DNA of 64,000 nucleotides from Vicugna vicugna (lineage: Eukaryota). Positions 1 to 64,000 of the stretch are shown here, in pieces. The translations under genes and the position numbers were made by a program. The stretch spans positions 806,001 through 870,000 of the forward strand of contig MU058059.1 of the NCBI GenBank assembly GCA_013265495.1, given 5' to 3'. Position 1 is the stretch's first letter. Each line of letters starts with the position of its first letter. A model generated the notes under the pieces. The model was not told where the DNA came from. It worked only from the letters and a program-made list of their open reading frames with translations, and did no database searches.

Positions 1-3000
1 GGTACCCGACATTCAGAAAGGAAGGCAGTTGGAATGTGCAGAGAAAGGTACTGAGGAAATTGGATAAATGATTTAAAAAATTTTTTTAAATCTCTAACTC
101 CAGATGGAGAAAAAAATGGTGAATGTTTTTTAAAATGAAGAACACATACTGGAAGCACCAGAGTGGATATATATGGCACTGAGGATGGAGACTAAAAGGA
201 AAAAAAGAAAAGAAAAAAGACCCAGGGGGCTCTGGACCAATGACGATGGTGTGTTGTGAACTGAAAAATCAGTTAAACTCAGCTCATTTGAGGTCAAAGA
301 GAAAGAAGGAAGCAAGAGAGAGAGGAATGGAGAATCAAAAATGCATGGTGAATACAGATATATCTGTATCTGGTCTTGGGGAGAAAAAGTCCTTCTAAAA
401 ATAAAAACAAAGACAGAAACCACAAAGAAGAGAGAGAAATTTCACTACACTAAAATAAAATCTTCCGTATGTCAAGAAAAAAACAAATAATTTTCAAACA
501 AAATAAACTAGGAAAAACATTGGCTATATATGTGAAAAGGGATTGATGAACCTTCCTGTGTAAATAGACTTTGCAAATTGATGACAACCTCAATACAAAT
601 AGGAGTTAATTATAATGAACAACCTACAAAAGAAACAGTCATACTGATTAAGCACAAGCATTAGCCTGTGCACCTTCCAATGTGTAAAAATACAAAGAGA
701 AATAAATCCACAACCCAAAAAGAAGAGAAAATGGACAGCATATGGGATTGAGTAGATACAGGAAATCATCAGGAAAAGCTACATCCTGGAATATACTATA
801 AGGGGACCATCAAGAAAGTGGGACTCGGAGAGCAGAGAGACTCTGGGGTCAGAATCCAGATCACTGTGGAGCAAATTCAGAAGTAGGGTTCAACACAGAC
901 AGAATGTGCAAAAACAACAGCAACATGCATTCATTCTCCATCTTCAGCCCCATCTTCATCCAGAATACAACCATGACAGGATGCATCTCTTCCCAGGCAA
1001 AAATAAACCAATAACAACAATAAAGTAATGTCTATTCTCTCCCTCATGTCCACAAAATGGCTGCTGTTGATCCAGGCATCACATCCTCATAAAGCAACAT
1101 CCAGAGGTGGCAAGTGAACTCCTTCTCTCTTGTGACTATTTCTAAGAGTGAGGAATTTTTACTAGATGCCTGCCACCCTTTCTAGCCCCTCCACACACAT
1201 CTCAACCAGCAAGATTTCTTTCTTATCTATTTGGTCTTATCACCACCCTGAACCAATCACTGGCAATAGGAATAAAAGCATCATTACAGCCTAAACTAGT
1301 CCACGTGTATCTGAATCATATGGGTGAAATGTAGAAACCGGGACAAAATCAGGACTCTTACAGACGGAAGAGTTGCCATTGTCCAGGCAAGCATCAGTGT
1401 CTGTCATATCAAGGCTATTAATTTTGTGGAAATACCAGGCAACATCATCCCATCAAGCATTTATAACACTTGAGTTTACAACAGAAGTAATGTTTTATGG
1501 GGCAGATTCTCATCACCCATTGCCCAACAGTGTTAATAATCACCATGTGACAGGGTTTTCAGTTTTATGACACCATCCCACCTCTACCTTAGGTATTTTA
1601 TTTTTCGCTAATCCCCACTGTAGACTTTTCCCGCCAGTCTACTTAGCACCAGAATACCCATCACATTTATTTTCCCATGACACACAACATACATCAGCCA
1701 AGGCCATCCTCCCCAGGGAATTCGGCAAAGCTGAGCTCCAGGAAGCCAGGCTGAATTGGTATATGAGATGAATTCCCTGGCCTTCTCCACACCAACACCA
1801 TGACCATGGGTCACACTCAGCATGCCCATCACCAACTAATTTGGCAGCTCCAGGCTCCTTCAGAGGGTCTAAAAGACAGATTTGGAAAATTCAGGTAAAC
1901 TAAAAACAAGAAAACACTTCTCTCAATTAATATGTTTCTGAGCAAAAAGATAAAGCTTTATGATAAACTACACACATAATTTTCTAGGAGAGAAATGAGC
2001 ACTCACTCATCAAAACATGTTGATATTAATTACCTACCATTACTGCCAATGCCCAGCAATTAGTTACTCTTCACTTGCAGCCTCTCAGTCCCATACAGGT
2101 CTAAAGTTTTAATCACTGTAACCACTGAAATTTTACATTGGGAAAATGTTACGTCTGCCTGAGAGTTCCTGTAGACCAGTTTTTTGCCCCAAGGTTCCAG
2201 CAGACAACTCAACCAGCTGCAGCTTGGCCAAGCTCAATGGAAAGGTGGTATTTCTAGGGAGAGCCAATGTGTTGATGATGAAATAGGCATCATTAAGAAG
2301 AGGAAGTTTATTTGGGAAAAACCGGTCCAAGGTAGCAAGGCTCCTGCAGTCCCATGTCACCATCTCAGCCTATCGGGGTGGGCTGGGCTGGGGCTTGCAG
2401 GCCCTGGGGTGTGAGGGGAAGGTTTCTGAAATGAACAAGGGCCCAGTAGAGGAGAAAGGTTCCCCCACATCCCAGCCCCCTCCTGACAGCTGAAGCCCAG
2501 GACCACCCTGTACTCCCTAGCCACCACTTTTTCAGGTACAATTTCGTGGCACAATTATATCTTGTATATAAGACTGGTCGCCTTCACACATTTGGGATAT
2601 TTAAAAATATTCTCATTTTTATCAAAAATACTGCCTTTTATGCACTATGTGGCAAAATCTGTAGTATTAGCAATTCTGGCAGAATTTCATCTGATCCTAC
2701 CAACCACAAAATAAAGGCAAAACCCACAACTTCACAACTGAACACAAATATACCACAAGTTATTACCAGAAAAGGCCTACTTCTTTTATAATCAGGTCTA
2801 TCTTTGACTCCACGGATCTCTTGAGACAGAGCATTTATTACTTGTCTTAATTAATTATTTAGAGGTCTATTTCCATGGCTGCCAGCTCTGTAAGTTTCCA
2901 CAGTCTGACCTTAAGTAATAAGCACTCACGATTTTGGTTTCATGACCCCAGTTCTTTCACTGGAAGGCTGGGCAATTACCTCTCGCCATCAAATTCCCTA

Positions 3001-3120
3001 TGTTTAAATTAGGGGTTGGACTAGCAACTCTTAGCATTCTCAGTCTCTGCTAACCAAAGAATTTATACAGTCCCCCAGCACTTTTTACATGATCCAGAAT
3101 AATAATAGCATACGGGGATG

Positions 3121-3230
3121 GGGAGGGGAATAGCTCAGCGGTAGAGTGCATGCTTAGCATGCACAAGGTCCTGGGTTCAATCCCCACTACCTCCATCAAA
3201 AAAATAAAAATAAAAAAACCCCAAAAAACA
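3121..3230 (+). mobile_element. tRNA-Ala-derived SINE (camelid Vic-1 type)
   Basis: GGGAGGGGAATAGCTCAGCGGTAGAG...GGTTCAATCCCC with Pol III A and B boxes and an A-rich tail; AATAGCA on both flanks as a partial TSD. Confidence 0.85.
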
Positions 3231-3304
3231 ATAGCACATATATTAAACAGTTTGTGCTAAACAGTTTATTAACTGACTCCCAAAACCATATCAAATAAGT
3301 AAAA

Positions 3305-3846
3305 GGTTGTGTTTTCCCAAAATGGCCACAACAATATTTTTGGTCCCCCATGTTGCTGAGAACCATGCCATCACTCATTGAGAGATGGGGTCTGTTTTCA
3401 TTCCCCTTGACCTTGTGGGAGGGAGCACGTGTGACTGCCTCAATTATCAGAATATAGGAGAGGGAAAGGCATGACTTCCAAGGATAGGTGATACTCGATC
3501 TACCTGGCTTTTTCTCCCATGGGGTGCTCACCGTGGAATCCAGTTGCCAGGCTGTTCGGAGACCCAGGCCACGTGGGGAGGCCACATACAGGAGTTCCAA
3601 CCACAGCACTCAGCAAAGATCTTAGCTGCCAGCCAGCATCAACCACCACTCATGGATGTAAACGTGACTGCAGATAACTCCAGTCCCCAGAATTCAAGCT
3701 CTCCCAGCTAATGCCAGTAGAGCAGAGACAAGCTATCTCTGCTAAGTGTCCCTCTCCAAATTGAAGATTCATGACCCAAATGAATAGCATCCTGTTATTA
3801 ACCCACTACGTGTTGTGGTGGTTTGTTATGCAGTAATAACTAGAAA
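3305..3846 (+). mobile_element. MaLR solo LTR remnant (MLT1-like)
   Basis: Typical MLT1 5' (CCCAAAATGGCCAC) and 3' (CCACTACGTGTTGTGGTGGTTTGTTATGCAGTAATAACTAGAA) motifs; boundaries approximate. Confidence 0.65.
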
Positions 3847-3849
3847 AAG

Positions 3850-4000
3850 GTTGTTAGTATTTCATCTTCATTTTACACGTCAGGAAACAAGCAAAAAAAA
3901 AAAAAGACTACATAAATTGCCCAATATCATACAGCTTGAAGGCAGAATTTGAACCCAGGCAGACTGACACCCAGGTTGGGCTCTTAGGCAGTGTGCCATA
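3850..4000 (+). mobile_element. MIR SINE fragment
   Basis: CATTTTACAC...GAAAC...TTGCCCAA...GAATTTGAACCCAGGCAGACTGAC core; boundaries approximate. Confidence 0.55.
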
Positions 4001-5640
4001 TACTGACTTAATAAGGAATTACTGAAAGAATGGTTAGTCCCTGACTCACAGCCCTACTTATTCCCTGTGATATTTCACAGTACATCTCATCTGACCAAAT
4101 TAATAGATTTTACATAATTTTAATATAATTATATGTATTTCCCCCCAAGAAATCAAGTTACCAAAGGCTAAGATGATTCATAACATTTTAGGGGAGGAAA
4201 AAAACAAAACTCTACATCAAAGAAGAGTTTTTCTTGGTCTCTTCCATTTATACTTCCCAAGAATATGAGAAATTGAATTTTTACTGCTTGGAGAAGCAAT
4301 TTCTAAGGTGCCTGACGCAGTTCATTTATACCAAATCTATAAAACTCTCTCTGAGGAACATATTAAGACTATGAAGAACAGGGTCCTGCCAATGAAGAAA
4401 AGAGTTACGATGGGAGGAAACAGGGGTGGGACCTAGATTAAACACTTTTTGTTTTAAAGTTTATAGCATAATCAGATATTTTGAAGCCAGATAAATGATT
4501 TGGTGACAAGTCTTACTTAAACATTTGTCTGAGTTACAATGCATGAGGAAAGTTTCATTTCACAACTGGTTAAAAATTATTTAATCATCCAGATCCTGCA
4601 AGTTGACATTGTAATGTGCAAAATAAGGAGCGTAAGAGAACCAGCCTAATCATTACTAACCATGGAAATGCTCAGATCCTCTCTCCCAGGAGAACTTGCT
4701 TTGACTGACCATACACTGCTGCATAATATACGTGAATTTCCTGCGGACCCAGTGAACACATTTGCTGAGAGCCTTTTGTGAGATTAAACAAAAAGTTTTA
4801 AATATCAAATCATGGCGCATTGTGGGGTTTTTTTTGGTGTGTGTGTATGTTGTACTGTATTTTGTAGCATTCTCAACTTCCGTATATTTTTTGTTTTCCA
4901 AATCATTGGTTCAAGATACTGACATTTTCTCCACATCCAAGAAGGACAGCCATCAGTGACATAAATGCCCAACAAAGGCAGCTGGCAACTCGACTGTGAG
5001 CCAAAATAGAAATGAGGGGCTGGCTTGGGTTCTATTCTAATTGGAATAAAATCATGTCCTTTCTTTTGACGGAGAAAACAGAGTAAAGACAGCAGGCAGT
5101 TGTTTTTCAGTCTCTATACCCAAGCACGACAAGCCCCCCAAGGGCAGGGGTCACGTCTGTTTTGCAGGAGCCCAGGTCTAGAACATAAATGATTAATTAA
5201 TGTGAACCAAGCTCTGGGAATTCAGAGAAGCTTCAAGGAATTGCCTTCAACTAAGCCCTGGACCACACCAGCGGCGGTGGGCAGCAGCAGTAAGTGCCAC
5301 TCAGGCACCTGGCACCTGTCAGCCTGGCCCAACCTTGGTATCATCCCCACCCCCGCCATCTGCTGCATGTGGTTAGAGACCTAGAAATGGAATTCCAGCC
5401 AGATAAGGGGGCAGGGGATGAATTCTGGGCTGTCTGGGATCTTTGCTTGCCCATCCTAGCCCTCTTCCTGGCACATGAAAGCAACAATCCAAGAAAGATG
5501 CTCGGAGCACTTGCCCTGGAGCCCACCCCACCCCACCCCACCTCCCCCACCTGCCTTGTTCTTCCCAGACCTGCTCTCTGCTCCCTGCCCTACCTTCTCT
5601 GGCTGCCTAAGCCAGCTTTTTTCTTCCACAAACATTTTTT

Positions 5641-5758
5641 TCCCTCTTTTTCAGGAGTGGACATAGTTATTTATTTATTTTTAGAGGAGGTAGGGGATTG
5701 AACCAAGACCTTATGAATGTTAAGCATGCGCTCTACCACTTGAGCTATCTCCTCCCCC
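5641..5758 (-). mobile_element. tRNA-derived SINE (Vic-1 type) with TSD
   Basis: Reverse-complement SINE body flanked by CACAAACATTTTTT at 5627-5640 and 5759-5772. Confidence 0.85.
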
Positions 5759-6442
5759 CACAAACATTTTTTTACCTTGTAGATTAGTTGCAATAGTGCT
5801 GCGGATTCGTATTGGAGACGACCCGGCCTGGCCTATGATGACCCCAGGAACCATCGTAAAAAGAAGGCCAAGCTCTTGGGGGCTGCCTGTCCTGTGTGAG
5901 CAGCTGTGCTCATGAGGATTCCCTTTCAAGGAAGCACTGCCTACAGGGACCCTGAGGTCCACGTTCCACCTCCAGGAGTGGTCAAGACCCACCACCTTGG
6001 AGAACCTGTCCACCCTTACCAGGACAAACTGACAGCAAAACGTAGTGAGCAAAACTGCCCAGATGAAGCACTGAGGGCTCCAACTACCGCAGAGTAAACA
6101 GTCCCTCCCCTCTAAGAGCAGGAAGTGGTGGTTTCTGGTGGAGTGACCGTGACATTGCGGAACACAGAGCAGAACCCACCACGGGAACAACTCTATGGAA
6201 AAAGAGAGAACCGGCCTTGTGCGCACTACTCAGATGCTCTTCAGAGACAGTGCCTTCAATGTGAGAGGCGGTCCTGGGTACCACAAGATATGTAGCTGCA
6301 TACCTAGCCACTAGGGGCTAGATGCCAGGAGCCGAGGCCAGCTACGTGGGCGTGTGACTGGTGCAGACAGCCAGAGCCCCACAACCAGGAGGATCCTGTG
6401 CTTGATCTAATGCTCTGCCGTTGCCATCTTGGAATTCTTTTT

Positions 6443-6610
6443 TTGTTTTCCCAAATATTTTAAAATTTTATTTATTTTGTTTGTTTGTTTTGTTTGAGGG
6501 GGAGTAATAGATTTTTGTTTATTTCTTTTTAAATGGAGGTACTGGGGATTGAAGCCAGGACCTCATGCTTGCTAAGCATGCGTTCTACCACTGAGCTATA
6601 TCCTCCTCCC
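6443..6610 (-). mobile_element. tRNA-derived SINE (Vic-1 type) with TSD
   Basis: Reverse SINE body; TSD CTTGGAATTCTTTTT at 6428-6442 and 6611-6625. Confidence 0.85.
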
Positions 6611-7272
6611 CTTGGAATTCTTTTTAATCTTATCTTTGAACTTGAGTTTTGTAAGCGAAGTTCGATGGGATGATGGAACAGGGGTCTGCAGAGAGGAGAT
6701 AAGGGCAGGTGTCACTTCTCACTGGCCCCCACACATATGCATACAGCTTTAGTGACGCCCCATGAGCACAGAATTCCAGTGGCTCATGACGTGTGTGAGT
6801 TCAGTGATGCTCAAAGCAGGTACAAGGTGTGTTATGTCTACAGCTGAGTGAGGGGTGGGGGGAGGCCACACGTGCTGTTAGAACCATAGCTTCCTCAGAA
6901 CACAGAAAGGAGGCAAAGACATTCTAAGAAACATGAACGACCAAGGGACCCTCTCATACTCTTTCTTGTTCTTGTTCCCCCGCCTTAGTCAGCAACCTGT
7001 GCTGAAAATAGTGGCACAGAAGGAAAGGGAAACATAGGATGATTTTCAGTTCCTTTTTTTCAGTCCTTCCTGCCCCATCAGTAAGCCTAGAGCAGAGCAC
7101 GTTGGGAGAACAGGTGCACATCATGAAGTGAAATAAAAACAGTCCATTAAGTTTTGTGCAGAAATGTGTTACAGTCAGAAATATATATGCACATACACGC
7201 TACAAAATTCAAGTTGTATAATTTCATAGATTTGGCAGACAAGTTATATTTGTATTTAAATCTAGTAGTGCA

Positions 7273-7411
7273 GGAGGGGAGGGTATAGCTCAGTGGTAGA
7301 GTGTGTGCTTAGCATGCACGAAGTCCTGGGTTCAATTCCCAGTACCTCCATTAAAAAATAGTAATAAATAAATAAACTTAATTACCCCCCCCAAAAAAAC
7401 CCTAGTTAAAA
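7273..7411 (+). mobile_element. tRNA-derived SINE (Vic-1 type) with TSD
   Basis: GGGGAGGGTATAGCTCAGTGGTAGAG...GGTTCAATTCCCAGTACCTCC; TSD CTAGTAGTGCA at 7262-7272 and 7412-7422. Confidence 0.88.
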
Positions 7412-10400
7412 CTAGTAGTGCATGGTTTGAAGATGAATGGTACAATTCATACTAATCATTTAAATTTTTAATTTTTCTTAGGAAGATATTAAATAGACAA
7501 TTAAAAACAGCCTTACTAACTGAGGGGGGAGTGGGAGGAGAAGGAAGGGGGACCAAATAGGAAAGGTAAAAGCTTTCATCCCAAAGTCCTCAGTGACATT
7601 TTGTCCTGCTTTTCAAACCAGGGGCCCCACATTTCTATCTTGCACTGTGCCCTGCAAATTCTGTAGCTGGCTTGACCAGTAACACCCCTCAGTCTGACAA
7701 GTAAAAATGTCTCCACGCCTTATCCTGTGCCCCCTTGGAGAAGGAGGAGAGGACAAAACTGCCCCGGGTTGAGAACCACAGCCCTAGACAGTAAAGCCTG
7801 CCGGTGCTAGTGTCTTCAGTTTGGGAGACTCCGTAGAATCCAAGTGCTGTGACAAAACACTAACATGTAAGACCCTGCCCTGAATGTTTGGTGCCTCCCA
7901 GGTTTTTCCATTTCAGGACACTGTAACATAGAGAAGGGTGAGACATAGCTTTTTTTTTGTATAAGAGAGAAGGGCAATCATAAAAGTGGTGGCAACACAG
8001 TGGACCCTGCAGACCACAGGTGGTTTCTCCAGCAAATCAATTTTAAGACATTTAAAATAATGACATAGAAACCAATTCCCTTAAAACATGCTCTGCAGCC
8101 ATGAACCCCCTGGAAGGTCTTCATGTTCTTCCCAAAGTATATACAGTTCCACACAGAGACCAGCTGAGGTTTTAGGGTGTGTGGGTCTCGGGGAGGCAGC
8201 AAAACACAGCAATTCCCAAAGGCCAGGCCCCAGCGGGCACCTCAGCTAGCTCAGTGGCAGCAGTGGGCTTGTAAAAGGGTGTTACACGCTTAACGATACC
8301 ATGGGACTTTTTTTCTTATAGATTCATGCAAGGTGAGCCTCTAGTTAAGGTTAAAATTTTTAAATAAAAATTATAACTCAAATTTTTGTTTGATGCAGAC
8401 TCTTGAGTATATTCTAAAATAATTTCTCTATAAACCATTATTTTGACCCTACATGACAAAAGGGGTTATTATCACTACTCCATTACTAGGTAAATGGAGG
8501 TTCTGAAAGACTAAGTAACTTTCCCAAATCACAGGGTAGGTATGCAGAAAGTCCTGGTATTAAAGCCAACCTTCTGATTCCAAGCCATGCAGTGTTTTCT
8601 AAAGCCATGCTGCCTGTATATATCATACGTTAACTTTGAAAACACTTTAAAAATTTTTTTGAAGAAAAATCATTTTGAACAGTAAATATATATAATCACA
8701 TTAATAGTATTATAACAAAAATTTTTTTTCACTCAGTTCAATCCCAGGATTCCCAAAACCAAGTGGGACACTCAGCATATTAAATAGCATTAAACATTTG
8801 TTTTCAGACTCATGCCCTGTACGTAATACTCTCTATATAATAAATATACTCTCTTATTTTTTCAAATGTAAATTGCTTCTAAGTTAAATTATAAAATGAA
8901 AATATATCTTAAGCCTGAGGGAAAACGCATTTGATAATATACTTATCTGGATTCTTCTGTATTTGAAATGTGAACTGTTATGCCCTTCCGAAATGTGAAA
9001 CCGCGAAAAATGACCCTGTTTCCCCATTTGACCCAGACCACTGTGGGAACACCAAAAGCTACTTAGAACATCACTGCGGAGGATACAGAACTGACGTGGC
9101 TGGGTGGAATCCCTGGCATACATGTGAGTTCTGCCTTATTCCTTCTTCACTTGCAGCTCCACACCCATCTGAGAGTCATGCCCGTGAGCAAACCACTGGA
9201 TAAGACGGATCTCATCCCAAAGTCCTCAGTGCAAATCCCTGGTTGCTGCCCCTCTAGGTCTTTATGCTCCGCATGGGAGAAGCTGCTAACCTGGCTTTGA
9301 CTCCGAGCCTTACCAAGGTGGGACTTGTCCACCCATGGGTGTACGGCCCCTCCTGCTAACTGACATGTGACCCTGCTTTTCTGACTGCTGTGATCATTCA
9401 GTGATTAATTTCTCACCGGGAACAAGTGGGACAAGGCCACTCCCAGTATCTAACATCCTACAGTCCTACCAATGACCAGAAGAGGTGCCTTCCTTCCACC
9501 AGAGCAGGGCCTGGCTGAAAAGCCCCTACTGTGGGCAGCAGAGTTAGACTTTTCTCTTGCCTTTTACTTTAATGGGACGACTATGAAGGGAAAAGAAAGA
9601 TGACCATTAACTCATTCGTTCATTCATTTATCCAGCACATACCAGCTTATACAGGCCTCAGTCTGAGAAGAGAAGACACATGAGGAACAGGAGTGAAGAG
9701 TCAGGCAAGCTGCCTGCCTGGTGCGCCTGCCCTTTGAAGTTAGATCACTGGTCCTCAGCCCAAATGCACAAGCAACCACCTGGAGAACCTCTTCTTGAAC
9801 ACTTCTGCTTCTGTGCACTTCTGTGTACTCAAGTCCTAGTGTCCACCCCCTAGGAGAGTGTCTGGCTCAGAGAAGACAGGCAGTGAAGGTTTGTCAAATA
9901 AATAAATGAAATTATCTAAAAGCATTACCCCCCCACTCAGCTATCTATGGCCTTTCTGACACCCCCAGCTCCCTTCCCACCAAGGCTGCTATCCCTCCTT
10001 CCCCCAGCCCAGGTTGCAAGTGACTCCCACTAAGAGCTCTGCTCTGGTGAAGGTGTTGGGAGGAGGAGAGGTCATACCTGTTCTTTTTCCTGAGCTCCAT
10101 TCTCAAGACTGAGACCTCCACCCTACTAGCATTGCCCCGAAGGCACAAGAAAGATGGCATGATAAATGAAGCTTTCAAGGCTGTCCTTCTAAACAGAAGT
10201 TATTTTTAGAGCAAAGCAACCATTATGTATTGACTTGTACAGCATGGCCTGATTAAGTGGTGAAAAAGTCCACAATTTTTAAAGGAAAAGAATCATCTCT
10301 TCTGATGATTCAGATTGCAATTAAGCCCATAGAGAACTTCACTCTAAATTCCCTGGTTGGGGGTGATCAAAGTCTCATCTATGGTACTGCAATAAAGATA

Positions 10401-12839
10401 CAATTTCATTTTTTATTCTCCCAAAAATGTAAAATTAAAATGGAAGGGCAAAAATAAGTACATAAGAGTGTTACAAATAAATTTCACAGAGAGAAAAATT
10501 AGCAACTTCTGTCAGACAACACAGATGTGGATTCTATAGAGGCCCCCCGTCTCTATACCAGACAGACCCATCATACGCGGTCTATGACAGGTGTCCAGAA
10601 CAGAGACATTACATTCATAATCTGAATGTATTTCTTAAGTACCAGAAGCACGATTTCTCTCATTTTGGAGGGGGAAAAAGTCCACAATTTTTAAAGGAAA
10701 AGGAGAAGGAATTTCAGTTTTATCTACTAATTTCAGCAAGTAGATCATCTGTGACTATTTAGAACATGAAGTAGCACTTTAGCCACAAATTAAAGGAAGG
10801 CAGTTCCTAAGTTTGGCATTTCTTTATAAAAGTTGTGTTTTGCTTTTAAAAAAATGCATATGACATACCTAGCACATAGTAGGTCTTCTACAAATGTAAT
10901 TCTTTTGCATCTTCTTGTATTCAAGTATTCTGACCAACAAATGTCTATGCTAAGAACTAAGATGCTAAATCTCAAAGATGCTGAGGAGGACTATTTAGTA
11001 AACGTTTTGGAAAGAGGTACAGAAAGCACATCACTTAGTCGCACAGCAAGTCAGGGAAACTTTTGAAGAAAAACTCCAACCCTTCTCCTAATCGCTAGCT
11101 AATGACTATGGAGTTGTTGCAACTAATAAACTTTACAGCTTTCTTTCTAAGATTTATGCAGGACCAAAGATCATGTTCAAAAAAAAGTATCTAAGGATAT
11201 GTGCATGGCTATGACATAAGATCACAGAATGGGAACTTGGGTCTCCAGGGGAAAAAAAGGCATAGAGAATATGAAACATACCTCAAATCCCAAAGTACAA
11301 ATGTACCCTAACTAAATAGTTAAATATTAAAATTATAATGCCCTATACTCTTATCAGAAAGTCATCGTTCAGCTTTCAAATTTAGAGATGATTAGAGTGA
11401 TTCAGATCAGCAAGATGGCCATCTGCTTTCAAGCATGCAGCTGCAAGCCTTTAGACAGCAACTTTCTGCGATTTATAACTTATTCATCCGGGGATAAACT
11501 CCAACATCGGCTTTCTCATTAATTCAGCTTGACATAGCATTTTCTTTTAAAGTTTCATGACCTCTACCCAGGTAACACAGTGGATCAGGAAGTCAGGATT
11601 CTTCTACAGAAAGAATCAACTCTATAGCTCCCCAAGACAGAAATCACATACAAGCATTTGTATATAAAACACACCTTATTTGTTACTGCCTTTTAAAACA
11701 GTAACATCAGTCACAGCTACTGTTTAGCCCTCTGTGGGCCAGGCACTGCATCTTTATCTTCATTACCCCTCTGAAAATAGATACTATGATCTTCATTTAA
11801 CAGATGAGCAAATCAGCAAGACTGGATGACTTAGCCAATGCCACTAAGTGTGGACCTGGCAGAGGGGAACTGTTTGTACCCAGGCCTGTCTGTCCCCAAA
11901 CCCCAAGCTTCTGCAGCAACCAACTTTGCCTCATATTTGAGTAGTTACAGAATAACTGAAATAGTCTCATCAGCTTTATAGAGGAGAGACTATGCTTAAC
12001 CCAATGCCATTAATTCTCAACCCAAGAAGTGTTCTTCATGTGACACATAGTGAATATAAATGCTTTAAAAACTATAAAGAAGCACTGTGGAAATTTGTTA
12101 GATCTGTTTATTCTCACGGTCAACTTTTGGCAGTTTTGACTGCCCACTGTTTCACTTTCCATCACCGACAGCAGCCCGAAGATAAACATTCCTGGAATTA
12201 GAAAAGGACAAAGCCCTTTTTGGTGTGGTTGAGAGAGTATGCTGTGTCCTCTAACTTGGAAGAAGAGGCACTCAATATACAGAGATTCTCTCCAAAGGAG
12301 ACCAGTTTTATCTCTTTTCCTTTGTCTCTAACCCTAGTATACAAATTATTTGTTGCTTGCTATTTATTGTTGTATAGAAAATAAGTGTATCCAATGTCAA
12401 ATCTTGGTTCTGAAACATAAAACTGGTCAGGCATTCTAAGCCTTACTTTTGTCATCTATAATAACGAGAATAATGATAACTTTGCTCTATGTCATTTTTT
12501 AAAATGATGTGTAGAAGACAACTGAATGGCATGAAAAGATATTGGTACATTGTGTAAACAATCATGTTCAAAAATAATGTGCATTCAGGACAGAGTTTTG
12601 TTTTAAAAAGTGGGAGAGATATAATTACAGAGACAAAGTCTGAGAAATTGTATATAAAATACTAACAGTTGTTACTGATGGATAATGTGGCTTTTCTTTT
12701 CTTTTTGATTATCTATGCTTATTAAAATTTCTAAAACTGTAACAACAAAAATTTTCAAATGATGAAATATTGTTTAATTTTAAATGATAATGGGGAACTA
12801 GAAAATGCAGTAATTATAGAAGAAAGACATCTAGACAGT

Positions 12840-15800
12840 CAGTAGCTAACTTAAACCACCTTTAAACTCTATACATTTGATTAAAAAGCAAGTCCCAACA
12901 ATATGGTGTCTACAAGAAACCCACATTGAATATAATGATAAAGATATTAAAAGTGAAAGGATGTAAAATGACTTACAGTCAACTCTCATTATTTACAGTA
13001 GTTATAGTCTATAAAGTCGCTGCAAACAGTGAGTTAGCAAATATGGAACCACTGGTCCCAAGGGAAATACAAGGATTAGGTTCCTGTGAGCTTCTGGTCA
13101 CAATATTTTTTGTCAACTGATCAATACATAACTTTGTTTTACATATGTTTCTGTTTAAGGACACCCTATTTAATATAAGCTGCTGCTTTGTTAACATCGA
13201 CCTCACAACCAACAGCACTATAACTCATGCCTGAATGGCAATTAGCTAACAATTTCCTCTTCCGTAAGGCACAGCACATCCTTCTTGTACTTAGGACCTT
13301 AGACAACACCTTAGCCCTGCACTTGAGGGCCACATTAAAGAGGGGAAATCACCAACAAAAAGCACAAATGTGTAAAAAGCTAAATAGACCACAAAAAGCA
13401 CATCTGTTTACAGTATGAGAGCTAAAGCAAGGCAAAGCATTGCCTTATTCAACCTCAGCTGGGAACATGCACGTGAGGCAACTCAAAATTTGTCACTCTA
13501 TACACGTCTTTGAATGACAGAGGAAGTCTGCATGTACTGATTTTAATTAATCTATTCTGCAAATAGATTTTAGTGAATAGGAAAACTAACAAATATGGAA
13601 TCCATGAATAATGAGAATTAATTGTACCATGCAAACACTAATGAAAGGAAAGGTGCTGTGGCTGTATTATTATCAGTCAAAATAGACATCAGAGCAAGAA
13701 AAAATACCAGAGAGAAAGAAGGACACACTATTTAATGATAAAAGAGGCAAATCACCAAGAAAATACAACAATCTTAAGTGTGTATACACCAAATAACAGA
13801 GCAGCGAAATACATGAAGCAAAAAGTAATAAACCAAAAGGGGAAAAATCCAGTTTTTGCTAGAGGCTTTATCTCTCCTCTCTTAGTAATCAATAGGCCAG
13901 GTAGGCTGGACATCAGCTAGAATATAGAAGAATGAACATCATCAACCACCTGTATCAAAATGACATTTATAAAGCTTTCTACCTAAAAAGAGCAGATACA
14001 CGTTCTTTTTAAGTGCTCATGAGACATTCAGCAAGACAGACCATACTTTGTCTCAAAAATAAACCTTCCCTAATTTAATACAATTGAAACCATAGAAAGC
14101 TTATTTTTCAGACCATAATGGAATTAAACTGGATTAAATAAAATAACAGAAAGACATGTAAGGAATCTTCATATCATTGGAAACTAAGCATACTTCTAAA
14201 TAACTCATGGGACAAAGAGGAGGTATCAAAGAAAGTTAGAAAATACTTTGAACTAAATAAAAATACAACATTAAAATTTGTAAGATAGTCTAAAGTAATG
14301 CTTAGATGGAAATGTATAGTGTTAGATACTTATATTAGGAAAAAAAAAAGATCCCAAATAAACAATACGTTTCATTTTAAGTCTGGAAAAAGAGGAGCAA
14401 AGTAAAAGCAAGTAGTAAGAAGGGAACGATAAAGCGCAGAAATCAATGACACTGGAAACAGGAAAATCAATGAAACAAAAAGATGTTTCTTTGAAAAGAT
14501 TTTTAAAAATTAACAAACAAACCTATAGCCAATCTGTCAAAGAAAAATAAATAAAACACATAAATTTCCACTATCAGGAACAAAAGGGAGCTAAGAATAT
14601 AGACCCCACAAAGATTAAGCAGATAATAAGAGAACATTACAGAGAAATGTATTCATATAAATTCAAGCGATTAAATGAAATTGCCTCACTCATTAAAAGC
14701 TACCAAAACTCAGCCAAGATAAACAGAATGGTCCTATACTTCTTTAAAAAATTTAATTCATGGTTAAAAGAGCTCCCTACAAAGAAAACTCTAGGCCCAG
14801 TGAAACCAATGGTTTCATAGATGAATTCTACCAAACTTTAAAGAAGAAATGATACTATTCTACACCATCTCTGCCAGAAAATCAAAGAGGAGGGATCATT
14901 TCCCATCTCATTTATGAAGACAGCATTATACTGATACCAAAACCAGACAAAAATAGTGTATGGAAAGCCAACTATAGACCAACATTTCTCATGAACTTTG
15001 ACAAAAAAATCCTCAACAAAATATTAATGAGTTGAATCTTTCAGCATATGGAAAGAATAATAATATCATGACCAAATGAGTGTAGGTGAGTGTAAGGAAT
15101 GTAATCTCAGGAATGTGAGGCTGGTTCACTGTTTGAAAATCAGTCAATGCAATCTACCATATTAACAGTCTAAACAAGAAAATCCAGCCGGTCATATCAT
15201 TACAAGCAGAAGAAATATTTAACGATATACAACATCTTGATGATAAAAATGCACAGCAAACTGGGAATAGAAAGGAACTCCCTCACCTGAAAGAGTATCT
15301 ACAGAAACGTCACACTTCCTAGTCAAAGACTGCCTGTTATCCTCTAAGACCAGAGGAAAGAAGGCAAGAATGGTGACTCTCCTTACTCCCGTTTAACATA
15401 GTAAAAGAAGCCTTAGCCAGTGCAAAAAGGTATAAAACTGGGAGAAAAAATTAATAAATAAATAAAATGGTCTCTATTTGCAGACAACATGACTGCCCAC
15501 ATCAAAACAAATTTACAAAATAGCTCCTCTAATGAAAGAGTTAAGTAAGATCACAGGAAATAAAGTCAACATGCAAAAATCGATCCCATTTCTACACTAG
15601 CAATGAATGTTTGGAAACTGAATTGTTTTTAAATGCCATTTAAATGCTCCCTCCAAAAGAAATACTTAGGTATAAGTCTATCAAAACATTTGCAAAATCT
15701 GAAAACTACTTAATATTCATGGAAGAAATCAAAGAAGATCTAAATAAATAAAGAGACATCGTGTTCATGGATTGGAGACACGACATGATTGGGATACTAA

Positions 15801-16285
15801 TTCTCTACAAACTGGTCTATAGAGTTCACAAAATTCCAATCAAAATATCAGCAGAGTTTAATGTAGGTATAGGCAAGCTGATTCTAAAATTTATATGGAA
15901 AGGCAAAGGAACTACAATAATCAAAGCCATTTTGGAAGAAAAGATACATCAAAGGACTTCCACTACTTGAGTTTAAGACTTACTGTAAAGCTATAGTAAT
16001 CGACATGTGTGGTGTCATTGGAAGGATAAGATGAATAAAATAGAATAAAGAGTCCAAAAATAGGCCCACACAAATAGAGCCAATTAATTTTAACAAGTTA
16101 CAAAGGTAATTCAATGGAGAAATGGAGTCTCTCCAAAAAATGGTATTAGAACAATTGGATATTCAGGTGCAAAAAAATTAAACTTGACCTGTAATTCACA
16201 CCATATCCTAAAATCAACTCATTATGGACTAAATGCTTGTTGTATATACATTTCTTAAAATAATAAATTAGTAAAGTTAAAAAAA
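12840..16285 (+). mobile_element. Degraded LINE-1 ORF2 region
   Basis: Translated fragments resembling L1 ORF2 endonuclease (QENTTILSVYTPNNRAAKYMKQK) and post-RT region (IPIKIS...KLILKFIWKGKG); many stops and frameshifts; A-rich plus strand. Confidence 0.85.
12976..13624. mobile_element. TcMar-Tigger non-autonomous DNA transposon (MER82-like) inserted in L1
   Basis: About 650 bp; TIRs CAGTCAACTCTCATTATT / AATAATGAGAATTAATTG; TA dinucleotide on both sides (12974-75 and 13625-26). Confidence 0.75.
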
Positions 16286-19200
16286 AACTTTATGCCAACA
16301 GAAGAGAATTTGAGTTGGCAGACTATAAACTTTACAGTTAAGACAGTCTGCTATATAATTTATTTATTCATGGATCTCTCAGGAACTGGTAAGAGGTTTA
16401 TATAAATAAATAAAAGCTGTAACTGTCTTACAGTAAATATTTTCTTAAATACTTTTGATAGCTCTCTCTAGAACTATTTTTGCTAAATGTTTCTCACACT
16501 AATTTTAGAAGTCAAGGAACTGGCTATCTACTCAAAATTATACCATTTTTATTACCCCTTGAAATTCTTATCATACTTTGACTAATTCATTTGCAAGAGA
16601 ATGATCTTTTTATGGACAATACATTTTACTTGAAGGCAACCCAAATAAAGTTAAGTATATATTTGGTTCACCGGCAGAGAAGCTCAATAATCCCTGAAGT
16701 ATGTGTTAATCACTGAGGACTGTCCCAGAGATAAGGAAACTTGTGTCCTCACTTTCCACCTCCAGACTCTATCCTTTGATAGCTCTTCCTCAGGGGAGGA
16801 GGGGTTGCTAACCTGATTGTTCAGTGTCTTGAATTCTTTGGGTAAAACAATGGCATGAAAAGACGTTTGAGTTTGTGAGCATCTTCTTTCTCATCCTGGG
16901 GCAGGGCAGGAAATGTCCTGGCATTCTCTTGGGTGCTTTCTCATTTCCAACAACAATGTTCCAACAGTGATCTTCTTTCTTCTACTTTGACTCCATCCAC
17001 AAATTGGTAAGAATGCCTTGACAGTCCCCACACAAAACCAACAGCATCATATGGGAAGTCCAGACATCTCTTCCCAGAGCTTTTTTCTTTTCTCTCAAGT
17101 GGAAGCTTTGCTATAGTCACAGACCAAGTAGCCTGTTTAATAGCATGCACAGGAGTGAAAACATTTTTTCACATTGTTCGTGTCACTGTCTTCCCTCTAG
17201 CACTGGTGGTATGCTTCTAAATCTTCGCAAACTGATCTACAAAGAAGGATTTTACCTTCAGTTTGGGAGTAAGAAAACAGGAGGAACAAATCAGATATTT
17301 AGGAAAAGCCAAGGGTATGACTTTGGCCTTTTTTGTTGGCTTTTGCCCACAGCTTGGTTTCACCTATGTTTAGGGATATTTGGTATTTACAGAGAAATTA
17401 AACATATCTGTAATATATATATTTATTTCTCATTTAAATGTTGTTAATTTTGTGTAATTCCTATAGAGGGAAGAGAAATGAGTGATCGCCTTCAGGTAAC
17501 TGAATTCTTAAATAAGTAGTAGCCATGGCCCTTACCTTGAAGGGATTTAAAACTGGTAAGCCAAAACCAAAACCCTGTTAAGTTACAAAGGCTATGAATA
17601 GTATAAGAAGGAGGAAAAGTGTACAACTGAATTGTCTACCTTATGGGAACTGAAAAACCACCCAAAGATCTGCCCAACCCAAGCCCTGTTCCTTACAATC
17701 TGTAGATAAATTGAAACAAGAGAATGCAAGAATATTTTATACTATATAACAAGAGTGAATTGCAACTAGAGGTAAATAAAGTTACTTCTCCTTCGTTCCA
17801 GTGTACTTCTGGACTGGAACTTGCTTCATGAATCTCTGTCACCTTTCACCTTGCTTTTAAAGGTAAGCAAAGAGGCAGCAGGCCCTTTAGAGGCAGGTCA
17901 ATCCGTACAGGCAAGGCCAGAACCAGAATTCAGGGTTCTTGTCTCCTTTTGCTGAAATCCACAAAGCTACAAGGGGTTTTGAGGGCATAGTACCCACTGA
18001 CCCAATTTTATGACCAGCTTATTGTTAATTTGTTATTATACTCATCTTGAATTATCCAGCACTCTTTGTTAATTTTGGAATAATCACAGCACTTGCCTCT
18101 GCTCCCTCCCTTCCCGAGTGTCAGACTGGCTTGGAGAAAGGGGTTGGGGAGTATTTCCCTTGACTTAGTACAAAAATATCTGGATCCCCAGATTATACAG
18201 ATTTAGAAGAGCAAGAGTCCTAGAAATGAGGTTGTAATGCTGAAAATCTGGCAAAGTTAAAACACAATTCATTGCTCTGATTTTCTTTCAGAATAATTTC
18301 ACTAATGAGTTAGAAGACTTACGATCAGTAGACGAAAAGGTAATTGATGCAATATTTCTAGCACCCCGTTCTTATTGCCCTAAAATGCTTATGACTTTTC
18401 AAGAGAAACTCAAAATTGAGGAAATGATCCAAAAAGTGTTTCCCCACAGGTTTCTGTACATATCCAATTCAGGTCAATTTATGCCATCTCTAACAGTTAT
18501 GAAGAGATGGAACTAATATAAAACTTGGTGGGGGGGATGGAAAACTAAAGCCCTATCCAGATAGTAGGCTGCTTAAGCCAAGTCAGTCCACTCCAGAAAT
18601 TCCGCACTGCTCATCACACAACCTTTCACCCACAAGCATGCTTCTAGAAAATACCCAGTTAACATCACCCAGCCATCCTAACTGGACAACATCAGCCCAT
18701 CCCCCACCCCAGAAGTATGAGAACAGTTGCCTTTGGCTACATCTGACCTTGGACCAAAAGGCAGCTATCCCTGAAACCTGTAAGGCATTTTGTCAGGAAG
18801 ACAGGCTCTGAGGTCCAGGAAAAAGAGAATCTGAAGTCCAAAAACTCCTGCTGAGGCTGGTGAGATTATCTGTAACCAGCCTACTGGGGTAGGTGGTAAA
18901 ATAAAGATGATGTTGCTTACCTCGGATCGTAACTAGAAGGTCAAATGAGATAAATGGCATGAAAATGCTTTATAAAGTGTGAAGTAGTTTATAAATGCAA
19001 AAGAGAGCTGGTGCTTCCCAACTTTACAGATCCTATGTTGATTGAACGTCCTTCCCGGTGCAGAGCGATGTCTCCCCTTGAGTTATTTGGGATGGGCAGC
19101 AGAAGGGCTTGCTTTCCTCTGAGGCATTCCTCTGAGTCACTGCCTGTGGTGAGTGTCAGAACTGACAGAAACTCATTCTGGCCTCCTCAGCTAGCATGCT

Positions 19201-20294
19201 GATTGGGAGGCTGGAGGGGGCAGGGGGCGGGGTGAGGCTTCCTTTTCTCAAGTGTTGCTGTTTGAATTCAGTGAAGCCCAGACTCAATTCTTACCTTTTT
19301 GAAATGCATCATATCTTTCCTCCCCAACTATCTGAGGCCCATGGCCACACAGCAAATACAAAACGACCTTTCAGGTTAAAGAATCAGAACACAGTTAAAG
19401 TATTCCAGGCCCCTCTACTCTTTTCCTTACTCCCATTTTTACCACAGCAGTCTTTAATGAGAACAGAGCCTGTAATTTAAGGGGGAGGAGAGAGACTTTG
19501 ATTCTACCCTAAAGAGAGCTTCCCACCTTAACAATGACCACGCGTTAGCCGCCGCCCTCTAACTAGCCTGACCGCGCCTGAAACACACACCCATTTCCGG
19601 GCTGGGAGACTGTGGGGTTCACGCCAATACATACACGCACATGCCCGCGCGCCGCTCAACTGCAGCAAATCTGACTATTCGCCAACTTGTAGCCACAGAG
19701 AACAGCAAAAGGACTAAAGTCCTTCACCGCCAGTTCCAAAAAGGCACTGCAACCACCAGCAGCGCCGCAGTTAACAGCCTCTGTACTGCAGCCTCCGGCA
19801 GCTGGAGTCACACGTCTAACTCCTTGAGGAGTATCGCTCTTCTGCCCTTCATCCCACTCCCCGGGCTTTATCCTCTTCTCTCCTCAGGAGGTCGCGAGGA
19901 ACCAGGTCTCCGTGCCACTTCTACAGAAGAGGAAGTGGCACTGAGGAAGGTTCCTACCGAAGTAGCCCGAAACCCGCTCCTCTTTGCCCCATCTCTCCCC
20001 ACTCCCGCTAAAGTAGGCGCCTGTGCCGCTGACGAACGTCCCAGTTCTCAAGGGCCCTGAGTCCAACGGGACATGGAGGAGCTAGGCGGGAAGCGGCGAG
20101 ACAACAGCTGAGATGGTTAGGACAGGTGGGGCGGGACTGAGGAGAGGGACACTCTCTTGCCGACCCCGCTCACAGACAGTAACTCCAAAACGCTCAGGTG
20201 GGCAGTATAGGAAAGGCCCCTTCTCCCTGTTCTCTCCCTTCCCTTCCCCGCTCCCCTCCTGGACACCTGGTGAAAGAGAAAGGTGCAGGTGTAC

Positions 20295-20310
20295 CTGGAG
20301 CGAACACCAT
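20295..20310 (-). CDS. AKAIN1: A-kinase anchor inhibitor 1 (C18orf42), first coding exon (16 nt: MVFAP + G); remaining coding exon not seen in this window, expected to the left of position 1
   Basis: Minus strand ATG GTG TTC GCT CCA G|GTACAC matches the AKAIN1 N-terminus MVFAPG as recalled; located in a CpG island; syntenic with ZBTB14 as at human 18p11.31. Confidence 0.8.
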
Positions 20311-20434
20311 GATTTTCTCCAACCGCTGCGCCCCAAGGTAGGAGAGACAGACAGACGGACGGACGGACGAAGGGTGGGCAGAAGGCCAGGACTTGGGGTC
20401 CGCGCTGGGGGCGCGCCAGCTGTGGGTCGGGACC

Positions 20435-20455
20435 GTCAGCACCTCGGACAGCTCC
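20435..20455 (+). promoter_or_regulatory. RE1/NRSE (REST/NRSF binding site)
   Basis: GTCAGCACCTCGGACAGCTCC versus consensus TTCAGCACCACGGACAGCGCC (18/21 identical, canonical 2-nt spacer). Confidence 0.8.
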
Positions 20456-20724
20456 CAGCAGCGCGATCCCGGGGCCGCGGCTCCCGCAGCGGCGCGCTCC
20501 GCCTCCACAATGCACTGCTCTGCCGGCGGCCACCCGGCGGCGGGAGGAGGAGAGCGAATGCCTGCTCAGTCCATCCCTCATTCCCGCGCCAGCTCAGTGT
20601 ACACTGCTGCTTGGGGAGCAAAACCCTTCTACCGCTTCCACGGAGAAGGAAGAACGGAAGAGGAAGAGAGAAAAGGTAATTGCCCGGCTTCCCGGCAGGG
20701 GGACAGTTAATTGCTTCTAATTAC

Positions 20725-20761
20725 CTGCTGTCTCTCGCCCCCGTGGATATCGAACTGACAT
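20725..20761 (-). CDS. AKAIN1: Candidate alternative first coding exon of AKAIN1 (37 nt: MSVRYPRGRETA + G)
   Basis: ATG...GCA G|GTAATT strong donor, phase 1 like the MVFAP exon; TATA-like run at about 20783-20794 upstream. Confidence 0.5.
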
Positions 20762-22371
20762 TTAGGATGGGCTTGCCCTTTTTTAATATATATAACTCAA
20801 AGAGCTTTACTCTAGAGGCTGACTCTGAGTTCTCTGAGTTGGGTCGGCTTTGAACAGAGGGGTGGGGCCTGCAAGTTAATAGGTCCTTGGGGTCCATGAC
20901 TCCTCTTTCTCCCAGAGTCCCAATCTTCTGCTAACGTCAGAAAGGACGCTGGAGGGAAGGACAGGCTGGCTAAGGAGCGTAAGGAGAGCGCCGCTATCAG
21001 GCGCCGCTCCCAGGCGGCTCTGAAAGCCCCCAAGCTTGGAGGCCCTCAAGGTGATCACTTTAGAGGCAGCAGGGCTGGCCAGCGCTGAGGAAAGAGACCT
21101 CGGTGAGGTAGGTCTCCACAGACAAATACACACCCTGTAAGAGGTGGGGCCAAAAGAGTTTCCTTCAAGTGTGAGAAAAGCCTTGGGACCCATCAAGAAA
21201 CATTAATGCTTCCCCCGCCTTCACCCAGTGGAAAACTGTGGCCCCATGTACAACAGTTCTACTCTAAAGATACTGGGACGTGTCCCGACGCTCACTTCAT
21301 GCTTCTAATACACTGCTCATTTTAAAGCTTTCTCTAGTTCCCTCAAGAAATACTTGGGTAGTGTGAGACAGCCCACAACAGGTACTACCCATCTGGGTTA
21401 CAACCCCAGTTAGAGTGACATAGGATCCTTCACTTTCAAAGCAAATGCCAGTTGCTTTGGGTTTTGGACTCTATTTTTGCAGCTGAATGGAGTTTTCCAA
21501 GAACAAAGGGTGATTAGTGTTGTTTCCATTGTTTTACAGGATTTCCTCCCTTGCACCTCTCCCAGCCATTCTGAAAATGCCATATTTCTTAATAATTTGG
21601 TTGGTGGCCATACATTTCACCCTCATTTGGCAAATATTAAGCATTCAAGTAGCCTTATTGGCACTAGATTTGTTCAAAGCCATCTGATAGATTGAAAATG
21701 CAAATAGTTTTACAGCTCTTGAACTACAGTTTGCATGGAGGCATATGGACAGTCAGAGCATAAAACAGTCAGTACTGCTCTTCGCACCTGGCTCAACACA
21801 GGCTTGAACAGATGGGGCCTGGCTCAGCAGCAAGATGCAAGTCAGCTGATGGGCAGGATGAAGTGTGTGCACGCCAGGATGCAGTCTTCTCACTTCCCTA
21901 AGTTACACCAAAAGCCAGGGACCAATGATGCTTCACTCTGTCTTTGCTGTATCACCAGACAAAGTGTGAAACGCTATTTGAAATAATCTTTCAATGACTG
22001 AAAGACCTCCTTCTCTTAACACAATCAAAAGGGCTCTCTTTTACCATCTTAATGGGTTTATTCTCCCAATGCATAAGTAATTACTCATTATTAATTTCAA
22101 GAAAAAAGCAATATAATGTAGGGAAAGAAAAAAAGGCTTGGCAAGCAGTCAGACCCAAGTACTACAACTTCACCATTTACTACTGTGTGACCTTTGATAA
22201 GTGATTTAACTGTATTATCTGCAAGGATTAAAGTATCCTGAAGGTTCGTTGTGAGGATTAAATGCGATAATGCATTAAGAGAGCACAGCCCCAATTAAAC
22301 ACATTCCAGGAAATTACTGACACTCTGGACATAGATGACACCCTATAGCAATGCAAACTAAATATGCTAGA

Positions 22372-22545
22372 TCAGTACTCTCAAACACTGACGGGCACAT
22401 GAATCCCACGGGGATCTTGTTAAAATGCAGTTCATGATCCAGTAGACTGGGGTGGAGCCAGAGGTTCTGAATTCTTAACAAGCTCCCAAGTGATGTCCAC
22501 GCTGCAGGTGCTGCTGGTCTGTAGGCTGCATTTTGAGTAGCAAGT
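22372..22545. mobile_element. MER5A-like hAT DNA transposon
   Basis: GGGGATCTTGTTAAAATGCAG...TAACAAGCTCCCAAGTGATG...TTTGAGTAGCAAG motifs. Confidence 0.75.
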
Positions 22546-24396
22546 TGTAGATGTGTTATCATTTAAAAAGAGAGAAATTATTTCTCTCTCCTCCAACATC
22601 AGAGCACATCTTTCCAAATGTTAGGGAGGAACCCAGATGGATTCCCAGAGACTTCCAAACTCAACAGAGGCCAAGTAGAAAGGAAGAAAGAATGCCTGGA
22701 AAAGTCCCAGAGCTCCTTTGATCAGCCTGCTGTGGCAACAGGAGCTGGTATGATCCAGTAGAAATCAATGTGAAAGGTCAAGGACAGAAGGTAAAACTCT
22801 CTTCTCAGCCCCATCTTTAGCTGTTCTCTGCCCTTCTTCCTCCCATCACCTCTTCATTTTGTCTACCCAACACACCACTGCTACCTAGCCAGAGGACAAC
22901 ATACTCCCAGTCCGGTGTTTGCTTGTTTATATTTCAATAAGAACAATTAATTTTATTCCCAATAAAACCACAGCACTTTAATAAGTTTTTTATTTACAGT
23001 TATTTCCTCAGTAAATTTTTTACATTCAACAATATTGTCTCCAATTTTTTATTACTACTGGAATTACTGTTTTGATAGTTTAATTTAAATATCCTAAAAA
23101 TGGTACTAGGTTTTTTTACATCATAATGTAAGTGATCAATTTAATAATAGAAGGCTTCAGAGAAAAATAAAAATTCCCCTCTACTTTATCAAAAGAGCCA
23201 GATTCTTTGATAGATCATTTATCCAGTCTTAGCCCTCATCTGAGGCTTAAGTTCCCAATACAGTCTCACTCTGTCTCTTTTTAAACACCTCCACTCAGGG
23301 TGAGTCACTCCTCAGTCCACTGCATTTTGACATGGTCATCTATCAGAGAGGCAGCCCACCACCTCCACCACCATCTATCTCATTCCATTATCCTCCCTTC
23401 CAGTAAGTGATGGGAATGGTAATGGGAAGCAAGATAGTAAACATGTTGGGCCAGATGCCCCAACTTTCCTGCTCTGGTGCTGAGCTTATCAAACTGGGCA
23501 TTCCTACCCCTACAGAGACTTGAACAAGGTGCTGGATGAACCAAAGGCATAGAAAAAAAATTTTTTTAAATCATCTAATAAAACCAACTATTTTACTTGG
23601 AGACTTGGGAGAATATTTTACATGGAAATAAACAGGGATACACTATGAAGCAGTGATTTATGTGACATATAAACATTAAACTGAAGACTCCAGAGAAATC
23701 ATCACAGGCAGGTCAGGGCTATAACTCTGAGATTTCCCCAAGTCCCTAACCATTCCCCCTAACATTCATTTATTCTACTCTGTCCTTAGAGTTTTCACAA
23801 ATAGAAAAGTTTGAAAACCCATCCTGAAATATTCCCACAGTTGCCATGATTTGCAGTTCACCTTGGTTCCAGCCAGACCCAGAGTATTTCCAAGCTACTA
23901 ATTTTACATGCATTATTCAATCAACTAAAATTTTAAATAATTTTTAGCATCTCTGAGGACAGTTGAAACAGATTGAAAAGAAGCATTTTTCATTATGAAG
24001 CATTAAACCATAACTGTTTCCAAATGTCTTATTTTGTAGGTTTCAAATGATTACAGAAATGAAGTATTGGAGAAGAACTCTTTTCTTCTCCTAAGAGCTG
24101 CTAGAAGTTGTTGAATTGGACCTAAGGAAAAGCCTAGAGGTGAATTAAGCAGAAATTTAAAAAGGAATAAGAGAATGTGGTACAGGGAGTCATGAAAACA
24201 GAAAAACTGAATGAGAAAAAAGACATTGGAAAACTAATCTTTGTGCTATCCAAACTGTAAAGCCTCAACAAGAGTGTGGTAAAAATACAAAGAGATAGAA
24301 ATGACATAATTTGGGGAAAAAAATGAAGATAGAAGATGGAATAAAGGGGGAGGCAGAATAAAAATGACTAGGCTCATTAAAAAAAGAAATGGGAAA

Positions 24397-25413
24397 TGTT
24401 AAAGAATTTGCCAGCTTAGAAAGTACAAGACAAAGTCTCTGTAGGTTTGCATTTTATGAAGCAGTTTATGAAACCCGTGAGTCTTTAAAATGGACTATGA
24501 AAAGCTATATTTTGTGAAAGGAAACATCAGCAAAACTTCCTTATTGGAAAAAGTACATTAGAACAGTTAAAATTTTGTAGTATGTTTACGTTCCAAGATG
24601 TCCCTTTGCTCCATGTAAGGAGAGTAACCCTGTTGACCAATCAGCAAATGCCCAGTATAACTGTTACCAAGGCTGCTGCCCCAGAATCATACCCCTGCCC
24701 CTCCCTCAGATAGAAACCTACTACTGTTATCTAAGTCTCAGGAGGAAGTGCAAAGAGAAAAAACACAAGAACTGGTTAGAACCAATTAGGCCCAAGATGG
24801 CAGAGGATGTGACGTCTAGTGGACCTTGAGCCTCATTGTACGCTCACTGTAATGAATTAGCATGCTAAGTGACACACCCACCAGCACCATGACAGCTGGA
24901 TTGTCTGCACAGAGACTGAAAAGGAGAGCTGCACCAGTTCAGGGTCTAAACCACACCCCTGTTCTCGGATAACTCGTAAGTATTCCTCCCACTCTTTCTA
25001 ATTTCCTCTCTTTTACTTCAACCCTCCTATATATTTAGTGTTTCCACCCAAATTGTGATGAGAAGTTGATTTTCGAACTAGGTTCCTATTCTCCATTCTT
25101 TGGCTATTGAATAATGCCTGTGCTGTTCCAGTTTCAGCGTGGTTTTGTTATTGGCTGCGTGAATCTGATTGGAAAAAGAACCTCCCTGGCCTGGACACGG
25201 GATCTCAGCCTGGGCTAGGACCTGACCAATTTGGTAACATAATTTCCTTGCTCCTGATCACTTTGGTCTATAAAAATCTCTCTCCTCGAGCAGCTCTTCA
25301 GAGCTCTTGGCTCTTAGCATCCATGAATCTGGATACTGCCTGACTCATGAATCACTCAGTAAAACCAATGTGATCTTTTCAAAATTTATGATTGTTGGAT
25401 TTTTCCTTTAACA
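24397..25413 (+). mobile_element. ERV1-type solo LTR (MER34-like) containing a nested second LTR
   Basis: Perfect terminal inverted repeat TGTTAAAG...CTTTAACA; TATAAAA at about 25269; no TSD recognisable. Confidence 0.55.
24725..25239 (+). mobile_element. Nested solo LTR
   Basis: TGTTA...TAACA termini, about 515 bp, CAAGATGGC (YY1-like) motif and TATATA at about 25028. Confidence 0.55.
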
Positions 25414-27404
25414 GTTGAGAAAGCACGTAACCAATGGGATCCAAGTGGTAAAGAAATTAAGGGGACGAAATTCAGCCTTGGGAAACTCTTTAAGGAGGAG
25501 GGAAAAAAGAGGTCATTCTGGACTGGAAGTTGCGAGGGTGAGGGACAAGCTCCCCAAGAGCAAAGTAAGACAGCTGGCAGGACTGGAGGCTGGATTTCTG
25601 AGTTTAAGGTGGCATCCTGGAGGACAGTAAGGTCTCAAGAGCACCCCTGTAAGTGACCGCTGAACAATCCCCAGGGAGGAAGTAAAAGAACCCTGAGACT
25701 GAAGTCAGGGGCTGTAGAGATTATCCCAGAAGGTGAGTGGACAAAGAGAAGATAATGAATCACACAGCTTGGTTTCCATCAGTGGGGGTGGGGGAGGAGC
25801 CACGGATAGTTAGAAATACTGAGAAGTTGCCAGATAAATCTAAGGAGAAAATAGTTAGAAGAATACTTATTCTTTGAATAAGCTAATAATGCTTAGGTAG
25901 CATGATAATGTTTGGAAATTGAAATTGATGGTTTTCATAGTCAGTAATTGATTTTTACACTACTTTACATAACCCAAGTAGACATTAGTCTGGATCTTAC
26001 TGCTTTAGAGAGACTGAACTGAGTTCAGAAAATAAACAATCAAATTCTTGGCATTTGAATTTTAAAACAAGCACTTGAAATGCAAAGCAGAGGCTAAAGT
26101 CTTGCTAGCTGAGGCTTTCAATTAAGTGCCAGAGCAGAGGGGAAACGTTTTTCGAGCCCAAGCCTCAAGGTTAGGTCTGTAAGATAAACAGAGCTGGGGA
26201 GAAAAGCAGGAAAAAGCATAGCCAGTTTTGCATTTGTTTTGTTCTGTTTGAAAATTCACTCAAGCCCCAAAGGACATGTTTTACATTTGTTTTATTTTGT
26301 TTGAAAATTCTGTTTAGGCTTGGAGGTAAGTTTTTTTGTTTTTTGTTTTTTTCACAAGGATAGATAAGAAACTGTAGATTTAGCAGGGCCTCCAAAAAAG
26401 GAGACTGTGTCCCAGGCTGCACGGTCAGTCCAAGGAGGACTGGGGCCTCAAAGAGGAAGTGACCACTTATCTTGTTAAACTGATAGTCATGTAAGCCATA
26501 TTACTGCCTCTGCTATTAAAACCTTGAATTCCATGAATTCATCCATGCTTTGCTTTCCACACTGAAAGCCCTGAAAATTCAATAAAGCCAACCCTCCCAC
26601 CGAAAATGCCAAAATTCACTTATATATTGTGTAAAGCTTTGAAACCAACAAGTGGCCTCTGATAAATTCTCTGACATTTATCATCTCTTTGGTAAAGACA
26701 CTGTCTTATCTGGATCATCAACCTTCTAATGTTTGATGGCTTCCAAAATGCCTTCACATGCATTACTTATTTGATACCCCTAACAAATCCGTAAAGGTTG
26801 GTGAATATAGCTGGGGCTTACAGACACAGACAAAGGGTCGAAAGGGACTGTTACCTTCATATGAGGCTCATGTCAAAACAAAGCCCATTCATTCCAGGAG
26901 GCAAGAGGACTGTCTCCCACGGTTATCTGCAAGACAAACATACACATTTAAAATGTGATTTCAATCCCATGTTATCCATTCATCAAGTCCCTGTCATACA
27001 TGAGTCTCACAAGTCTTTCTAATGTGACATCAGGGGACATCTTACTTCCTGACTCACAGTTTGAGTCTTGTAAATAAGTCCCCAATGAGAGCGAACGAAT
27101 GGTAAAGGTACATCCTGGACAAAAACAACAACCATTTATTTGATAGTCACACTGTTCTTTGTCAGAACTGCTTTTAGCAGTTTGAAATATGTTCTGATTA
27201 ATTTCACACAGATAGGGATAGGGTTATACATTTACTTGCCTAAAGGAAGTAACTAGAACTATTCCTGATTTAACCTCTTTTCTAAAAGAATTATGAATCA
27301 AATGAAAAACAACTTTCAGATGAGTTCTCTCACAAACGCCCATTTTTGTTTAGGCTATTTCCTCTAATGTCTTCAAACTGTATTCTAAAATGATCAAAGT
27401 TCTA

Positions 27405-27790
27405 CATAGCTCATTTTATGTGTCAGCCTGGCAGGAGGATGGTGACTAGTTATTTGGTCAAACACTAGCTTACCTGTTCTGTGAAGGTGTTTTTTGGATG
27501 TGATTAACATTTAGCATCAGTTGACTTTAAAGTGAGCAGATTACCCTCCATGATGTGAGTGGGCCTCATTCAATCAGTTGACGGCCTTAAGAGCAAAAAC
27601 TGAAGTTTCCCAAAGAAAGAATTCCACTTCCAGAGGATGACAATGAAATTTTGCCTGAGCTTTCAACTTTCAGACTCAGAAATGCAATATCCACTCTTTC
27701 CTGAATCTCCAGCCTGCCAGCCTGACCTACAGATTTTGGACTTTCTAGTCCCACAATGGCAAATATCACCCCACCCCCATTTAATAAATT
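27405..27790 (+). mobile_element. ERVL LTR remnant (MLT2-like)
   Basis: TTTTATGTGTCA...GCAGATTACCCTCCATGATGTGAGTGGGCCTCATTCAATCAGTTGA motifs typical of MLT2. Confidence 0.7.
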
Positions 27791-28059
27791 TAACATTCTC
27801 TACTACAACCCTGTCCAAAGCAGGTGTGCACTGTCAGTCAATGTATTTTCTCTTACAACTTTTAAAACATCTTGAGAATATACAGAACCACAAACACAAA
27901 AAAAATCATAATCCTGGTTATTTGTCATAAGAATTTTTTTTTTGGTTAAGACACACTTGAAAGATAATTTCCTATAAAATATATCCATGAATATACCCTT
28001 GATTGAAGAAGATTTAGAAATGAATAAAAGAAGAATGTATTAGTTAAGAGTTCTTGCAT

Positions 28060-30965
28060 TTGACAAAATCTTATACCTTTTCATGATTAAAAAAAAAAAC
28101 ACTCAGTAAACTAGGAACAGAAGGAAACTTCCTCAAGCTGATGACGGCATACATGACAAACCCACAGCTATCACACATTCAATAGTGAAAGACTGAAGTC
28201 TTCACCCCCAAATCAGGAACAAGACAAGGGTACCCACATTCATCACTTCTTCTGTTACACTAGAAGTCTTAGCTAGAGAAATTAGGCAAGAAAAAGAAAT
28301 ACGGCATACAAGTTGAAAAGAAGTCAAACTATTTGTATTTGCAGATGACATGATCCCACATATAGAAAAATTCCAAAGAATCCACACACAAAAAACTACT
28401 ACAGATAATCAACTTAGCAAAGTTGTAGGGTACAAGGTCAATACACAAAAATCAGCTGTATTTTTATCTACTAGAAATGGACAACACAAAAAGGAAATTA
28501 AGAAAAAAAATTTCATTTACAGTAACATCCAAAACCATAAAATACCTAGGAATAAGTTTAATCAAGCACAGGGTACAGTGAAAACTATAAAACGTTGCTG
28601 AAAGAAATTAAAGAAGACATAAATAAGTGGAAAGCTACCCCTGGCTCTGGATTGGAAGACTTAATATTGAGGAAGACTACCCAAATTCAGTGAAATCTCT
28701 ATCAAAATTCCAATGGCCTTTTATGCAGAAATGGAAAGGCCAATCCTAAAATTAATACAGAATAGTAAGAGGTCCCAAATAGTCAAAACAATATTTAAAA
28801 AGAAGAAGAAAGTTGGAGAACTCAAACTTCCTGATTTCAAAGTTACTACTAATCTACTGTGATCAAAACAGTGTGATACTCCAAAAATGGGCCAAAGACC
28901 TAAACAAGCAATTCGCCAAGGAAGAAATACAAATGATCAATAGGCACATGAAAAAATGTTCAATATCACTAATTATCAGAGAATGCAAATCAAAACTACA
29001 ATGAGGTATCACCTCACACCAGTCAGAATGAGCATCATTCAAAAATCCACAAATGACAAATGCTAGAGAGGCTGTGGAGAAAAGGGAACCCTCCTACACT
29101 GCCGGTGGGAATGCAGTTTGGTGCAGCCACTGTGGAAAACAGTATGGAGATTCCTCAAAAGACTAGGAATAGACTTACCATATGACCCAGGAATCTCGCT
29201 CCTGGGCATATACCCAGGAGGAACTCTACTTCAAAATGACACCTGCACCCCAATGTTCATAGCAGCACTATTTACAATAGCCAAGACATGGAAACAGCCT
29301 AAATGTCCATCGACAGATGACTGGATAAAGAAGATGTGGTATATTTATACAGTGGAATACTATTCAGCCATAAAAACTGACAACATATGCCATTTGCAGT
29401 AATATGGATGTTCCTGGAGAATGTCATTCTAAGTGAAGTCAGCCAGAAAGAGAAAGAAAAATACCATATGAGATTGCTCATACATGGAATCTGAAAAAAA
29501 CAAAAACAAAAACAAAAACAAAAACATAAATACAAAATAGAAACAGACTTACAGACTTAGAATATAAACTTGTGGTTGCCAAGGGGGCGGGGGATGGGAA
29601 GGGACAGACTGGGATTTCAAAATGTAGAATAGATAAACAAGATTATACTGTATAGCACAGGGAAATATATACAAGATCTTAAGATAGCTCACAGAGAAAA
29701 AAATGTGACAATGAATGTATGTATGTTCATGTATAACTCAAAAATTGTGCTCTACACTGGAATTTGACACAACATTGTAAAACGATTATAATGCAATAAA
29801 AAATGTTAAAAAAAAAGTGTGATACTGGCATACAGATAGATAGATCAATGGAATAGAACAGAGTCCAGAAATAAACCTATAAAGTTATGGCCAAATGATT
29901 TTCTATAAGCATGCAAAGACCATTCAATAAGGAAAGAATGGCCTCTCTAACAAATGATGCTGAGATAACTGAATCAATATTTGAAAGAATAAAGTTGGAT
30001 CTCTACATCACACTACAGACAAAAATTAACTTAAAATGTGTGAACAATCTAAAAGCAAGAGCTAAAACCATAAAACTTTAAAAAGAAAACATAAGGTTAA
30101 GTCTTCATGATGTTGGATTTGACAATGGGTTCTTCGATATGACACCAAAAGCACAAGCAAAAGAGAAAAATAGATAAACTGGACTAAATCTAAAAACGTT
30201 TGTGCCTGAAAGGACATTATTGAGAAAGTGAAAAGCATCTACAGAATGCGAGAAAATACTTGCAAATTATGTATCTGATAAGGGTCTAGTATCCAGAATA
30301 TATGAAGATATCTCTCACAATTCAGCAATAAAAAGACAAATAGATCAGATAAAAGATGGGCAAAGGATCTGAGTAGACCTCTCCCCAAAAGATACATAAA
30401 TTGCCAACAAGTAATAAAAAGATGTTCAACATCATTAGTCATTAGTTAACGCAAATCAGAGCCACAGTGACGTACCACCTGATACCCACTAGAAGGCTGT
30501 ACTTTAAAAAATGAAATGAAATGAAATGAAATGAAATGAAATAAAATAAAATAAAATAAAATAAAATAACAAGGGTTGGCAAGGATTTGAAGAAATCAGG
30601 ACCCTCGTACACTCCTGGTGGGAATGTAAAATGGTTCAGCCATTGAGGAAACTAGATTGACAGTTCCCAAAAAAATTAAACCACAGATTACCACAGATTC
30701 AGGCATTTCACTCCTACGTATATTTTCAAAAGAAGTGAAAACAGGGATTCATATAAGTACACATGCACACGTTTAAAGCAGCACTATTCACAATAGCCAA
30801 AAGGTAGAAACAGCCCAAATGTCCATCAGCCTAAGAACGGATAAACAAATTGTGGTATTTATGCTCAATGGAATATTATTCAGGTATGTAAAGGAACGAA
30901 ATAGTGATACATGCTACAGTGTGTGGAAGCTGAAAACACATGCTAAGAGGAAGAAGCCAGATGGG
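28060..30965 (+). mobile_element. Older LINE-1 ORF2/3' portion, interrupted by a younger L1
   Basis: RT-like TTTGCAGATGACATG (FADDM) at about 28338; L1 ORF2 C-terminal sequence through about 30960; (GAAAT)n/(AAAAT)n at 30511-30568. Confidence 0.85.
28881..29815 (+). mobile_element. Younger 5'-truncated LINE-1 with TSD nested in an older L1
   Basis: ORF2 C-terminus [32 protein letters not shown]...; AATAAA plus poly(A); TSD AGTGTGATACT at 28870-28880 and 29816-29826. Confidence 0.88.
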
Positions 30966-31419
30966 TGGAAAAAACGCGGGACTGCTTGGGTAGGAAGGAG
31001 GTCGGAGCGGAGAGCAGTGCTCACGGCCAGCGCCTGCCAAGGGCGGCTGACTGGACCAGAGGGAATTTGTTCCTCTCGTCAGTATAAACCTAGACTTGAC
31101 CCCTTCCCCTCCGCAGACCCTGCCCACCATCTGAACTTCAAGCTCATCTCCAAAGACCCTGGCACTCAGGAAGCCTTCACCACCGTTTCACTGACTTCGT
31201 AGCCAGAGTAAGTTTGTATACTCGGTGTCCCTCACGTCCTCAGGAAAACAAAAACAAACTAACCGAAAGCAGAAGCATCCGCTTCACAGAGCAAGGAGGC
31301 TCAGACGAGACGGTACCAGGCGGCCAGCACCTCCATGCAAGGGAGCTGCTCCGCGTCCTGTCAGCTTGGAAGGCCCACGGCATGGAATAGTCTGGAAGCA
31401 TGGAGGGCTTTATTAAACT

Positions 31420-32420
31420 TGCCTCCTCGCGGCTGTGAGGCCTTGGGCGAAACACGCGGACAGCTAGGAATGGGGAACACCCCCAATAACCACTGGAGCT
31501 GAGGCGAGGGACGGCGGAGCCAATCCGCAGCCTCGCGGGCGGGAGCTTCCCGTTTAAGCACCTGCAAGCTGGTCCGCGGAGGGAGCCCACCGGAAGTCGG
31601 CACTGCGCGCAGCCACGGAGTCAGATTCGTCCGCCGCGCGCGGCGATCGGTCCTGCGGCTTGGCCTCTGTCTACCCGACTTTCCTCCTCTCCCGGCCGCC
31701 TCCGTCGGCCTCATGCCTCCCGTCTCCCGCTTCTCCTGCCAACAGTCAGGGCGACCCTGCGCGCCGGTGCCCCGCCCTAGGCCCGGCCCGCGGAGGCCGG
31801 ACGCGCCGCCGCTGGGACCCGCCCCCCGACGACACGCACTTCCGGCGGCGCGGCGGCGGCGGGGACGATCCCGGCGGGCGGTGATGGACGCGCTGGCGGT
31901 CATGATGCAGGACCACCTGACGCAGAAGCATGCCCGGCGCAGGGAGAACAGCGAGCTCATGGACCAGGTGCGCCTCCTGCTGTGCAAGAAGGCCAGCCTG
32001 CTGGCCCAGGTGCGTCCGCCGGCCTGCCCGGTGGCTTTTCCCGAGACGTTCAAAGGCGACCCCGCCCGGCTCCCCGAGGTTTTGATCCAAGCGGCCTCTT
32101 ACATGAGGTTCTTCGAGGCCAGGTTCTCTAAGGACACCCTCAAGGTGGCGTTTTTAATCAGCCGCCTCAGTGGGCCGGCATAGGAGTGGGTTGTCCCCTA
32201 CCTCGCGGGGGAGAGCTTCATCCTGGCTCATTACGAGGGCTTCGTGGACACACTGAAGCGGGCCTTCGGCAGGAATGGGTAGAAAACTGGGGGGCTGCGA
32301 GCCCCTGCGCTCCCCACCGACGCGGTCGTGCTTGGATTTGACCCCCCGGCTGCTGGACCTGGACCCGTGCGAGGAAAAGTGGCCGCCGCCTGTTGTCGCC
32401 AGCCTCGCTGCCTTTGCTCT
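31420..32420. promoter_or_regulatory. CpG island with CCAAT box (31520-31524) and ETS/GABP motif CCGGAAGT (31590-31597), probable promoter of the LDOC1-like locus
   Basis: Very dense CpG; motifs seen directly upstream of the LDOC1-like ATG. Confidence 0.75.
31884..32282 (+). pseudogene. LDOC1-like (RTL/SIRH/Mart, Ty3/Gypsy gag-derived) intronless gene with one premature TAG at codon 100
   Basis: MDALAVMMQ...ENSELMDQVRLLLC..ASLL.QVRPP.CPV.FPETF.G...RLPE...Q.ASYM...KVAFLIS.L.G.A*EWVVPY...ILAHYEGFVDTLKRAFGRNG*; ungapped match to LDOC1 as recalled; strong Kozak GCGGTGATGG; TAG at 32181-32183, second TAG at 32280-32282. Confidence 0.85.
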
Positions 32421-35269
32421 CTGCCGGGCAACCTAGCCACTGGCAGGGGACCTGTTAGAACTCGCACGGACCACTCCGAATCACGCCCCTGTCGCCTGCC
32501 GGCTCTGAGGACTGCCGCTGACAGCCTTGGACATTCTGGGCCAGCCTGGGAAGTGCCTGAGCTGGTCCCACCCCCAGGGACAAAGATTTGGATAGCTCAG
32601 GCCCAGAAACAGCTCCCAGGGCTCGCGGGCCTGGCAGCCAGATTTTTGACACTTGTGTCCCTGGAACCTGTTTTCCACATAACATCGAACATCGTTTCTG
32701 TTCTAAAACCACAACAGTCTTATAGATTGTGCCTTTTGGTCAGAGACATTCAGGCGCTGAACAGTACACGGGAAAAGTATTTACTTTTAAAATGTAAATA
32801 TGTATCTTTCAGCACCATTTGCTGAGGACTGTACTTGATGTTACAGGAGAAACGAGTAAGACGAAACGTATCTCCGCAGGAACACAATTATGAGAAAAAA
32901 ATCTCAGTGCATATTCTGATGTCTGGCAAGATAATGCTTTAGAGTGTAAAGAAAAGCATATTTGATTATTGTTTTATGACTTTTTTTGCTTTTCACGCCA
33001 TAGTTTAAAAATGCATGTTAAAAACATGCAGCGTACCAAAGAGGCAGGCAGAAAACCCAACGTGAGCAATTATGTTTGCTGTTGAATCTGGCGAAGATGG
33101 TGTTTTTTAAAGAGCATGTAACTCATAGCAAAAAAAAAAGGGGGGGGTGCATTCTTTGAGCTCTAGCCAATTCCCTTTATCCCCCATATTAAATGACCTC
33201 ACTCCCGTCTTTTTTGTACATTACATTTTTGGCCTCAGTTTTTCTTTTGTAATTAAAAGCTTTTTATCATTAAAATTGGGTTCAGAATTCTGTGACTCTC
33301 TTATGAGGCCAAAAAAGGGAAAGATAAAGAGGATCTGAGCCCTCCTGTTCAACAGAGGAGTTTTTGAAACCCTTGAGGCACCAAAATCCATTAATTCTCT
33401 TTCCTTAAATGTCCATGGGCTTTCTCCTGCTGGTCAACATAGTCTCACTGAAGTATCTTAAATTCCTGGTTAAACATATTAAGAAAAACTCATCACTGCC
33501 TCCTGGGTGGACAGTTTACATATTTGAGGACCATAGTGAAAACCTCTAATTATATTTTTGCACAGTGTGATTAAAGCCAGGTTACAGCAATTATTTTATC
33601 GTTGCCAGTTAGCATTGTAAGAGATTTTAAGGAGACTGGGCCCCTCCACGTGACCTCCTATATACTGCATTGCTGCAGTATGTATGTACTAACAACAACA
33701 ACAGAAAAACCTACAGAATATAGCACCAAAAAAATTTCAGCAAACATCCCAAGAGCACATGTTTGGTAGGATAGCAAAACTTCCTAATGAAAGATCAGCA
33801 GCAACATGTAAGTCAAATAGTACATGAAAAAAATGTAACTCAGTAGTCAAAATGCCTCATATTTAATCTTCTATAGTTCTCTTTTTAGAGGATATCTTAG
33901 ATCTCCGCCAAAAAATAAAAAAGGAAAGAGAAAGTACACAAGGCTATCTTACAAACAATGACACGGGCAGGAGGAGGAAGAGAAGGTCAGTGACTTCCAC
34001 ATCATATTTTTTCCACCCCTTGAAAAGATTAGAGAAATGAGTGTTCATGGAGTTATGTCTGTAGTAAGTTGACCTTTTTCCTTCTGACCTAGATTTCAGC
34101 TTTGGCGGGCTGTTTTCTGCACCTTCTCCATCACCTGGGGTACAGTCTCTGAAAATCCAGTAATTTTCTTCATCCCTAAGCATTTCACGTGGAGCTCTGC
34201 TTGGCTTTTCAATTTCAGGTTCTCTATTTGCATGGCTTTAACTGCCTTATGGGGGAACCACAGTACATTCATGAATGGAACCAAATGGCCCAAGGACCAT
34301 CACAGGAAAACCCAGAGCTCCTAAGACAGCAGATGCCACCGGCCTTACGTTAGGTGGCCTTCCTCAGGAAGGTTGGGCATCTTAAACGCTGTTTGTCTTA
34401 GGGGCCACGGAAACCAGTTTACTAGAGCTGTCTTTCAGATGTGCATCAGACTTGACGAATAAAGGACTTTTCTCAAAGCAGACTCTTGAGCATCCTAGGT
34501 GGTGCTGATGCTGTTGGTGTAAGGGTCAAGCATCAGAAATAAGAAAAATGTTTAATTCTCCCTGGCACAAAGAAAAGGGGGCATTTATTTTAGAGAACTT
34601 GTCCTTGTGGGCTCGTTCTCTGCGTTTTGAAATGTATGTACATCTTTTCAAAGGCTGAGTAAGCCCCTTGCACACTTTACAATCCAGGGATTTCTCTTTG
34701 AAAGGGGACCTGGAGGCATTGCATTGAACTGTAATCGCCAAGGAAGACAGCACTCCTTCTATTTTGTTCCCCTTCAAGGGAGGAGGGAATAAAGTGACTG
34801 GTCAGAACTCACTGGTCTTTGGACATCCTTTACCTTGTGGATGGATCTGGAGACGCACCCCCCGTGCTCAGGCAGAGCTGGTCCCCTGGGGCTTACTGTC
34901 CCTTTGCAGTAGGGTGCTATAGCAAAACAGTCCTGACTGCATCCATCCTTATTCCCTTCCTGTCCACTGTCCACTGGTCATGGGTCCTTTTTTTGTTTAA
35001 TTTCCCCAAATAGTTCACTTGATTTACCTGAAGAGATTGGAGGTCTATTTTCGGCTTGCAACAACATGGGTATTAGAGGCATTTCCAGTCAGCTTTGTTC
35101 TTCACTTTGCTGCAGAAATGATGCCATTTTTATAATAGGATATTGGCCACACTTCATGTTTTTCTTACGACTCTGTTGTTTGACATCACCCCTTTGTCAG
35201 ATGACCATAAATACCTGCATCAAGAAAATAAAGCCACACAGAATCTCCAGTTGTTTTATAAATGAGAAA

Positions 35270-35545
35270 AGAATAGCTTGATATTATTCTTTTTGTATAT
35301 AGTTGAATTTGGAAGTGTTCCCTCCTCTACAATTTTTTGGAATAGTTTGAGAAAGGTATTAACTCTTTAAAAGTTTGGCAAAGTTCTCCTGTGATACCAT
35401 CTGGTCCTGGACTTTTTTGTATGTTGAGATTTTCTTCATTAATAATTCAACTGCAATACTAGTAATCAGTCTAAGATTTTCTATTTCTTCCTGTTTTAGT
35501 CTTGGAAGATTGCATGTTTCTACGATTTTATCCATACAGAAATTT
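35270..35545 (-). mobile_element. LINE-1 ORF2 fragment (antisense)
   Basis: Translation NLPRLKQEEIENL typical of L1 ORF2. Confidence 0.75.
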
Positions 35546-36482
35546 TCATGAGACAAAAAGTCTATGTATTTTTAAAGTATACATCAAATTCACAATATCA
35601 TAAGCAAAACTCAGTAAATTGCAAAGATGTAATATTCTATAGGTCACATTTTTTAAACCACAAGGTAATTAAATATGAAATCAACTATAAAAAGAAAAAA
35701 ATTAGAACTTTGAATAACTCATGGAGTGAATCACAATGTGTATTTAAAAGGTATTTAGAGCTAAATCATAATAAAAAATTATATCAAAACTTGTTTTATT
35801 TTTAATTTATAAAATTTAAACAAAGATAAAAATGAGTTTGACACTACCAAAAAGCCTAGAAAAAGATGAATATAGCTTCAGATGAAGTAGAGGTTTTTAA
35901 AAAATCTGTGAGAAGGGTATAAATTACCTAATGACAAAAAATTTGAAGACTTATATGAATCCATAATTTTTAAGAAAAATAAAATTTAACCCTAGAAGAA
36001 ATAGTAAACTTAAATAGACCTACAACCATTTTAAAAAATGAAGTAGTAGTAAAACCTACCCACCAAAAAGGACAAGGAAACAAATAAATACAAAACAGGT
36101 TCAGATGGTTTTATATACTCACTCTGATATATAATTTAAAAGATATATATATATTAAAAAAAGAGGTAATGCCACTCAATTCATTTACTGGGGATAGAGA
36201 ACAGTAATAATAAAACAGAATACAAACAATGAAAACAAAAGATTAGTGACCACTCTTACTGAAAATAAATGCAAAAATCCTAAGTAAAAGAGTAGCAAAT
36301 AACACTGAGCAATCTTCTAGACAATTAAAATACCACATTATGACCCAGCTGGATTTATTCTTAAAATGCAAGGATAGTTCAGCACTAGAAAATCTACAAA
36401 TGTGGCTTGCCATGTCAAAAAGTTAAAAGAGGAAAAACTATATAATCTTAGTATTTGCAGAAAAACACTGAACAACATTCAA
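35546..36482 (+). mobile_element. Highly degraded LINE-1 ORF2 fragment
   Basis: A-rich with L1-like motifs (GAAGAAATAGTAAACTTAAATAGACC; GCAAAAATCCTAAGTAAAA; GGATTTATTCTTAAAATGCAAGG). Confidence 0.65.
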
Positions 36483-37554
36483 GTTTCAAAGGGCAGGGAA
36501 GCCCCGCTCCAAGATCAGACGGAAAGGTGCACGGTTCCACGTAGCAGGGAATGTCACACTGATGTCAGTGGCAACAGATCAGAACAGCCAAATGTGAAGA
36601 TTTGGGGCTAGGGGGGTGGGGGTGGGAGAAAGAGGGTGGCAAATTACCTCTGAAGAAAAAAATTCCAAATCCTCTATTTGACATTGAGTCAAACAAAGAT
36701 TTGATAGTAAGTATTATGGGTCAGCCAGGGTGCTAGGGAAATGACGAAGCTCTAACGCCAGTCAGAGACAGACGTGCATGTTCTGTTGTTGTCACTTTCG
36801 TTCTTAAAATCCTTAACTGGGTGTCCACTGAGGTCAGGGTATAGACAAAGATCATTCAACATAACTTCAAAAAAAGGGGGGGTAGCTTGGGATTTGGTGG
36901 GGGGTAGTGTTGAGAGTATGTGGACAGCTCCTCTAAAGATGTTCCAAATAGGAGCCTCTCCAACAATTTCTTAGGCAATTTCTTCTGTAATATGTTGACA
37001 TGATGGTTGTTAAAACTAATAAAATAAATGGAAATGAGCCTTGGGTAACACCATTTTTGTGCTCACTTCACACCAACTAATAGAACAGGTGAGGTCCTGG
37101 ACCTAGCGTCCCCCAGACACACTCCAAGGTTTAGTGCCTGGCAAAAAGTGCCTCTTCCTTGTAAGGCCTGCATTATCCGGCCACTGAGATCTTTAGTTCC
37201 AGGGCATCAGAACTTCTTTTATAGGTCATTCGTTTAATAACTTAAGTGTGTAAAATAAAATAAAATACTCAGTGTTTGCTAAAAATACAAAGTCCAGGAC
37301 CCCACCCCAGTCCTGAATCAGAACCCCTGACAGCGGGCTCAGGGAACCAGCATGACTGTGATGCAGGTCGTGGAAAGAGCCCAGCAGGAGATGGGGAAGT
37401 GAGAAATTAGCAGTGCATGATGACTTATGTTTGGGCGAGGTAATTGTAGTAAACCTTTTAAGAGGAAGAAAACTCCGGAAAACAGAGTAGAGAAAGGTTT
37501 ATATACAATAGAGGGAGACTAAAAACAGAGAAATCAATTAAAAACAACAATAAT

Positions 37555-37654
37555 GGAGGAGGGCAGAGCTCAGTGGTAGAGCGCAGGCTTAGCATGCACA
37601 AGGTCCTGAGTTCAATCCCCAGTACCTCCATCAAAAATAAATAAATAAATAAAA
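37555..37654 (+). mobile_element. tRNA-derived SINE (Vic-1 type)
   Basis: AGCTCAGTGGTAGAGCGCAGGCTTAGCATGCACAAGGTCCTGAGTTCAATCCCCAGTACCTCC followed by a (TAAA)n tail. Confidence 0.85.
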
Positions 37655-39280
37655 CCAGCTATAAATCCTTATACGAGTTAAATCCCTGTAGTTCTTATGC
37701 AACTATTAAAATGACAAATATAAACCAAATTTCAAAACCAACTAAATTCAAATGAATGATTTAAAACTGAATTATATGTCCTGCCGAAAATCAATGACTC
37801 CTTCACCACATGAATAGGGAGCTAATGATAATGACACTCTGCGCTCCCTGCAGACTCACGCCTAGTGGGCTGCTTTCCAGAACACGCCCACATTTCTGCC
37901 TCTATCCGTTGAGTTATTTGCTGCCAAGAGTTGTGTTCCTCTACCCCCACCAGACATGTTTATGCCAGTTGTATGTTTTAATCGAAATATGTAATTTAGT
38001 TAAATATTTCACAAACTGATAAATTATTGTGAGAAGAGAAATCTGTTAGATGCCTTAAAATTTTGAGTAGCTAAATTATGTTATGTATAGGTGAGACAAA
38101 TACAAAATACTGGCCAGAAATAATTCCAAAAACCTAAGCAGTAATCATTGTTTCACAGTGGGTTTAAGTTCTCTATTTTAAAGACATAGTCATATCATGG
38201 GTCTAAATTATTTAAGAAATAGATTGTGACAGTCTGGTCACTGGACTCACAGGAAAGGTCTTGACCTTATGTCAAAACGTAGGTAAATAAACGTGCATTT
38301 AAGTGGTTTAGATAGAAATGTTTAAGGTACATGTTACTTTACCAGTGGTTTTTGATTAAGTAACCAATTTTTTATTTGCTCAATGCCATTTGCAAGAATG
38401 CGACTTTAGTATATTAAGTCTACCTTCATTCCTTTCTTCTTATTCCACGACAGCACTGGCAGCAGTATTTTCTCATGCCTGTGCAATCCGGAACACAAAT
38501 CAAAAATGTGGGACCTGCAAGTGACTGGCAATGATTTCTTGTTTACCTGGTTGCCTTCCAAAAAATATTGGGTATTACTTTTGCATTATTATAAAAATAA
38601 AGCCAACATTGAAAATTTCCTGTAGACAACATGCAGAGTATAGTGAATTCACCACGATGAGAAAGTCGTGTAGAAGCCAAAAGTAGTCTCCAGCAAACCA
38701 CTGGAAACGTCATTCTGCCATGTGTAAGGGACTCTCACAAAGGTTTAGAGTTAGTCTAATACCATACAGATAAAGCAATAGATCAAAAAGGGAAGATTTT
38801 TATCTTCGAGGAAAAGGATCAAATTCTTACTGGTTTCTTCAGTTTTATCTTGAGAAAACTGAGCCTATTTCTATATTTCCTATACCCGCTCATGTAAATG
38901 TTAAAAGAAATTGTATGAAACTGGTAGAAGTATAAGTGATACCACGTTTCTAAGATGCAACTTGGTAGCTGGTAACAAAGCTTTATAATTTTCCATGTAT
39001 TTTTGACCCAACAAATCTACCTACTTCTTAAGGTCCATCCAAGGGCTGTATCCTGTGCTCAGAGATGTGCACAAATATTTGGTCAGAATGGTGAGCTTCA
39101 TACACACACACAAAAAGGAAAACGTACAAGAAGAGTAAAAATTGAAAGCTTGACCAAATAAACTCTGGCAATGTCCAAATACTGGAATATTACACAAAAA
39201 TAAAAATCATACTGGGCAAGAATAGTACTGTTACTGAAAAATGTTTGTCATATGCTGTTCAATGAAAAAAGCATAGTAAA

Positions 39281-39484
39281 GACTCATGGACAGAGAATAC
39301 AGACTTGTGGTTACCAGGGGGGTAGAGGGTGGGAAGGGATAGACTGGGATTTCAAAATTGTAGAATAGATAAACAAGATTACACTGTATAGTACAGGGAA
39401 ATATACACAAAATGTTATGATAAATCACAGAGAAAAAAATGTGACAATGAGTGTGTAAAAAAAATAAATAAAATAAAATAAATA
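39281..39484 (+). mobile_element. Short L1 3'-end insertion with TSD
   Basis: Similar to 29545-29720; A-rich tail; TSD GAAAAAAGCAT[A/G]GTAAA at 39264-39280 and 39485-39501. Confidence 0.8.
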
Positions 39485-40099
39485 GAAAAAAGCATGGTAA
39501 AAACAGGGTGTATAACGTGATCCTGTATTTATTTAAATATATTTTTATATATAGGAAAAAAGTCTGGAGGGCATGCACAAAAATGTTAAGAGAAGTTTAC
39601 ACAGTTCTAGGGTTATCCAGGGAATACTGTAATGGACAAATAGACCAAATTCCAATTATAATGGAGTTTATATTCCAGTGGGTGAAAGACAGAAAATAAA
39701 ATACTAAATTTGCAATAGTAAAATATGTCATTTGGTAATGAGTACAATGGATGGTGAATGCCTAGGTGGAGGTAGGTGGGGTCACTCTCTGTATAAAGTG
39801 GTTAAGAAGACTTCTCTGTTAATGTCTGAATAGTGATCTAAAGGACCCCAGGAGTGTGATGGGAGGGACAATTGAATTCGAGTTTCTATTTTAAAAGGAT
39901 CCTTCTGGCTGTTTAGCTTGGAGTTGAGTGGAATGGGTTAAGGGCAGAAACAGTGAGCCCAGTAGGAGGCCACTGCAGTATCTTGGCAAAATATAATGGT
40001 AGCTTAGAACTAGGGTGGTCAGATTCTGGTCACATTCTGAGGGCTGGGCCAATGCAAAGTGCTAGTAGCTAGTATGTGGAATGGCTGTGGGATGCAAAA

Positions 40100-41165
40100 G
40101 AAAGATGGTTTTATAGCCTCAGATGATTGATGCAGGGAGAAGAATATTAAAAAACAAACTACCATTAGCATCTTCAGAAAAATAAGATTTTGCAACCATA
40201 AAACAAGATCAGGATGCTATGAAAAGAAAGCAGGTGGGAGGCAATCAAAAAAACAAAACAAGATTAAAGTTCTGATAGGCGATGGCCAAGGCTGAAACAA
40301 TCTGAGCAACAAAACAAGTAACCACAGCATTGGCTTATACCCCATAGAATAAAGTAAATATTCATGGGTTCTGAAAAAAAATAATTGCATAAATAATTGG
40401 GGGAGAAGGGACATCTCTTCCTTTTAAAGAATTTCAATTAACACATCTGGAAAGAATGAGGAACAGGAAAACCACCATAGTAATAACTGCTGTAGGCAAT
40501 TTCCACCAAAGGTGAATGCTAAGATGAGTGACCAAAGGTTGAGGGGAAACAGGATGCTTACATATTCTCAAAGCATCATTAATTAAATTAATTAAAAAGG
40601 GGAAAATAGTAACTTTATAGCTGAGAAACCTCGCAAAGGCTAGATTACTCAAGTAAGGTAAATACCACCAGTAATAAGACTTAAGAACAGGAACCCTGGC
40701 AGGGTTCAGAGAGGAAGGCAAGTCACTTCTGTGGTGCTCTTGCCAAAAACGCACAACCTCAATGTAATCGTAAGAATTATCAGACAAACTCCAATTGAGA
40801 CTCATTCTACAAAAAATAGCATACGAGCACTACCCAAAAGCATCAAGGTCATAAAAGGCATAGAAAGAGTGAGAAACCATCGCAGACCGGAGGAGATTAA
40901 GGAGATATTAGAAATAATTACAATGTGGTATCCTGGATTGGATACATTAACAGAAATAGGACATTAATAGCGGGAAAAATCCAAAACTGGTCAAAATTAA
41001 GTCTGTAGTTAATAGAAATTGTTCTGATGTTAATTTCTTAGTTTTGATCATTACATTATGGTTAGGTAAGGTAAGGTGTTAACATTAGGGGAAGTTTGCT
41101 GGGGTATATGGAGCCTCTCTGTACTTATTTTGCAACATTTCTGTAAATCTAAAGTTATTTCAAAC
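40100..41165 (+). mobile_element. Ancient L1M 3' end remnant
   Basis: Ends in GTTAACATTAGGGGAAG...TTGCAACATTTCTGTAAATCTAAAGTTATTTCAAA, a typical L1M 3' terminus; boundaries approximate. Confidence 0.6.
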
Positions 41166-42524
41166 AAAAAGCATTCTTTTAAACCTTATTATAAATGTTG
41201 GAAATAGTTAAGGAAATCTCTCAGAAATTAGATGAAGAGGACAAAGAGATGGAAGACAAGGAGTAACAAGAAATTTAGAGGACTTGTCTCGGAAGATGGG
41301 ACAAAGAGAAAACAACAAAGATGAGGAATCATAAATGAAATAATTTAAGAAAACTTCCCAGAACTGAAGGATATAGTTTCCAGATTGAAAGGACCCACCA
41401 GTTTCCAGGACCAAGACCCACCAGGAAACATCACCCTATTTCAGAACATGGGGCTGAAGAGAAGATTCTTCAGGTTTTAAAGAGAGAGAAATACAGGTGC
41501 CACACATCAGAATGGCTTTAGACTTCTCCCAATGTTTTCAAAATTTTAAGATAGATTATACATTTTTAATATCTGTTTATTCACATTTTTTCCTGAAAGC
41601 AGATGTGAGAATCCTGGAGCAGAAATCGAAGTTGTAATTACTTACAGCAATAATTACACCCGTTCTCTACATCCAGTGCCCTACAGGTGACGTGCTGAGA
41701 GCCAGAGGTCACTCTGCACAGAAAAGGTCTGCCCGAAATTATGAATCTGGGGGTTTATACAGGCCCCCAAACTGCCCCTCCCCTCCTGAGAGAAGCAGAG
41801 AAACTTGCTCCCTAGTCATTAACAAGCCTTTGGAATGTAAATGATGGCTCCAGGCTCTGTGGCTCATTCCCCTTTGAAATGCAAACACCTTGGGAGATAA
41901 GGCTCTAAGAACCCCTGGAGGTCTCTGGCTATTCAACTACCCCTTCGGCTTCCCAGGCTAGTTTTTCAACACAGGTGCCATTAAAAGTTTGCTCAGAAAA
42001 CTGTGCAGAAACATGAAGTTATTCACTTCCTGACAGATTGTTTTCCAATCTAGAATTCAATCCCCAGCCCATCAAGACGCATGAAGGTGAAATGGATTTC
42101 ACAAAGCTCACTTCTATTCACTCCTCAGAGCACCTGCTCCTCTACCACAGCAAGAGAATAAATCAAGAAGACAGCATAGATTCCAGGAATACTTTTTAGG
42201 CTAAGATTTGTAATTCTTTCAGATGCATCTCCAAAGTCTGAGGGTGTCTTTAAAATAAGAGGAGGAAAGCCCGGGTTTGGTTGCATTCCATCAAGTAGGA
42301 TTTGAATGACTCTACCGGGAGTTGTGACAGTGTGGGTGGAACCATCCATATTCCCTTTGTTTTGAACAGTGGCAGAAACTTAGGTGATGGTCTCCAGCTT
42401 CCGACACCGCTCTCCTAATACCTCTCATAGGTATTGAGGAACCTGGACCTTGTGATCACCTATGGTGCCCATCTGGAGTTAGAAGGCAGGCAATTCAAGT
42501 AATCACATTAAAAATGCCTAAAGG

Positions 42525-43126
42525 CTCATCAAAAAGAATACCGGTAACAAATGTCGGCGAGGATGTGGAGAAAAGGGAAGCCTTGCACACTGCTGATGAG
42601 AATGTAAATTGGTGCAGCCACCGTGGAAAATAGTATGGAAGTTCCTCAAAAAACTATCAATAGAGCTACCATATGATCCAGCAATTCCACTCCTGGGTGT
42701 ATATCTGAAAAAACACCCAAACACTAATTTGAGATATGGAAGCAACTTAAGTGTCCATCAACAGATGAGTGGAGATATATATACACATACATATCTCTTT
42801 ATATATCATACATACATAAAATGAATACTACTCAGCCACAAAAAAGAAGAAAATGTTGCCATCTGCAACAACATAGAGGGACTTGGAGGGTACCATGCTA
42901 AGTGAAATAAATCCGACAGAGAAAGACATATGGTGTGATCCCACCTATATGTAGAATCTAAAATATACAACAAACCAGTGAACATAGCAAAAAAAGAAAC
43001 AGATTGACAGATACAGAGAACAAACCAGTGGTTACCAGTGGGGAGAGAGAAGAGGGGAGGGGCAATATAGGGTAGAGTGTTAAGAGATACAAACTATTAT
43101 ATAAAAAGTATATGTAAGATATATAT

Positions 43127-43160
<34 letters not shown>

Positions 43161-43324
43161 ATAAAATAAGCTACAAGGTTAATGTTGTCCAACACAGGGA
43201 ACATAGCCAATATGTTATAATAACTATAAGTGGAGTATAGCCTTTAAACACTGGGAATCACTATATTGCACACTTATAACATATAATATTGTACATCAAT
43301 TATACTTCAATAAAACAAATAGAC
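42525..43324 (+). mobile_element. 5'-truncated LINE-1 with TSD
   Basis: [49 protein letters not shown] at 42510-42524 and 43325-43339; internal (TA)n at about 43136-43158. Confidence 0.88.
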
Positions 43325-44304
43325 AAAAATGCCTAAAGGGTATTATCCCAATTAATGAAATAATTACAACACAATAGACTTGAATCCTGAAATAACCTGA
43401 AAGATCATCTAATACTAGCCCCTCCTTTAAATCAAGGACTCAGGAAGATCAAACCACTTACTCAAAGTTCATATAGCAAATTTAAGACTAAAAGGGACTG
43501 AAATCCAGGAGTCCCATCTTTTCATTGACAGATAGAAAATAACAATAAAATATAGTGTTTGTCATGTGTAAAAACCTTCCCTAGGTTATTTCACTTAATT
43601 CTCACTTTATTATTATCCCATTTTACAGGTAAGAAAACTGAAAGCCAGAAAGGCTCAATAAATTGTCCAAGGCCACCAAGTTAGTGGTGTAACCAAAATT
43701 CACACCTAGCCAATCTAACCACCTAGCTCCTAGCTCGAGCTCACACTTCAAATTATTATATTGGATGGTGTCTCTCATAGAAATACTTTCAAAGTTTTTC
43801 ACCAGGAAAAAAAAAATCCACAAAACCAGTTTTGGAGATTTTAGTCAGAAGTGCAGTACACAACTGAAAATTCAGTTACTACAGAACAAGAGTAGAATGG
43901 ATACTGAAAGATAAATAATAGATAGTCATACACGGTAAAAACAAAAAACAACAAATTTTAGGAACTCAGGAGTTTTAAATCAAATCTTAGCCTTTTATAT
44001 TAGGAAGTTTTAGGAAGAGCCAAAAGCTTTATATAAACTAAATAGGCCCTGTATGTCTGCTTCAGGCTGCTTATAATTCAGATATTAATGTGTCTTCACT
44101 TATCAGAATCAAAGAACCTAGTTAACCCCATTAAAATTTTTTTTGTCTGTAAAATGACAACAGTATCAAAATATTGTGAACTAATTAAATAATGTAAACT
44201 ACAAAGCATTCTGTGGCTGTCAGGTATTAATTTGGGTAAGTCTAGTTCCATTCTATCTCCAAAGTTACACTGTTTCTTGTGCACTATTACCATATCATTT
44301 TTAA

Positions 44305-46985
44305 AAAATAAGAGTGATATAATAATAGTTGGGAACTTTAATACCCCACTCTCGACAATGGATGGAGTGTACAGATAGAGGACCAATAAGGATACAGTGG
44401 ATTTGAACAACACTATAGCCCAAATGAACCTGTCAGACATACACAGAACATTTTGTCATAAAACAACAGCAAAATACACATTCTCCCAAGTGCACATGGA
44501 ACGTTTTCTAGGATAGACCATGTATGAGTCTATAAAACAAGTCTTAGCAAATTCAAGAAGATGGAAATCACACCGACTGTCTTCTCTGTCCACAATGGTA
44601 TGAAACTAGTAATTAATAACAAGAGGAAAACTGGAAAATTGAGAAGCAAAGCATACTAGAACTTGCGGGGTACAGCCAAAGCAGTTCTCAGAGGGAAGTT
44701 CATAGCAATAAACACCTACATTAAGAAGCAAGAAAGATCTCAAATAAACAACCTAGCTACACTTCAAGGAACTACAAGAAGAACCACCTAAGCTCAGTAT
44801 ATGAGCCTTCAATATACGGTGCCGGGAAAACTGGGTATTCACATGTAAGAGAATGAAACTGGACCTCGTCTGACACCACTTACAACAATTAACCCAAAAT
44901 GGATTCAAGACTCGAATAGAAGACCTTAAACCATGAAATTCATGGGAGAAAAGATAAGAAAAAAGCTCCTTGACATGGGTCTTGGCAATGACTTTTTGGA
45001 CATCACACCTAAAGCACAAGCAACAAAATTAAAATAAACAAGAAGGACTATATCAAACTAAACAGCTTCTGCACGGCGACAGAAACTATCAACAAGGTGA
45101 AAAAGCCTCCAGAATGGGAGGAGATATTTGCAAGCCATATATTTGATAAGGGGTTAATATGTGAAACATACAAAGAATTCATACCATCAAAAACCCCTAA
45201 GTATCCCAATTAAACAATGGGCAAAGAACATAGACATTTTTCCAAAGAAGATGTACGAGTGGCCAATGGGCACATGAAAATGTGCTCAACATCACCACTC
45301 ATGAGCGAAATGCAAAGTAAAGCCACAATGAGATACAACCTCATGCCTGTTGAAGTGCCTGATTTCTGTGTGGAATCTAAAAAACAAAACAAACGAACAA
45401 ACATAACAAAATAGAAACAGAATCATAGATACAGAGAACAAACAGGTGGTTGCCACGGGGAGGTTGGGGAGGAAATAGATGTGGGAGATTAAGAGGTACA
45501 AACTTCCAGTTGCAAAAATAAAAAAATGAGTCACAGGTATGAAATGCACGGGGTGGGGAGTACAGTGAATAATTATTTAATATCTTTGTATGGTGACAGA
45601 TGACAACTAGACTTACGATGATGATCATTTTGAAAAGGATAGAAATATCAAATCACTATGTTGTGTACTAAGAACTAACACAGTGTTTTGGGTCAATTAT
45701 ACTTCCAGAAACAAGCCAACAAACTCATAAAAAAAGAGATTAGATTCGTGGTTATCAGAGGTGAAGGGTGTGGGGAGGGGAAATTGGATGAAGTGGTCAA
45801 GATGTACAATGCACACGATAAATACAATTAACACTGCCATATGTTATATATGAAAATGGTTAGGAGAGTAAATCCTGAGTATTCTCACAAGGAAAAAAAT
45901 TTTTTTCTTTTTCTTTAATTTTGCATCTGTATGAGATGTTCATTAAACTTATTGTGATCATCATTTCATGATAAATGTAAGCCAAATTATTATGCTGTAT
46001 GCTTTAAATTTACGCAGTGCTATATGTCAATTATATCTCAATAAAACTGGAAGAAAAATAAAGCTCAGCATCACTAGTCATTAGGGAAAAGCAAATTAAA
46101 ACCACAATGAGATATGACCCCATGTCTGTTAAAATGGCCAAAATCAAAAAAGACAAGAGATAACAAATGCTGGCATGGATGTGGAGAACAGGGAATCTTT
46201 GTGCACTATTTGTGGGATTGTCAATTGGTACAGGCACTATGAAAACAAAAACAGTATGGTGTTTCCTCCAAAAATCAAAAACAGAACTACCATGTGATCC
46301 AGCAATCTCACTTCTTGCTATATATCCAAATAAAACAAAATCACTAATTTGAAAAGATGTCTGCACCCCCATGCTCACTGTAGTGTTATTCCCAATCACG
46401 AAGACATAGAAACAACCTAAGTGACCATCAACATATGAATGGATAAAGAAGTTGTGAGATATATATGTGATAGAATATTATTCAGCCATAAAAATGAGGA
46501 AATCCTAGCATTTGCAGCAACATGGACTTGAAGATGTTATGCTAAGTGAAATAAGTCAGAGAAAAACAAATACTGTGTGATCTCACTTATGTGCAGAATC
46601 TAATTTTTAAAAAAACCACCAAACTCACAGAAAAAGAGATCAGACTTATAGTTACCAGAGGTGGGAGAAGGAGGAATTGAAGGAATGTGATCAAAAAGTA
46701 GAGACTTTCACTTATAAGAAAAGTAAACACAGGGGTGCAATGTCCAACATGATAATACTTAATGCTACTGTTTAACGTATAGGAAAGAAAGCAGGTCCTA
46801 AGATCTCATCACCAGAACGTTTCCCTTTTCTTTTTATTGTATCTATACGAGATGATGGATGTTAACTAAACCTGTTATAGTAGTCATTTCACAATATACG
46901 TAAATCAAACCATCATGCTGTACACATTAAACTCACACAGTGATGTATGTCAGTAATTCCTCAATAAAACAAAAAAAAAAAAAAG
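44305..46985 (+). mobile_element. Cluster of LINE-1 fragments with several 3' ends
   Basis: ORF2 endonuclease-like (GGGAACTTTAATACCCCACTCTC) and C-terminal segments with internal deletions; L1 3'-end motifs near 45700, 46040 and 46965. Confidence 0.8.
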
Positions 46986-49900
46986 AAAACTCTAATGCTC
47001 TCATAATTCAGAGATGTGACTTTGGGAAAATAATGATTAATTATATAGCACCCAAAATTAATTCATCCTTGCCACTTTCCATTCCTCATTTCTCAATGTC
47101 ACATTTCATTGCAGACTGCTAAATATCATCTTGTTTACACTTATCAGACCAACTGACCCATTAGCCTTCCAATCTGGTTAATACTTCCTATTTCATATTG
47201 GCTGAAAGATTGCCAGAAGATTGCAGAAGAGTAAAGTATTCCAAGATTTAGTAAAACCAGGACTCATACACACACCCTTCATTGAGTTAAATATAAACAG
47301 CCCGAGAATGAAGTGTAATTCTGGTCCCGGTTACCCTTCTATATCTGTCCTCCTGTAACATTTTAAATCAGTTATATCTGATCTTAAAAACCACTTTAAA
47401 GCCAAATTTCCTATCTATTACCTACGCAAAAAAATTTATCTTTTGAAATAATAAGCAAGAGTGGGGTGAACTGGGCAGGGAATCGCGGTCTGCATTTTGG
47501 CAGAAGGCAGTGAGAGATGACACAGCCTGTGCGAGCCGGTGGCAGCTTGGAAGGAGTGGAGGCAGCACCGGAATTCAAGTTTGCTAGCACCTTTCAGAGA
47601 GAAGAGCGTGGGTGGGAGAGCTCCTGACACAGATAACCATTCTTATAAACCTCATTAATTTTGGCACCAAAGTAGCTGGCCTTTGGTCTGGTGGGATTTC
47701 CCTGGCTCACTGCATGATGGGACGTGCAAAGAAAGTGGACGGGTAGCTTTGTTATTTTGCAATCATCCATGACATTCTATCTGCAGTTTTCCATGTTATC
47801 CGGGGGCAGCCTCCAGACCCGAATCAAGGCAAAAAATGTTGGGTAGTGTTTGGCTCCTTGCATGGGAAATATCTTACAAAAATTAAAATATCAGGACTAA
47901 TTTATTATACAAAGCTCGGGGCAGCTGTTGGCATAAACGCCTCTCTCTCCTCCAGCTGCTCTCTCCCTAACGATGGGCTGAAGTTGCTGAGAACGTGTGC
48001 AGGGCCACAGCTGCTCTTTCCCTGTTTGAGGGCATCTGACACAGTGACTAGGGGCACAGGCCCTGGAAGCAGGCAGAGGGACGTGTTCTTCTGTCCTGGC
48101 TCTGATGACAATCTTGACATTGGCAGGATTTTTAACTTCTTTGAATCTCGGTGTCTTCTGTAATCATGTGTACTTTGAGAGTTGTCCCAAAGCATACAAA
48201 GATTGTTTATCTAGCGCCTGATACCTGGTAGACATCCAACGTAGGCTAGGATTTATTATTAAATCCCTGATCCTGTTGACTATCCAGTGACAAAGCTCAA
48301 AGCGACAAATGAGAGCAAACAAAACAAAATAAAACCCCCCAGCAATGATCTATAAGAACCAGTGATAGGAATCACCTATAGAAGGCTTCTGCCCTCTGCT
48401 TGAAAACGGGAAATAACTACTTTCCAAGTAAGTTTCACAGCACAGGATGCTCTCACAGAACTTCATCAGAATGATGACAGCCTCAAGGTGATCTAACACC
48501 AACGCAAGAAATTTCCTTTCAGCTTTCCATTAGCTTACGCCATCCTACTCTGATCCAGGGCTCCAAGGGGTCCCTGCAGTTGTATACCAGTACTGCTCAT
48601 GGAGGTCCTTCCTTTAGAACCTTCTGGGTTATTAATATCCTTGTCCAAAGCTGCGGGAAGCCCAGGTTATCATTCTTTCACTCTCCCAATTGTCTTTCCA
48701 TCAGTACCCTTTCTTGATGACAGGATGTACTATTTTTAAGAAATAAATCCTAGTCTCCTTTTACACACCTGTTTCCAGAATACAATATCAATGAAGAGAA
48801 ATTGAGAAGCATTTGATGAAAGCGGTAATATTTGACAAATGTGTTTTCTCAGTATACACTCAAAAAAGTCACTTGAGAATGTCTGGCATCACTAAATTGC
48901 ATGACTGTATGTTAAAAATGCTTAATTATTTTCCAAAGTATATTCCATGAACTGCATTAAAACACATGTTACGGCAGATTTTTAAAAGCATTCTTCACGT
49001 AGCGCTCCATGAGGGCAGGGTGGCGCCAGTCCTGTTCGCTGCGGCATCGCTAGTATCTAGTGCACCGCCCGGCACACAGGACACTCAGTCAGCACTTGTT
49101 GACTGACAGACTGTGATCTTACTCTAAAGAAAGTACTTTTAGATGGATGGAAATATCTTTCAAAGAAGAGCAAAGTGATTCAGCAAACTGGTATTCTGGA
49201 ACTAAAGGAAAATCAGAACTCTTGAGGAGTAGCAGAGTAAGCCCCTTTGGGGAGAAGGTAACAGATCCATGCTGGGATTCACAGAAACCAGAAAGGGAAA
49301 GTCGGGTGTAGTCTCAAACGCATTCAATTTCAGAAAAGCAAATGTAAACATACCCCCAAATGCATGATTTCAGAGATGAAATTCAAAAGCCAGCTGTTCA
49401 AATTGCAGTTCTGCCCCTGTCCTTACAGGTTCCCAAAGAATGAAAGGGAGCCATCCAGTAGCCAGCGTTTACACCTGACGACCCTCCAACGACCCACTTA
49501 AGGACATGAGATTACAAAACCAGAGCCAGCTCGAAGAGCAATCCTCCAGTTGGTGGCAACAAGGCTGGGAACTGGTTGAAGATTACAGAAATGCTAAGAT
49601 AAACACAACTTCTGTGTCTAGCTCTAGCTCAGAAGACGACAGGAGGTGCCGGGCCACAGCTGGGGGCCCGTGATTGACTGACAGATGTCAGAGTCAAGGG
49701 GGATGTGGTTTTGCTTCTGCTCTTCTATTGAGAATGCCCTTTGGGAAGAAGGGAGCATTCACAGTGCACCGAAAAGGCAGTAGATGTGTACCGGTTATCA
49801 CTGACCTTCACAGCAGAAGCAACGGAGAAATCCCCATCGCTGTTCTAGAGATGATGAAACTAAGGCTCAGGGCAGCTGAGAACTTGCCTTCATTTATCCA

Positions 49901-52012
49901 TTAATTGGTAAGCAGAACCAGGGTCCAATTCAAGTTCGACACCAAAATTCTTTCCAGTAAACCACACTCCCTCTTTACTATTCTGAAAAGATTTCCAGGA
50001 ATGAGGGTGATTGGGAACATCTCTGAAGAGATCATAAAATCACACAGCTGCTGAAATCTGGCACAATCCAGGTGAATTACACCCAGGGCCCTTGAGATAA
50101 GATCGGTTTGCTGACCTTTAAGGAATCACAGGCAAACACTATCTTCATTTTTCGAAAGAATGCTTAAGACAGACTGGGCAAGGGAGGCTACTAGCCAGGG
50201 GCCAAGCCTCTTCTGCCTCGAGATCTCCAGGATCCAGCCCAGGGCCTCACACACAATGCTTCATACGTGTTGAATGAACAACACGTACCTGAATCTCCGT
50301 AGCTTTGTCAGGCAGGATTAAACGAATTTTGAACAGGTCCAAGGGGGTGTGCAAACATGGAGACCGAATTCAAGGCACAAGGTGCCGCTGGACCTCTCGG
50401 GATAGGAGTGTGGCTTTGAGGAGGCAGGGAGTCCTCATCGCTCCAAGGACTCACCGATCTCAGCTAAGTATTAGAAGGAAGCAGAGTCAGTTTAGGCCCT
50501 CACCTCTCACCATGGTTCCCTCCTCCAGCAGGACGTCTTGTCTGTCTGCCATACATCTGGTGGGGGTGGGGTGTTGGGTCGGAGACAGAGGGAGGTGGAG
50601 GTGACAGGTGAATATGGCGGAGGAAACTGAGAGCTGGCCTCCCGTTTTCCTTCCCAGAAGCCTCAGCTCCTTAACTCTTAACTTGGAACTCAAGACTAGA
50701 ATCCTCAAACTAGTTCTGCTACACAAAAGGCTTTAATGGCTGCTCTGGGGGCTGATTACCACTAAGAGCATTAATCAGAAAAATGAATTCCAGGTTCCCA
50801 ACGACGAAGTTATGGATAACCTTACACAACATAATCCATTAAACTGAAAAAAACATAAACTTGTATCACTCTCATTGCAATCTTTTCCCCCCCAACAAAA
50901 TAGGAGGAGTTTGTTAGTTATTGGGCTCATCTGATAGTGAGTGACCCGTGTAATTTCTAAAATTCTACATTTGTGATCAAGTTAGTTCGCAGGCAAATTA
51001 CCTTCATTTTAGATTTCCAAAACTCCCTTCCTGAATCATTGCCAATGCAATGCAAGTTGGCCTAAAAGTTAAAATCAAGTTTGTAGACGTTCTCTTTGGA
51101 CGAACAGAGAAAAAGTAATCATGTTGACATTAGAATTTCCTCCCCTCTCACAATATAGAGCCAGTGGAAGCACACTTCAGAATCAACTCCCGGCGACGGG
51201 AGGTACCCTTGAACACTGGACGCAAGGGCTTCACCATCAAGGGGACACTAAAGCCAGCTGGGCAGAGAGAGGCAGTCTTAACGACCAGGAGACAGGAGAC
51301 CTGGCACGCCACGACCGTGCTGCGCCAAGAAACCTCGAAAACACGCACCCCTAACACATATGAACCCGGCACCGGTGGCAGAAATGACAACACAAATATA
51401 TTTCTCATGCAAAATAGGACACGTGATACATTATTTACATAATGCAAATAAAGTGCTGAAAACTAAGCTTTCTTTTTCAGGATACCACCGTGATCAAGTG
51501 GTTTCAGAGAGAGTTAATGCCACGTGGTGAGCTTGCAACTCTGTAAAACCATGACGAAGACAGTACAGAAAATGCACTTTGGTAGAAACCTGGGAAGGGG
51601 AAAGGCTGCTAGCAAAAAAATGAAAACAGGAATGAAAGAAGTATATTTTCTTTTATATACAAAAATGAAGGCCCCAAAAAATGGTTTGTCAAAGTCGCTA
51701 TCAACAAGATGTTAAGTTATTTTTCCTTTGCTTTGGTTGAAACAGCCCAGGAACGGCACTCAGTCCCCCTTCTACAAATAGTATATAAACACAGTGACAG
51801 GACTACTTTTTGGACAAAATAATCAACTTTTAAGAAAAGAAATTAAGTTAACTTTAAACTAAATTAAACATTTACCAATAAATAAGTTTCTTAAAAAGGT
51901 AGCATCTTCATCCTACAACCTTGGGCATAAAATATACACCAATTTAAAAATAAAATTTCTCTCACAATAATAATTACAGGTGTTAATGCCACAAGCTATG
52001 AAATGAAATTGC

Positions 52013-52018
52013 TTTAAT
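52013..52018 (-). terminator. ZBTB14: Candidate ZBTB14 polyadenylation signal (ATTAAA)
   Basis: TTTAAT on + strand about 1.5 kb past the stop in an AU-rich 3'UTR; alternative at 52310-52315. Confidence 0.35.
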
Positions 52019-52913
52019 GTAGCTTAAAAAAAAATCCTAGCAATCAAAAATAAATTTTAAAAATTGACATTTTTCTAAAATGATACATACTAAAATAATT
52101 GACTAATACTTGATTACAGAACATAATTCCAACTTTGTCAGTATTTCAATATATTCCTAAGGAACGCTTAAAAAGAAATTTTGCACACCAAAATTGGAAC
52201 AGCACTTATAATTCTGTTTATGGCTATGAAAAGGCAGTCAGCTTCTACTTAAAACCGTAACCAGTGATGAAAATATACTTCAAAAACATAAACATTTGGT
52301 CTGACAATCTTTAATATTGGTTAAAAACAGACTGATGTTTGTTGCTGATGGAAGTTACTTTAATCCAATGTGCAAAAAAAAGTGCGGCTGTCTACTTTTA
52401 CTTGAGATACATGAGACCAATGCTTCTGTACTATTTACACACTTAAAAGATTTTAAATGTATTAATTTAAGGAAGGACACTGCATCCCCTCTACGGATAA
52501 ATCACGCGCTACAGGGAGCCCAAAAGCTTGCTGACATCCTGTCAAGTTTCCCAAAGTATCTGAAGAGGCATACCTGTTCTTGTCCTAATTTTGATCCTAA
52601 ATAAAAATCCAATTTCAGAATCAACTGACTTAGGAAATCTTGGACTTGTGGCAAATGAGCAAAGCTTGTCTCTGAGAGCCAGGTTCCTAGACTCCCTTTT
52701 CTAACCCTCTTGCCACTGGTCCAGTCCACAGACCCCAATGGCTGCAGAGAGGCAATGCCCTAAACAAGGAGGAATGGAAAAATTCAGCCCTCAGACCACC
52801 AACATGCCTGTGGGCTTGCTCAGCCTTCGGGACTTGTGACGACATCTTTGGGGGCAGGTAGGGCCAATCAAAAGGGCTGAAGAAACACTTGGGCAGAGCC
52901 ACCATTATTTGTC

Positions 52914-52939
52914 CACACACACACACACACACACACACA
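52914..52939. repeat. (CA)n microsatellite in the ZBTB14 3'UTR
   Basis: Run of CA repeats seen directly. Confidence 0.9.
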
Positions 52940-53502
52940 GTGAAAAAAGATGATAGAAAATTAACCAACCAAATATATAAATCTAAGACCATTCTGCATT
53001 CCCAGAACTTGTTTTCGTATCTGCGCAGGGTCCTCACCAGTACTTTCTGCGTCTAGATGAAGTACTTTTACTAAGTTATTAAAAATGCTCTTGTGACCCT
53101 GTCACATGTAATGGTGACCAGGAAATCAAGGTACTCAGTTATCACTCTGTGCAGCACACTCACCCGTGTGCCAAGCGGAGAGAGGAATTAAAAAAGGAAC
53201 AGAAGTCTCTCGCTTCTGCACTGGACACAGGAGTTCTCAAATTAAAATCAGAAATCATAAAAAAGACGGTGGGGGAGGGGGTTGCTTACTGGCGACATTA
53301 ATACTAGACACCAGACAGGACAGTGAAACAGTTTGGTCAGAACCAAGGAAGGGTGCTTCCTTGCAAAGTTTAAAAAACACGAAACCAAGCACTGCCTTAA
53401 GTCCAGTGAGTACAATGCTCTGTAAGTTTCCACCAAAAAGCACAGTGGCTGGCGTTCGCGCACCGGGATGCGGCGGGCTGCGCATCCCGGCCCGCATCCT
53501 CT

Positions 53503-54849
53503 CTAGCTGCAGGCGATGGTCTCCAGCTGCTGCTCGGCCTCCGCGGCCATGGCCGCCGCCTGCAGCTGCTCCGTCTCGCTCTGGATGGCGCTGGGGGTGA
53601 CCTGCTTCCTCTCGCTGTGCATATTGTTCTCGTGCCTTTTCAGATCCGACGCCTTGGCGAAGGCCTTGGTGCAGGAGCCGCAGACGAAGGGCTTCTCCCC
53701 ACGGTGCCTGCGCTCGTGGTCCTTGAGGTGGGACTTGTGCTTGAAGGCCTTGTCGCACATGTGGCAGGCGAAGGGCCGCTCGTTGCTGTGCACCCGCTCG
53801 TGCTTCTTCAAGTCCGGCGCGCGGATGAACGACTTGCCGCACACCTCGCAGCTGTAGGGCTTGTAGCCCGTGTGGATCTTCAGGTGCTCCTTGAGGTGGG
53901 CCTGCGTGGTGAAGCCCTTGGTGCACATTTCGCAGACGAAGGGCCGGTCGGCTGTGTGCAGTTTCTCGTGCTTCCGCAACCTGCCCTCGTCCGAGAAGGT
54001 CTTCCCGCAGGCCTGGCAGGCGATCTGCTCCCGGTGGTGGCCGTAGAGCAAGTACTCGAACTTCATGTCGCTGGTGGCGGTGGTCCAGCCCGGGGTCTGC
54101 TCATCCTTCACTTCACTCATGCCGTCGTTAAATGTTAAGGCTTGAGGGGTCTGGGACCCCAGATCCTTCGACTCGGGCGTCTCCATGGACTCGACTTCCT
54201 GGCCGTAGCAGTTGACTTTGCGCACCTCCTCGCTCCCCAGCTCCTTCAGGATCGCCTCCTGGACCCTGAGCGTGGTCGTAGGTGACTTGCCGTCCTCCTG
54301 GCTAGGGGGGGTGCCTTCTACCGTGTCATCGGAAGGACTGTCATCCTGATCTCCGATTTCTTCCACGTCGTCGTCCTGAGCGTCAGCGGCGTCTCCGATG
54401 GGGCGGTTTATCTTGAGGCAATACTTGCTTTTGGACTGGCCGTTATTTTCGTCGGGACTAGACACGTCGCGCTTCTGCGAACAGAGTTTATCCAAGAATC
54501 GGATCCCCAGAATCTGACCTGATGACATCATTAAGTTAACATCTTCTTTTTTCACGGAAATCTTGGCAGTGTACATGTAATTCAGGACCTCTTCAAATAT
54601 ATCAGAGCGAAGAAAATCTATTTCTATGACGGACGAGCTATCAACCTCAAGCTTCTTGAAAAGCTTTTTAAAGTAGGTGCTGCAGGCGGCAAGAACGCAC
54701 CTGTGTGCTCGGAACTTCACATCTTCCACCACGATGGCGATGTCGCAAAATTCTCCTTCCAGGCGTTGTTCATTTAGCGTTTTCAGAAACAGAGTTTTAT
54801 GATCATCGTCATTATATTTAATGGTTTCAGACATACTGATGAAAAACTC
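53503..54849 (-). CDS. ZBTB14: Zinc finger and BTB domain-containing protein 14 (ZF5/ZFP161), main coding exon
   Basis: Acceptor TTTTTCATAG|GAG TTT TTC ATC AGT ATG gives (M)EFFISMSETIKY...; BTB domain (FCDIAIVVEDVKFRAHRCVLAACS), acidic linker, five C2H2 fingers, C-terminus LETIACS; 449 aa with the upstream ATG. Confidence 0.97.
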   Translation of the reverse strand, partial: EFFISMSETIKYNDDDHKTLFLKTLNEQRLEGEFCDIAIVVEDVKFRAHRCVLAACSTYFKKLFKKLEVDSSSVIEIDFLRSDIFEEVLNYMYTAKISVKKEDVNLMMSSGQILGIRFLDKLCSQKRDVSSPDENNGQSKSKYCLKINRPIGDAADAQDDDVEEIGDQDDSPSDDTVEGTPPSQEDGKSPTTTLRVQEAILKELGSEEVRKVNCYGQEVESMETPESKDLGSQTPQALTFNDGMSEVKDEQTPGWTTATSDMKFEYLLYGHHREQIACQACGKTFSDEGRLRKHEKLHTADRPFVCEMCTKGFTTQAHLKEHLKIHTGYKPYSCEVCGKSFIRAPDLKKHERVHSNERPFACHMCDKAFKHKSHLKDHERRHRGEKPFVCGSCTKAFAKASDLKRHENNMHSERKQVTPSAIQSETEQLQAAAMAAEAEQQLETIACS

Positions 54850-55079
54850 CTATGAAAAATGTTGAAAGAGAAACTTTGGTAATTATGAACAAGACTTTCC
54901 CATACAGAACACACAGGCAGATTTTCATTTCCTGAGCAATTTTCAGTCCCTGGCAAATTCAGAAAGTCAGCGTCAGAAGTGGTTCAAGGATATGAGTAGA
55001 AAATACAGATCCCAACCAAGGGATGTCCATACTGGTACTTCTATCTTCCGCGCACTGAGCATCTGTCTGGCTACTTCTA

Positions 55080-55285
55080 CTGAGCGCCTGAGCACATGCC
55101 TGGCGTTGTTCTATGTGCTTTCCTTTCCATGTCTTCACAAATGCAAGGATCAAATAACCTCGAGAGACAGGTATTACTACCCTCACTTTATAGATGAGCT
55201 CAGGAACCTGCCCAATAATCAGGTTATTCAGTGGTGTGCTGGGGCTGGAATCCAGGCAATCTAGCTCCAGAACCCATGCTTCCTG
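55080..55285 (+). mobile_element. MIR SINE fragment in ZBTB14 intron
   Basis: GTATTACTACCCTCACTTTATAGATGAG...GGAATCCAGGCAATCTAGCTCCAGAACCCATGC core. Confidence 0.6.
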
Positions 55286-55964
55286 ACAACTAGAGGTACT
55301 AATGACAAATAACTCAACTTCCAGGTTTAAGACACAGCTTTCAGGCAGGAATCCACGAGTGCCGTCTGTTGCGTCTACTTTAATGTCACACAGAGGAAGA
55401 TTCAGGAAAATAACTAGCAGCTCACAGGGTTCTACTTCCTGGACGGAAGAGACAGGTCACTGTTGCAGAACTAGAAAAGGATATCGGTGCCAAAACGCTC
55501 CATTCAGCGCTGCCTTCTGGTTTTTCCATGCCAGTTTTGGGGCCAATTTGAACAAGGGTTAAGGTTTAATATGACCCTCAGAGCATCAGAGGGCATTTGC
55601 GAAGACAGTGACAAACGCCTTCATTCCCTCTGGATGCCAATCTATCTGCCATCTAGATCACAGTATCATCAAGACTGGATGCACATGACAAGGGCTGCAA
55701 GTATTTTATAAGCAAAAAAAAATTTGGAACTGGCACAAAAGACACCTGTCACCATGTTAAAGAAGTGATCTTTTTAAAATAATGTGTTCTGTATGTTTTC
55801 TTTCCAAAAACATTGGTTTTCTTTGATTCAACAAAGTATAACTATGAGGAAAATATACATTTCCCCTAAAGAAACAGAAGCGCTAATACGTAACTGAGAG
55901 ATATGTTATCTTAAGCTAATACCAGACAATATTTGCAAGATGTAATATCCAAAGTTATAGTTAC

Positions 55965-55967
55965 CAT
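55965..55967 (-). CDS. ZBTB14: ZBTB14 initiator codon (ATG at the end of the 84-nt exon 55965-56048)
   Basis: TTCATG|GTAACT donor; acceptor TTTTCTCTTGTAG|GAC at 56048; joins in phase 0 to EFFIS. Confidence 0.85.
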
Positions 55968-56624
55968 GAACAACTCAGGCTATTATCTTAATGCTTTAAA
56001 CACCAAAATCTTCAGATCAGAATAACTCTGATCAGGGGCACGCCAGTCCTACAAGAGAAAAGGACACACAGAGTAAGGTCGGATCTTCCCCCATCACAAA
56101 TTCTAAATAAGAATGTTTTCAAGAATTGATTTTAAAAAATAAACTTTCCTTTCTTGGCCTGCCACGTGCACATGTACCCATTTTCAGGTTGGGAACAGAG
56201 AGGAGGGTGGCTGGCAGTATCAGGTCCAGCTCTGAACAGACATGAACGGGGACTGGTCAGGGCTGTAGTACTTGAGGCCTGGGGGGATGCACTGGGGATG
56301 GGAAGGATGAGTTGGAAAACCACTAAGGAATTTCTCCTCGCAAACATAGCCCACGTCCATGTTTGTAAGCATGTTGATGGCTACACAAGAGTGCAAGTCA
56401 AAAAAAAAAAAAGAGTGGAAGCCAGTAAGTGCTCCCCACCCCCACCATTTCCCGCTGGATACATAGCGTTCCACATTTTTCTCTAGGCTCTTATAGAGTA
56501 TATATTGTTTATTAATATAGGTAAGGTTACAAAACTACATACAGCCAACAGCTAACATTGGAGGAGAGGAAATAGCAGTTTTCTTCTTTCCAGACTTCTG
56601 TGTGATGTAGCACACATCACTTAC

Positions 56625-56680
56625 ACTACACGGGTCTCTACACTTGCAATCGTGAAATCCAGGTGTTTTTGCCTTTACCC
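56625..56680 (-). other. ZBTB14: Candidate ZBTB14 5'UTR cassette exon
   Basis: Donor AGT|GTAAGT at 56625; acceptor TTCTTTGATCCTCCCTGTAG at 56681; acceptor choice uncertain. Confidence 0.4.
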
Positions 56681-57409
56681 CTACAGGGAGGATCAAAGAA
56701 TTCTAGCTTTGTACACGTTTTAACTTTTACCACGGGGCCTCCATCCTGCAGACCAACATCCTGAAAAACAAAGTCTCCCCTGCAAACAGTGACCACACAA
56801 ACTTGCGTGTGGTAGGACCAAAGTCCTGAAAACCCTTAGAAGTTCTCTCTACAGAAAAGCAAAAGCACCAAGCCGCCTCGAGCAGCAGGCTATTTTCTTA
56901 TCTGCCAAGTGTGAGGGTTGGGCAAAATTATTTCTAAGGCTGCTTCCCGCCCTGTCTGCTCCCTAGGTGCACCCTGGCCTGCAGTCACCCTCAAGGGAAG
57001 GCAACTAGGCAAAACCTTCCTGCCGGGGCCACTTCCTCCTGATGCGAGCGGCTCTCCCTAGGGCTTGTGGGATAAAAGTACATGGACCAGACACAGGAGT
57101 GGCGTACAGTACCCATGGTAACAAATGACTGCGCTGGATTTTTTTTTTCTTTTTCTTTTTTGGCCAGTGTGTTATTTGGCCTCGACTCTTTCAGTATCTC
57201 TGAGGACCTTTTTTTTTTTTCTGCTGAGATGTTCCCATTGCCAAGTTCAGGTGAGTCAAACTGGAAGACATCCGCTGCCACTATCCCAGAAGCTGGAGGG
57301 AAAGATGTATTCCCGACCACCCCTCCAGTACGAAGCTGCCCACTTTATTAAGGTTTTCCAAACCGCCGCCACCGAGCTGGAGCGGGGACTCCCGCAAAGA
57401 CAAACTTAC

Positions 57410-57480
57410 ATAAGCGGCGGCGGCAGCCTCCCCTGCCCCGGAGCCGCCGCGACAATGGCGGCGGCCCCACTTCCCGGTCG
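57410..57480 (-). other. ZBTB14: Candidate ZBTB14 non-coding first exon
   Basis: Donor TAT|GTAAGT at 57410; YY1-like GCCGCCATTG and ETS-like CCGGGAAGT near the likely start; 5' end approximate. Confidence 0.6.
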
Positions 57481-57836
57481 CAAGCTCGCAACTTCGGGAT
57501 AGGGGGGTGGGGTGGGAGCAGGGAGCGAAGCGCAAGACCCACGGCGGCCCCAGAGCCTTTCCAAGCCTCGCGCCCATTTCTGTCGGCCCGGGAGGCCCGG
57601 GGAGTGAATAAAGCCTTTGCATTCCTCCCGGAACAAAAGCTCCCGGACTCGGGAGCCGGGAGGTGAAAGGGCCGCTTTCCCTTTCAGAATCGGGCATTCG
57701 GCGCAGGCTGGGGCCGCGCCTCCGAGCGCGAGAGGGAGGACCCACGGCGGCCCCGGCGGCAGGGAGCGGGAGCGGGCGGGCGGCCGGGCTCCGCGGCCCC
57801 GCGCCGCGCCGCGCCGCGCCCCGCTCCGCCCGCGAG

Positions 57837-58640
57837 NNNNNNNNNNNNNNNNNNNNNNNNNNNNNNNNNNNNNNNNNNNNNNNNNNNNNNNNNNNNNNNN
57901 NNNNNNNNNNNNNNNNNNNNNNNNNNNNNNNNNNNNNNNNNNNNNNNNNNNNNNNNNNNNNNNNNNNNNNNNNNNNNNNNNNNNNNNNNNNNNNNNNNNN
58001 NNNNNNNNNNNNNNNNNNNNNNNNNNNNNNNNNNNNNNNNNNNNNNNNNNNNNNNNNNNNNNNNNNNNNNNNNNNNNNNNNNNNNNNNNNNNNNNNNNNN
58101 NNNNNNNNNNNNNNNNNNNNNNNNNNNNNNNNNNNNNNNNNNNNNNNNNNNNNNNNNNNNNNNNNNNNNNNNNNNNNNNNNNNNNNNNNNNNNNNNNNNN
58201 NNNNNNNNNNNNNNNNNNNNNNNNNNNNNNNNNNNNNNNNNNNNNNNNNNNNNNNNNNNNNNNNNNNNNNNNNNNNNNNNNNNNNNNNNNNNNNNNNNNN
58301 NNNNNNNNNNNNNNNNNNNNNNNNNNNNNNNNNNNNNNNNNNNNNNNNNNNNNNNNNNNNNNNNNNNNNNNNNNNNNNNNNNNNNNNNNNNNNNNNNNNN
58401 NNNNNNNNNNNNNNNNNNNNNNNNNNNNNNNNNNNNNNNNNNNNNNNNNNNNNNNNNNNNNNNNNNNNNNNNNNNNNNNNNNNNNNNNNNNNNNNNNNNN
58501 NNNNNNNNNNNNNNNNNNNNNNNNNNNNNNNNNNNNNNNNNNNNNNNNNNNNNNNNNNNNNNNNNNNNNNNNNNNNNNNNNNNNNNNNNNNNNNNNNNNN
58601 NNNNNNNNNNNNNNNNNNNNNNNNNNNNNNNNNNNNNNNN
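57837..58640. other. Assembly gap (804 N)
   Basis: Run of n characters. Confidence 1.
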
Positions 58641-61600
58641 GCACAGACTGTCTAGCCGGCCGTGAACACCCCCACCGGCACCCCCCCTTCCCGTGCATGC
58701 GCGGTGCGGGCCAGGGGGAAGGCGCGCCGCCGGCTTGCGCAGGCACGGAACCCGACCGGGCCTCTAAATGGGCGAGCGGGGAAAGGGTTAATCCGGGACC
58801 TTGCGACGCTATCGTTGGAGTCTACGGGGCCGCCCCCGGAGGGCCCTGGCCTGCGCAGGCGCGCGCACGCGCGCGGCTTGGGGCGCGCGGAGCCCGCGCG
58901 CGGGAGAAGGGGTGGGCGGGACAGGGGCGGGCCTTCGGCGGCCGAGGAGCGAATGCACGAGCGCCGCTCGCGGGCACCCGCTCCGCCTGCAGCTCTCGCC
59001 TTCCGCTCGGACTCCTGAGCTCCCGCCCGCGCCTGGCGCCGGCACAGCACCGGGGACGCGGGAGCCCGGCGCTCCCGTGCGTGTGCATGTGCGTGGGCAG
59101 TGCCGCCCTCGGGCGCGCGCAGGCCGGGCGCTGCGGCTGCGGGGCTCGCCCGCGACGCCAGGGCGGGCGCCTGGGACACCCTCCCCTCCGCGCACACCCG
59201 TGACAGCGAGCCGCGCGCTCGCCGGCGTTAGGTCTTAGCTGCTATCGCTGTCGCATTATGCATATTGGAGCAGTGCTAGGCGCTCACTAAACATTTGCAG
59301 AACAAACGCAGAAAGCGACATCTTTCATTTGGAGTGGATCACCCTTAAAGCTCTGAATCCAGCTAAGGGCGCGCCCACGCTCCCGCCTTTCCCCGGACAC
59401 TCGCAGGGGAAAGTCACGGGGGCGGAGGCCGTGGCGCATCTCCGGCAGTCGAAGGCCTGGGCTCGATTTCATTTGCAGCGCCCTCGGAGAGCTCTGATAA
59501 CTCAGCGCTGTGCCTACATCCCCGTTCAGCAAAAGTAATGACTCCACTGCTGTTGAAGCCACGTCGCGTCCCCTCAGACCTAGTGACCTGGGCCTGTGCA
59601 TGGCGTCAGACCTGAGAAGTCCCTTCTGCTCCCGCGTTTTCTGCTCACCTCAATCCAGCAATCTGGACAGCACGGCATCTCCGTAGAGTCCCTTGTGCTG
59701 CTTTACCACACTTCCTTAACAGCGTTTCACAAAAACATGCGTAATTTACATCTAAAAATTAGAGCAGAACCTTCCTCGTGGGCTTGTGTGATGAGTGCGT
59801 GAGATAATGCTTGAAACAGGTACATAATACACATTTAAGAAATTATGATTGTGTTAAATTCCAGAGAAATTATATATGGCCTGAAATGACTTTGTAGTGT
59901 TTATTTACGTTAGTTTCAACGTTTCAAAGGTGCTTTTATACGCATCACAAAAGCATGGGGGTTATTAGGTCTATTCACTGCAGCAGGATAGAGGAGACCA
60001 GTTCTAGAGTCAGACATACCCAGTTCAGATATTGAGTACATTATTTAACTTCGCTAAACCTCACTCCTTATTCTCTGATAAGAACAGGGAGTTGTGAGGA
60101 TTAAATGGAATAATGCTCAGCTAAGTGCTTAGCTCAAATACTAGCTTGATGGTGTTAAATGACCTGCCAACTCTCCGCAGATAGTGGGTTTAAGTGGCAG
60201 GGGCAAGATCAGAACCACCGAAGTTCAGGCTCATCCTTTACCCAGGTGGCCAAGTTCCCTCTGATGCCACGCTGTGCCTGTTTATTCTTACAGCTTTACA
60301 CGCCAACCCGATTTTTTGTGTTTATAGGGGGATAGTAATAGTACTATGTCATAGGATTATGTTTCAAGCAATAAAGCTGTCCCTGCATTTAGCCGTGTAT
60401 GGGCACACGTACCACCTGGTTATGGTTCACTGCTGCGACTCCCTCTTCTCCCAGACAGCGTAATTGCACAGGCTTACACACTCATTCTGCATATATTTAT
60501 CATCTACCTACTATGTAAAGGCCGTCTCTTTGCATGTAGCTAATAAAGTCTTCCCAGGATTTTACTAATCTGCCCCAAATAAAATAGTTCAGAAGAGTTC
60601 TCCAGCACCAGAATGCATTTCTTAAGAAAAAGACGCCTGACATCTTGGTTTTGCCTCAATTACCCCTCTGTTTCATTTGTTTTATACGCTAGTACCCTGG
60701 GCTCTGCCGGGGCTGCCCTGTACTGCATGGCAGTTATGGGATGGGTCTAAATTAAAGGGGCAACTCGGTGGGATGGAGGAGGGAGGGGTGGGAAACTACA
60801 AAGGAAAGGCCTGACCCAGCATCTCACCATAACCCACCAGCCTTGAACCGGCACTGCCCAGCATCCATTAGGCGCTCAATAAGTATCAGAAGACAGATAA
60901 GCGACAATCCAGAAGTCAGTCCCACGGGGAGTTATAAGGACACACTGTGGGGACAACGGGGGTCAGGACCTTTCTGAAAAGCACCTACCTGAGGCCCTTG
61001 AAGGAAGTGTTCTGCGACTCCCACCAGGAATGCTTTCAGTCTGTGAAACACAATATACATTTTATAGAATAGTATCCTAAGAATTACGACCCCATGAGGT
61101 TTTCACTGGAGTTACTGTACAGTCACTTAAATAATAGCAATAAAACCGAGAGGAAAAAAGTCTCTAACTTATTTTAGAAGAAAGATCAAAAAAGGTTATT
61201 GCTGTGTCTCTGGATTATTTAGTGGTCTTGTTAAGAACAAAATTACTGTAATTATACTACCTACAAATAGGATAAAATGGAAGCAATTAATTGATAAGAT
61301 TCACATTTAAGTAGTCTACAGCTGTAGAACATTATTCTAAGAATTGTAAGTATATCTAGCTTCTACTTGAGCCACTGTATAATTTCTTAATTAATAAATA
61401 ATTAAGCAATAAAACTAAGAGAACAAAATCAGTTACTTTAGTAGAAAGAGGGGAAAAGCACCTTATTATAGTCCTGTACCTTCAGAAGTATGCTGATTAG
61501 AAGGTGAGTCTGCTTACAGGATAATTCCCTTCTGTTTTCGGGTTTTGTAGATACGTGACTGCATCCAGCCTGTGCACCTTTCTTATCGCCTGTGTTGGTT

Positions 61601-62257
61601 GTGTTGGGCCAGGGAAATTCCTTAGGGGAGTGGACCTCCGGGGAGGTCTGTTCTCGCTTTCCAGAGGAAGGGAAAACAGGGTATCCTCAGGAACTGCCCC
61701 CTGGGGTTTCTCTGTCACATCTGACCTCTGAAGAGGGCACCTGGACTAGCAGCTCCCCTTTCAGGTGAGAGTGTGGAGTCAAAGAAAGTCCCGAAAGTCT
61801 TCCAGGGCAAGGAGCGCCAGGACAAGCTTTGCCTTGCAGCCTAAGTATGGAGTTGGCTGGCCGAGGAGACCCTTCCCCTGTGGGCTTGAACTTGTTGGGG
61901 CATCTGGTCTCCCCTGGGCACCAGGCCCAGGCTCCCCATGCCAAGACAGCCTCTGCTCCTCCTCTGGAAACTAGGCATCTGGAGGAGCCCCTGATGATTC
62001 TCTCGGGTTAACATCACAGGGAGCTGGGCGAAGGGTTTATAGGAACATTGTACACTTGGGGCAACTCTTCTATAAATATAGAATCATTTCAAAACAAAAA
62101 AGTTTTTCTCTAAAGGCAATTCTTTTTCTCTGGTAACTTTCAGGATTTTTTCCCTTGTTTTTAGTTTTCAGCATTTTAATTATGGTATTTCTGGGTATAT
62201 ATTTTATTGAGTTTATCCTATTTGGGGTTTACTGACATATTTCTCTAATTTGGGGAA

Positions 62258-62386
62258 GTATTTGGGGGGGAGGTAATTAGGTTTATTTATTTATTTATTC
62301 TTTTTCAAGGGAGGTACTGGGGATTGAACCCAGGACCTCTTACATGCTAAGCATATGCTCTACCACTAAGCTGTACCATCCCCTGA
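62258..62386 (-). mobile_element. tRNA-derived SINE (Vic-1 type) with TSD
   Basis: GGAGGTACTGGGGATTGAACCCAGGACC...CTCTACCACTAAGCT; CTAATTTGGGG on both flanks. Confidence 0.85.
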
Positions 62387-62984
62387 CTAATTTGGGGGAG
62401 TTTTCAGCCATTATTTCTTCACATTTTTTCCAGCATACATTCTTTTTCTTCTTCTTCGACTTCAGTGACATAAACAATGGATTTAAAATTTTTTTTCTTT
62501 TAGGATTGTAAGATTTTTATTTACAAAAATCGTTTTCCCACTCTCATTCAGATTGAATAATTTCTATCGCTCTATCATCAAGGTAACTGATTTGTCCTTT
62601 TGTCATCTCCAATCTGCTGTTTCGACATTCAGTGAGAGTTTTCATTTCAGTTGTGTATTTCAGTTTGAAATTTTCCATTTTCTTTTTCTTTTAACTTCTG
62701 TTTCTTTTCTGAGACTTTCTATTTTTTTTTTTTGAATTTGTTTTAAGTGTCCATAGTTGCTTGTTGGGGAATTTGAATAAAAACTGCTTCTAAGCCTTTG
62801 TTATTTAATTCCAACACCTTTCTCATCTCACTGTTACTTTCTGTTGATGGTCTTTTCAGAAGTGAGTTGAGATTTCCTGGGTCTTTTCATATTGAGTAAG
62901 TTTAGATTGTATCTTAGATATTTTAAATATTATGTTATAAGACTCTGAGTCATGTTAAATCCTATGAAAAAAATGTTAATTCTT

Positions 62985-63112
62985 TTTTTTTCTTTTGGTG
63001 GGAGGTAAGGCAATTAGGTTTATTTATTTATTTTTAGTGGACATACTGGGGATTGAACCTAGGACCTTGTGCATGCTAGGCATGCACTCTACCACTGAGC
63101 TGTGCCCTCCCT
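62985..63112 (-). mobile_element. tRNA-derived SINE (Vic-1 type)
   Basis: TACTGGGGATTGAACCTAGGACCTTGTGCATGCTAGGCATGCACTCTACCACTGAGCT. Confidence 0.85.
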
Positions 63113-64000
63113 GCTGATTTTTTTTTTAATTTTTTTATTTTAGCAGATAATCAACCTGGTTAAGTTCTGGTCACAGGTTTTAACCTACTTTCTGTGGGCT
63201 GTTGCTCGGTATATTTGGAGTGCTATTTGGATCTGCCTCAAGTGTTTTCGTGCGTTGGCCAGTGTAGGGCCTGGGCAGTGATCTGTTAGTTCAGTTCTCC
63301 AAGTCTTTTATGTGCTGAATAGGATGTGCAGCTTGAAGGTGGGCCTAGGATTTGTAAACAACTTTATGGGGTTGGTTTCCTGGGCTTTTTTGTCTTTGTG
63401 ACTCCCTGTTACCCTCCGCCTTCCAGGGGCTGTCTTTTCCCATCCTTCATCCAGAAAGCTGGGGCACTTGCGTGGCCACACCTGCATCCACAAGTGGTAG
63501 GAGGACCTGAAGGAAAAACATTGGTAAACTCACTGCTGGTTTGGTGATAAGCTGGCTTATTCTCTGATACATTTCTTTTAAAGAGCTATAAATTTCCTTC
63601 TTAGGACTGTGTTCCCCTTTCCAACATATTTTTCCATATAGTTTTATTTATATTCAGTTGGATGTATTTCTTAGGTTACTTTATGACTTCCTTTTTAACC
63701 CATGTTATTTAATAATCCAATGTTATTTTGTTTCCCATTGTATGAGAATTTTTTTTTTGAGTTATCTTTTTGGAACTTGTAAAAAAGAATTCCTATATTC
63801 ATTTTACCTTTATCCCAATTTACCAATTGTTAACATTTTGCCGCCATTTGTTTAATCCTGTGCTCTCAGGCTCCCTGTTTCCCTTACTCTCCCCCTCTCT
63901 TTCTCTTTCTCTCTCAGCCTCTATCTACACACACACACACACACTCACACTTTTTATTCTGAACCATTTTTTCAGAGTAAGTTACAGGTATTATGCCACC

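What the first reader, a model, noticed from the sequence alone, without database searches (positions are those of the whole stretch)
31884..32282. Autosomal LDOC1-like (domesticated Ty3/Gypsy gag) gene between AKAIN1 and ZBTB14
Seen: an intronless ORF with strong Kozak context in its own CpG island. It aligns without indels to LDOC1 (RTL7/SIRH7) over about 130 codons, roughly half identical by manual comparison to the LDOC1 sequence as I recall it. It keeps the N-terminal coiled-coil/leucine-zipper segment (ENSELMDQVRLLLC) and the gag-capsid-like core (FPETF.G..RLPE, KVAFLIS, EWVVPY) but lacks the acidic tail. Known: LDOC1 is X-linked and RTL6/LDOC1L lies elsewhere; I know of no named RTL/SIRH/Mart member at this locus. 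Inference: this much divergence with no frameshift suggests a long-lived separate paralog that spent most of its history under selection, i.e. a possibly unrecognised extra family member rather than a recent processed pseudogene.
Basis: partly seen in the sequence, partly recalled or inferred. Interest (0 to 1): 0.88.

Follow-up and report, generated by a model that had tools for sequence, protein, structure and literature searches.

The report
Broken copy of unnamed LDOC1 paralog

Summary
The frame at 31884-32282 is genuine LDOC1-type (DUF4939) sequence: Pfam E 7e-32. It aligns without gaps to this genome's own LDOC1 (53% aa, 70.7% nt). It lies in a CpG island and lacks the acidic tail. Contigs of two relatives about 0.3% diverged show no difference anywhere in the frame, so the TAG is not an assembly error.

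The locus belongs to a clade of 132-aa proteins auto-annotated "protein LDOC1-like". These are intact, indel-free and 73-97% identical between orders in cetaceans, bats, a rhinoceros, squirrels, a gopher and lagomorphs. The clade is separate from LDOC1 (support 97/94). An AU test rejects an origin inside boreoeutherian LDOC1 (p 0.0097).

The window's copy changes 12 of 93 conserved columns, the joint-highest count. Three changes fall in the predicted zipper core. Its end branch is 0.13 against a median of 0.027.

Verdict: an old, constrained RTL/SIRH-type paralog that I found in no paper as a gene. This copy is most likely a lineage-specific pseudogene that keeps its promoter island. I could not test dN/dS or synteny in other species.

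The parts
31400..32650 (.). CpG island covering the presumed promoter, the whole reading frame and the start of the 3' region
   Evidence: GC 0.67, CpG o/e 0.83, 116 CpG. The upstream part 31400-31884 has o/e 1.04. Flanks have o/e 0.21-0.23.
31884..32180 (+). Open part of the LDOC1-like frame, codons 1-99
   Evidence: Taken alone it still matches Pfam DUF4939 at E 1.9e-19, profile positions 4-74 of 112.
31887..32009 (+). N-terminal long helix (residues 2-42), the predicted coiled-coil/zipper segment. This copy has H, K and R at core positions 11, 15 and 18.
   Evidence: AF2 model of ortholog P0001 has helix 2-42. The homodimer model places the interface at residues 4-43, with least error at 15-15, 18-18 and 25-25. 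Substitutions.
32181..32183 (+). In-frame TAG at codon 100, where 26 of 27 aligned orthologs have Glu and one has Lys
   Evidence: DNA contigs of organisms D and E cover the place, and all of their 10 and 8 substitutions lie outside 31884-32282.
32184..32282 (+). Codons 101-132 and the ancestral stop. They are still in frame behind the TAG and keep the invariant residues W102, P105, L114, F120, V121, L124 and F128.
32037..32273 (+). Retroelement capsid (CA) lobe, residues 52-130, interrupted by the TAG inside helix 97-108
   Evidence: The model of P0001 matches the dArc1 CA lobe (Z 9.4, rmsd 1.8, 72 aa) and the Ty3 CA-NTD (Z 7.8, rmsd 2.2, 70 aa). Pfam Ty3_capsid is a weak hit.
32283..33290 (+). 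3' untranslated-like region up to the ATTAAA signals at 33188, 33252 and 33269
   Evidence: RNA-library contigs of a relative about 5% diverged cover 31837-33224 (a 1442-nt contig) and 31264-33310. There is weak collinear similarity to the 3' regions of the own LDOC1 and RTL8-like loci, E 8e-5.
53503..54849 (-).
   Evidence: Pfam BTB E 3.3e-29 and zf-C2H2 E 1.3e-25. The Atlas resolves only to the ZBTB family.

Best explanation
The locus is this genome's ortholog of an ancient paralog of LDOC1, called LL here. Databases auto-annotate it as 'protein LDOC1-like'. It is an intronless gene derived from a Ty3/Metaviridae gag.

In other mammals LL encodes a 132-aa protein made of a long N-terminal helix and a single capsid lobe (a 'half-CA'), with no acidic tail. 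The helix is modelled as a parallel homodimeric zipper.

In the window's lineage the gene has been inactivated. An in-frame TAG at codon 100 removes about half of the capsid lobe. Three zipper-core positions and several other conserved positions have also changed. The locus is therefore most likely a lineage-specific unitary pseudogene.

Its CpG-island promoter is preserved and may still drive an intronless transcript of about 1.4 kb.

What is shown: family membership, the stop, its presence in close relatives, and the excess of changes.
What is inferred: loss of protein function, past purifying selection, dimerisation, and transcription.
For: 1. Family and orthology.
- Pfam DUF4939 E 7e-32.
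- Of 37 hits, the 33 best are LL-type, at up to 86% identity.
- In a 46-row tree the LL clade is supported 97/94 and the LDOC1 clade 96/93. The window sits inside LL.
- An AU test rejects grouping LL with boreoeutherian LDOC1 to the exclusion of afrotherian LDOC1: delta lnL 16.6, p 0.0097.

2. The family is constrained.
- 20 of 20 named full-length orthologs in alignment A1 are exactly 132 aa with no internal gap.
- Identity between orders is 73-97%.
- 35 columns are invariant across 28 rows.

3. The break.
- TAG at codon 100.
- Contigs of two other organisms cover 30801-33800. All of their differences (10 and 8) are listed, and none lies in the frame.
- 7 further DNA runs hold 1.00 of the sampled words.
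- The genome has no second LL copy: 8 matches, the next best being LDOC1 at 53%.

4. Decay.
- The window changes 12 of 93 columns that are at least 90% conserved. This is the joint-highest count among 28 rows; four rows have 0.
- End branch 0.13 against a median of 0.027.
- It is 86.7% identical to cetaceans, its nearest group. The rhinoceros is 91-94% and bats are 85-97% identical to cetaceans.
- L11H, N15K and L18R hit the best-defined self-contacts of the dimer model.
- RNA-library contigs of a relative about 5% diverged read Leu at codon 11 and Asn at codon 15. Those two changes are therefore recent.

5. Structure.
- AF2 model of ortholog P0001: pLDDT 88.5, helices 2-42, 60-76, 84-93, 97-108, 112-115 and 117-128.
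- The TAG falls inside helix 97-108 and deletes the last two helices.

6. Dimer model.
- Score 0.32, best of 3 controls 0.02.
- On microbes the mark was reached by 21 of 30 proteins solved as pairs of one chain and 0 of 23 solved as single chains.
- On eukaryotes it was reached by 17 of 29 solved pairs, but by only 1 of the 7 with no older solved relative.
- The runs agree in at least 63% of contacts, and partner pLDDT is at least 75.
- The alignment was not used.
Against: - No nucleotide sequences of orthologs could be fetched. dN/dS and a formal test of relaxed selection were therefore not run. Constraint is inferred from proteins only.
- The 32 codons behind the TAG remain in frame and keep all 7 invariant residues. 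The stop is therefore young, or the tail is still read.
- Fast-evolving intact orthologs have similar or longer end branches: gopher 0.2, pika 0.16, hippopotamus 0.16. One intact unnamed ortholog, P0015, also changes 12 conserved columns. The excess alone does not prove decay.
- The CpG island is undecayed (o/e 0.83-1.04), and the locus appears in RNA libraries of a relative. The locus is therefore not inert.
- The state of codon 100 in that relative was not shown: 53 rows were hidden.
- The AU-test groups were chosen after the tree was seen. Only two afrotherian LDOC1 rows were used, and the outgroup branches are long (0.67 and 1.4).
Confidence: 0.75

Rival explanations
1. The truncated 99-aa product (zipper plus the first two helices of the capsid lobe) is still made and has a function, for example as a modulator of LDOC1-family partners.
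For: - The 99-aa frame keeps its ATG in good context and a CpG-island promoter.
- It still matches DUF4939 at E 1.9e-19.
- Henriques et al. 2024 note that truncated CA genes can be functional (passage read).
Against: - The cut lies inside helix 97-108 of a compact lobe. It removes 7 residues that are invariant in 28 aligned rows.
- Three zipper-core positions are replaced by H, K and R.
- No gene product from this lineage appears among the protein hits.
Confidence: 0.1
2. The TAG is read through or is an error, so that a full 132-aa protein is still made.
For: - The codons behind the TAG are in frame and keep all invariant residues.
- Retroviral gag-pol junctions are known to use UAG read-through (general knowledge).
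Against: - An error is excluded, because two other organisms' contigs show no difference in the frame.
- The 102 nt from the TAG onward fold with z = -1.79, and 9 of 200 shuffles fold at least as well. That gives no convincing downstream structure.
- 5 of the 12 conserved-column changes lie at or behind the TAG, within 33 codons: the stop itself, I107L, E108A, P112F and A123T. R109G is a further change there, shared with lagomorphs.
Confidence: 0.04
3. The locus now works at the RNA or DNA level, as an lncRNA or a promoter island, possibly bidirectional. This does not exclude the best explanation.
For: - CpG o/e is 1.04 in 31400-31884 despite the broken frame.
- A 1442-nt contig in an RNA library of a relative spans 31837-33224 and ends near the ATTAAA signals.
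- Frameshifted LL-type ORFs of a pig-like source (P0037) were seen on 76 contigs of Logan assemblies of public runs. The kind of those runs was not checked.
Against: - RNA libraries can hold DNA. One contig runs 1.5 kb further upstream into sequence unlike the window.
- No strand, start or level can be read from contigs.
- No RNA run of the window's own organism was found.
Confidence: 0.3
4. It is LDOC1 itself, or a recent processed pseudogene of LDOC1.
For: - It is intronless, and the distance from about 31837 to the ATTAAA signals matches an mRNA of about 1.4 kb.
- An A10 run lies at 33128-33137.
Against: - A separate intact LDOC1 exists in the genome.
- It is only 70.7% nt and 53% aa identical to that LDOC1.
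- Orthologs of this locus form their own clade across six orders.
- The AU test has p 0.0097.
Confidence: 0.01

Closest known systems
LDOC1 (RTL7 / SIRH7 / Mart7)
   Same: - Same Pfam family, DUF4939.
- Same layout: an N-terminal helix followed by a single capsid lobe.
- Gap-free alignment over 132 codons.
- Intronless with a CpG-island promoter. Kokosar and Kordis 2013, Table 1, lists LDOC1 without a 5'UTR intron; its promoter-type marks are not readable in the held text (table read).
   Different: - 53% aa identity to this genome's LDOC1.
- No acidic C-terminal tail.
- A separate clade (97/94 against 96/93).
- A different contig, next to a ZBTB-family gene.
- LDOC1 is nearly invariant across placentals in the tree. 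LL is recurrently truncated: Saccopteryx, peccary, panda fragment, Bos fragment.
'Protein LDOC1-like' predicted proteins of 132 aa (NCBI/UniProt auto-annotation; e.g. porpoise, orca, Rhinolophus, Desmodus, Diceros, Marmota, rabbit)
   Same: - Same clade, same length in frame, same FGRNG end.
- 70-87% identity to the 27 aligned orthologs.
   Different: - This copy has an in-frame TAG at codon 100.
- It changes 12 of 93 conserved columns.
- Synteny of the other species' genes could not be checked here.
Human 'pseudogene related to LDOC1' noted by Henriques et al. 2024 (PMC11011659, section 5; passage read)
   Same: A broken LDOC1-related sequence outside the 24 intact human metaviral CA genes. 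It could be the human counterpart of this locus.
   Different: - The paper gives no position or analysis in the text I read.
- The stored supplement is cut and shows only LDOC1 orthologs in the tree.
- Identity with this locus is untested.
RTL10 (pattern of retention)
   Same: Per Henriques et al. 2024 (section 6 read), RTL10 is ancestral to placentals. It is intact in only some lineages (primates, basal Glires, cetaceans) and lost in many others. LL shows the same patchy pattern here.
   Different: A different clade and architecture. RTL10 is named and has been analysed; LL is not.
RTL8A/B/C (FAM127)
   Same: A short half-CA protein of the same Pfam family. The own-genome copies are 44-45% identical to the window's frame.
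   Different: The own-genome RTL8-like copies match the window's frame only from residue 15-20 on. They are a more distant clade.

Membership tests
DUF4939 / RTL-SIRH half-capsid proteins | Match to Pfam PF16297 above the gathering score | tested here: met
   110.1 bits against a cut-off of 29, E 7e-32, profile positions 4-105 of 112, read through with X at the stop.
DUF4939 / RTL-SIRH half-capsid proteins | Retroelement capsid-lobe fold | tested here: met
   Tested on the model of ortholog P0001 (pLDDT 88.5). Matches: dArc1 CA Z 9.4 (rmsd 1.8, 72 aa), Ty3 CA-NTD Z 7.8 (rmsd 2.2, 70 aa), Arc, PNMA2, PEG10. Foldseek gave no match at E <= 0.001, best 0.036. Z under about 13 for helical folds may mean only a common arrangement. 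Against that, the top 17 rows are all capsid proteins of retroelements or retroviruses, or domesticated genes derived from them.
DUF4939 / RTL-SIRH half-capsid proteins | Uninterrupted reading frame across the domain | tested here: not met
   TAG at codon 100, inside helix 97-108.
LDOC1 (RTL7) orthologous group | Falls inside the LDOC1 clade | tested here: not met
   The LDOC1 clade (12 rows, 96/93) excludes it. It lies in the LL clade (32 rows, 97/94). AU test p 0.0097.
LDOC1 (RTL7) orthologous group | Acidic C-terminal tail | tested here: not met
   The frame ends in FGRNG followed by a stop. The own LDOC1 ends in a run of D and E.
LDOC1 (RTL7) orthologous group | Only LDOC1-type locus of the genome | tested here: not met
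   A second, intact locus on contig C12405 is 97-98% identical to named LDOC1 proteins.
LL clade ('protein LDOC1-like', 132 aa) | Groups with the clade; 132 codons; no tail | tested here: met
LL clade ('protein LDOC1-like', 132 aa) | Intact ORF | tested here: not met
   The break is present in two further organisms.
LL clade ('protein LDOC1-like', 132 aa) | Shared synteny (next to the ZBTB-family gene) in other species | not testable with these tools
   The protein searches give no genomic context, and both metagenome scans found nothing.
LL clade ('protein LDOC1-like', 132 aa) | Codon-level purifying selection (dN/dS < 1) among orthologs | not testable with these tools
   No ortholog DNA could be obtained. 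The only proxies are proteins: indel-free and 73-97% identical between orders.
Recent processed pseudogene of LDOC1 | High nucleotide identity to the parent gene, poly(A) tail, target-site duplications | tested here: not met
   70.7% nt identity. An A10 run at 33128-33137 is the only tail-like feature. Target-site duplications were not searched.

The most novel reading that the evidence does not exclude
LL is a twelfth RTL/SIRH-type gene, and a twentieth metaviral-capsid-derived clade. It split from LDOC1 before the placental orders diverged. It has been kept as an exact 132-codon gene under purifying selection in cetaceans, bats, rhinoceroses, squirrels, gophers, lagomorphs and probably colugos. 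It has been lost again and again elsewhere: in this lineage, in suids and peccaries, in bovids, in some bats and carnivores, and perhaps in primates, if the human 'LDOC1-related pseudogene' is its counterpart. It was overlooked because the catalogue was built from intact human and mouse genes.
Probability: 0.55. Interest if true: 0.6.

Novelty: new member of a known kind. Interest (0 to 1): 0.45.

Why it matters
The RTL/SIRH genes are the textbook case of retrotransposon gag genes turned into placental and brain genes. Reviews count 11 of them in eutherians (abstract of PMC10604271, listing). The latest survey derives 19 ancestral capsid-derived clades from the 24 intact human genes (PMC11011659, section 6).

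A further old clade that is intact in many non-model mammals but broken in model species would change that count. It would also add a natural loss-and-retention series, like that of RTL10, for asking what such half-capsid proteins are needed for.

The copy in this window adds one dated loss event to that series. It is also a reminder that a frame aligning without indels still needs a check for stop codons.

Tried and rejected
- Ortholog DNA for dN/dS. Two scans of metagenome contigs found no relative (alignment A1; protein P0019). No codon-based test among orthologs could be run.
- Paralog dN/dS, window LL against own LDOC1. Differences by codon position are 41/31/46, and Nei-Gojobori dN/dS is 0.56 with dS 0.58. 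This lumps two genes and the decay phase, so it is uninformative.
- PDB by sequence. The single protein gave 0 hits at E <= 1. The profile gave only Ty3 Gag at E 0.25.
- Read-through structure behind the TAG. z = -1.79, and 9 of 200 shuffles fold at least as well. Not convincing.
- State of codon 100 in the relative about 5% diverged (RNA-library contigs X16, X17). Not visible, because 53 rows of differences were not shown and only one read-laying run is allowed.
- Parts of 30800-33800 without RNA-contig cover (before 31264 and after 33310). No conclusion drawn.
- Naming the neighbour gene. The exact sequence is not in the collection, and the Atlas gives only the ZBTB family.
- AKAIN1 was not tested. 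I listed 69 stop-to-stop ORFs in 1-30500 but did not scan them.
- Earlier findings of the scan: nothing, by place or by sequence.
- Rfam across the whole window: only 6 tRNA-type hits, none near the locus.
- Literature for a named gene. The terms 'LDOC1-like/LDOC1P/LDOC1 pseudogene/paralog/retrocopy' gave 3 papers, which I took from recall to use 'LDOC1-like' as the RTL6 alias; I read only the listing. 'LINC00526 + LDOC1' gave 3 papers; in the one I read the two terms are unrelated, and the other two are cancer papers by title. 'DUF4939/LDOC1/autosomal' gave nothing relevant among the 15 of 45 papers listed. 'RTL11/RTL12/SIRH13/SIRH14/Mart10/Mart12' gave 7 unrelated papers.
- Supplement of PMC11011659. 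It is stored cut, and it gives no entry or coordinates for an LDOC1-related pseudogene.
Full report
WHAT IS IN THE SEQUENCE

The window is G000:C1337:806001-870000 of a 2.03-Gb assembly in 12,405 contigs. From ATG 31884 the + strand reads a 132-codon LDOC1-type frame that ends at the TAG at 32280-32282.

Codon 100 (32181-32183) is an in-frame TAG...SGPA*EWVVPY.... The open frame is therefore 99 aa, or 156 aa from an upstream in-frame ATG at 31713.

The remaining observations hold:
- The start context is GGTGATGG.
- 31400-32650 is a CpG island: GC 0.67 and CpG o/e 0.83, against 0.21-0.23 in the flanks.
- The frame ends in FGRNG with no acidic tail.

WHAT FAMILY IT IS

Read through with X at the stop, the frame matches Pfam DUF4939 at 110.1 bits (cut-off 29, E 7e-32). 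It matches Ty3_capsid weakly.

The genome holds 8 matches to it:
- the window itself;
- an intact 146-aa LDOC1 with an acidic tail on contig C12405 (53% identity; 97-98% identical to named LDOC1 proteins);
- two RTL8-like copies (44-45%);
- an RTL6-like copy (39%);
- three weaker matches (30-35%). I read one of them, by recall, as PEG10-like from its frame.

So this is not LDOC1 itself, and the assembly has no second copy of its own type. At the DNA level the frame aligns gap-free to the own LDOC1 over 396 nt at 70.7% identity. That is far too diverged for a recent retrocopy.

THE ORTHOLOGOUS CLADE

A protein search gave 37 hits. The 33 best are not LDOC1 but a distinct set of proteins, mostly exactly 132 aa, up to 86% identical to the window's frame. 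NCBI and UniProt name them "protein LDOC1-like", "protein LDOC1" or "DUF4939 domain-containing protein".

Cluster listings and a profile search add to the species list. Named species with full-length proteins:
- many cetaceans: porpoises, dolphins, beluga, narwhal, sperm whales, rorquals, baiji;
- a hippopotamus (partial);
- bats of both suborders: Rhinolophus, Pteronotus, Desmodus, Molossus, Phyllostomus, Sturnira;
- two rhinoceroses;
- squirrels and marmots, and a pocket gopher;
- rabbit, hare and pika;
- a colugo, as a longer gene model.

Truncated or frame-disrupted forms occur in Saccopteryx, a peccary, a pig-like source seen on 76 contigs, the panda (fragment), Glossophaga and Bos mutus (fragment). 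No primate, afrotherian or xenarthran LL protein carried a name in these searches. That is not evidence of absence.

In a 46-row maximum-likelihood tree the LL clade (32 rows) is supported 97/94. The LDOC1 clade (12 rows, including two afrotherians) is supported 96/93. The window lies within LL, nearest to hippopotamus and cetaceans, on a fork drawn open (91/87).

An AU test rejects the tree in which LL groups with boreoeutherian LDOC1 to the exclusion of afrotherian LDOC1, RTL8 and RTL6 (delta lnL 16.6, p 0.0097). This places the LL/LDOC1 split before the crown-placental LDOC1 ancestor. Three caveats apply: I chose the groups after seeing the tree, only two afrotherian rows were available, and the outgroup branches are long.

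IS THE FAMILY CONSTRAINED?

I could not obtain ortholog DNA, because both metagenome scans came back empty. No dN/dS was computed among orthologs.

The protein evidence is strong but indirect:
- 20 of 20 named full-length orthologs in alignment A1 are exactly 132 aa with no internal gap.
- Identity between orders is 73-97%, for example cetacean-rhinoceros 91-94% and bat-rodent 73-90%.
- 35 columns are invariant in 28 rows.

From general knowledge of neutral divergence between placental orders, an unconstrained 396-nt stretch would have gained indels and stops. It would also be far less similar at the protein level. This step is an inference.

IS THE STOP REAL, AND IS THIS COPY DECAYING?

DNA contigs of two other coded organisms (D and E) cover 30801-33800 in one piece. 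They differ from the window by 10 and 8 substitutions. All of these are listed, and none lies in 31884-32282. Both therefore carry the TAG. Seven further DNA runs hold 1.00 of the sampled words. Some of these may be the source sample and so are not independent.

The window changes 12 of 93 columns that are at least 90% conserved among the other rows: L11H, N15K, L18R, R31L, E35K, N38S, F66V, the stop at 100, I107L, E108A, P112F and A123T. This is the joint-highest count of 28 rows. One unnamed intact ortholog, P0015, also has 12, and four rows have 0.

Its end branch is 0.13 against a median of 0.027. The gopher (0.2), pika (0.16) and hippopotamus (0.16) are as long or longer.

It is 86.7% identical to cetaceans, its nearest group. 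The rhinoceros is 91-94% and bats are 85-97% identical to them.

RNA-library contigs of a relative about 5% diverged read T at 31915 and C at 31928. That gives Leu at codon 11 and Asn at codon 15, as in the other orthologs. These contigs show no indel inside the frame. At least two of the zipper changes are therefore recent. Whether that relative has the stop was not visible, because 53 rows were hidden.

STRUCTURE AND LIKELY MODE OF ACTION OF THE INTACT PROTEIN

An AF2 model of the porpoise ortholog with a 34-row alignment has pLDDT 88.5. It shows a long helix (2-42), a linker, and helices 60-76, 84-93, 97-108, 112-115 and 117-128.

Residues 52-130 match retroelement capsid lobes: dArc1 CA (Z 9.4, rmsd 1.8, 72 aa), Ty3 CA-NTD (Z 7.8, rmsd 2.2, 70 aa), then Arc, PNMA2 and PEG10. 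Foldseek ranks the same families first but only at E 0.036 or weaker. Z values of this size are common for helical models. The argument rests on the top 17 rows all being capsid proteins of retroelements or retroviruses, or domesticated genes derived from them.

A two-copy model supports a parallel dimer through residues 4-43:
- Score 0.32, best of 3 controls 0.02.
- On microbes the mark was reached by 21 of 30 proteins solved as pairs of one chain and 0 of 23 solved as single chains.
- On eukaryotes it was reached by 17 of 29, but by only 1 of the 7 with no older solved relative.
- The runs agree in at least 63% of contacts, and partner pLDDT is at least 75.
- The alignment was not used.

The best-defined self-contacts are 15-15, 18-18, 25-25, 22-22, 32-32 and 11-11.

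In the window's copy, positions 11, 15 and 18 are His, Lys and Arg. The TAG falls inside helix 97-108 and removes the last two helices with 7 invariant residues. Both parts of the protein are thus damaged. I take this as the main functional argument for a pseudogene; it is an inference.

WHAT REMAINS ACTIVE

The CpG island is undecayed, with o/e 1.04 just upstream of the ATG.

In one RNA library of the relative, a 1442-nt contig spans 31837-33224. It ends close to the ATTAAA signals at 33188, 33252 and 33269. This fits an intronless mRNA of about 1.4 kb.

Another contig runs 1.5 kb further upstream into sequence unlike the window. RNA libraries can also hold DNA. This is therefore only a hint of transcription. 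A role as a non-coding RNA or a promoter island stays open and is compatible with the pseudogene reading.

RIVAL READINGS

- A functional 99-aa truncated protein cannot be excluded, but the damage described above argues against it.
- Read-through of the TAG has no support. The downstream fold has z = -1.79, and 9 of 200 shuffles fold at least as well.
- An assembly error is excluded.
- "LDOC1 itself" and "recent processed pseudogene" are refuted.

COMPARISON WITH WHAT IS IN PRINT

- Reviews count 11 eutherian RTL/SIRH genes (abstract listing of PMC10604271).
- Henriques et al. 2024 (PMC11011659) derive 19 ancestral clades from the 24 intact human genes (section 6 read). [quoted passage not shown]
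- Their supplementary tree text lists only LDOC1 orthologs and cattle/marmoset duplicates under LDOC1. The stored supplement is cut, so a table I could not see may say more.
- Kokosar and Kordis 2013 list no such gene (passages and tables read).
- Searches for LDOC1-like/LDOC1P/pseudogene/paralog/retrocopy, LINC00526 with LDOC1, DUF4939/LDOC1/autosomal and RTL11/12, SIRH13/14, Mart10/12 found no description of this gene.

The gene family member therefore exists in sequence databases under automatic names. In the library I could search, it is not described as a gene.

VERDICT

- I rate it a new member of a known kind, of moderate interest.
- The interest lies in the LL clade as an overlooked RTL/SIRH-type gene with a patchy pattern of retention, not in this pseudogenised copy.

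Noticed in passing
window 32521-32679: Short stretches of the 3' region are weakly but collinearly similar to the 3' regions of the own LDOC1 locus (32617-32679 vs L002:2538-2605, 70.6% over 68 nt, E 8e-5) and of both RTL8-like loci (32521-32578, E 8e-5). The same stretch shows up as shared 'peptide' text in frameshifted LL ORFs of other mammals (P0034, P0037). It may be a conserved 3'UTR element or a relic of the ancestral element.
   Followed up: partly
window 3124-3195, 5683-5754, 6534-6605, 7279-7350, 62309-62380, 63038-63107: Six tRNA-type Rfam hits (32-58 bits) are scattered on both strands. They are probably tRNA-derived SINEs rather than tRNA genes. Not checked with ARAGORN.
   Followed up: no
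window 19900-20800: A second GC-rich island (GC 0.60, CpG o/e 0.70) with long stop-free frames on both strands and no gene identified.
   Followed up: no
window 57837-58640: An 804-base run of N lies inside a strong CpG island (57300-59300, GC 0.73, o/e 1.02), upstream of the BTB-zinc-finger coding exon on the minus strand. It is presumably that gene's promoter, with an assembly gap.
   Followed up: no
window 33128-33147: An A10 run followed by G8. DNA contigs of organism D pile up and branch here (depth 119 against 40, with loose ends), and the relatives differ by small indels. It is a length-variable homopolymer, possibly an old poly(A) relic.
   Followed up: no
window 31264: Contigs from both RNA libraries of the relative about 5% diverged stop matching the window at exactly 31264, with the same loose end. 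This suggests an insertion or deletion difference upstream of the island between the two lineages.
   Followed up: no
window 30509-30567: An (AAATG)n microsatellite, 11.8 copies.
   Followed up: no
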